Part shown: one piece after another, positions 1-64,000 of the stretch | Numbering within the stretch: position 1 is the stretch's first letter | Layout: the number at the start of each line of letters is the position of its first letter | Source: the human T2T-CHM13v2.0 reference genome, Homo sapiens | Reading direction: 5' to 3' (one strand) | Assembly (NCBI RefSeq): GCF_009914755.1 | Contig: NC_060926.1 | DNA: 64,000 nucleotides | Made by a program: the position numbers and the translations under genes | The notes under the pieces: generated by a model | Told to the model about the DNA's origin: nothing | Databases searched by the model: none | Seen by the model: the letters and a program-made list of their open reading frames with translations, nothing else

Positions 1-160
1 TCTTTATAATAGAATACTTTATATTCCTTTGGGTATATACCCAGTAATGGGATTGCTGGATCAATGGCATTTCTGGTTCTAGGTCTTTGAGGAGTTGCCA
101 CACTGTCTTCCACAATGGTTGACCTAATTTACATTCCCACCAACACTGTAAAACATTCCT
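1..160 (-). mobile_element. L1 (L1PA-type) fragment, cut by window edge
   Basis: gggtatatacccagtaatgggattgctgg...cacaatggttgacctaatttacattcccacc is the L1 ORF2 3' end, reverse complemented. Confidence 0.85.
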
Positions 161-396
161 ACTTTGTACCTTTGCTGGATCCTATCTAAATTCTCTACTC
201 AGAGCTATACCATTAGTTTTCTTTCAGCATGCCAACAAGAACCAGGAGAATTCATTATGTACATATGGAAGTGTAAACTACTTTTTATTTCTCCACACCC
301 TATAAATTTTTTTTTCCTACAACCCTGGAGAAAAAAAAAGTCAAAAAAATTTTTATTAGGCTTTTAAGTAATATGTCATCATGGTAAGTAACTTAC

Positions 397-433
397 CTTG
401 TAGGCCAGATTTCTTCAGCATTAACTTTAAACA
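397..433 (-). CDS. USP40: USP40 exon 19: CLKLMLKKSGLQ
   Basis: 37 nt, phase 0-1, cag|TGT...G|gtaagt. Confidence 0.88.
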
Positions 434-1754
434 CTGTAAAGAAAAACAATGTCCAATGTTAGTTTTCTGTTTCTGAGTTACAGTTCTAGGACAAACACCC
501 TTTTTGGACCCTAGGCCTATTTAAGTCTGACTATATTTAATGATTCTTGAATAGGCAAGGATAGACATAGTTAAGAAGATAATACACGAGTCAGCTTTCC
601 TTTCTAAAGGCTAGATGGGGCCAATTCAGGAAGAGGAAAAAGCAGTTTCTGGTGTTTGCAAGCAGGACTTAGTTCAAAGTTTCATCCACCAACTCCCAGG
701 TTTGAACCATGACTTTCTTCCTGTAAGGATTAACTGTGTGTCTTTGGCCAGATATGATTAATCAAGTTAATTTCATAGACATTAAACTCTGAATCCTATA
801 AAAGGCGAGATTGATAGCATTTGGGGAAAGTTCTCCCTTCTCTCTTCTCTTTATGACTGTCTGAATTTCCCCGTTTTCCCTAAATATAAAAACTCACAAG
901 AATTGTGCAAGCTGTGATGTCATGGCATAATGCAAAAATGAGACAATATTAACAAAAGTTTAAATAAAACAAAAATAGTAATTAAAACAATTTCTTGAGG
1001 GAAAAACATTGCTAATTAAATCTTGGACAAGCGAGCAAATACAATTTGATTTCTATTACACTAGAGCAAAAGAGAGCAAAAATAAGGAAGTCACTGCTGT
1101 ACTGTTTGTAATAAAAGAAAAATGGCAAAAAAAACCCCACCAAAATACACATTAATGGGAGATTTTTTAAAAAGTAGGAAATGTCTTAAAGCAGTTCAAA
1201 GAAAAAAACAGATTCATATATATTGGTCTTAAAAGATCTTTAAAATATTTTAAGTGAAACAAAGTTCTAGTATAATACATGCAAAGTGATCCCATTTATA
1301 ATTTAAAAGAAATCACAGAAGCAAAGCACACTCTTCATTTCTATATGTATGTATATAGACACATGCTGGTATAGGCACAGCAAAGGTCTGGAGGGACACA
1401 TACTCTGCTGATGTGGATAAGATGATGTTATCTGATTGCAACAGTGACTTCTAGAGAAAGGACTAGAATAGAGTGGTAACCAAGGGGGATTGTTAATCCC
1501 CTAGAAGTTTAAAAAGTGAGAAGAAATCCATGATTACTTGTATGACAAAAAATAAGGCTTTAAAATATAATTATAGATTGTTTAGAAAATGATGATAAAA
1601 ACACAGTATACTAAAATATGGTGGATGAATGAAAGCAAGCTTATATTCTAAGAAAACTTAAAGCCTTAAACATTGTATTTAAGAAAAACAATCAAACAAT
1701 TGAGCAATCAACTTAATTGTGTTTTAGGAAGGGGAAATAGAGAGCATAAAAGCC

Positions 1755-2720
1755 TTATTTCAGAAACAGCAAGAAGGCCAGTGTGGCTGAAGCACAGTGA
1801 GTAAGAGGGGGAAATGGTTGGAGGTTTGAAAATATAACAAAAATGATACCAGAGAACCAGATCACATAGGCCCTTGTGCAGACATTCAAGACTTCACCTC
1901 TTACTCTGGGTAAAATGGGAAACCACAGGAGGGTTGTGAGTATAGGAGTGACTAATCTCTCTTACATTTTAAAGGATCACTCAACTTTTTATAAGAACAG
2001 ACCCTGGGAAGTGCAAGGCTATAAGGAAGGAGATCAGTTAGGAAGCTGATGGATGAAATTCATTTCAGATGAAAAAGATGACAGGTTTGACAGGGTGGTA
2101 GTAATGAACAGAATGAGATGTGGTCAGATCCTAGATGCATTTTGATGGTAGAACCAAAAGATGTCCTTGTGAAACTGAATGTGAAGTAAGAAAGAGAAGA
2201 ATCAAGGATGACTTCAAGGCTTTCAGCCTAAGCAAGTAAAAAATGGAGTTGCCATTAACTGAAAAAGAGAAAAATATGAGCGGGTTATGTTTCAGGGAGA
2301 ATAAGAAGAGCTTTACTGTGAATATGTTCTAGGTTTGGATGATTGTTAGACAACCAAGTGGCAGCTGGATGTTCTGGGCCGAGGTCCAATCTAAGAACTG
2401 GGCAGCAGAATGCTCAAAGATAGAGAAGAGGAGGAGACAGCAAACTGAGAAGGGTAGGCCAGTGGGATATAAGGAAAACCTGGAGTTGTGGTCTTCTGGA
2501 GCCCAGTGACAAAAGTGTTTCAAAGAATAGAGTCATCAGGTACATCGAATGTTGGTGATAGAGCAAGTAACATGAAGAGTAAAAACTGCTCACTGGACAT
2601 AGTAATGTGGAGGCCACTAATGACCCTGACATAAGCTGTTTCAGTGACATAGCAAGGAACAAGTCTGCCTGCAAGGGGTTCAACGGAGTACAGAAAGGAA
2701 GATACATCACTTTTGAAAAG
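1755..2720 (-). mobile_element. L2 LINE fragment
   Basis: aaggccagtgtggctgaagca, tcaaggatgacttcaagg, aatggagttgccattaactga are typical antisense L2 motifs. Confidence 0.75.
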
Positions 2721-3037
2721 TTTTGTGGTTTCTTTCCTTGAAATTAAAAAATGTAAAGTTAAAAAGGCCAGTAAAAAACTGGGAAAATACCTGCAGAAAA
2801 TAGTAAAATGATCCTCAAATACCCATCACCCAGTCCCAATTACAGGTTGAGTATCCCTTATTTGAAATACTTAGGACTGGAAGTGTTGGATTTAAAAAAA
2901 ATTTTTGGAATATCTGCATTATACTTACCAGCTAAGTAACCTCAATCCAAAAATCTAAATATGAAATGCTCCAATGAATATTTTCTTTGAGTGTCATGTC
3001 AAAGGGTCAAAAAGTGCTCAAAAAGTTTTGGATTTTG

Positions 3038-6000
3038 CAATCTGGCAGTGGCCCTGCCTCCCCAGAGAGAGCGCTGCACAGCTGCCTGACCCACACATGT
3101 TTGCACCCAGCCCAATAGCAAGTGTGGCAGTATCCCCCTCCCCAGAGAGACCAACACACAGCTATGCTCAGGTTGTGCTTGGTAGCAGCACAAACCAGCA
3201 TCCTTTCCTCCACCAAACCATGTCACCTCTGTCACAAACACCCGTAACCTAGGAAATTGAGGCAACTGCACACATCATTAATGAGGATTACAGCTGAAGA
3301 ACTGGCATAGGGATCATGCTACTGAGCCCACCAAGAACCAAAGCCAACAACACATCATTTCCAACAGACACCCTAGAATCCATCTATAGGAAAAAGCTCC
3401 TCCCTACAATAGCTACTCCATAAAATTGGAAAAAGTAAGTGTTCAAGTAAATGTGAAGATATCAACATAAGAAGACAAGAAATATGAAGGGCCAAGGAAA
3501 GATGATATTCTGAAAGGAACACAGTAAGTCTCCAGTAACAAACCCCGAAGAAAAGTATATTTATGAAATGCCTGAAGAGAAATTCAAAACAATGATCTTA
3601 AGGAAACTCATAAACAAGAGAATACAGACAATCCAAAATTCAACAAAATCAGAAAAATTCATTCATAATCTGAATCAGAAATTCATCAGAGAAAGAATTT
3701 CTGAACTTGAAGACAGGTCTTTTGAAATAACCCAGTCAGAAGAATAAAAAGAATTAACAATTTAAAAAGAATGAAGAAAGCCTACAGGACCAACAAGACA
3801 CCATTAAATGAACAAGTTTTCTCATTGTAGAAGTGCCAGGGGGAGAATAAATGACAAAAGACACAGCGTATCTATTTAATTAAATAATAGGTGAAAAATT
3901 CCCAAGTCCAGGAGAGATATGGACATCCAGATCCAGAAAGCTCACAGGTTCCCCAATTAGATTCAACACAAAAAGATCCTCTTTGGGCACTTTATAATAA
4001 GACTCTCAAAAGTTAAAGACAAAAAGAGAATTCTGAAAGCTACAAGATAAAAGCATTAAGTCACATATAAGGAAATCCCCAGTAGACTATCAGTGGATTT
4101 CTTAGCAGAAACCTTGCAGGCCAGAAGAAAATGGGGGTAATATAGGAAAGAAAAAAACACTGTCAGCCAAGAATATCATATCCAGCAAAGCTATCCTTCA
4201 GAAATAAAGGCGAGATATAAATCTCAGATAAGCAAAAAGCTAAAGGAATTTATCACCACTAGACCAATCTTACAAGAAAATACTTAAGGGAGCACTACAA
4301 CTGGAAACAAAAGGATGATAATTACTATCATGAAAACACATGAAAGTATAAAACTCACAAGTATAGGTAAATTCATAATCATACTTGGAATACCCCAGTG
4401 TCGCAATGGTGCTATATAAATTTATCAATCCTCTTCCATGAAGGTTTAAAGTCAAAATAGCCAAAAACAACAACAGTTACTATTAGTGGCTAAGGACACA
4501 ATAAAGATGTAAATTAAGGCAACAAAAATATAAATTGTAGAGGGAAGGGAAAAAATTCTAGACTATTTTTATATGACCAAAGGTGAGTTGGATACAGCTT
4601 AAAATAGTCTATTATAAGTACAAGACTCTCTATCTTAGTGCAACAGTAACCACAAAGAAAGACATGACAGAAAATACACAAATAAGAAAAAGAAACAAAG
4701 CTTAGCACCATAGACAACCATCAAACCACAGAAGTAAACAACCAGAAAGGAAGAAAAAGATCTACAAAACAACCAGAAAACGATTAACAAAATGGCAGGA
4801 GTAAGTTCTTACTTATCAATAATAACCTTGATTAAATTCTTCAATTAAAAGATATAAAAGTGACTGAATGGGTTAAAAAAAAGAAGACCCAACTATATGT
4901 TGCCTAAAAAAGACTCACCTCACTGTTAAAGACAAACATAGACTGAAAGTGAAGGGATGGAAAAAGATAGTCCATGCAAATAGAAACCAAAAGTGAGCAA
5001 GAGTAGCCACATTTATGTCAGGTAAAATAGACTTTAACTCAAAAACTGTAAAAGGTCATTATAATTGATAATGGTCATTGTAGAAGAAGGTCATTATATA
5101 ATAACTTGTTATATAATCACTATATATCATTATTATGTCATTTATAATGATATAAAGGGATTCAATGAGAGGATATAACAATTGTAAATATATATGCAAA
5201 CACCACCAGAACACCCAAATATATAAAGCTAATATTATTAGACCTCTAGGGGAACAAGACTGCAATACAATAATAGTAGGGACTTCAACACCTCACTTTC
5301 AATAATGGAAAGATCATCGAGACAGAAAATCAACAAAGAAACATTAAACTTAAACTTCACCATAGACCAAACGGAGCTAACAGATATTTATAGAACAGTC
5401 CATCAACAACTGCAGGATACACATTCTTGTCAACTGCACAGAGAATATTATCCATGATAGAGCATACATTAGACCACAAAACAAGTCTTAATACATTTAA
5501 CAAGACAGAGATCATATCAAGTATTTTTTCTAACCACGATAAAACTAGAAATCAAAAAGAAAAACTTTGAAAACCTTACAAATACATGGAAATTAAACAC
5601 GCTTCCAAAGAACCAATAAGTCAATGAAGAAAGTAAGAGGGAAATTTTAAAATGCCTTGAGACTAAAATAGAAACATATTATACCAAAACCCATGGGATA
5701 CAGCAAAAACAGTTCTAAGAGGGAAGTTCACAGCAATAGATGCCTAGATCAAAAATGAAGAAAGATTTCTACTAAACAACCTAACCATGAACCTCAAGGA
5801 ACTAGAAACATAAGGACAAACTAAACCCAAAAGAAGCAGAAGGGAATAATAAAGCTCAGAGCAGAAATAAACAAAATAGGAACTAACAAAACAATTCAAA
5901 AGAGAAACAAAATTAAAAACTGGTTCTTTTAATAGATAAAATTGGCAAACCTTTAGCTAGACTAAGAAAAAAAGAGTGAAGACTCAAATAAAGTCAGAGA

Positions 6001-8494
6001 TGAAAATCAGACATTACAATTGATACCACAGACATACAAAGGATCATAAGAGACTATTATGAACAACTACTTGCCAATAAATTTAAAAACATAGAAGAAA
6101 TGGATAAATTCCTGGACATATACAATATACTAAGATTAAATGATGAAGAAATAGAAAATCTGAACAGGCCAACAAGTGAGAAAATGCTTTCAGTAATAAA
6201 GTCTTTCATCAAAGAAAAGCTGAGGACCTAATGGCTTCACTGCTGAATTCTACCAAACATTTAAAGAATATCAATTCTCCTCAAACTACTCCAGAAAATT
6301 GAAAAGTTGTGAATATTTCCAAACTCATTTTATGAGGCCAGCATTATCCTGATTCCAAGACCAGATGTAGATTCAACAACAAAAAAAGAAAACTATAGGC
6401 CAATATCCCTGATGAACATAGATGAAAAACTGTCAACAAGGTATTAGCAAACTGAATTTAACAAGCACGTTAAAAAGACCATTCATAATTATCAAGTGGT
6501 ATTCATCCCAAGGATGAAAAAATTCATAAGGAACCACAAAAAAACCCAAATAGTCAAAGCAATTGTGAGCAAAAAGAACAGAGCTGGAGGCACCATACTG
6601 CCTTACTTCAAAATATACTACAAAGCAAAAGTAACCAAAACAGCAGGGTACTGGCAAAAAGTCTGACACATAGGCCAAAGCACCAGAATAAAGAGCCCAG
6701 AAATAAATTCACAAACTTAACAGCCAACTAATTTTTGATAGATGTGCCAAGAACACACATTGGGAAAATGATAGTCTCTTCAACAAATGGTTCTGGGAAA
6801 ATTGGATCTCCACATGCAGAATAATGAGACTAGATTCCCTAACTCTCACTAAATACAAAAATCAACTCAAAATGGTTTAAATGCTTAAATGTAAAACCCA
6901 AAACAATGAAACTACTAAAGGAAAACATAGGGGGAACACTATGACACTGGATTAGGCAAGAATTTTTAAAATAAGCTTTGGTTGCCTCAAAAGCACAGGC
7001 AACAAAAGAACATAGACAAATGGGATTATAGCAAACTAAAAAGCTTTTGTACAGCAAAAGAAACAACAGAGTAAAGAGACAACCTACAGAATGGGAGAAA
7101 ATGTTTGCAAAGTATAAATCTAACAAAGGGAGCTGGGCGGGGTTGCTCACGCCTGTAATACCAGCACTTTGGGAGGCCGAGATGGGCAGATCACTTGAGT
7201 TCAGTAGTTCAAGACCAGCCTGGGCAACATGGTGAGACACTGCCTCTACCGAAAATACAAAAAAAAAAAAAAAAAAAAAATAGCTGGGCATAGTAGCATA
7301 TACCTGCGATCCCAGCTACTTCGGAGGCTGAGATGGAAGGATCACTTGAGCCCTGGGGGTGGAGGTTGCAGTGAGCTGAGATCACCCCACTGCATGCCAG
7401 CCTGGGTGACAGAGAAAGACTGTCTTAAAAAAAAAATCTAACAAAGAGTTAATATCCGGAATATATTATATAAGGAACTTAAACAATTCAACAGCAAAAA
7501 AAAAGTACCTGATATAAAAATTGGCAAAAGACTTTAGTAAACATTTCTCAAAAGACATACAAATGGCCAACAGGTACGCACACAAAAAATGCTCAACATC
7601 ACAAATCATAAAGGAAATGTAAATCAAAACCACAATGAAGTACCATCTCACTCCAGTTAGAATGGCTACTATTAAAAAAACAAGAGAAAACATGTATTTA
7701 CAAGAATGTGGTGAAAAGGGAACATTTATGCACTGTCGGTGAGACTGTAAATTAGTACGGCCATTATAGAAAACAGTACAGATGTTCCTCACAAAAATAA
7801 ACATAGAACTATCATGTGATTCACCAATCCCATTACTGGGTATGTGTCCAAAGGGTATGAAATCAGTGTGTCAAAGAGATATCTGCACTCCCATGTTTAA
7901 TGGAGCATTATTTACAATCGCCAAGATATCAAATCAACCTAAGCATCCAACAGTGGATGAATAGGTAAGGAAAATGTGGTATATATACACAACAGGGTAC
8001 TATTCAGCCATAAAAAAGAATAAAATCCTGTTATTTGTGACAACATGGATGAACCTGGAAGACATCATGTTAAGTGAACGAAGCCAGGCACAGAAAGGCT
8101 GATCGGTAATATGACCTCACTCATATGTGGAATCTTAAAAAAAAAAAAAAAGAGTTGACATCGTAGAAGCAGAGAGTAAAACAGCAGTTACTAGTGACTG
8201 AGGGGGAGATGTAAGGGGAGGATGGGAGAGGGTGGTCAACAGGTACAAAGTTACAATCTAATAGAAGGAATAAGCTCTAGTGTTCTATTGTACAGTAGGG
8301 TGATGATAGTTAACAGTAAGGATTGTATATTAAAAAATAGTTAGAAAAGCTCTTGAATGTTCTCACCACCAAGAAATGCTAAGTGCATGAGGTAATGAGT
8401 ATGCTAAATACCCTGATTTAATCATTATACAACACATATATGTACCAGAATATTAAAATGTACCCCATAAATACGTGTCAATTTAATTTTTTTT
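3038..8494 (+). mobile_element. ~5.4-kb decayed L1MA-type LINE (ORF1, ORF2 with internal deletion, 3' UTR)
   Basis: Collinear ORF1/EN/ORF2 homology and L1MA-type 3' end; degenerate TSD aaaaagttttggattttg (3020-3037) / aaatagtttcagattttg (8495-8512). Confidence 0.9.
7131..7437 (+). mobile_element. AluJ inside the L1
   Basis: Dimeric Alu; TSD aaatctaacaaag on both sides. Confidence 0.92.
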
Positions 8495-8559
8495 AAATAG
8501 TTTCAGATTTTGGAGCATTTTGGATTTTGGATTTTGGGATCAGGGATGCTCAACTCATA

Positions 8560-9780
8560 TTGCCATGGCCAGTTTTATGTGTCAATAACCCACTTTCCCT
8601 GCCCTTGCCCAGAATTTTTTGAAGCAAATGCCAGATATATAATTTCATCTGTAAATATTTATTATGCATCTCTAAAAGATATTTTTAAAAACCTAAAATG
8701 ATTATGACAGCTAAAAAATTAAGAATTTCTTAATACCAGCAAATATCCAACTAATGTTCACATTTCTCTACTTTCTCTTAAATTATTACTTAAGTTCCTT
8801 TGGCTTGAGTTAGGGTCCAAAGAAGTCCATACATTGCAACTGGTTGCTATGTCTTTTAAGCCTCTTTTGACCTATAGGTTGTCCTTGTCCCCTGCAATTT
8901 ATCTTTTGTAGAAGAGTTTTCTGATCTACATTTGGCTAATTGCAGACCTGTGATGAATTTAACCTGTTCCTCTGCCTCCTGTATTTCCTATAAATTGGTA
9001 ATTAGACCTAGAGGCTTATTCAGATTCAGGTCCAGTTGTTTGGTTTTTTGCAATAAGGGCATGGGTATTGTTCTGAATTTCTATGTTGTCTGAGTGTTGC
9101 TCTTTTTTGGGGCTAGCAATCTTTGAGGATCCTTGCCTAGGTTCATTAATTTATTAGGAGTTGAAAAAATGTAAAATTCTAAAATGCCTTCATTTATTAG
9201 TTGGAATATGTTTATAAATAAAACTTATCATTATCTGCTTAGCTACCCTGGGATATAGTTTGCAAGGGAAAAACAGGAAAAAAAATGCTTTATTTTTTAC
9301 CTTTATGATTGCCTAGCATCCATTATAGGTAACTGCACATTTTTGTATAGGATCATTATGAACTCACAGATTTACAGATTTTATGTACTTGTTTCAATTA
9401 ATTTTTATTATTTTTCTCAGTCAAGTTCAAATTGTCTCATCTTTGACTAGTGGGCTCCTCAATCTCTTTGATGATTCCAATGGTCTTGGATAGCGGCTTC
9501 ACTGCTTTCTGTGATGGTAAGATGTTTCAGGCTCATCTTATTTCCTGACCTAGATATATAACCAGCCATTATTCTAAGATGCCCTGGTTCCTGTTTGTAG
9601 AAAATGGTATTTGGCAGCCATAATCTGGGTGCCAGGGGTACTCTGCTGCTACCAGGTTGGTCACTCTTTCCAACCTGTATCAGGGGACAGAGCTGGAAAA
9701 AAAATTTTTTAAGAAAAAATATATGAAGCTCATTCAGATTTTTCTATTTCAAATTCAGGAGAACAGGTTTTTTTAAACCA
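8560..9780 (-). mobile_element. Old L1M (L1MC/ME-like) 3' end fragment
   Basis: gaagcaaatgccagatatataatttcatctgtaaatattt and agccattattctaagatgccctggttcct motifs; appears to continue at ~2790-2840. Confidence 0.6.
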
Positions 9781-10076
9781 CACTGATTTTATTTGTCTCT
9801 CTGTTTTCCAATACTAAAGGTCTCAGTTCTCAATAACAGCAATATAATTATTTACTTTATCACATACACACATATATACAAACATTCATACCACTGTGTG
9901 TGTATATAAATACTAGAAAAAATATGCCAAAATGTTAATATTGGTAGGATAAAGAATAATGATAGGTTTTCATTTTTTTCTTTTAATCAATTTCTGCACA
10001 TTCAACATTTCTATAATAAAAAACTATTATTGATAGAAAGAAAAAAATTGTAATCTTATTTAAAATTTCCAGTTGA

Positions 10077-10382
<306 letters not shown>

Positions 10383-10567
10383 TCCAGTTGGTTCACCAAT
10401 TTTCAAGCTCCCAAAATAATTCCTCTAGTGAGTACATATAATTCTCTGAAGTACACCATATCAGGCCTAGTTTAGGACCTCCAAATCTTAACACAGGATA
10501 CCACTGTTCCTCACAGCAAACATACAAACACACACAGCCTCTGAAAACAAAAGGTAAAATTACTTAC

Positions 10568-10654
10568 ATCTCTCACAGATATTGTTTCTTCTACTACGAT
10601 TTCCATTTCTGTCCCAGGTTGAACGTCACTCCCCATTGCAAAAAACAGGAACAA
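10568..10654 (-). CDS. USP40: USP40 exon 18: LFLFFAMGSDVQPGTEMEIVVEETISVRD
   Basis: 87 nt, phase 0-0, tag|TTG...GAT|gtaagt. Confidence 0.92.
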
Positions 10655-10903
10655 CTAATAACAAGACAGATGTGTAAATGCAATTTAATCTGAATTTAAA
10701 AATCCAATAAATGTATTATTTACTTTCAAAAATGTAAAGCCAAGGGCCCATGAAACTTTAACAAAAAATCTCAATTTATATGAAAATACGACTATGATTA
10801 ATGTTACAATTTAAGCAATAATTATGCCTACCCAGAAGTATAAATTGCTTCATCATCAATGTTTTTTACTCCTAATAAATGTCTCCCACATACACTACTT
10901 CTT

Positions 10904-11222
<319 letters not shown>

Positions 11223-12227
11223 AACATACACTATTTCTTCTACTATGATCTCCATCTCTGTCTTGATCACTCCCAAAAGGAATTTGTAATTACTACACAC
11301 AGTTAGCATTAGTATGTTTTTTCTGAGTCACTTGGTTATGATTTTATTTTCTGCCAAGGGTTTCAAATATTACAATTCTCAAGACTCCAAAGGAAAAATA
11401 CAAATCTGATCTCTTATTCAGTTCCTCATAGCCCTGCTTTTCCTTTCTAACTCAACCTCACTTGTCATGTTTTCCCTCCTATCAGCTTGTCATGCACTAC
11501 TATTTGCTACGGTTCAGGGGAAAGCAAGTTAAGGGGGAAGTGGTTGGGAAAGTAATGAAGTGAATTTGGGAACCATGGGCAACCTGATTTGAGTCCAGAT
11601 TACCCTGCTACAGGGTATTCACAATAAGAATATCCTTATGATTTCTGCACTGTAATAAGCTGATTAGCTGGGTATGGCTTCTGGCAAAGGTCAAACCTGA
11701 TGGTGTTTTATACTGAAAATGGACACTGTTAAAGACAAGGGGAAAGGGAGGCTGCTCTGAGACTATTAGTGCAGAGAGTAATTAAGTCTAAAATTAATAA
11801 ACTGTGTTTCATTCAACCTAAAATGCTACTGAGTGTTAGACTTACTATTTTCTGTACCAGTGCCAGCTATAACTGCAGAACGTCCCTGACTGTAAGATGC
11901 AACCTAATCTCACAGATGTAAAAATGTGAGAAAAAGAAGGTGTATCTTAGAACTTAGGAAATATAGTGGTTGAAAGTGGTGGCCACTCAGCATCAAAGAT
12001 TCCTTTTAACCACAAAATCTTCACAGAAAAAGAAACATAAATATGCTTTGGCATAATATTTTATATTTAAACATCTAGAACTATAAGGATATATTCCTAA
12101 AATAAAATGTATGATTTAAGAAAAAACTTTTAGAGAAAAACAATATTACTGGAGTAGCTAAGGTACTAGTTATAATTCTGGTTATGGAAGGGTTGATTTT
12201 GTTTTGAAACAGGTGACCTTATTTTAC

Positions 12228-12316
12228 CTGAGACGAACTTGGTGCTTTTCCAAGACACAGTCCCAATGAACTTCCCATCTTCAATTCTGCTTCCTTCAAA
12301 GTATAGCTGTCCGGCA
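12228..12316 (-). CDS. USP40: USP40 exon 17: VPDSYTLKEAELKMGSSLGLCLGKAPSSSQ
   Basis: 89 nt, phase 1-0, aag|TG...CAG|gta; resembles the end of a ubiquitin-like fold. Confidence 0.92.
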
Positions 12317-12325
12317 CTTAAAAAA

Positions 12326-13211
12326 ATTTTGATAATATGATGAAGGTTATTAATTCCTAGCTCTCTAAGAAAAATAAATGCTGAAATCAGTATTTCTTTG
12401 AAAATCAAGAATATCAAGAAAGAAGAAAAATGAGTTGCACTTCAGACAAAAGGATTACATGCACTAAGATTAGGTTTGATTTTCAATTTCCATACTCTTA
12501 AGATATTGTCTTCCTGTTTTCTATGTAACAATGCTAAATGGAAGCTATGAAAGTCTAGTTTCCTACTTAATAAAAATGACTTGTTCAAAGAGCTGTTGTT
12601 TATATAGATTAAAAGCCAGATAATCCAAATCAATCCATAAATGAAGAAGTAGCTTCTTCCAAGTTTAAAGTTGAGATTGTTATTACCATCAATAATTAGG
12701 CTCATCCATGACTAAATTAAATCTAATGGTAAGAGGTGATACAGAGATGAGAACTGAAGATTTTATTTCATAATTGGTATCGCAATAAAATTCACAAAAA
12801 AATGGAAAAATTTTGAAAATAAAGCTGGAAAAAATATAACTAGATCAAACCCGTGAGTAAAATGAGAATCGGATAATCAGAAAGAATGGTGTTTCATTTA
12901 GAAAACAGAAGTGTTTGTTTCTGGTTAAGGATTTCTGCAATATAAAGGTAAGATACCTGGAAGAAAATATGTCCTATAAATCAGTTTCCAAAAGGTAATT
13001 TTTAAATATTAGGTATTGGAGGCCACTATTTATCAAGAAAGACAGACGAGTATAAGCCACCTTTTGAAAGTTATCAAAAAGATTTACCTGGACAAAGAAG
13101 CTTCCCATTTCTATCAATAGGTCTCAAACAGCTGTTGTCAGCTATATATAAAAGGAATATTATTTTTCTTAGAGAGCTAGGAATTAATAACCTTCATCCT
13201 ATTATCAAAAT
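12326..13211. repeat. 52-bp inverted repeat (arms 12326-12377 and 13160-13211, 1 mismatch)
   Basis: Direct reverse-complement comparison; ORF track shows IFLRELGINNLH on both strands. Confidence 0.97.
13088..13141 (-). CDS. USP40: USP40 exon 16: ADNSCLRPIDRNGKLLCP
   Basis: 54 nt, symmetric phase 1-1, tag|CT...G|gta. Confidence 0.9.
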
Positions 13212-13356
13212 AAAAGGAAGCTGGTTACAGCATCAAACACAGAAAACAAAAGAGAGATGCTCTATTGTGTTAATTAGCAGAAAACTACAGAAAGCTAAAA
13301 ACAAAAACAAACCAAAAACCCCCCAACAACCAAAGAAAAAACCCCCAAAATAAGTA

Positions 13357-14197
13357 CAGGCAGTCTTTGTTTTGTGCAGTAGTGCAAGACTAAAAGTACC
13401 TGGTCAAACTGTGCAAAACAATATTAATAATCAATGGAAAAATTACAATCGTTCCATGACACTTAAAAATTTTTGTTGAAACATTTAAAACCCTCTTCGT
13501 TATTAATATTATACATGTATTGGGAAAGGAAAAAACAGTAAAACCAATATTTATACTATAATTTAAAATACTAGAATCTTTGAGAATTAAAATGTTTTCT
13601 GTCTTTGTAAATTACATATAAAGAGTCGTTTAAGCAGGGCTTGGTTTCTTCTCATTGCATAGCTTATAATATAGAGTGACATTTTTCCTGTCCTGTGGCA
13701 AACTGTCATACTCCTTTCTAAGTTTGGATCAGCTTCCAATATCTAGAGTCTCTTGAGTGACTGCAGGGTCAACATTCCCAGAGGTAGCTGCTGCTTCTAT
13801 AACTCCATATACTTTTGTTTCTTTGTGTACTTTCTTCTCTGTTGGTCAATTCCCTCTTTTGATTATGTATTCTTGTAAAATGTCATGGTGGGTTTAGCAC
13901 TACAACACAACTACATGCTTTGCTGTCTGTGTAATGAAGTGTACATGCAGTGACAAACCACCAGACTTGAAAGAAATGAAGTCAATGGTTACTGCTTGTG
14001 GTGCACATGTGTTATTTATGTGATGAATTGTGCCCTGAAGAGCTGGCAGTCAAGTGTGTACTTTATTCAGTTACAGTTAATATACCATATACCATGGTTG
14101 CTGAAATTTTAACCATCTTGCTGGGGGATTGATGTTATATAACTAAATGGTAGTAATGAAATTCGTGCATGTCAGAGCAGTACAAGCAGACTGCCTA
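13357..14197 (-). mobile_element. Tigger6-like TcMar DNA transposon
   Basis: TA-caggcagtc ... gactgccta-TA termini; right end matches the recalled Tigger6 start tgcacgaatttca. Confidence 0.7.
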
Positions 14198-14614
14198 TAT
14201 TTAAAATATGTTGGGTGATTTTATGCTTATTAAATCGGCCAGCATGTGCTATGTTTGAGGATACAGATTCTTGCTTTGGAAGAATATATTTCCTCAAGAT
14301 CCCCTGGTGCTTGGAAGGGGCATACCAAGTTTTCAGTTCAAACAGAATTCTTAAAAAGTAGGACATAAATTGGAGGGGTGGGGGAAGGTTGAGTGTTCTG
14401 TATAGACAACAATAGTCTGAGCCTTAGAAGTTCTAACTTTATTAGACCACAGCAGAATCCCTTTCTGAGATTCCTGAGTTCAATATCTTGTATTACAGTA
14501 ATATGAGGCTAGCATACAATTCTCACATAAATCTCTTGTCGACGGAAACAATTTACTTAAAGAGTTCCCCAACTTAAAAAGTGCTTTTAAAATACTGTCT
14601 CTTTAAAATCTGTT

Positions 14615-15235
14615 GGTTTTCACTGAACAGGTACTTACTGTGTATTGGCTACGTGCCAGGCACTGTGCTAGAAACTGGAAATACAGTGGTAAGCAAAGCA
14701 GTGTAAACTCAGTCCTCACAGAACCTTGTCTAATGGGGGAGGTGGATATTAAAAACACAAATAAAAGGGCAGCTACAGTGATAAATGCTATGAAGGAAAA
14801 GTACAGGGTGTTAGGAGAGTACATCAGCAAGATTAACTGGGACTGTGTGGTCAGGGATGAAAGGAGAAGGAACATCTCATATAAGACCAAATAAACAGCT
14901 GAAGTTAAAAGCAAAGGGAAGAGACTTGAAAGAGAGACTGAGCACTAAGAAGTCTTGGGGGTTAAAGAGAGCTTGTGCACTGAGAAACGCAGAAAAGTCA
15001 GCATGGGAAGTGAGTTGTGAGTACGCAGAAAAGCAGATCACAAGGTTACAGTTAAGCAGGGGTCAAATTATTCAGGTTCTTGTAGGCTAGGTTAAGGAAT
15101 TAACCTAAGTGCAATGGAAAGCACTAAAGGGCTTTGTGCGGAGGAGTGACAGGATCTAATTCACACGTATTGACGATGATCAAATGGTTTGGAGAGGGGC
15201 AAGAGTGGAAGAAGGGAGACAAGTTTCATGGGATG
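14615..15235 (-). mobile_element. L2 3' fragment
   Basis: tacgtgccaggcactgtgctag, aagtgcaatggaaagcactaaagggcttt motifs. Confidence 0.75.
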
Positions 15236-15269
15236 ACAGCAAACTATGCATTTAATAAACCAATGACTT

Positions 15270-17650
<2,381 letters not shown>

Positions 17651-17808
17651 AATTTACATGCATTAAGATACTAATTCACATTCAGTAGAATGGCCATGTT
17701 GGTGTGGATATGGTGATTAGGGAACACTTCAACACTGCTGGTGGGAACATAAACTAGTACAGCCACTATGGAAAACAGTGTGGAGATTCCTTAAAGAACT
17801 AAAAGTAG

Positions 17809-18206
<398 letters not shown>

Positions 18207-18300
18207 TGCACATGCATGTTTATAGCAGCACAGTTTGCAATTGCAAAATCATGGAACCAACCCAAATGCCCATCAATCAATGAGTGGATAAAGAAACTGT

Positions 18301-18301
<1 letters not shown>

Positions 18302-18343
<42 letters not shown>
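18302..18343. repeat. (GT)n microsatellite
   Basis: About 21 perfect GT units. Confidence 0.97.
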
Positions 18344-18346
<3 letters not shown>

Positions 18347-18764
18347 ATGGAATACCACTCAGCCATAAAAAGGAATGAATTAATGGCATTTGCCGTGACC
18401 TAGATGAGATTGGAAACTATTATTATAAGTGAAGTAACTCAGGAATGGAAAACCAAACACCGTATGTTCTCACTGATACGTGGGAGCTAAGCTATGAGGA
18501 CACAAAGGCACAAGAATGATATAGTGGACTTTGGGGACTTGGGGGGAAGGGTGGGAGGGGGATGAGGGATAAAAGACTACAAATAGGGTGTAGTGTATAC
18601 TGCTCGTGTGATAGGTGCACCAAAATCTCACAAAGCACCACTAAAGAATTTACTCATGTAACCAAACACCACCTGTACCCCAATAACCTATGGAAAAAAT
18701 AACAATAAAAAATGTGCTCAAAATATGTTTTTTTTTTTAAAAGTCAAAACCAAACCAGTAACAG

Positions 18765-18801
<37 letters not shown>

Positions 18802-18802
18802 T

Positions 18803-19790
<988 letters not shown>

Positions 19791-20131
19791 AGAAAGCCTA
19801 ATGGTAAGTGAATAGTGAGTTTGCAGAATATACATTCAGTATAGTACAACATGAATACATGGACTAGATACACACCCACATCAGATATACTCATTGTATC
19901 TGGGGAAGGAGAGAAAGAATAGGTCTGAGGAGGAGAACACAGGGGACTTTAACTTCATTTATAATGTTTCAAACAAAAACAAACATATGACAAAATGTTA
20001 ATATTTGTCCATTTTGGGTGGTAGGTATGTGAGTTCTCCCTAAACTGTTTTTTGTATTCTCCTATATTTTCTTCAATTCAAGACCAAAATTAAGCTAAAC
20101 TAAGAACCGAAAAGAAAATGTAAATGATTAC

Positions 20132-20189
20132 CTAGTTCCTTCATTAATTTTAATTCCTTTATGGCTTTAATTCGAATATCAAACACCAT
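20132..20189 (-). CDS. USP40: USP40 exon 15: MVFDIRIKAIKELKLMKEL
   Basis: 58 nt, phase 0-1, tag|ATG...G|gta. Confidence 0.9.
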
Positions 20190-21508
20190 CTAAAACAGAG
20201 AAATAAAATAATGACTAAGTTGTAAAAAATGGGAGGAGATGAAAATGAGGATTGTCACTGTGTGCATAAACAAATTATTTGAGATATTAATTACCTGACA
20301 TTTAGTAGTTTTTGCCCACTGGAAATTTTTCCATCCCTGAAATCCTTTTATAAGATCAAAAGCAAAAACTTAGGACTTCATAGTTAAGTTTTTACCAAAT
20401 TGATGTTAATTGGAACAGAAAGGACACCTACAGAAAACTACAGAAACTGTAGAAAACTACAGAAACTAAAGAAACTAGCTGAAAGGCAATAAGCTGACAA
20501 ACCAGTAACTTTTCTCATGAAAGCAAACAAAATAAACTGCAGGCAATCACATTTCTCTATGTCAGGAATGATGAATGTGGGGCCAGTAAGCATAAATAAA
20601 AATGTATACTATCAGCCCGAGTGCACTATTTAAAATTTCTGTTTAAATGACTTTATTTTAGATTCTTTCCCTTTTTCAGTTTAACCTAATTTCCTCTAGG
20701 ATACAAAATCTTGTAAATTTAGGAGTAAAACCGATGTCAGACAATCTGTCCTCCCACAGCACCCCACATTGTGAAAAGAAGAAACAGAGTGAGTCATAAA
20801 GGACTTCACCAAAGTCTCTCACTTAGGGTCAAGGTACTAGATCTTCTGAACTTTAGTGTATTCATCATACAGTGTAAATATTAACACACTTTAAGAAATT
20901 ATAATATTTATATAAAAGAAAACAACATTCTAGTAAGTTTCAACTTGTTATAGAAAAAAAACCCATAATGAATTGAGACTACATAAATATAAAAAGGTAT
21001 TTCCTGAGATGGTGTTTAACGAAACTAGTCTTCAAATGGAGAACTGAAAGAGTTCCTTTTAAGAACACCTGGCTTTACAGAAAAACAGAGTATAATGTAA
21101 AACAATTTAAGATAAATTTAAAAAACAGAAGTCCACAACACAAAACCAAAACATATGTATACTTGGCTTAAAAAAAATACAGAAAAGACCCTTGAAAACA
21201 GCATTTTCAAGGAAGCCAAAGAATTTCATTTTGTGGGAGCCAGAGAATTCCATGAACTAACTAAATGAGTAACTCCCACATTCTAATTCTAGGCTTTGGA
21301 GGAAATTTTAAAAGGCACGTATTTTCTTGAAATATGCTAAGGGCTAACATAGGTAAACAAGCAATAATCAAATGTTAAATAAAAAGCTGACTTCCTAAGA
21401 GCTGAAGTCTATTGAGACAACTGTTCTGAAAGATTAAGGTATTGTTTTCTAAATAAAATTCTGTTAACTGAAAATCTATCAGCCAACCTTTAATTATATT
21501 CTACTCAC

Positions 21509-21632
21509 TGTGTTAACAGTTGCTGATATTTTAACTTGCTTCTCTTCAGATTCTAACTGGCATAAATTTTTAACGTGGAGCCAGTCAATCTCATTCATAC
21601 TAGTGACCCATTTCTCTTCCTTGGTCAACAAG
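21509..21632 (-). CDS. USP40: USP40 exon 14: LLTKEEKWVTSMNEIDWLHVKNLCQLESEEKQVKISATVNT
   Basis: 124 nt, phase 2-0, cag|C...ACA|gtgagt. Confidence 0.92.
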
Positions 21633-22404
21633 CTGTAGGTAAAAAGAAAAGATCAGAAATTAATACCTTTCCTTAGGCATCACTTCCAAAACTCTGCATG
21701 TGTCACTTAATGTGACTAATTAGAGGTGACCAAGTTCTACTGAGTCGTCTCTATGATAAGTGGGCTACCTTTGCAGGGTAATGTTAGGCAGTAGTCTATA
21801 GAGTCTATATTCATGACTCCAAATATTCTTTGATTTACCTACATAATTTGTTGCCACATTTTTCACAGAGAACTTCTGTAAGTAAACAGTTGCTGGCTTC
21901 TGCCTGCACCCTGCAAATCACTAGGGGAGCTTTAAAAGAGCACCTATGCCAGGAGCCTACCCCACTGGATCTAGATTTCATTTAACAACAGGGCAGCCAT
22001 GTGCAGTCTGTAGACTGACACTGCACAAAAGGGCCACATCTAAGGAGTGTCACACATGGCATATATATTGTATACTGCATTTCTACATAGAGTTTTGTTT
22101 TATAATTGCAGCCGGCAGTAGAGTATCTTGTTCTAACATTTTCCCACAGATAGTAGTAAAGGGTCCTGAAGAGGTGCCTTCTTTCTAATTCACACAGAAG
22201 CATTAATGGGCTTGCCGAAGTCCTCTTTGGGAATGTACATTAGAGCTCTGAAACATCATTCTACTCTTTATTGCAGTTATTCCATTCTGAGCTCCTACCT
22301 TAAGCTAGCAATCCCAAATAAAACAAAGTATGAAGCACAAGATGCTCCATGAAGACTACTTTAAAATAGTGAAAAACTGTATGATAATTATGACAATGAC
22401 CGTA

Positions 22405-22580
22405 ATATATTAACTAAAACATTTAGCACTTACTGTGTGTACTTTGTAAGCACTCAACTCTTTCAATCCTCTCAAGTCTATGAAGTTGGCACTAGTTATT
22501 ATCCCTATTTGACAGACAAGAAGACTGAGCAGAGAAAGACGAAATACCTTGCCCAAGGTCCCACTACAGCCTACTGACTT
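22405..22580 (-). mobile_element. MIR
   Basis: attatccctatttgacagacaagaagactgag...ttgcccaaggtc core. Confidence 0.7.
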
Positions 22581-23687
22581 GCCTAGGAGCACAGTTAGGC
22601 AAACTATAATGTCACATAGATTACTATGTAGCCATTCAAGGCAGTTTATAAAGAGTCTACAAATCTCAAGGTTGGGCAGGGGTAATGGAAAGCAGGATAC
22701 AACTACTTATCTACAAAATAATCATTATTAGGTTTAAAAAGAAAGGCACCCAAATGCTAACAGTGATTAACACTGCATGCTGAGAAGACGGATACTGTTT
22801 TGGGTCCCTTCTGTCTTCACTTTTGTATTTCCCCAGTCCCAATAAATGCATACTGCCTTTTATAAAGGAAATACAGTTCTTATAAACAAGGTAGGGAATG
22901 TCTGCAAAACCCCTGTCCAAAAGAGTAATAGTGGTAAGTGTACTACGAAAGAAACGGTCCACAAGTGCTCTGCTTCTCTGCATCAAAGCCACTATAAATA
23001 ATGATACAGACATCCTGCAATCTAAGTAAATCTGTAGCACTGAGAAAACAGGGAGCTTGAAGTCTTCAATATATGGAAATATTGCAGTTACAGTGTATGA
23101 CACATTGACTACAGCAATGTACTGTCACAGACATAGATGACAAAGAGATGCAGCTTTAAATGTGACCACAGGATTCATGGGGGTAATTCGCCACGTAACT
23201 GCTCTATTTGGGCAACTGGGTTCTCAAGAGTCACAGAACGGATTATAAGGAAACAATGAGTTGTCTTATGGGTCTCCTGAAACAAAATATCCAGAAACAA
23301 TTTAGCCATAATGTTAATACCTTCTTCAGGAAAATTTTCAGTTTTCTCTGTGAGAATTTCCTTCGGTTTTATAACTGGCACTAATCAGAATTCACTTGAT
23401 AACTTTTGCATTACAGCCAACTAATTGATACTCTATACAGTCTAGAAAATCAGGGATACTTATATTATTTTCTCACCACATTTACCAAAAAGTCCCTTTA
23501 CAAAAAATCATGTTTTTCTCTAAGTTACATAACCTAAAACATTCCTGTATGCAATATTTAGAACATAATGTCTAGAAATAAAGAAACATTCAACTCTTGT
23601 CACTAAAATAAAGCTTTAGAGTTCTGCTGGGTGGTACTGTAATTAAAATGACTTTTAGAAATCCTTTTTCTCTTGTTAGCGAGTTAC

Positions 23688-24007
23688 CTGTTATCATCAT
23701 GAGAATCCTGAATTAAAATTGAGCTTCCATTTCTGAGCCCTTGCTCCCTGAACGTCTTCCTCATGTCTTCCTTGGGGATGGCCGTCCAACCCTCCCCACC
23801 TGGACATCCAGCACTGTTGATGAAGATGACACCTGCTGGGATTGCTAAGGCTGTGAGGACAGTGCCCACTTCTGCATTAGCTGGAAAGACATGTGGAGAT
23901 TCTATCACCTGACAACACTTTTCTCCATCACTGCTTGTGTCTAGATGAAGAACATTTAAAAGTAGAGGTTCGCAGTCAATACCAGTTTGAATGTGGACTC
24001 CACCAAC
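23688..24007 (-). CDS. USP40: USP40 exon 13: VGGVHIQTG...GLRNGSSILIQDSHDDN
   Basis: 320 nt, phase 0-2; matches ORF 23684..24013. Confidence 0.94.
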
Positions 24008-24639
24008 CTGCAATCATACCAAGACAACCATTAGTACAGCTGATATTTGCCAACACCGTCAACATAACATGGTAAAAGATTACTCTTAGAGAACAACCCT
24101 CATTTTTTCCAAGTAAAATAAAATTTTCACAAATGTCTGTTAAGCATCAGAGGAACAACTTCAGATTTTTCTTTTGAAACTTTCTTATCTTTTATTTTTT
24201 TAGGAGAAATCTATGATAGACTGGAGATAGACATTTATGAGTTATCATGGGTGGTGATGAAGCCAGATTGGCCAAGGTCAGTTCACAGAGTGGCTGAAGT
24301 GCTCCTGGCCGCCTTCTAGAGATAGAAAATTCACTCTCTACCTCCAAACCACCCCCACTCCCCAACTCAGTATAGATTCTCACTCTTCTAAATTCCCACA
24401 GGCACTATGCACAGACCCCCTACTCCAGCACGTATGGTGCAGTTCTTCACACGACGAGGGCCTAAAAGGACACAGATCAACTGACTGGCCTTTGATCTAG
24501 CATCTGACGCACAACCTGGTATAACGGAGGCGCTCAAGAAATGTCTCCTTGGCGTACAACTAGCACTGATTGTCCCTAACATTTATCAAGCATTTCAGTA
24601 GTTTTCTAATATCTAATTGCCCTCACATAGGCTGAATAA

Positions 24640-24947
<308 letters not shown>

Positions 24948-25009
24948 ATTACGATGACTTTTAAAACATCCAAAATTATCACGAATATTTCTTCAGTAAT
25001 TTTTTTTAC

Positions 25010-25080
25010 CTCCACCCCATTCCACACAAAGATGTCTTCCCCATCAGCAATTTCAGTTTCACACAGTGTCAGTTCATCCC
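25010..25080 (-). CDS. USP40: USP40 exon 12: [24 protein letters not shown]
   Basis: 71 nt, phase 1-0, tag|GG...GAG|gta. Confidence 0.92.
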
Positions 25081-25995
25081 CTAGAAAGAGATCACCAGTG
25101 AGACCATTCATCATGACCATCAGAAACAACTGAGCTAAAGAAAGAGCTGAGACAAATATTTGTTTGAAAAAGTATTTTCACTAAGGAAAATTTAAAAAGT
25201 AGTAATTATTTTTATTCTATTGACATTATTTCATTGTAATTTTTCTTTAAAACGTTGTGACAAAAGCTTGTGAGCATGGTGGCAGGACAAGAGAGATAAT
25301 CCAAAGGTCAAGTGTACTTGAGGCACATGACATTGGAAACAGGAGTTAGGCTTAAGCATGGAATGGTCCCAACTCCACCGATATGTCCATAACACAAGCT
25401 GTATTGTGTGCTTCAAGTCTCTCAGCTTCAGTTTTCTCATTTATGAAATGGAGATAAAAGAATTTTATGAAAATCAAGTGAGATAATTAACATAAAACAC
25501 CTATTACAGATTTTGGCCCAAATTAGATGTTACTGCCGCTACTGTTAATTCTCATTGTTTTCCTGCTATTTAAAGGAAGTAAATGCTTTCAAACTCTCAA
25601 AGTATTTCTTGTTTTACTACAAAATCTGAAGCTGAGAACTGGGCAGAAAATCAAGTCACATAAATATGATTCAGATGGTTTGAAACTATGTTGTTCAACA
25701 ATATGTGTCAATATAAAAAATTCTAAAGCTTTTCAAGAAATTTTAGTAGAGGTAGCCTTAATTTCAGAAAAAATAAAATGTTTCCATGTTAGAAGAATTT
25801 CACACATTATATAAACTGGATACATTAAAACGTGGATATTTTATTTCTTTTGGAAAACTTACAGTGTGAAGATAATCTACTTAGTTAAGAAAGTAGTAGG
25901 TGGGGAAGGACTGACAAAGAGTAGAAAATCGCAGGTGAGCCGGACAAAAATGTAGATATATAGAGTGAGTTGCTATGTTTTCATATTTATCTTAC

Positions 25996-26080
25996 CGCCA
26001 AGTGACTGGTAAATGTGAAGTCCTGCTGGTACAAGCTTTGCAACACTAAGAACCATGTCTCCTTCCCAAAATTCTAACAG
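25996..26080 (-). CDS. USP40: USP40 exon 11: LLEFWEGDMVLSVAKLVPAGLHIYQSLG
   Basis: 85 nt, phase 0-1, cag|CTG...G|gtaag. Confidence 0.92.
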
Positions 26081-27924
26081 CTGAAGAATATTAATGAAGG
26101 AAAAGAGAATGTTGAAAAGTGACATATACATATCACCTTTCCAGGTTACTGTGCCAACTCACATATGAAGATGACACAGAGAGCAAGCAAATGAATACTC
26201 TCACCCCCACCCAACACCGAAAACTTGAAAAGAAGGCATCACTTGTTAAATTAGTCAAAGCCAAAGACGGCTAATCTCCTCCATTCCTGAGTGAAGAATT
26301 CTGGCCTACACAAAGGGCACAACAACCATCTAAACAATTCTGCTTAATATATATGAAGAGCACTTTTCTCAGAAAGCAAGTTGATGAGCATGTCAGCCTA
26401 GGAATTTTTACTCAAAAGAGCAAGACTAATTTGCAGAATTAGCAATGTTGAGGGAAATGTAGCCCTGACTCTAGCACACACTCATCTTCTAGCTGCTTGA
26501 AAGGAATGTCTCCCATTGCAAATTTATAAAGGTGCATTACCAGTTTACTTAATAGATTACCATGGCTTTGCTCTTTAAGTTTCTAGATCTGAGAGTCTGA
26601 GCACTGTGGCAAGGTCACCAAAATAATATCACCATAAAAGTCATTCCTATCTAGTCATTCTCTACAATACCATAAGGTATTTTCTTAAAAAGAAACTTCT
26701 TATTTACAAGTGATTAGTTTGCTGTGAATTAAGTTTTCTAGCCTCTTGTCAGTGGCTTCCTTCTAAGAGAATAGTTAGTAGGCATATACACTTAAAACAC
26801 CAAAACACACAGACTGGAGTGTACCTCACACTTACAAAGTGAATAAGATCCTTTCCATTTAAAATATCCCCCTAGACTAGGTTCAGATTCCCACATCTGC
26901 CTGTATCAACAGTGCCAGAATTGGCTCAGAAATAAATTTCTAATGAAAAAGTTCAGAAATATTAGACAACTTTAGAAATCCTGACACTGATCTAGTATTT
27001 AAAAAACTTCAAATCAACTAAGGTTAAAAGGGAAATTGCTTTGCTTTTCTTAGCAGAAGAAAATTGAAAGAAAGCTAATAGTTTTGGTAATAGGATTTTT
27101 CAGAAAATTCATTTAACTAATTTCTGGGAAAAAACACAAAAAAGCTAACATTTTCTATCTCCCTTTTCCTTGATCAGAAAGTAGTGTGGAGCAGGAGGGT
27201 GATTAGGAGAAAAAAACCCTAGATGAAGAGTAGGGAGAAGAGGGACAGAGTCCCAGCTCCATCAACTAGATTTAGGACCACAGGCAAGACATTGAGTCTC
27301 TTTAAATCACACTGCCTCAACTTCAAAATGGGGCTAATGTGTCTTCATGAGATTAAAGAACCAAATCACATGATTTATATGAAAGCAGTGTAAGTAAAAT
27401 AAAGAACACTGCTGTTGCTATCATCATTAAAACATACCTAGAAAAATGACTTGGAGACTACAGCACTGTTTTTACTCTAGACTAGCAGATACTTTCCTTC
27501 ACTTAAGAATATTATTAATAAATACTGTTCTATACTACAGGGTATAAAGTTAGTTGCGTTTATTTGTTCAGCAGTTCTCAGTTTTACACAACATGCTCAT
27601 CTTTATCTTTTCACTCTCTTTGAAAGGCAATTTGCTTTCATTTATTTTCTAAAAAAGAGACAACTTTATACTCTTTCTTCCCCTCAAATAAAATGTACCA
27701 GGCCTGATTGTCTACCTGAAAAGCTGCTGGTAGGAGCTGTGGAGAAAAGCCTCTCTAAAAGACTTAGGAGAGAAGATTTGGGTCAACCCTCTATGAAGTG
27801 GCAGATGTCAGATCTTCCTAAGCAGCTTTGAAAAATAAAGTTGTATCCTAAACAGAATGAAATGGAGAGTCTAGCTGGAGATGGTGCTCGATGTCTGAAT
27901 TAAGAGGAAGTAAGGCGATATTAC

Positions 27925-28096
27925 CTGAAATATTGACTGCCGGAGATCTCCTAAAGTTTTTCTTTTATCAAAGGTCAAATCCCACACGCTTTCTGTTTGA
28001 GAGACTACTGGGTGCAGAGCCCCATTGAAGAAATGATACTGAGGGCCCAGGTGAAGATGCAATTCAAAAGTATTGTTTGCAGAATCACATTCTGCC
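27925..28096 (-). CDS. USP40: USP40 exon 10: AECDSANNTFELHLHLG...DKRKTLGDLRQSIFQ
   Basis: 172 nt, phase 2-0; overlaps ORF 27871..28062. Confidence 0.93.
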
Positions 28097-28493
28097 CTTT
28101 AAAGAGGCACAAAAATACATAAATACTGTGTTTTTATAACAGACACTGTGTTTTATCTCAAACCAAAGATATCTGGCTTACAATAAAGTTCTCCATCCCA
28201 CCAAAGTAACAATTTTTCTTCTATGTGCCACAATTAGTCACTTTAATTTTTCAGTCAATAGCAAAAATTCAGTTCTGTCACCATGAATTCCAAGAGAAAA
28301 CTGTTTTAACATAGGCTGCAATGTTAACTCCATTTCTCTGAACAAAGGCTGACACTTGAAATCTTCTAATTCTGAGATTATAGTTATGAACAAAATGCTA
28401 GAGACCTGCTTACATCATTATGTTAAGTAGCAGATTTACTTCCATGTCATCTATCATCCTTATTTCCACTAGATTTTGCACATTCTCCCATGA

Positions 28494-28791
28494 TTTTTTT
28501 TTTTTTTTTGAGACAGAGTCTCACTCTGTCGCCAAGGCTGGAGTGCAGTGCTGCGATCTTGGCTCACTACAGCCTCCACCTCCTAGGTTCAAGCGATTCT
28601 TCTGCCTCAGCCTCCTGAGTAGCTGGGATTACATGTGTGTGCCACCATGCCTGGCTAATTTTTGTATTTTTGGTAGAGATGGGGTTTCACCATGTTGACC
28701 AGGCTGGTCTTGAACTCCTGATCTCAGGTGATCCATTTGCCTCAGCCTCCTAAATTGCTGGGATTACAGACGTGAGCCACTGCGACCGGCC
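28494..28791 (-). mobile_element. AluS
   Basis: Full dimer; cccatga on both flanks. Confidence 0.95.
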
Positions 28792-29943
28792 CCATGAAAT
28801 ATTTGAAGCCAGTAGCATGAACCTCCCGAGACCACATTATCCAGGCTAAAAGTCCTTGGCAGCAGCCTGGTGTTGGCTGCTCTTCTCTGAATCCACTTGG
28901 CTGACTCGAAGCCAGTGCGAAACACAGGTAGGGTCTGACCAATGTGGAGCTGGAATGAGGCTTATCACGCAACTCACGTACTTCAGGACACTTCAATGAA
29001 CATGGTCAGAGAGCACAACCACACGAAAGACCTTAGTGCGGGTTGACGACAGCCCCTCAGGCTCTGCCTTTTATTTTTTTATTTTTATTTTTTTAAAATA
29101 ACAACTGCTAGTCCAGACCACTTATGCAGGTTATTTTTTAGACTTAAGATATTTCGCTCTGTTAAGTTTTAATCTTTTTGGTATCTTGGTTTTTGTTGTT
29201 TCTTTGCTCGTGTCATTCACTGTACTTTTTTCCCCCAGCTCCAAGCCAATGATAAAAATGTCAAATACACCCTGTCACATAATCAGGCAGTTTGGTCCAC
29301 AAGGAGATCACGGTAACATCCATTTTCCTAACCCAATACCCTATTGACCCTAACAGAGCACAAATAAAGAAGCAGTTCAGAGTCAAAGGTGAGGCCCCAA
29401 AAGAGAATGCTGAGATCATAAAGTTCTCACAAACCATCTCTTTAAGTAAGAATCCATCATAGGCTTTCCCCCAAGATCAGCATTGCATTCAATAGGTTAT
29501 AGCATCCATATTTCCCTCCTTTTGAAAATCTGCCCACCACTGATCCTCTCTCACTACATGCCAGTTCGCTACAACTACTTACCTATGAGGGGTGATTTTC
29601 ATGGCAGGCTCTCTTTGGACCCAAGGAAATAATCTGGCCAGGCCAGGATACAATTCATTCAGCCCAACTATGTGCTCACTGATTTCTCTACTCTTGTTAG
29701 GCTTCGATCCCTACTTAGCAATGGCTGTTTTATATGTCACCATTTAATTCACTCTCACACATAAGGGATAATTTCAGAGTTAAAGTTACCCTCACTATAA
29801 AAATTCAGCAGCCAAACAGACACTTGCATTAACAAGTTGACTATTTTTTTTCTTTTTAATTTTCATTACTGAATGCTTAAGGCCTAAATCAGATCTTTAT
29901 TCTCCGGAATACTAGTCAAACTCTAAAAGCAATTTAAAATTAC

Positions 29944-30025
29944 CTTTTGGTTTGCAGTTCAATGTTAGCTGCATCCATTTCATTCAGTAAATGACATGGA
30001 ACCCCATATCTTGGATTAGCTCGAG
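29944..30025 (-). CDS. USP40: USP40 exon 9: ARANPRYGVPCHLLNEMDAANIELQTKR
   Basis: 82 nt, phase 1-2, cag|CT...AG|gta. Confidence 0.92.
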
Positions 30026-30304
30026 CTGTGAACAAAATTTTTCATTAACTTGTGTTGGCTAAATGAAATCTGGTTGCTGGAAGAGGTAGCATGAAGACTA
30101 GGAAGGACTGTCCTTAGGAGCTAGGAAAGCTGCTACTAATTAGCTGTGTGAATACGAATTTTCTCAGGATCTCAGTTTTCCCATCTGAAAAATGAAAAAG
30201 TTAGAACAAATGAAAAGTAAATATTTCTTTAAGACAAGCTAGAAGAATTCCATTTTTTCAACTCTTTTAAGTATACTTTTTAAAAAGAACACCCAGATTT
30301 TCAT

Positions 30305-30613
30305 CTTTTTTTTTTCTTTTTCTTTTTTTTTTTTTTTTTGAGACGGAGTCTCACTTTGTCGCCCAGGCTGGAGTGCAGTGGCGCAATCTTAGCTCACTCT
30401 GCCTCCCAGGTTCAAGCAATTCTCGTGCCTCAGCCTCTGAGTAGCTGGGATTACAGGCTCCTGCCACCACGCCTGGCTAATTTTTGTATTTTTAGCAGAG
30501 ACAGGGTTTCGCCATGTTGCCCAGGCTGGTTTTGAACTCCTGGCCTCAAGTGATCTGCCCGCCTCAGCCTCCCAAAGTGCTGAGATTAAAGGCATAAGCC
30601 ACCACGCCTGGCC
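30305..30613 (-). mobile_element. AluS
   Basis: Dimer; TSD cagattttcatctt. Confidence 0.95.
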
Positions 30614-30718
30614 TCAGATTTTCATCTTGATTACAAATACAATAAATGACTACTGTAAAAATTCTGGAATTTTTTTAAGTGTAAAAGAAATAGATACTGC
30701 TCATAATTTCACTCCCAA

Positions 30719-30719
<1 letters not shown>

Positions 30720-30752
<33 letters not shown>

Positions 30753-30772
30753 CACACACACAAACACACACA
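30720..30772. repeat. Interrupted (CA)n microsatellite
   Basis: Seen directly. Confidence 0.95.
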
Positions 30773-32392
30773 ATTTTAAAAACTGGGATAATATTCAACA
30801 AATCTATTTTCATTTCATACACTGTATTTTCCAAAGTCTTAAATAAATGATTACATAGTAGTCCATTCTATAAGGAGCATAATTAACCTAACCAATCTTT
30901 TTCTGTTAGACATTAAGGTGATTTCCAATTAATCACTATTTTAAAATAGTAGGAACAATAAACATCTTTGAGCATCAACATTCATATACAGCTCTGATTA
31001 CTTTAAGACAAACTTGTGAAAGTAGAATTACTGGTTTAAACGGTATGACAGTTTCAAGGCTTTTAAATACACATACTCAAACTGATCGTATTCCATACCT
31101 ACCAGCTCTGGAGGAAATGTCACCTGTTGAAACCCAAGAGTCACAGAAATAGTATCTGATTTGGTGGGGCATCTCACTAATGTTCATCTCATTGCCATTC
31201 TTCTTCTTCTTTTTGATTACAGGTTAAATTGAAAATTTTTTGAAACACAGGAATCTTCTTTTTGTAAATTGCTTATTTATATCATTTCCCCAATTTACTA
31301 CTGAGCACAATGAAATATATGTAAGCGCACTCTACAGATAGGGGAAATTAATTTGTCATATATTTTACTGTTTTCCATTAGCTTGTCATTTGCCTTTTAA
31401 TTCTGTTTTAAGGGTTATATCACTTTGCCCTAGTTTTTTCTTTCTTTGCTTTTATGCTTAGAAAGGTTTTCTTTACCTTAAGATGAAATATTTATATTTT
31501 ACACATTTTACGATTCCTTTTTTACATAAATATTAAAGGAACTATAATTTCATTTAAGTGATTTGTATAACAAAGAAAAATGGCTTAGTTATTTCCCTAG
31601 CAAATAACCAACTTCCCAGTTGTATTTATTGAGTAATTCACTCCCTTCCTTCCCCAAAATATCTGAAGAGCTACCTTACCACGGATTAAAACACAAATAT
31701 GCTTAGATCAACTCCTGGGTTTACTGCTCTTTTTCAATGATCTGTCTACCTTTTTGCATTACCACTACACTGTCTTCATTGCTATAACTTTATAAATATG
31801 TTTTTACTGATATAGCAAATTCTCCCTCAGTCATCTCTTCTTCAGTTTTTATTACTTTATTTCTCCAGGTGAATTTTAGAATCATTTTATAAATTCTATC
31901 CCTTCTTTCCCAAAAAAGTACACCTAGATTTTTTGTTGGATCTTTGTTCAATTCCTAAGCTAACAAGAAAACTGTCATTTACATATTCCAATTACATACA
32001 CACTAAAATTCAATTCTGTGAAAAAGACTAATACTCCATTTGAAGATATTCTTTTTCTGATAGTATATATTTCTATAACTGTGAATTCTGATACACAATA
32101 TTTTTACCAGAACCATTTCCATATCTTTTTTTCCTCCCAGAAAAATACAAAGCCTTTTTCATTAACAGCATAGTTATGTAACTGTTTTAGATCTGGAAAG
32201 TTAATTTCCTTTGATTCACATGCAAATTAGTAACTGCTTTATTCTTATTCTTCATAAAAATGATGGCTATTCTCATTCTCTAAGAACAATATTCTCATCT
32301 CTAATAATAGATATGTCTCAATCTATAAAGCTTTTCTCACTGGGGTTTTTAACTTTTGAGCGGACTTTGAGAAGTGATCGAAAAATCTTATT

Positions 32393-33480
32393 AGGCCTCA
32401 TGCCTGTAATCCCAGTGAGGCAGGAGAATAGGGTCTGGAGACAGGGAACCTAAGGCTGTTTCACACCGACTTCCTAGAACTAAATTGAAAGGAACACCCT
32501 AACTTTCCATTCCTAAGTAACAGAAGGACCAGAGGCTACTTCCTTTGACCTTTTCTGCGCACACATAGGAAATTGGCTGACCCCAACGAATCAGACAGTG
32601 GGTGGAGTCTTCGTTTGCAACTCTGTAACCATTTCAGCCTCTGAATGGTTGCTGTTGGCAACAAATAAGACTGAGCAACAAATCAGACTGATTGCTGGTA
32701 GGGTCTTCGTTTGCATCTTTGCAACTTCACTCCAGCCTCTGAATGGGTGTTGCCTGCAGCCAATCAGACTGATTGCCAGCTATGTCTTCGTTTGCAAATA
32801 AGTGTAACGTTGTAACTTCACCCTAGCCTCTGATTGGTTGCTTTCTGCAACCAATCAGATGTTTGCACATGATAGTGACCTTTGTAACTTCACTTCAGCC
32901 TCTGGTTGGCTGCTTTCTGCAACCAATCAGACTGATGGCGGGCTCCCAATTCATTTACATGAGGTGAGCATGAAGTGGCCAATGGGAAACTTCTAGGGGA
33001 TATTTGGACCGGAGAAGATTCTGTATCTGGGCCCTTGAGCTGCTGCTCAGGCAGCTTCCACACTGTGGAGTGTACTTTTGTTTTCCATACATCTCTGCTT
33101 TTGGTCTTTTGTTGCTTCATTCTTTGCTTTGCTGGGCGTTTTGTCTAATTCTTTGTTCGAAATGCCAAGAACCTGGACAACTTGCACTCATGACCCTCTA
33201 CCGATGACACCAGCATTTTGGGAGGCTGAGGTGTGAGCATCATCTGAGGCCAGGAGTTCAAGACCAACCTGGGCAATACAGCGAGACCCTGTCTCTAAAA
33301 AAATGAAAAAATTAGCCAGGTGTGGCAGCATGTACTTGTAGGCCTAGCTACTAAGGGAAGAGAATCACTTGAGCCCAGGAATTAGAGGCTGCAGTGAACA
33401 ATCATGCCACTGCACTCCAGCCTGGACGAGAGAGTGAGGCTGCATCTCTAAAAATAAATAAATGAATAAATAAACAAAAA
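32393..33480 (+). mobile_element. AluJ split by the MER51 LTR
   Basis: ctcatgcctgtaatcccag | LTR | ccagcattttgggagg...(taaa)n tail. Confidence 0.88.
32416..33209 (+). mobile_element. MER51-family solo LTR (ERV1)
   Basis: TG...CA ends (tgaggcaggagaatagggtctgg...ccgatgaca), 4-bp TSD ccag, tandem CCAAT-containing units. Confidence 0.85.
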
Positions 33481-33497
33481 GTCTTATTGAGAAACAG

Positions 33498-33627
33498 GAA
33501 AATAAAGGAGAAGATATGAAAAGATATAAATAAAGGATAAATAATAGAAATAAAAGATATAAATAAGCAGAAAATAAAGGAGAAGATATAAAAGAATCAG
33601 GAAAATAAAGGAGAAGATATAAAAATA
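33498..33627. repeat. Purine-rich tandem repeat, 3 copies of gaaaataaaggagaagatat
   Basis: Copies at about 33498, 33570 and 33601. Confidence 0.85.
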
Positions 33628-33998
33628 AGACCAGGGCCACTTAAAATTCAAAGGCAACATATGGCTGAATGACAGAGCCAAGTCTGAGCACATGGCAATC
33701 GCACTCAAGTTTGCCAACACAAGAAGGTTTTATGCTATCCAAGGAAATCCAATTTTGAAAATGTAATGATGATCTTACATTATTACAGGGTAGAAAATTA
33801 AAGAGAAGTATATAATCTTTATAAAATGACAAATTGTTAGATTTCATTTGGCATAATATAGTTCTTGTTAGCTTTAAAATATTTAAAAATGTTCCAAGAG
33901 TAAACCTTTTTTTAAAAGAATAAAAATTCAAACAGCATTCCATGTTTATCTTCTAAAGCCATTAACTGAAACAAATAGGAACATTTTTCTTTCCATAC

Positions 33999-34299
33999 CT
34001 TCAGGGGGTCTCTGCAACTGGGATTTCCGATAAAACAACATGTAGGCACTTTCTTTACCCTGAAATTGCTGTTCAATATCCTTTTCCCTGATTGGCTGGA
34101 CTTTAGAATCATTTATATCAAACCAGTGGGGACAGGAGATGCTATTGTTTAAACCTGGGGATTCTGGAGGAAGCATCTTGAAAATTTGCTGGTCATTCCT
34201 TTGGAAATCAGACTCAGCCTGGAGAGAACTATTCTTCAAGAGACGAACTGTACTTTCATCTGAACTGAGTAGAAATATCTGAGAATGGAGCTGTAAGAA
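33999..34299 (-). CDS. USP40: USP40 exon 8: FLQLHSQ...WFDINDSKV...SAYMLFYRK...PPE
   Basis: 301 nt, tag|TTC...G|gta; WxxxND and AYMLFY boxes close the USP domain. Confidence 0.97.
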
Positions 34300-36969
34300 C
34301 TACACAGAAACAAAAAAAAAATGCTAAGTTAATTATTTAAACAAAAATTAGATGTGATTAAAAAATGTTTTCTTCCTTTCTGTGATTAGATCATTTAACT
34401 TCATCTTTATTTCTGACCTGGCCAGCTACGGGGGAAAATCCATCTAGGTATCATAAAACATTTAATAAAACCACAGTGCTCTGTTAAATAGTCTGATAGT
34501 GACATCCAGGGAGGAGGTCGCTATGCCACAATCTAAAAAGCATTTTGATTACACCTCACTAGTGCTGTTTAAAAAAGTATTTAACTGGAACAGATTAGGT
34601 AGAACAAACACTTTTGAAATATTTAAAAGCAATCTAAACAAGGCACAAAACAAAGGCAATCACACAGTGTACCACCATAAAAGATAATTTGAAAACCCAG
34701 ACAGACTCTGTTGGGATAAGGTAGTAATTATCAACCTAAATTATCTTTTAACCTGGACTAAAGTGAATGTTGTCTGTTCTAAAAGCTGGCAGACAAGCTC
34801 AGAAAATCAAAGCATAGTAAGGGTTAAGTCACAATCCCAAAGTTCTTGCTAAAGGATTAAGAAGAAAAAAATCTCTTTCTCCATTGCCTGTCTCTACCTC
34901 CCCATCCACTACGCCCCTATCCTCTCACTCTTTAACCTCTGTCTGGCCTTGAGTCTCTTTCTTTTCTCTCAGCCTAATTTACTTTATATAGAAAATTACT
35001 TGGGAGTTAAATTTGACACTTGGGTACTTCATCAATCACCCTGGAAAGGTGATTTGCTAATTTTTCGCTTGGAAAGAAAGTAATTTGTGGTAATGTCAAC
35101 TCTCTGAGAATCAAAAGTATTATTTTATCAACAAACAGAAGAGTGTAGGGCATAACCCAAAGACAACATTGTTAACATTGTGTATGAGAACAGAAGGTAA
35201 AACAGCCTTGCAGCTAGTTTGTTTAAGGTACAAAAAAGTATCAACAACTTGAAAGCTTTGAGTAATGAACTTTCTTTTCATTTTTTGTTCTTTGGGTTTT
35301 TAAGTAATGAACTTTCTATATAGCCACGTTTTTCTTTGTTTGATAGTTGAGAATTAACTCTTTTAAGCCTCAAACATCAGTGCAGTCTAGTCCCATTAAT
35401 GACAAAGAAATTTTCTTAGACTAATCTTCCTAATAAAAATGATAAACTCTAGGCAAAAAAGGAAAACAACTGTTGGGAAAGGAACCCAAAGTAGGCATAA
35501 AGTGAAGATATAATACTTCAAAGAAGGGAAGCAAACCAGGTGAGTTCTGCACTCACCTACCTACTACCCAGTTTGTAGCAGTGCATGATGGAACAGATTT
35601 CAAGAAAAGGCAAGAGTCTTACTGGGATGAGGGGACAGAATCTGAGAATACCAGAGAGGCGAGATCCCACGAAGGAGCCCCAATTCTGTAACAAATCCCC
35701 CTAAATCCTTGGCTAACTCCTAAATGGTAGAATGGACAGCTCAAAGAGCCCAGCAGAGAGTATCAGTTAGGAGGTTCAATATCTGAGCAGGGCTGCCTGA
35801 TGCCAAGAAGAAAGAACAAGGAGTTCAAGTCCTACCAAATTAGAAAGAGATAGCAAACTTTTTCTTAAAGAGCCAGATGGTAAATATTTTAGAAGCAAAA
35901 CTGAGAACATTACTTAGTACTCACTTCACCTTTTAAAAAGTAACCATTTAAAAATGTAAGGCATGTTCTTAGCTCAAGACTATAAGAACAGGCAGCAGGC
36001 CACATTTTGCCCACAGGCCATAGTTAGCTGAGCCCTACTGTAAGAGGAAGGACCATGACCCAGGGCTAAGCTATTCCCTGGAACTAAAGCCAAAATTGTA
36101 ACAGACCCACCCTAAAGCCCAAAATTTAACTTCCACAGAATCTAAAAGACTCAAAGGTAATTTGAGGGCTTGTTAGAATGCAATGCAAAGCTCTTCAGAG
36201 AAAAATAACATAATCTAGACTCTCCACAACACATCATCCACAATATGAGATTATATGGAGCAGGGGGGCAAGACATGGGGAGATGATGGTCAAAGGATAC
36301 AAAGCCTCAATTCAATGGTAGGAATAAGTTGTTTTTCTTAAAAAATCTATTGCACAGTATGGTAAATACAGAAAATAAAAACATACTGTACATTTCAAAA
36401 TTGCTGAGAATAAACTTCACCACAAAAAATAAGTATTTGAGATGATGGATATGTTCATTAGATTTTTCTGTATTGTATTTGCAAATTAAAACATCAATCT
36501 GTACCCTTATAAATATATACAACTAAAATTTATCAATTTGTAATTAAAAAATAAAAATTTATATTGAAAAGATTATATGACATGCAAAGAAACAGGACAA
36601 TGTTATTCATAATCAACAGATGGAATGGTCAATTCAAAAGAGAATAAAAGAGTCAACAGAATCAAATTCAGAATTAATCTAGCTACTATAATAGCAAACA
36701 GCTATTATAAATATGTTAAAGAATTTAAAGGAAAAGATGAATAGAATGGGTAAAGAGAAGGGGAATTTCAGCAAAGAAATGTACACTTTAAATAAGAGCT
36801 AAGTGGAAAGACTACAACTAAAAAGTATAATATCTGAAACGTATAGCTCATTTGTTGGTCTTAACAGAAGAGTGGCTCAGTGGAAGAAAAAATTAGCAAA
36901 GCTGAGGACAGATCTCTGGAAATTGTCCAAATTGAAGTAGGAAAAGAAAAAAATTAAAGAACAAAACAC

Positions 36970-37188
<219 letters not shown>

Positions 37189-37239
37189 CCCCCAGAACAT
37201 CCAAGACCTGAGAGGACATATCAAATGGTCGAATACATA

Positions 37240-37870
37240 CAGATGGTCCTCAGTATCTGCAGTTTCCAAATCCACAGATTCAACCAACCATGAATCAAAA
37301 ACATTAAAATAAATAAACAACAGTATAATAGTGAAAAATAATAAAAACTTAAAAATACAGTACAACTATTTACATAGCATTTATATTGTATTAGGTTTTT
37401 TTGTTTCCTTTTTTTTCTTTTGGAGACAGGGTCTCATCCTGTTGCCCAGTCTGCAGTGCAGTGCATGATCATAGCTCACTGCAGCCTCAGACTCTTGGGC
37501 TTAAGCAATCCTCCACCCCAGCTTCCCAAATAGCTGGGACTACATGTGCGCACCACCGCATCCAGCTAATTTTTAAATTTTTTGTACAGATGGGGTCTTG
37601 CTATGTTGCCAGGACTGGTCTTAAACTCCTGGGCTCAAGCAATCCTCTTGCCTAGACCTCCCTTTTGCTGGGATTACAGGTGTGAGCCACCACGTCCAGG
37701 CTATGTTAGGTATTATACGTAATCTAGTGATAGTTTAAAGAATAGAGGAGGATGTGACTAGGCCATATGCAAATACTATGCCATTTCATGAAAGAGACTT
37801 GAGCATCTGCAGATGTGGGTGTCATCTGGGGATTCTAGAACCAATCCCCCATAGATATGGAAGGATATAG
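37240..37870. mobile_element. MER2 DNA transposon split by an antisense AluJ (~37395-37702)
   Basis: cagatggtcctcagtatc, ccacagattcaaccaacc, gacttgagcatctgcaga. Confidence 0.8.
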
Positions 37871-39234
37871 TTAGACTCCCAGAAAAAGAAAGAGAGATGA
37901 GGCAGAAAAAGAAATTGAAGAAATAATGGCCAAAATTTTTCCAAAATTTTAAAAAAGACTTTGGACCACAGATATTAAAAATACTTAGCAATAGAATGTA
38001 AATAAACACAAGGAACACAATACCTAAATACATTATTGTCAAACTGCTGAAAACCAAAGATAAAAAGAAAATCTTAAAAGTAGACCAAGAAAAAGAAACA
38101 TTACATTCAAGAGAATGAAATAAAAAATGACAGTTGGCTTCTCATCCAACATACTGGAAGCCAGAACACAATGGGCCTCTTTAAAACACTGAGAAAAACA
38201 CAAAAATGATTAACTTATAATTCTGTATCTATCAAAAATATCACTAAAAAATGGAGGTAAAATAAATATTTTCAGACAAAATCTGAAAGCATTTTTCACC
38301 TGCAATTCTGAACTTCAAGAAATGCTAAAGGAAACTCTCTAGGTTGAAGGGAAATGATATTAAATGCAAACCTGGATAAATAATGAGCAGTAAACTCCAG
38401 AAAAGATAAATACGAAACACTATTCTTTCCTTAATTTCTTTAAAAGTCACTAAAGTGTTTAAGCAGTAGTAGTAACATATAGTGTAATTTACATTACATG
38501 TAATGGTAAAATATAAGAAGGCAATAGTAGGAAAAATGGGAATGGGAAAATGAAATTATACTATTGTAAGCATCTTACAGTATACATAAAGTGGTATACT
38601 ATTAATTTGTAATTTATCATGTTAATTTATATATAGTGTAATCGCTAGATGAAATTAAATAGATTAAAAAGCCAACAAAAGAGCTAAAAATGGGACACTA
38701 AAAATTTATTAATCCAAAAGAAGGCAGGAAAGGAAAAAGAAAATAAAGAATAGAGGAGAAATAGAAAACAAATAGCAAGATGAGAGATTCAAACACAGCC
38801 ATATCAATTATATTAATGTAAATAACTAAACATTCTAATAAAAAGGAAGAGACTGTCAAACTCTCTGTCATTTGACAGAAAACAGAAGAGCAGAGAAAAT
38901 CAACACAGGCAAAGTCGTTTTCTTGAAAAGTTTAATAAACTTGATAAACCCCAGCAATGAAAAAGAAAGCTAAAAAAAGACAAATTATCAATATCAGAAA
39001 TGAAAAAGGAATCATAAGTTCATATTCTACAGTCACTAAACGGATAATAAGGTGAGATTTTAAACAACTTTATGCCAACAAATTTGACACCTCAGATAAA
39101 TGAACAAATTCCTTAAAAACCATAATTTTCCAAAATAAACAAGATCCAACTTCATACTGAGACACACATGTATAAGAAAGCTTATATGGCTACATTAATA
39201 CCAGACAAGGTAGATTTCAAGGCAAGGGATATTA

Positions 39235-39556
<322 letters not shown>

Positions 39557-40420
39557 GCAAGCATTTCACGCCAGGAGGCAATAACAATCCTAAATGTGTA
39601 TGTACCTAATAATATAGCTTCCAGAAGATACATGAAGCAAAAACTGTCAAAACTTTTTTTTAAAAAAATGAGACAAATCCACAATTATAGTTGGGAGATT
39701 TAAAAATTCCTCAGTAATTAATAGAAAAGGCAAAAAAAAAAAATAATAAGAATAGAGAAGAAACAAAGAACACAATCAATTTGACCTAGTTGTCACTTGT
39801 GAAATGCTACATCCAATAACTGCAGAAAACAACCTCTTTAGTGAACACAGAACATTGAGCAGGATAGACAACACTCTGAACCGTAAAACAAGTCCTAAGA
39901 AATTCAAAAGAACTGAACTCATATAGAGTATGTTCTCAAAGTACAATGAAATTAATTAGAAATCAATTTACTGACATAACAAAAAGATAACTAGAAACCC
40001 CCTAAATATTTGGAAATTGACCAACACACCTCCAAAGAACTCAAGAGCCAAAGAAAAAATAAGAGAAATTAGAAAATATTTCAAACTGAATGAAAATGAA
40101 AGCTTGTTGAATATAACTGACTATATTCAACAATATAACTATAATCAACAATATAATTTGTTGAATATAACTAGTGCTTGGAAGAAAATTTATAGCTTTA
40201 AAAGTATTAGAAGGTTTAAAAAAAAAACTGAGTTACCAACCCAAGTAGCTAGAAAAAGATGATCAAATTAAGTCCCAAGAAGTAGAAGAAAATACTTTAA
40301 AATAAGAACAGATATCAGTGAAATAGAAAATAGAAAAGCAATAGAGAAAATCAATAGCATTGCATCAAATTATATCTAAGGCAAAAGCTGGTTTCTTGAA
40401 AAGGAAAAAATTAACTTGAT

Positions 40421-40730
<310 letters not shown>

Positions 40731-41181
40731 TTATTAATATCAGAAATGAAAATGGAACATAGCTTCAGGTTCTACAGACACTAAAAGGATAATGAGATAT
40801 TTTGAACAAGTTTATGACAATAAATTTGATACCATAGATAAAAAGGCAAATTCCCTTACTAGAATTTTGTGTAAAAAATCAAGTGAAATCTGGGTGAATA
40901 CCTGAAGACATTTCTCTAAGTAAAATGATAAGCTTTAGGGGATGAACTCTGACATTTTTTAGGAGTCACTCCCCACTATTTTTGCTTACTTCTTGTTTCT
41001 ATGATAAATAACTCAGTAAGTAATACTTAATAAGTAACTTAGTAGGATTCTAGCCATTATACAAATACGGTGATTTTATTTTCACCTATTTTAAATATCC
41101 TTCTGCAAAGGAATTCATGTTGTTGCGATCATAATGAAATTTCTTGGGACTAGGACTTCCCAAAACGATGCCATGTATTAC

Positions 41182-41289
41182 CTTCCGCAATGGTCCATGC
41201 TGTTTTCTGTACTTCTTGTTCCAAGATATTCCTATCTTTTTCAAAAGTTTCTGGCCCAGCTGATCAACAGGAATTAGATTATTCTCCTC
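41182..41289 (-). CDS. USP40: USP40 exon 7: (E)ENNLIPVDQLGQKLLKKIGISWNKKYRKQHGPLRK
   Basis: 108 nt (105 with distal AG of tandem aag/gag acceptor); AAG|gta donor. Confidence 0.9.
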
Positions 41290-41708
41290 CTTATGAGAGA
41301 AACACAGTCACTCAAGAAAATCTGATGAGAAATAACTGCATACTTAACAAATTCAAAGAGACCAACAGGATTATACCTAATTAAATATGCCTAGAACAGC
41401 AAACACGTAAGTTGATTCCATCATAATTATTTTATTATAAAAAGTTTTTTAAAAACTGGTTAAGCCTCAGTTGAGAAAACTTGGATTTTTGCCATTTTCC
41501 ATGTGCCATCTTCCATTTGAAGAGCAATATCAAAAGTAGCTCAAGGTTTCGTAAATTCCCAACATTAAAAAGGAATTTTCCATTTAAATGTGTAAATTAC
41601 TGATATTAAACAAGAATTTTGGAAGAAATACGTAAGTACAAAAACAAAGATGATTAATGTCTTATCTACATGTTTTGAAGTATAAACAAGTTCTAAAAGG
41701 GGGTGAGA

Positions 41709-42128
41709 TGTAGCGGTGACAGACTGAATTGTATCTCCCCAAAATTCATATGTTGAATTCCTAACCTACAATATTTCAGAATGTGACCACATTTGGAGAT
41801 TAGACCTTTAAAGAGGTGATTAAGGTAAAACGAGGCTGTTTTCCATTTTAGAGTAGGCCCTAAGTAAATCTGATTGGCATTATCATAAGAAGACGAAGTT
41901 TGGACAAAGTGACACCAGGGAAGCACACACACAGAAGAAACACCATGTGAGGACACAGGAAGAAGACGGCCATCTGCAAGCCAAGGAGAGAGGCCTCAGA
42001 AGAAACCAAAACTGCCAACACCTTAATCTTGGACTTCCAGCCTTCAAAACTGTCAGAAAATACATTTCTATCATCTAAGCCATGCAGTCTGTGTCATTTT
42101 GTCATGGCAGCCCTAGTAAATTCATACA
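41709..42128 (+). mobile_element. MLT1-type MaLR solo LTR
   Basis: gactgaattgtatctccccaaaattcatatgttgaa...catggcagccctagtaaattcataca. Confidence 0.85.
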
Positions 42129-42787
42129 ATAGTCATAGATCAATATAATTAAAGTACTCGACCCAGGTCCCTAGCAGGAATTATAACAAATCATTTATTA
42201 AGGATGAATGAATAAATGAAAGAAGACCTCACATCTTTAAAACAGCATATTAAACAAACTTTAAAAGTCATCTACTTGAGATATTATCAGTGAGTGCTAG
42301 GAATGAAAAAGGGGACACACTTTCAGGTCACATAGACATTAAAAGGATAATATGGAAATGCAATAAATTGCAAAACAGCATTTAGTAAAGCTCAATTTGG
42401 TTTAAAATGACAATAATAGCCAAAAAAGTCATAACCCAATTCCAATATACATATATAAACATAAAGAAAACAGAATGCAAAGAATATATATCAAAGTGTT
42501 AACAATAACTGTCAGTATCTGGCCTACTTATACTTTTTATCTTTTGTATATATTTTCTGTTTTTTTCTTGAATTTTCTACCATGAATATGTATTTCATTC
42601 ATAACCAGAAAATCCCCACAAACATCATTAAAATATAGATACAGAGAATGTCCTTAAGGAAAGACTATGAATGGTAATAATATCACACCTAGCAACTAAA
42701 CCGCATACATTCTTACATATATACACACATGCACACATACACACAATACATACCATACATACAAATACATACACACACATACTATAC

Positions 42788-42883
42788 CTCTAATAAGATT
42801 GCTTTTAGAATCATCAGTGGATGATCAATCTCTTCTTCACTCTGGAGATCTTTCAGATTCACATCTGGTTTACTTTTTTCCTC
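42788..42883 (-). CDS. USP40: USP40 exon 6: EEKSKPDVNLKDLQSEEEIDHPLMILKAILLE
   Basis: 96 nt, tag|GAG...GAG|gta, phase 0-0. Confidence 0.92.
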
Positions 42884-42948
42884 CTAGGAAGGAAAACAGT
42901 ATGAGTTTCTATCACTAACCCCTTAAAAAGTAACAAAATAGGAATGTT

Positions 42949-43210
42949 GGCCAGGCACAGTAGCTCACACCTGTAATCCCAGCAATTTGGGAGGCCGAGG
43001 CAGAGGGACTGCTTGAGCCAGGAGTTCAAGACCAGCCTGGGCAACATAGAGAGACCAGCACACTCTACAAAAAGATAAAAAAAATTAGCCAGGAGGTTGA
43101 GGCGGGAGGACTGCTTGAGCCCAGGAGGTCAAGGCTGCAGTAGGCCGTGATTGCGCCACTGCACTCCAGCATGGATGACACAGAGCAAGACGTTGTCAAA
43201 AAAAAAAAAG
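42949..43210 (+). mobile_element. AluJ with internal deletion
   Basis: Start of right arm missing; poly(A) tail. Confidence 0.88.
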
Positions 43211-43979
43211 GTTTCAAGATGATGAAATGGTGGTAAAAACATCACAATAATCTGCATATGCTTGGAATGAGGCAGACCTGGCTTTGAATTCCAGCTCCTG
43301 GTTGAGCAATCCTGGACAATTTACTTCATCTCTCTGGCTTTAGTTGTAAATTGGGAATATGAAACAAGTAAACCTTCTAGCACAATACACACAGTGGGTT
43401 CCAATATTTTCCAGCTTAGCACTACTTTAGCTACATTTTACATAATTTGATATGTTGAGTTTTCATTAAAATTCAGTTCAAAGTATTTTCTGGTCTTCAT
43501 CCCGTATGGTCTCATTCACTTGTGTTGACCTAAGGAAATTCTACTCATCTTTGCAGGCCAGGCTCAGATTAAATACTCCTTTCTATTTCCTGATCATCCA
43601 AGTTTTCACCCCATTTTATGAAGGTATTGGGGAACATGTCAAAATTCCCCGGTAAGTTATTTTCATTGCCTTTTATTTCCATACATGCCATCTTGCAGAA
43701 GTATTTTAAATGGACTTAAAACCAGAAATACAGATAGTCCTAAACAATGCAAGCCAAAAATAAATAATCAATAAGTGATGGAAAAATATGGCAGGCCAGA
43801 TACAACCATCCTGCTACAAAATTACTAAAAATGCTAGATAAAGTAAAACCAAAACAAATAAAAACATCTTAAACACACCATGAGCTTGCAAGAACATCAG
43901 GGAAAACTCTTCTGAGGTCAAAAAAGTGAAATGGGAATGTGGGGAAGAAATCCAAAGATGAGGCCTCCAGATGTGCAAC

Positions 43980-44346
43980 TGCTATGGCCAGAGTAGTTAG
44001 GTTCCCCCAAAATTCATACGTTGAAACCTAACCACCAATGCAATAGTATTAAGAGGTGGGGTCTTCAGGAGATAATTAGGTCACAAAAGATGAGCCCTCA
44101 TGAATGGGAGTAGTGCCTTTATAAAAAAGGCCTGAAGGAGTTTTGTGTGTCCTTTCTGCCATGTGAGGACACAGCAAGAAAGAGTCATCTATGAAGCAGA
44201 GCAAGTCCTCACAGACACAAAATCTGCTGGTGCCTTAATCTTGACTTCCCAGCCTCCAGAACTGTGAGCAATAAATTTCTGTTGTTTACAAATTACCCAG
44301 CCTAAGTGTTGTGATAGAGCAGCCTGAACCTGAATGGACTAAGACA
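43980..44346 (+). mobile_element. MST-type MaLR solo LTR
   Basis: tgctatgg...aatggactaagaca termini. Confidence 0.85.
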
Positions 44347-44444
44347 CCGATCTTGCTGACACTGAACTTCCATTTTGATGCCCATACAGGGCAGAGTTGG
44401 GGAGAGAAAGCCTAGGCCTACCCAAAGGAGGGAGTCGAGGGACT

Positions 44445-45230
44445 GGTCTTTCAAACAACAATCAATTCTCCAATTCTCTGACATCAACTAGGTGTCACAC
44501 AATTGTATTCAATTCTGACACTATCAGGTGACAGCACAGACTCCATAAGTTGAGGACTCAGTCCCGTAAGACTGTTCCCTACTTCAAACACCAACTACAT
44601 ACGGAGTCCCTAGGGTACTCACACTTCTGCCTGGCTGATTACAAATTCTAGGGTTCCCATCACCCCAACTCAGGTTCATAATTTTCTGGAACAACAGTTA
44701 AGAACTCAGGAACTTATACTACACTTTATTACAAAGGATATAAATGAATAGCCAGATGGAGACAGACATAGGGCAAGGTCCAGAAGGGCCCAGAGTTCAG
44801 GAAACTCTGTTTCCGTGGAGTCGCGGTGGCCACCCTCCCAGCATGAAAATGTGTTCACCAACCCAGAAATGCCCCAAACCTAATTTTTCAAGAGGTTTCA
44901 CTGAAGTTTCATTACAGAGGCATGACCGATTAAATAAATCACTCGTCACTGGTGACTGAACTCAATTTCCTGTCTCTCTCCCCTCCCCAAGGTCAGGGAA
45001 GCAGGGCTGAAAGTTTCAACCCTCTAATAATGGGACTGCCTTCTCTGGCAACCAGCCTCCATCCTGAGGCATCTAAGAGTGACTTCATTAACATCAACTC
45101 AGGTTTGGTGGAAAGGGGCCCATTATGAATAACAAAAGACACTCCTATCACTCAGGAAGTTCCAAGGAGCTCTGTGCTAGGAATGGGAACTGGAAAGGAT
45201 GACCAAATATATACTTCTTAATATATCACA
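44445..45230 (-). mobile_element. MER21-family LTR
   Basis: ttcaattctgacacta, cactcctatcactcaggaagttccaagg, ends tatatcaca. Confidence 0.75.
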
Positions 45231-45781
45231 ATGACAAAATCCGGCAAAAAGTTGGAATCCCTAAATGTCTATACCTTCAATATAACCACGACCTAGAAAA
45301 AAAATCCACCTTACAATAAAGGACAATGAGGAACTGGCTTGCCTTGACCTTGATACTGGATGAAGGGGGAAAAATGTCCTTTAATAATCACAAGTAGGTC
45401 CTCATGTGGGTTTGTGTCCCAAATTCATACTAGCTGTATTGCTCTAAAACCATCAATTTGATGTTGTTAAGGGCTGGTAGCGATCTCAGGCTTGTGTTAG
45501 AGACAAACACAAATCTTTCTTGGAAGAAGGCACTTTTAACTCAGTCCTCAAATTACTCCCGTAAATCAAGTTCTTAAAAAGCAAACAAACAAGCAAAGCA
45601 AGAAGCCTACAGTCCACAATACTAAAATCACAAGGAAATACAATCAGCAACATCAGAAGATATCCAAGTCAGACCTACAAAGTCTTCAGATGCTGCAATT
45701 ATCAGAAAGAAAATAATAAAATAAGTATGTTTAAGGTGCTTGAAGAAATTTATGACAACGGAATAAGAGATTTAAAAATGA

Positions 45782-48265
45782 CAGGAGGGAAGAGGCAAAC
45801 CGGCAATGTAGAGATGATGCTTGAGCCTATGAGCCCAACATATGACAAGTTGATCCAGATGACATATAGGCTGGGCCCAGTCCTCCTCCACTCTGCCAGT
45901 GTCTGACCCTGGCCATGTTGGGACAGGCTGGTCCAGTCATAGAGCTGCCAATTGGGTGCTGTCATGGAGCCTTCTTTGCCCCACTTCCTCAAATGTGCAA
46001 GATGATGTTCCAAATGATGCCAACCATCTGTGAAGCCAAAGTCCCCCCAGGAAGCTGGTGGCATGGATCAGGCTCCTCTTTATAGCCAGATCTACATTCA
46101 CATTTTGCAGTTAGTGGCCTCCATGCTAGAAGAAAGGGATCATCTTCCAGGCACACTAAGAGAGACTAAAATGTTGGCTTTAACCCAGAGAAAATTACAC
46201 GAGATTGGTCCTGAAAACTACTCCTTACAGGCAGTACCTACTAAAGAACTCCATGTATGCAGGGCACAGCTCCTTCAAAGGGAAGAAGTAATTGCTGAAC
46301 TGTAAGTGGAAAGAACACTACCTGGCTACGATTAGAATATTTGGGACCCTTTGTCTGTGGGCACAGGGGATCTGTCAGGATAATGGTAGTAAAGAGACAA
46401 GCACAGTGTCCACCAGATATATCTACTGCAGGTGAAATTCTTAAAGCACAAAATCATTATCTGAACACCATGAAGTTCTGGATGAAAAGCTAGTGATTCT
46501 TAAACAACAGAACAATAAGAAAAAAAAATAACAAATGGGATGCTTGATAGCCATTAACAAGAAAACATACCAAGCACAATATTCTATTGTTCTCTAAGTC
46601 CTGAGGAAGACCTTGCTAAGGTGTTAGAGCTTCAAAAATGGACAGGCAGTGCAGAGACCGAAGCCACATGAAGGAATGCCTGCCTGCCCTTTGAGTCATG
46701 TCACAGAACTGGGAAGAGATCCTGATGCTGCTAGAAAGAAGCTGATCAATTCTGAAGAAATGAGCACAAAACTGCAAAAGAGATGTCCAGGAAACCACAA
46801 CCCAAAAGAAATTCAAGGAAGAGAGAAATCACTACTCTCAAAACATGCTGCCTCACCAGAGTGTGAAACTGCCTTTGTACATGACCTCAGTGATAAACCT
46901 GAAGATGAAATTGCAAACAGATATTTTATGCATCAAAAAACTGAGGATAAATATTGCCAGCTAGAAAAATACCTCAAATCTTCAAACTGGCTGAGCAAAA
47001 ACTGTAGCAGGCATCAAGGAATGTAGGGGCACACTCCCTGAGGTGGAACCTGGGCTGGCACAGAGGCTGGGAGCACTTCCTAAGACTGAAGAGAGACACG
47101 GCAATATTGAAAAAGGTCACAAAAGGTGGAGGCACAACTGGAAGAAAAGAGCCACGAACTGCAATGGGAATGGGCAAGGCAAAAAAAATGAACACCATAA
47201 TAAACACTTACCAGACATGGACAAGCTTCGATCAGAATCTAATGAAAGGCTTCATCTTAAAGAGAGAGCAAAATAAAGCCTATTTGATAAGATAAGGGGA
47301 GTTTAAGGCGGAGTGAGAAGGCCACTTTCTTAAGGATTCTCTACTGTGGGAAACTAAAAATACAAGAAGGTAGTTTGAGGGAAGGTATAACAACACGATA
47401 AGGATTGGCTCAAATTAAACATGGTAACAGTAAGGGCCGAAACACAGTAGATGAGGATAACAAGTGTTTAACTTCCTCTAATTGGGAAGGTGCCCGGCAA
47501 GCTGGTATCTTGGCAAATGTGACACAAGCATTTGAGAGCAATGCTTGTACAGCTTTCCCAAGCCAGAATGGGAGTTCCATTCACTGCAGTAAGCAAAAGA
47601 AATGGAAGGCAAAGGATTTGGACAGGTAAAACAAAACTGTCTTTTTCCATAGATGACTTCAACATGAGTGTTTAGCAAGATTATTGGTTGTTAGTGTATA
47701 AATTGTTTAATATTTTATATATTTTGGTATATAAAATCAACATACTAAAGAAAGTTACATTTCAATACATCGGCCACAAACACTCCAGAAAACACAAAAT
47801 TTAGGCATAGATCATCTCCCTGGTAAACATGTTCCTGGTAGAACACAGTTTGACTTTTTTCATATCCAAACTTTACAGAACATGTATCTCTCAATACGTT
47901 CCAAATACAACTGATAGAATGTCAGAAATACAGACGAACACTTTGAAAAGCTGGCTGAGTGTCATCAAAGGGACTGTGCATCTTGGATACTGCTGGCACC
48001 ACGAGATGCCGTATTACAAGTAAATGTGGAGCAAGTATTCGTCAACAACAGCATTAACTTTCTGATAACAGGAAGCTATGCTTTAAGCATTTTACATCCT
48101 AACATTACGGTTTGTGACTTACTTATAGACGTTTTACTGTGTCTGGGGTTGATGTGTAATAGATTATAATTTCTTGGGAACTAGACACCGGTTAGCACTT
48201 TCCCTCAGAACATCTGCAAATTCTTTTTTTGAGAAATATTATAAAACTTTTTAATAAGACATTAA
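45782..48265 (+). pseudogene. PPFIA1P1: Processed liprin-alpha1 (PPFIA1) pseudogene, antisense in a USP40 intron
   Basis: Intronless, frameshifted homology from ATG 46002 (MMFQMMPTICEA ~ MMCEVMPTISEA) via SMLEERD, TKELHVCRAQLLQREEVIAEL, EERHGNIE, SESNERL to QAGILANVTQAFES (~47545). Outer limits inferred from a degenerate TSD-like pair and are uncertain. Confidence 0.88.
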
Positions 48266-49620
48266 AGGGACTTTAGAAAATGAAAATGTATATCTTGTGC
48301 ACATATGAAGACAGGAAATCCCACTGAGTATGTGTGTGTATATGTGTATGTGCACACACATGTGTATCTGTGAGATTACTGACAAGGTGATTCTAGAAAT
48401 GTACACAGAAGCATAAAAAATGAAGACAGGTCCCACACTCCTGAAGAATGACAGCATGTAGGGAGACTTGTCCTACCAGAGATCAAGACTTATTACAAAG
48501 CTATGGAAATTGACAATGTGGTATTTGCCCAGGAATAGAAAAAAATGAACAATGGAATAGAATAGAGAGCTGAAAAACAGACTCACACAAAAATGAAGAG
48601 TAGACATAACAGAACTGGCATAGTAGATTGGTAGAGAAAAATTGATTACTCAATAAATAGAAATAGGTAATTTTTTCAAGTGGAAAAAAATCCTTCTTAC
48701 ACCTCTCATAGGAAACCATTCTAGGAAGATCAAAGTTTTAAATGTAATTCAATCAGTGGTTATTGAGCACTGTTTCAAAGAGCAACCATGAAAGACATGA
48801 CTATGCATAATAAACAGGACAAAATTCACCCTGGTTTTAAATCCTATTGTGAAAGCTACAGACACGGGATTTATTGTTTTTATCACATGTTCACCTGCCA
48901 TCTGCAGGATACAAAATTAATATTGTGTGTTATCTAAATCAATGCTCATTTTATTTTTCAGAAAAAATTCAATAATTGTCAGCTATAGGAATTGTGCTGT
49001 CTCTTTATGATAATGGAGTAACTGTATAGCTAAGGAATGGTTCCAGATTACAGGAGAGTTAGCTAACTAAATACCATGCTTGACACTGGATTTGACACTA
49101 GAGTGGGGGAAAAATTGCCATGAAGGATGTGAACTGGAAAACTGGTGGAATCTGAACATAACTATTAGACAACAGTATTATATCAATGTTAGAAGTTCCT
49201 TATTTTAATCAATGCTCACGTAAGATAACATCCTTGGTTTTAGAAGATAAACACTCAAGTATTCAGTGGTAAAGGGACCTGGTGTCTTCAACTTAATTTC
49301 AAACGGTTCGCACTAATAATGATAACGTTAATAATGTGTGTCTGTGTATGCACATGCACAAATGTGGCAAAATGTTAACAATTAGAGAATCTAGGTAAAG
49401 GGTATACAGGAGGTGTTTTTACTATTCTGGTAATTTTTCTGTATGTGTGAAATTATTTAGAAATAAAAATTTAAAACTTGTATCTGTATTAACTTTCAGT
49501 GCCTATCAAAGTTTTCTATAGAGTGGATATATAATAAATGGTAAACAAAATTTCCTCAACAAAATAATAGGAATAGAAAAGAAATTGCAAAGATATTTCT
49601 AAACGAATTTCTATACGTAC

Positions 49621-49749
49621 TTGAAACTGCCAGTTTCCCAAATGATCAACATCTTTAATATATACATGGTAATGGCCTCCGTAGCAGCCACCTTTGTGTA
49701 TAATAACTGAGAAGAGGTCATATATATATTCTAAGTCATCCAATTCACT
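49621..49749 (-). CDS. USP40: USP40 exon 5, His box: YDLFSVIIHKGGCYGGHYHVYIK
   Basis: 129 nt, tag|AGT...CAA|gta; canonical USP His box. Confidence 0.97.
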
Positions 49750-51574
49750 CTAAAAGAAAAAAGAACAAAAATAATGATATAGTTTTCATAAAATGCTGAT
49801 AATAATCAAAAGAAAAAATAATTTCAACTACTGAAATTAATAAGAAACTTCACTGTTTGTTATTTAAGAGTAAAGATGAATTCAAGTAATTGGCTTTAAA
49901 TTTAAAATTTTTAAATTAATTGATCTAATGGCCAGTCACACTACACCAATCAAATTCTGCCTCTTAGTTGACCATGAACACAAGTACCTGAAAAATACGT
50001 TACTTTTATGTACTTTGGCTAAGATCATGTAAGCCAATAAAACAATGAAATATGTTACCCTATCAGTGAGTCTGTTGTAGAAATTTTTAGCAAGAGAAAC
50101 CCATCTTCGTACAATACCTATTTACGCTGCTTTATAGATGCACTCTTCTTTTAAAATGCATCCCCTTTTTTTTATTGATATATATCTAGTTGAAATTGTC
50201 CTCTATTTCAACTAGGTTGTCATGTGCCTCAAAGTCAAAGCCAGATCAACTATCACCCCTCCTGACACTACAGTCCTCTGTATAGAATAGGAACTTACTA
50301 ATTATGACTATCAACTGTTTTTGTTTAGAGGCAGTTTAGTGGAAGAGGTTCTTTCTTGTTTTATTAATTCTATGATCAACATTTTCTATAATTAATATGC
50401 TCCATAATCATGAGTGATCAAACAGATGTACTCCCACACTAGCAATTAGAAACAAAATAAAATAAAAAGCTAATTTAGATTAAGAGATACTTTAAAGATG
50501 TTTATTTAAATTTCTGATGCAGAAGAAAAAAGAAGCCTTTTTCACATCTGAGGGCTCTAAAACTACATGATATAAGCTCTCTTCTGGCTTTGACGTCTAA
50601 ACTCAAGTCAGTGCTCATCTGTGATGTTCAGATGTACATATGGTGGCCGCTTGATGGGTGTCAGTTATTTTAATAATTTATTTGCTTAAAATATTAAACT
50701 TTTTAAGTGGGCAGCATTTTAAAATGTCTAGTACAGGCAAAAGACAAGGTGTACACAAAGATGCCAAGTGACTTTTTTCCATTAATACAGAAATCCAAAA
50801 GTAAAATGAATGTGGACTTCCTATATAAGTGCTCAATTTCTTCAATTATTTCAGTTTTGTTACATCAAAGTATGTTAAAAATCATGTGACAAACTATCTT
50901 TTATAAAACAAGAAACAATTATATTAACTAACTCTGGGAAAATTATTTATTTGGTTACGTCAATAATAGCCTCAGGGGCAACAGAATATTAGAACCTTTG
51001 AGTGGTAATTCAAACAACAAAAAAAAAAACCCCAAAAAGCTCAGCAATTTGGCTTGAAGTAAAGGAAGGCCCATTTGTGAAGATCCCGAATTTAAGAATG
51101 TTTAGAAAAAGATTACTTTTTTTACACAGAAACTCAATAGCTAGCTAATAAATGTTCTATTCTGAATAAACATATAAGAATGATTTGTGATAAGAAATAA
51201 TTACTCTTTTCACCCAGACCTTGGTATGTACAGCAATGTTATAAAAAACATTTTTAAATGGCTTACAAAGTAGGTTGATTTTGTAATTAATTTGTTTTCA
51301 AAACCTTTTCTTTCCCTATGTCTTAAGGATTACAGATTCTAGACTAGTGAATTTCCATTTGCCTCTTGACTTTCTAGATGCATAAATTCATCATTACATG
51401 TAAAATAAACTAAATCCAAATTAGTGGTACCAATTAATGGTGAGTTTTCTAAATGCAGGGTAAACTTCTAATTTTGTTCTTAAATTTTCATTCCAAATAT
51501 TTTAAAGAAGGGTTTAATAAAAAGAACTGGGAATAAATCTATACTTTGGAAATTCAAAATGACTCTAAATAAAT

Positions 51575-51810
51575 CAGTGGTTCTCAAACAGGGTCAATCT
51601 TGCCCACGCTGTCCTCGCAGGAGACATATTTGGCTTTGTCTGAAGACAGTTTTGGTTGTCACAACTGAGAGAGGGGGAGTGAGGCTGCTACTGTCATCCA
51701 GTAGGTAGAGGGCAGGGATGCTGCTAAACACCCTAATGCATGAGACAGTCTCCCACAACAAAGAATAGTTTAACTGAAAATGTCAATGGTGCCAAGGTTT
51801 AGAGATTCTC
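51575..51810 (+). mobile_element. MER20 hAT DNA transposon
   Basis: cagtggttctcaa...ttttggttgtcacaact...agggatgctgctaaaca...aaaatgtcaatggtgccaagg. Confidence 0.85.
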
Positions 51811-51896
51811 ACAATAAACCAACTGAAAATCGGGTCAATAATAGATTCAATCTTGAGAGGGGAAAAGAAAGAATTTAAAAATAAAATAGTTCAAAC

Positions 51897-52040
51897 CTGT
51901 TCACAAAAGGGCTTGAGATTAATCCGGAGAGGGAATGTATAACAGCTAGTTTCCTTGTAGCGTTCGCATTTCACAAAATCAAAATTAAATCTTAGTAATG
52001 AAACAGTAAGAAAAGGAGGCAGCTTACGTAATTTGGCCGA
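51897..52040 (-). CDS. USP40: USP40 exon 4: SAKLRKLPPFLTVSLLRFNFD...TFPLRINLKPFCEQ
   Basis: 144 nt, cag|TCG...CAG|gtt; LPxxLxxxLxRF USP box. Confidence 0.96.
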
Positions 52041-54912
52041 CTGTTAAAAGAAAAATTTACAAAGCTTTTTAAAAACAGGGTTATATAAAAGGATACATAA
52101 TGTTTCTTAAGGTCTGAAAAAACAACCTATGACACAGTTCTAAGAGAAATATTACATAAACTCATTACCATGGATTCAACATAACTCGATGTCAACTCAT
52201 CTATTTTATGGGTCTAAAGGTGGAGCCACTCATTTGTGCTTACAATAAATAATTTACAACCCAGTTTTATCTTTAATGTTGATATCCTGAAATACTATTT
52301 GATGAGTGGTGCCTATTTCCTGCCCAATTTCTGGCCTTTCACCTTCATCCTTGGTGTCTCCACTTTACCTGGCAGGTCTACAGTTCTTTTTAATCAGTGA
52401 AGAACTGGAGCTCTTAACCTGGGACCTAGGAACCTGTTTTAAAGGATCTGAAATGATACAAAAATTATACATGCATATGTATTTTTCTGAGGAGAAGATT
52501 CATAGCTTTCATGAGACTTGCAAAAGGCCTCTAACTTCCCCAAGGGCTAAGATCTATTGATTGGGATTAAGCTGCTTTTTAAGAGTATCAGCTGTGCCCA
52601 ACCTCTTGGATTATTGGTCTGTGAGGAGAAAAAAAATCCTCCTTGATATATAAAATTACCCATAATCATATATATCTAACAGTGCTAAAAATATATTTTA
52701 AAAAACAGTTTCACAAATCTAGTGGGTAAAAAAAAAAGTTGAATGAAAAAAAAAAAACAAAAAACCCCAGCAATATAACAACATGGTAGATTTTCAAACA
52801 AGCTCTAAAAATGCATCTAAAAAAACTGAGTAATTCAACTATAATGTGGCTGAGAAAAGACTGCTTAGGACAAGAAAATCTGCATTTATTTAGCAGTACA
52901 GCCAAACATAAACTTAGAATGCAACAAATCCAATGCATAGAATAGAATATAAATTTAGAAGTATCAAGACCAAAAAACTTCCACTGAAAAAGAATTAAAG
53001 AAATGTGATAAAAGGTATATTTAAAAACTGCATTTGTTTAGCAAAAGGTTCTTATTTTGTAATGTGAACATGAAGTCTAACCAAAAGCTGAATGTGTAGG
53101 TATCTTTCCAACACTGTTCCAAACTCTGAAGTTTATACACCAAAGTGAAATACAAAATAAATAAGCAAATGATAAACCTCTCTCTTTGGGTTTGATGAAG
53201 GGGCAAAAACTGGATGGAAATACATGTGAAACAGTATAAAATTCAATCTTCCCGTGAAAGCTACAGGCATAGGGTTTAAGGTTTTATTATAGTTTTATCT
53301 ATAATCTCCAGGATACAAAATCAGTATTGTGTATTATCTAAATCAATGCTCATTTTATTTGCTGGAAAAATTCAATAATTGTCAGCTATAGGAATAGTGC
53401 TATCATAATGAAGTGACCGCATAAATATGTCTCTTGTGGTAGCTGTTTAAGACAATGTTCAGTAACCCACTGAGTGAACTGAGCTCAAGGTGATGATGTT
53501 TATGAAAAGCTCATCACATCACCCACAGCAGTGGGAACGTCACCACTGCAGATAATAACGACAGCAGCAGGGTTGATGCCATATTGGCCATAGGTACAAG
53601 AAGCTGAGAAGGAAGGGACAGAGAAGGTTAGAGACAGCACATCCAGGCCACAGGAAATGGTATTAATATACATACATAGACATAGATACATTTATCTATA
53701 ATAATCATTTTTATATTAATGTTAATGAATTACTAGTATTTAGCAATTAACTAGCATTGGTAATGCTTTTGGTGGAAATTAAGTGTGTGAAAAATACATT
53801 AAAGAACAATTCCATAGTGAGAAATCACAGAGAATTGTGAAAAGGAAATATAAATGAATGGCTGCTAGAAGATAAAATGGGAAAAAAACCCACAAAACAT
53901 TTTTTAAAAATCTGTCCTCCAAAAAGAGTTATTCAGATGTCCATCTCCCTTAGAACAAATAGATATCCTGGACCCAAAGGGCTTGGACAGTAAAGCACAG
54001 AGACAGACCTCACATCAGTACTGGGATAAAACACCAATATGTGGCAGAGGGATTTTCAGAAATGCCAAAGTGCTGATATAATAAATCCCTGCCATATCAG
54101 AAAGGAGCTGGAATGTGCAAAACTTAAGATGCATGAAAATAACACCAGGGAGGTGTTCCACTAAGCTAAACAGTAGTTGCCTCTCATTTCTCCTCTTATC
54201 AAAGTATCTCTTCTTTCCTGGAATGGAAAATAACTATGAATTATACTACAGGAATGGCTACTGATATATGAATGTGATGAATAAATTTGAGAAATGTCAG
54301 AATTCTGTTTATTGGTTTGTTTTACTTTTCCCTCTTAGCTCTCACATGGCAAAAGATATCAGTTGCTTCAGTCCTTTCTTTTGTCTTATATTTTGCTTGA
54401 CTGTACAGAAAGAAAATCAGAAGTATTCTGTTAAATTCCTTAATTAGCAAGTTAAATACTCCCACCTGGGGGAGGAGGTAAGGCTATATTGGATTTGCCA
54501 GAGTGTGGAAGAACATATGTCAAGATTATAAAATAACTGTATATTAAGAAAATGAAGACAGCCATCTACTTTCATAGTAGTAAAGAAAGCAAAGCTCAAC
54601 AAGCTTCTCAGTGACAGAAATAAAAATATATACAACTTTTTTCACAGCAGTAATTGCAAAAAGGAGGGATACTTACGAAACACTGAGGTACAATAAAGTT
54701 TTCCCCGGAGAAAAGGAAGTTGGGTGAACTGTTGGGTTGAAAGCCTTAAAAATTCATTATTGTAAAAAATTAAAATACAGAAAATGATGTAAATATCTTT
54801 TCAATCCTTAGTGTCAACAGCTTCAAGTATATCCTCGAGACTTTTTCATACAAGTTGACTTGTACTAACTACAAAGTGGGGACCCTGGGAAAAAGCAGTT
54901 ATCTGTCTTTAC

Positions 54913-55059
54913 CTTTGCTGCTTTAACCAGCCTGTCACAAGTTCCACAGTGGTACAAGTTGTCACAATCAAAAACTTCCTCTTCTACATACATGTTCCAG
55001 AGAGCATCTTCCAAACCGGATACATTTTTGACTGCTACTGTTAGATCTAAGAAGTCTTC
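54913..55059 (-). CDS. USP40: USP40 exon 3: EDFLDLTVAVK...YHCGTCDRLVKAAK
   Basis: 147 nt, cag|GAA...AAG|gta; second CxxC of the zinc ribbon. Confidence 0.96.
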
Positions 55060-55484
55060 CTGAAATAGACATGAATATAATATTGAAAAACAATTTCAGA
55101 GGTTTACAAACACATCATCAACTCACATATATATTGGGAATAATCAGATATATGTTTTCTAAAACATTACAAATAAAGATGTAGATCTCCTGATTAGATG
55201 TTGTGAAGTTCATAACACTAAATTATCCTTCTTTTGAAATTGAACTATAATTTAGCTTAAAATCTATCAGAAAAATATAAGAAAAGTTTATGAATTTACC
55301 AAAGATACAATAAAATCTGTTTTATGAGGAAATATAAACCACAATAAGACACGTATCTGAATTCAGAAGTGCATATATACAAGGTATACAGTACTGTTTT
55401 AGACTAGACTATAAGAGCAAGGGCAGGGTTGAATTTTCTAATGTAAACTCCATTTCTTTATTTTCTTTTGCTAGGGTTGCCTTA

Positions 55485-55746
<262 letters not shown>

Positions 55747-56118
55747 CTAGGATAAGAAGGTCTTCCTATGAAAATCCAAGAGAATAGTCTGTAAAAAGAG
55801 GGTTTATGAAATCTGCTATAACTACATTTGAATCACAATATTTCTAGTAATAAGCACTTACAATTTGGCAAATTTAATTTATATTTATAGTTCTGTATGT
55901 GTGTGCAACAGCTTTATTTTAAGAGATTTTGGGGAATGAAAATAGGGCACTTGTTAACTCATGGTGAAGATTTCAAGTACCAAAAGTAACATTTATACAG
56001 TATATGGTTTATAATATATACGTGAAAAGTTAATGTCTTTAATTTATAATGGCCTTACATATGTTGTTTTGAAAATACTCTGATTTACTACATCATAGCT
56101 AAGTCAAGCATGTAGTAA

Positions 56119-56767
<649 letters not shown>

Positions 56768-57386
56768 CTATATAAGATTTGTAGGGCAAACAGGATTACA
56801 TTTACATGAGCAAATTTCCAATTTCTAATTCCAATTAGATTAAATGGGCAATATGTGTCATTACAAAGAACTGAAGGTTATACTAATTAACATAGGATTA
56901 CAATAGCTTTATATATAATATATAAACATAAGCACACATATATAAATGAACTTTCTGAAGAATATTAATAAACTAAATCCCATATTTAATTACAAATGTT
57001 TGTCAAATTAAACACTCCTTGGTCCTCAGTATTATCTATTTTTATTACCTCCCTAATTAACTTTCTTTACAATATTCCAACCATGATGACACTGGCTTCT
57101 CACATGAGGCCACAGTCTTCTATTTGTAAATATCCCCCAAATCTATTTTCCAAATATTAGGGTACTGAATAAAAGATTAAGTTTCAAGATATTTGCTTCT
57201 TTCAATCTACATGGAGAAATCTGGATTATAGGCTCATGATTTAGGTGTAGTTAGAAGAAAAAAAAACTCAATAAATTACTTTTAGTAATAAACACTTTAA
57301 TCCTTGTGTGGTATATATCATACATTTAATTACATGGATTATAATTTACAACATAACTTATTACTAAAATACTCTGGCATATTTAC

Positions 57387-57551
57387 CTGCCTCTCGCTAA
57401 CGTTCTTACATTCTTTACAAACAATCTGGTTAACAATGGTTCCATGGTACAGACGATAGATGAGGTCATGACCGGAGGTCCCAACTAAAGAAGTTTCCAA
57501 AGCGCTGAAGAGGATTCGATTCAGTTCCTGCACATCATGTTGCCTCATTTC
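57387..57551 (-). CDS. USP40: USP40 exon 2: EMRQHDVQELNRILF...IVCKECKNVSERQ
   Basis: 165 nt, tag|GAA...CAG|gta; QHDVQE box and first CxxC of the USP finger. Confidence 0.97.
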
Positions 57552-58409
57552 CTACAAAACAGGTAACTTTTAGATGTAATTCCGGGCTTCAGATTTTTTA
57601 AAACATTAAAAAAACAAACATTAGTCAATAAAAACTCAAGATTTATCAAGCAATCTGAAGATCAGATATAAGAATGACTCAGCAAAACAAGCTGAGCTGG
57701 TTAAGAGATTACCACCTATTTTTATTTATACTAAAAAATGAAAATATGAACAGGCTGGGTTCAGTGTGTACATGTAACTCAATTCCTTTGACACCCAGAA
57801 TGTGCATTTATTCTTGTGGGAAACCACACACATGGCCATGCCACAGAAAGCAGAGAGGGATATACCAGGCACAGACCAGTGTCTAAGAGCTGGCAGTGTC
57901 TGCACAGGAACACCTCACTGAGATCAGAGCACATGTGAATAGTCCGAATTATCAACAATAGAAAAGAACTAGAATGTACTGCTTTGAAGTAAAAACAACT
58001 AAAACAAGACTAACACAGTGTTACTGAGAAAAAAATCCTGATGGAACTTGCTTTAATCCATTATGAGTCACGCAGTTGTGTGTGAACTTGTGCTTAAGAA
58101 AAATTTATAACCAAACCAAGGGGCACACCAAGACTGAGAAGTGGAGAAGAGGAGGAAGAGCAGCTGGGGGGAGGGCCAGGAGAGTGAGGCCCCAGGAAGC
58201 AGGAGGAGCTGAGGCTTTAAGGAGGGTGGTGAGTGCTGCTGAGAGCTCCTTCTGCTGAGAACAGAGAAGTGTCTTCTGGACTTGGCACAGGGATGTCACT
58301 GTTGACTTCAACCAAAAAAGTAGAAAGGAAGGAGAGGAACAAATGGAGAGTTCAGAAGCAGAGGCAATAAGGGAAGACAATTTCAAAAATAAGTTTCAAC
58401 CAAGAGCAA

Positions 58410-58558
58410 TAGCTCATGCCTAAAATCTCAGCTACCTGGGAGGCCGAGGCAGCAGGATGCCTTGAACCCAGGGATGCAGTGAGCTATGATCATGCCATTG
58501 CACTCCAGGCTGGTGACAGTGAGACCTCATCTCAAAAAAAAAAAAAAAAAAAAAAAAA
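58410..58558 (+). mobile_element. Alu monomer (right arm/FRAM-like)
   Basis: Single arm with long poly(A). Confidence 0.8.
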
Positions 58559-58879
58559 GTTTTGTGTGAAGAGCAGCAGATAAAGTGGATGAAAGCTGGA
58601 GGACTTCTATCTTGCCTTTTAAAATACAAGACCCTCAAGGATGTAATTTATCTAATATCACTGGCTATGATGGGATAGAAAACTTGTGGAAGTTTTCAAG
58701 CTCTGTTCCTAAACAATCCTACACTTCGCAAAGGTACCACAGAGACCTTCTCCTACCACTGCAGGTCCAGTCCTAGAGGGTTTTCTGCAAGATCTTATTT
58801 AGACAAAAAACAAAAAAAATTTTCACAGCATTAAGAAGAAACCAGCAACTTAGTGAAGCTCATTATCAAAAACAAAGAA

Positions 58880-59320
58880 AAATCTATCAACCAATGACTA
58901 GATTAAAAAAAAAAAACAAAAAACATGTGGCATATCCATCTAATAGAATCTCATTTGGCAATAAAATGGAATGAAGTATCGACACATACTACAACATGAA
59001 TGAACCCTGAGAACAGTACTTTAAGTGAAAGAAGACTGTTACGAGACCACCTATTGGATCACTCCATTTCTATGAAATGTCCAGAATAGGCAAATTCATA
59101 GAGACAGAAAGGAGGTCAGTGGTTGCCAGCGGCTGAGTTGAGGGGGATGGAAAGTTACTGCTAACGGGTATGGAGTTTCTTTTTGGGGTGGTAAAAATTT
59201 TCTAAAATTGATTGTAGTGATGGTTGAACAACTCTGTGAATATGCTAGAAAGCACCACTGAACTGTACCACTTAAAAGAGTGAATTCTGTGGCATGTAAA
59301 TTACATCTCAATACAGTGTT
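58880..59320 (+). mobile_element. L1MB-type 3' end
   Basis: atgaaatgtccagaataggcaaattcatagagacagaaag. Confidence 0.85.
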
Positions 59321-60343
59321 TTTTTTGTTTGTTTGTTTTTGTTGTTAATCGGATTAACGCCAAATACCAGCCCTACACCAGAAATTTAACATACTTGTTT
59401 AGGGAATGTATTATACCCCATTTTGCTTGAAAGTCCATGCCTTACCTCCTTAATCACATAGTTAGTATCACCTAGTTAAGAAGTGTTCCTGGTTAGAAGA
59501 CTACCCTTCAGAGTTTACCATTAAAGGCAATATAACAGTATTCCTATCGTTTGCTCTTTAACTTCTGTGACAGTTGCCTATACCTGTCTTTGCAGGATTA
59601 CATCCATCTATTCCATATAAAAATGGTAGACTGGGATTTGTTTGGATTTGTATAGCTATAACAGCTCATCAATATGTGCAACAAGCACCTTTACTCATTG
59701 CTGACAAGTGTGTAGTGTTCGTATACAGTAGAATGCCTTTTAGAACTCAAACAGGAAAGTGAGAGAAAGCCCACATACAACAAGATTCATAAAGAAAATG
59801 GAGAAGGTCAGGAGAAAGTCAGGACAGGAATAAAAAGACCTGCCAAGAACCATTTCACTTTTTTGACTGAAGCAAACCTTCAAATCAGAACATGTGGATT
59901 CAAACACAAAGCACATAACAAACAAAGAATTTTTAAAAATTTACTTACAATGTAATTGATCCATTATTGTTGGTCAAAGACTAAAAAACTGATCAACAGT
60001 TTCCTATATAAATGGTAGGTAATCTCCATGTAATAGGTGTTGTATCTCAACTAGACTACATAAAGACTCTTAGGGTAGAAATTGTAAAAATCAGCTCTTG
60101 TACTTCTCCCCGTTTTTCCAATCTTCTCCCCAGCCCCAAATCACAGCCATTCATAAAATCCTGTATACAGCAAGTGTCTAAAAATATATATTTCTGGCTT
60201 GTAATTTTTTAATGTGAGAAGGAAACATTCAAACAATATGTTGAGACCCTAAGACAAAATTAAAGGAAGTTAGATAACATTAAACCAGCCTTATTCTTTC
60301 CTCTATTGCTGGTAACTCTTCCTTAAAGAGCTGATCCTCGTAC

Positions 60344-60457
60344 CTCATTACTGGTCCACCCAAAGCTGTCAGTGAGGTCTGCTGTGGATGCAGCTTCCTG
60401 GTCTAAGAGCAGAAGCTGAGCAAACAAGCGCTGTAACTGTAAAGGGATGATTCGAAC
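60344..60457 (-). CDS. USP40: USP40 coding exon (in-window exon 1): VRIIPLQLQRLFAQLLLLDQEAASTADLTDSFGWTSNE
   Basis: 114 nt, cag|GTT...GAG|gta, phase 0-0; USP7/USP47-like LQRLF...LTDSFGW motif. Confidence 0.95.
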
Positions 60458-61676
60458 CTGAATGAGAAACAAACACATTTCTAAATGAATTCTTTAAGTG
60501 TTGACTAAGGCTTTTGAAAACAACTGCATACTAGCTTTTTTATATCTCCCAGTTCATTCAGGAGAAAGTTTATAAATATCCTATTATAAGGGAAAAACTA
60601 ATTATGATTCAGTTCTTCTGTGAAAATTATAATGCAATCTAAAAAATAATAGTTATTTGGAGTTTTCTACCTTGATATGGTTCAGACAAACATTAAAACT
60701 CAAATAGGCCTTAATAAACCACTCAACTGATTACAGATTGACAGTAGTTTGAATCTCTTCTAATAGTCCATTATTTCTCTAAAATACCTCTGATACACAC
60801 AATTTCCCCTCTGTAGAAATTTTCCAGGCACAATACTGTATCTCGCTCTGGAGTTCTCAGCACACCCTGCCTCACTTTCTCCTGGCTCCAAGTGAGTTCC
60901 TGCCTTACTTGATGTGGTGAGGGCTGGGGCAGACTGAGCAATGTTGCTCAGAGTCTGGTCTGTAGGCTAGACTTTAAGTATTTAAAGGAGAATAAGCATT
61001 TAGAAATTGTAATGGCAATTTGACATTCCCATGGCATTTTTATTATATACTAGAAAAGTGCTAATCTGCAACAGATTGGGAATAAAAAGAAATACACAAA
61101 AACAGGTCCTTTGCCACACAGGTAGCCTGAGAAGTACTGGGCTAGATCATGAAAGACTCCTAAGAAGTACAAATTTGAGCCTGAACATGGTAAGAAACTT
61201 TTGAGTTATGTTTAAGCAGGGAGGAACATGATTAGATATGCACTTTAAATATCACCACAATAACAAACAAAATAATTAACTCATTACTCAATTTATTTCC
61301 AGAGTACCAAATTGAAAGAATACTAGCCTCTATTTTTTTTTGTGTGGGGTGGAGAGGTCGGTATTGTTGCAAAAAAAGTGCTTTAAATAGACTTCTGGGG
61401 GAAGCTAATGTGGATGTTCTGCAAATATTTCCTTCACCAGAAGAAAGAATAAGCATAGTAAAGAGTGTTACATGTTTATAAAGCAGTAGCAGTATTGTAC
61501 TTGGAAAACTGATTCTTTCTCGGAAGGCAAATTCCATTACCCATAGGGTACAGGCCAAGTCACTTTCTGGAAATAAAGAGCATATTTGATAATTAATAAA
61601 ATTATTGCTTTGTGAACAAGCCACTTAATTCCTTCTTTAAAAAAAATTTTCTGAATACGCTAAAACACCCCAGTAA

Positions 61677-63263
<1,587 letters not shown>

Positions 63264-64000
63264 AATACCTTTGCATCGGGTTTATCCTTATCTTCAAACA
63301 AACCAAGCTCTTCTGGGCCAAGAGAAAATAGAGCTTCTAAAGAAAAAGGTAGAATCAGAGATGCAAATGACATCATTTCATTTTAAAAAATTGTTTTAGA
63401 AAGCCAAGACCACCTTTAAGTAAAATCAAGTAGATTCAGAAATATGATTGTGGCAATATTTATACCTTACTCTATACACTTTACTTTCTTGTAACATTTT
63501 TAACCAGTGACTCTAAGAAAATAGTGTCATGCTAAGGCTTCAGCATTTCCTAATTCTAGGAAAGGAAAATAATCTTTATGCATAAAACTAAAAACAGTAA
63601 CATCAGAAATCTTTCATGGCTTCCCACTGTCTATGGCATCAGGTCCCAAAAGCCCAAGAATCTCAGGAAATACAGTAGTGTTGCAGTTTTCCTGCCACAT
63701 GTAAGGCTAACAAACATCCTTTCGTGGGAAGGATCCTCTTTTACTCTGAGATGCCCTTTTTTTTGGTGTGAAAATGTCTTTTCCGTGTTGAAGGTAATAA
63801 CAGATGGCAGTGGTCTTATCTGGAAAAAGAAGTTGGCAACCCCATGCGAGTCTCCAGAATTTCTTTATCACCCAACATCTAGGTGATGTGCCACCCAATG
63901 GGGCATACCTGAATCTTTTGAGAAGTCTGTATCCGAGCCTAGGTAGGAACTCTTACTGGGAAACTCTGATATACTCTAGGGATACAAGGAATGGGATAAA

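What the first reader, a model, noticed from the sequence alone, without database searches (positions are those of the whole stretch)
12326..13211. Near-perfect 52-bp inverted repeat covering two consecutive branch-point regions and enclosing a 54-nt in-frame exon
Seen: 13160-13211 (ttatttttcttagagagctaggaattaataaccttcatcctattatcaaaat) is the reverse complement of 12326-12377 with one mismatch and is not recognisably Alu/L1. On the USP40 pre-mRNA one arm ends 18 nt before exon 13141-13088 and the other ends 9 nt before exon 12316-12228, so each lies where a branch point and pyrimidine tract must be (candidates ctctaag and taataac). The looped ~780 nt holds only the symmetric phase 1-1 exon. 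Known: long-range intronic pairing can control exon skipping, splicing order and back-splicing. Inference: this is a structural splicing switch, or alternatively a template-switch/micro-inversion scar whose arms are kept homogeneous.
Basis: partly seen in the sequence, partly recalled or inferred. Interest (0 to 1): 0.85.

Follow-up and report, generated by a model that had tools for sequence, protein, structure and literature searches.

The report
Inverted 52-bp insertion scar in USP40
A 52-base piece of one USP40 intron was copied backwards into the neighbouring intron, leaving a near-perfect inverted repeat over the branch-point regions of two consecutive exons; it looks like a mutational scar, not a proven splicing switch.

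Summary
12326-12377 and 13160-13211 are reverse complements, 51 of 52. The ends are sharp and these are the only two copies found in the whole assembly.

New here: the arm at 13160-13211 is flanked by an exact 8-bp direct repeat, AAAAGGAA (13150-13157 and 13212-13219; 10 bp if two arm bases are counted). Only 67 of 63,700 same-length segments of the window show this. The other arm has no such repeat. So 13160-13211 is a derived insertion into the pyrimidine tract of the 54-nt exon, copied in reverse from the native branch-point region of the next exon.

The 54-nt exon is found across placental mammals. That excludes transposon ends and a spacer inversion.

AG mapping puts both working branch points inside the arms. 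The RNA duplex is -72 kcal/mol. An annotated cryptic exon, 13174-13198, uses the AG that contains the single mismatch.

One template-switch event is the best explanation. A splicing effect is plausible but untested: I could reach no other-species DNA, RNA-seq or editing data.

The parts
12326..12377 (-). Arm L: native intron sequence just upstream of exon 12228-12316. It is the inferred source of the copy. On the pre-mRNA it holds that exon's only possible branch points, and a decoy pyrimidine tract plus AG at 12366/12365.
   Evidence: Inverted repeat. No flanking direct repeat of 4 nt or more. The AG-free zone 12356-12319 lies inside the arm, with candidates TTAAT (A12350) and ATAAC (A12347).
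13160..13211 (-). Arm R: the derived reverse-complement copy of arm L, inserted into the pyrimidine tract of the 54-nt exon. Its inner end now supplies that exon's branch-point candidates.
   Evidence: 51 of 52 complementary to arm L. Flanked by the direct repeat. The last AG before the true acceptor is at 13169/13168, so the working branch point must be CTAAG (A13169) or ATAAT (A13160).
13150..13157 (.). Left copy of the direct repeat AAAAGGAA, a target-site-duplication-like mark. It extends to 13148-13157.
   Evidence: Exact 8-mer, or 10-mer ATAAAAGGAA when 2 arm bases are included.
13212..13219 (.). Right copy of the direct repeat AAAAGGAA. It extends to 13210-13219 and then overlaps the arm by 2 nt, which is junction microhomology AT.
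   Evidence: Null: 67 of 63,700 52-nt segments have a flank repeat of 8 nt or more under the same search.
13158..13159 (.). Two bases (TA) between the left repeat copy and arm R. They match neither the source nor the target.
   Evidence: Read. Unexplained filler.
13088..13141 (-). 54-nt phase 1-1 coding exon in the loop. It encodes DNSCLRPIDRNGKLLCP.
   Evidence: Translation. The peptide is present in 110 of 120 listed USP40 proteins, from 13 placental orders by my count of the source names.
12228..12316 (-). 89-nt exon. Its acceptor lies 9 nt past arm L.
   Evidence: Hub annotation; translation; acceptor AG at 12318/12317.
13224..13228 (-). GTAAC (A13225): inferred ancestral branch point of the 54-nt exon. 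It sat 22 nt from the exon before the 62-bp gain and now sits 84 nt away.
   Evidence: Motif and distance. The -22 figure is arithmetic: 84 minus 62. Inference, not mapped.
13174..13198 (-). Annotated exon of another transcript, lying inside arm R. Its acceptor AG (13200/13199) contains the single mismatched base. It is the first usable AG after the inferred old branch point.
   Evidence: Hub table and AG map. No GT follows 13174, so it is a terminal exon. Its reading frame gives G|GA TGA, a stop, deduced.

Best explanation
The repeat is the scar of one local mutation. A 52-bp stretch just upstream of exon 12228-12316 (arm L, that exon's native branch-point region) was copied in reverse complement and inserted about 830 bp away, 15 nt upstream of the acceptor of the 54-nt exon. 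The event also duplicated 8-10 bp of the target and added 2 stray bases, a gain of 62 bp. The simplest mechanism is a single switch-and-return of a DNA polymerase, as in the four-point template-switch model. The points fall in the order 3-2-4-1: the copy was made backwards from an already replicated stretch, and synthesis resumed 8-10 nt behind the leaving point. The event split the old pyrimidine tract. It pushed the old branch point from about -22 to -84 and supplied new branch-point-like motifs. It also left a cryptic acceptor that is now annotated. As a by-product the pre-mRNA can form a 52-bp duplex covering the branch points of two consecutive acceptors. I infer that this duplex is usually outrun. 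Arm R is transcribed 834 nt before arm L, so it can be occupied by splicing factors, or removed with its intron, first. The exons would then stay constitutive. At most the duplex would impose an order of intron removal, cause low-level skipping or unproductive splicing, and attract A-to-I editing. Shown here: the repeat, its uniqueness, the flanking duplication, the age of the exon, the AG/branch-point geometry and the folding energy. Inferred: the polymerase mechanism, the date and the kinetic outcome.
For: The repeat is real and far beyond chance. Only two copies were found in the assembly, and the 771-nt intron is otherwise unique at E<=10. The ends are sharp. Arm R alone is flanked by AAAAGGAA...AAAAGGAA; this occurs in 67 of 63,700 null segments (0.1%), and arm L has none. 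The repeat extends to 10 nt, with a 2-nt overlap with the arm, which is microhomology at one switch point. The four-point model states that a 2->3 fragment overlapping L->1 creates a new inverted repeat able to form RNA structure, and that direct repeats can also arise (PMC5453318, section 4). The 54-nt exon occurs across placentals (110 of 120 proteins), whereas 1 difference in 52-60 sites gives a point age of about 8-19 My, 95% range 0.2-107 My, using recalled rates of 0.5-1e-9 per site per year. The annotated cryptic exon 13174-13198 starts at the first usable AG after the displaced GTAAC, as expected if that was the old branch point (hub table). All 7 human-identical and 25 Pan proteins listed keep the exon. 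This fits a mostly silent duplex.
Against: No outgroup DNA could be examined, so the ancestral empty site is inferred and not seen. The two bases TA at 13158-13159 are unexplained. By eye I found no microhomology at the return junction. The 782-nt spacing is well beyond the +/-100 nt that published great-ape scans allow (PMC7954356 passages), so there is no direct precedent at this range in what I read. The site on the gene's sense strand reads TTTT/AT, and the inserted + strand equals the gene's own sense RNA, which also fits an RNA-templated insertion. Both arms lie within 18 nt of consecutive acceptors. That is an unlikely coincidence for a neutral event: my rough post hoc estimate is of order 1e-3, from arithmetic and no call. 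The equilibrium fold predicts the stem with pair probability about 1, so 'mostly silent' rests on kinetics that I did not measure. Proteins are clustered at 90% identity, so an 18-aa-shorter human isoform could be hidden inside a cluster.
Confidence: 0.6

Rival explanations
1. RNA-templated insertion. A fragment of USP40's own intron RNA was reverse-transcribed into a nick or break in the neighbouring intron, either by L1 ORF2p target-primed reverse transcription or by reverse-transcriptase-mediated break repair. This would be a 'templated sequence insertion' in cis.
For: The flanking duplication of 8-10 bp. The sense strand at the site reads TTCCTTTT/ATATAT, matching the 5'-TTTT/A-3' preference (criteria from PMC5110952). 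The + strand of arm R equals the sense pre-mRNA at arm L, the orientation expected if cDNA was primed from the nicked sense strand. Two stray bases at the far junction are typical of such joins. Intronic sequences are among reported templates.
Against: There is no poly(A) tract of 10-40 A and no AATAAA in the insert; both are listed as class 1 features. The source lies only about 830 bp away on the same DNA. That is natural for a polymerase jump but needs a tethered nascent RNA in this model. At 52 nt the insert is shorter than the 73-414 bp experimental insertions described.
Confidence: 0.2
2. Selected structural splicing switch. The duplex is kept because it regulates USP40. It could force the upstream intron to be removed first. 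It could mask the cryptic acceptors at 13200/13199 and 12366/12365. Or it could loop out the 54-nt exon so that the old branch point (A13225, 13 nt before the stem) and the acceptor at 12318/12317 (8 nt after the stem) sit about 22 nt apart and splice directly, giving an in-frame 18-aa deletion.
For: Both functional branch points must lie in the arms (AG map). The duplex is -72 kcal/mol, and -47.7 kcal/mol for the outer 36 bp alone. The 961-nt fold has z = -7.45. Exons looped out by complementary pairs have lower inclusion, and such pairs obstruct cryptic sites (PMC8052449 passages). Inverted Alu pairs promote loop-out skipping (abstract of 10.1101/2025.03.07.642063). The placement next to two acceptors is improbable by chance. 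Exact skipping of this exon (KEL|VPD) appears in 2 of 120 listed gene models, P0062 and P0074, so the in-frame deletion is at least a modelled product in vole and deer.
Against: The arm is a derived insertion, so any function is lineage-specific and recent. 51 of 52 identity is what a young neutral copy looks like and needs no selection. Conserved complementary pairs tend to avoid branch points and active splice sites, and the most stable ones are depleted within 75 nt of splice sites. No human or Pan protein listed lacks the exon. The two skipping models come from species whose DNA I could not inspect, and they may be annotation artefacts. No USP40 entry was found in the 3 supplementary files held for the PCCR paper; the full catalogue is not in them.
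Confidence: 0.12
3. An ancient, conserved inverted repeat whose arms are repeatedly homogenised by gene conversion or template switching.
For: Template switching has been proposed to maintain perfect stems (PMC8794818 passages). The age estimate has an upper bound of about 50-107 My.
Against: Homogenisation does not explain a clean 8-10-bp direct repeat flanking only one arm, nor the absence of any weaker homology beyond the 52 nt.
Confidence: 0.05
4. Terminal inverted repeats of a DNA transposon, or breakpoint duplications of an inversion of the 782-bp spacer.
For: An inverted repeat with an 8-bp duplication superficially recalls hAT-type elements (recalled).
Against: The duplication flanks one arm, not the whole 886-bp unit; the outer flanks are TTAAAAAA and AAAAGGAA. 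There are only two copies of the arm in the genome and no other copy of the spacer. The spacer holds a sense-oriented coding exon shared across placentals.
Confidence: 0.02

Closest known systems
Short-range template-switch mutations (four-point model; Loytynoja & Goldman 2017, PMC5453318; Walker et al. 2021, PMC7954356; Monttinen & Loytynoja 2022, PMC8794818)
   Same: A reverse-complement copy of a nearby stretch is made in one event. It creates a new perfect inverted repeat able to form an RNA stem, and direct repeats can arise from the return point.
   Different: The source and copy are 782 nt apart, whereas the published scans look within +/-100 nt or 'tens to hundreds' of nt. The copy is 52 nt, near the largest pattern those authors mention, 59 bp. 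The copy sits in a splice-acceptor region. The ancestral state was not observed here.
Class 1 templated sequence insertions (L1 ORF2p-mediated; Onozawa & Aplan 2016, PMC5110952)
   Same: A unique, non-repeat sequence is inserted with a target-site duplication of at least 5 bp at a TTTT/A site. Intronic RNA is a possible template.
   Different: There is no poly(A) tail and no polyadenylation signal. The donor is about 830 bp away in the same gene instead of a distant locus, and the insert is very short.
Exon loop-out by intronic complementary pairs (PCCRs, Kalmykova et al. 2021, PMC8052449; inverted Alu pairs, Denisko et al. 2025 preprint)
   Same: Two complementary intronic stretches flank a short symmetric exon. 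The predicted duplex is far more stable than that paper's <-30 kcal/mol class.
   Different: The pair is not Alu-derived, is not known to be conserved, and covers two branch-point regions, which such pairs tend to avoid. No effect on inclusion has been shown.

Membership tests
Template-switch mutation (four-point model) | [quoted passage not shown] | tested here: met
   52 nt, 51 of 52, 782 nt apart, only two copies in the genome.
Template-switch mutation (four-point model) | One switch-and-return event accounts for all the changes at the site | tested here: inconclusive
   Point order 3-2-4-1 explains the inverted copy, the 8-10-bp direct repeat and the 2-nt microhomology. The TA at 13158-13159 is left over.
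Template-switch mutation (four-point model) | The ancestral sequence without the copy is seen in an outgroup | not testable with these tools
Template-switch mutation (four-point model) | Short range, as used in published scans (template within about 100 nt) | tested here: not met
   The spacing is 782 nt; the scans use +/-100 nt. PMC8794818 notes that longer distances could be allowed.
Class 1 templated sequence insertion (L1 ORF2p) | Target-site duplication of at least 5 bp | tested here: met
   AAAAGGAA on both sides of arm R; criterion.
Class 1 templated sequence insertion (L1 ORF2p) | Insertion at 5'-TTTT/A-3' | tested here: met
   The sense strand reads TTCCTTTT followed by ATATAT at the inferred nick.
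Class 1 templated sequence insertion (L1 ORF2p) | Non-templated poly(A) of 10-40 A, with AATAAA 10-20 nt upstream | tested here: not met
   The insert ends ...TCAAAAT and is followed directly by the duplicated 8-mer. There is no AATAAA in the 52 nt.
DNA transposon with terminal inverted repeats | Target-site duplication outside both ends, many copies in the genome, no host exon inside | tested here: not met
   The outer flanks differ. Only two arm copies exist and the spacer is unique. A placental-wide coding exon lies inside.
Conserved complementary pair (PCCR) / exon loop-out element | Complementary intronic regions flanking an exon with a stable predicted duplex | tested here: met
   -72 kcal/mol, and mean pair probability 0.96 in a 1.5-kb context.
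Conserved complementary pair (PCCR) / exon loop-out element | Both regions conserved across vertebrates, with compensatory changes | not testable with these tools
   No alignments are held. The insertion signature argues against deep conservation of arm R.
Conserved complementary pair (PCCR) / exon loop-out element | Lower inclusion of the looped exon | tested here: inconclusive
   All 32 human-identical and Pan proteins listed include the exon, but isoforms are clustered at 90% identity and no RNA-seq data are available.
Inverted Alu pair | The arms are Alu elements | tested here: not met
   The arms have 23-25% G+C, are unique in the genome and are unlike the Alu pairs.

The most novel reading that the evidence does not exclude
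The insertion created a lineage-specific RNA switch. When the 52-bp stem forms, it packs arm R, the 54-nt exon, the 771-nt intron and arm L into one hairpin. That hairpin sits between the displaced old branch point (A13225, 13 nt before the stem) and the acceptor of the next exon (AG 12318/12317, 8 nt after the stem). The effective branch-point-to-AG distance becomes about 22 nt, flanked by CTTCCTTTT and TTTTTTT, and the 54-nt exon is skipped in frame (18 aa). When splicing factors reach arm R first, both exons are included, and the 36 free bases of arm R may still delay the downstream intron until the upstream one is gone. One mutation would then have turned a constitutive exon into a switch that depends on transcription speed or U2 availability.
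Probability: 0.12. Interest if true: 0.7.

Novelty: new member of a known kind. Interest (0 to 1): 0.38.

Why it matters
If the origin is confirmed, this is a clean, datable example of a long-range (about 0.8 kb), long (52 bp) inverted templated insertion. Published template-switch scans would miss it. It landed inside a working splice acceptor, replaced that acceptor's branch point and was still fixed.

It is also a natural experiment on a practical question: how does the splicing machinery cope with a -72 kcal/mol duplex that covers the branch points of two consecutive constitutive exons? Public data (junction reads, lariat reads, editing sites, primate alignments) and one minigene series could answer it. 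If the duplex does change splicing, it would show how a single mutation creates a structural splicing switch. If it does not, it sets a useful limit on how much thermodynamic folding predictions mean for nascent pre-mRNA.

Tried and rejected
- **Transposon ends:** rejected. The arm is unique in the genome, the flanking repeat is around one arm only, and an ancient exon lies inside.
- **Spacer inversion with duplicated breakpoints:** rejected for the same exon reason.
- **A longer, decayed inverted repeat around the 52 nt:** not found.
- **Known RNA family:** only two hits, at E 0.4 and 0.74, both far below their gathering scores.
- **'Restored pyrimidine tract' figure:** removing arm R raised the pyrimidine fraction at -25..-3 from 0.57 to 0.83. 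I now discount this, because that deletion keeps both copies of the duplicated 8-mer. By my hand count, removing the full 62 bp gives about 0.67. The flanking repeat is the sounder evidence.
- **Base skew of the arms as a clue to direction:** uninformative (hand count).
- **Literature on USP40:**
  - USP40 + circRNA gave 6 papers. I opened one and it only cites a USP40 paper.
  - USP40 + exon + skipping gave 4 papers. One reports a USP40 cassette exon changed in sarcopenia, but the passages I saw do not name the exon. One lists a mutation-linked skip id.
  - USP40 + ADAR gave 8 papers, none relevant by title or abstract.
  - The six-term search listed 20 of 3,327 papers, none holding USP40, so it says little.
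  - Within these searches I found no description of this repeat.

Full report
**1. Observation**

The repeat is exactly as described. The repeat finder reports arms 12326-12377 and 13160-13211, 52 nt, 98% complementary, 782 nt apart. A pattern search allowing 3 mismatches finds only these two sites in the 64-kb window, and no match in any of 100 dinucleotide-preserving shuffles. The one mismatch is T12338 against C13199 on the + strand, which gives A opposite G on the USP40 (minus-strand) pre-mRNA.

A strict local alignment of the flanks returns just the 52 nt; a permissive one adds only noise. The arms have 23-25% G+C against 36.5% for the window. Of the 25 longest of 35 inverted pairs within 5 kb in the window, all the others are Alu-like or A/T runs by my reading, at 75-97% identity.

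The distances to the exons (18 nt and 9 nt), the phase 1-1 reading of the 54-nt exon and the two branch-point-like motifs are all correct.

**2. Not a repeat family**

Searching the whole assembly (3.1 Gb, the window's own) with 66 nt around arm L gives two places only, the two arms.

- The 771-nt intron between the exons is unique apart from the arm, even at E<=10.
- The 419 nt upstream of the 54-nt exon hit 40 places, but all hits other than the query itself and arm L fall at query positions 211-419. That is window position about 13352 onward, an old dispersed repeat at 70-82% identity that does not touch the arm.
- The tool warns that its counts are lower bounds.
- Rfam gives nothing near threshold.

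**3. The looped exon is old**

A 106-aa exon of the window (P0001) retrieved 268 USP40 proteins, of which 120 were listed.

- In 110 of those 120 the peptide encoded by the 54-nt exon is present directly before the peptide of the 89-nt exon. By the sources' names these include primates, elephant, dugong, sengi, rhinoceros, horse family, carnivores, ruminants, bats, moles, rodents, pika, colugo and tree shrew.
- Of the 10 without it, 8 also lack the next exon's peptide; these are truncated or divergent models.
- The other 2 (P0062, a vole; P0074, a deer) join KEL directly to VPD, which is exact skipping of this exon.
- All 7 human-identical and all 25 Pan entries contain the exon.

An exon shared across placentals, in sense orientation, cannot sit inside a young transposon or a recently inverted segment.

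**4. Which arm is the copy**

Arm R (13160-13211) is bracketed by an exact direct repeat, AAAAGGAA, at 13150-13157 and 13212-13219. Two bases (TA) lie between the left copy and the arm. Counting the last two bases of the arm, the repeat is 10 nt, ATAAAAGGAA (13148-13157 and 13210-13219), so there is a 2-nt microhomology at that junction.

Applying the same search to every 52-nt segment of the window, 67 of 63,700 (0.1%) have a flank repeat of 8 nt or more. Arm L has none of 4 nt or more.

So arm R is a 52-nt reverse-complement copy of arm L, inserted with 2 extra bases and an 8-10-bp duplication of the target. The gain is 62 bp, about 15 nt upstream of the acceptor of the 54-nt exon.

One difference in 52-60 sites gives a point age of about 8-19 My, with a 95% range of 0.2-107 My, at recalled rates of 0.5-1e-9 per site per year. 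The event is probably within primates, but I could not check it: no tool here holds other mammalian DNA.

**5. Mechanism of origin**

- **DNA template switch (my preference).** In the four-point model, replication leaves at point 1, copies 2->3 in reverse complement and returns at point 4. The authors state that when 2->3 overlaps the already copied part, a new inverted repeat able to form RNA structure arises, and that direct repeats can also be produced (PMC5453318, section 4). Here the order 3-2-4-1, with the return 8-10 nt behind the leaving point, explains every feature except the TA. The published scans search only within about +/-100 nt (PMC7954356 passages), so an event spanning 782 nt would not be in their lists. 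The largest pattern mentioned in PMC8794818 is 59 bp.
- **RNA-templated insertion (the rival).** The sense strand at the site reads TTTT/AT, the L1 endonuclease preference. There is a target-site duplication. The + strand of arm R is identical in sense to the gene's own intron RNA at arm L. These are two of the class 1 features of templated sequence insertions. The poly(A) tract and polyadenylation signal are missing (PMC5110952, parts 1-2 read; sequence).
- **My weighting.** The donor lies only about 830 bp away on the same DNA, so I prefer the DNA template switch (about 0.6) over the RNA route (about 0.2).

**6. Consequences for the acceptors**

Mapping AG dinucleotides on the sense strand shows the following.

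- The last AG before the true acceptor of the 54-nt exon is at 13169/13168.
- The last AG before the acceptor of the 89-nt exon is at 12358/12357.

By the established rule that the first AG downstream of the branch point is used (recalled, not tested here), the working branch points must lie at about 13169-13160 and 12350-12333. Both ranges are inside the arms.

Before the insertion, a GTAAC (A13225) would have sat 22 nt from the exon; now it is 84 nt away. The first usable AG after it is 13200/13199. This is the acceptor of the annotated alternative exon 13174-13198, and it contains the single mismatched base. That exon has no GT after it and reads G|GA TGA, so it marks a truncated, stop-containing product (hub table).

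Arm L, the native sequence, carries a decoy: TTTATTTTTCTT followed by AG at 12366/12365. Using it would add 48 nt with an in-frame TAG (read).

**7. The duplex**

- The two arms pair at -72 kcal/mol.
- In a 1,501-nt context the 52 arm-arm pairs have a mean probability of 0.96.
- A 961-nt fold has z = -7.45 against 20 shuffles.
- If factors cover only 13144-13175, the remaining 36 nt of arm R can still pair with 12326-12361, which includes the next exon's branch points, at -47.7 kcal/mol.

These are equilibrium predictions. In the cell arm R emerges 834 nt before arm L. I therefore infer a first-come-first-served outcome in which both exons are normally spliced, consistent with the protein sets.

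The PCCR study reports that conserved complementary pairs avoid branch points and active splice sites, obstruct cryptic ones, lower the inclusion of looped-out exons, and are enriched for editing sites and transcript ends (PMC8052449 passages). By those trends a stable pair over two active branch points is atypical. That fits an unselected newcomer better than a tuned regulator. The transcript end annotated inside arm R fits the reported enrichment of transcript ends.

**8. What remains open**

Whether the duplex forms in vivo and changes splicing is untested. The boldest reading that the data allow is this: the stem places the old branch point (13 nt before it) and the next exon's AG (8 nt after it) about 22 nt apart, so that stem formation yields in-frame skipping of the 54-nt exon. 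I give that 0.12. Section 4 above covers the missing outgroup DNA.

**9. Verdict**

This is a real, unusual and well-placed inverted repeat. It is best explained as the scar of one templated inverted insertion, a new example of a known kind of mutation. As a natural test case for splicing it is moderately interesting. Its regulatory role is unproven.

Noticed in passing
window 10077-10391 and 10893-11229: An inverted pair of Alu elements flanks the in-frame 87-nt exon 10568-10654. The left element is forward with an A tail; the right one is reversed. Arms of 178 nt at 79% and 133 nt at 83% lie about 530-880 nt apart. This is the classic layout for loop-out skipping or back-splicing.
   Followed up: partly
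window 13174-13198: An annotated exon of another USP40 transcript lies wholly inside arm R. Its acceptor AG (13200/13199) exists only because of the single arm-to-arm mismatch. No GT donor follows it, and the frame gives an immediate stop. An A-rich run follows on the sense strand, so internal priming of a cDNA is possible.
   Followed up: partly
proteins P0062 and P0074: Two predicted USP40 models, named by their sources as a vole and a deer, join KEL directly to VPD. This is precise skipping of the 54-nt exon. Whether it reflects real isoforms, assembly gaps or annotation artefacts is unknown.
   Followed up: no
window about 13352-13560: An old dispersed repeat, matching at least 38 other places in the assembly at 70-82% identity. 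It lies about 140 nt upstream (sense) of arm R. The tool gives no family name.
   Followed up: no
window 12365-12377: The native arm L carries a strong-looking decoy acceptor: an 11-nt pyrimidine-rich run, then AG at 12366/12365, with CTGAT (A12387) 22 nt upstream. Using it would add 48 nt with an in-frame TAG.
   Followed up: partly
window 17053-19104: Several Alu elements in both orientations lie within the 7-kb intron upstream of the 54-nt exon. Pairs of 126-176 nt reach 84-88%. They could compete in RNA folding with the arm pair.
   Followed up: no
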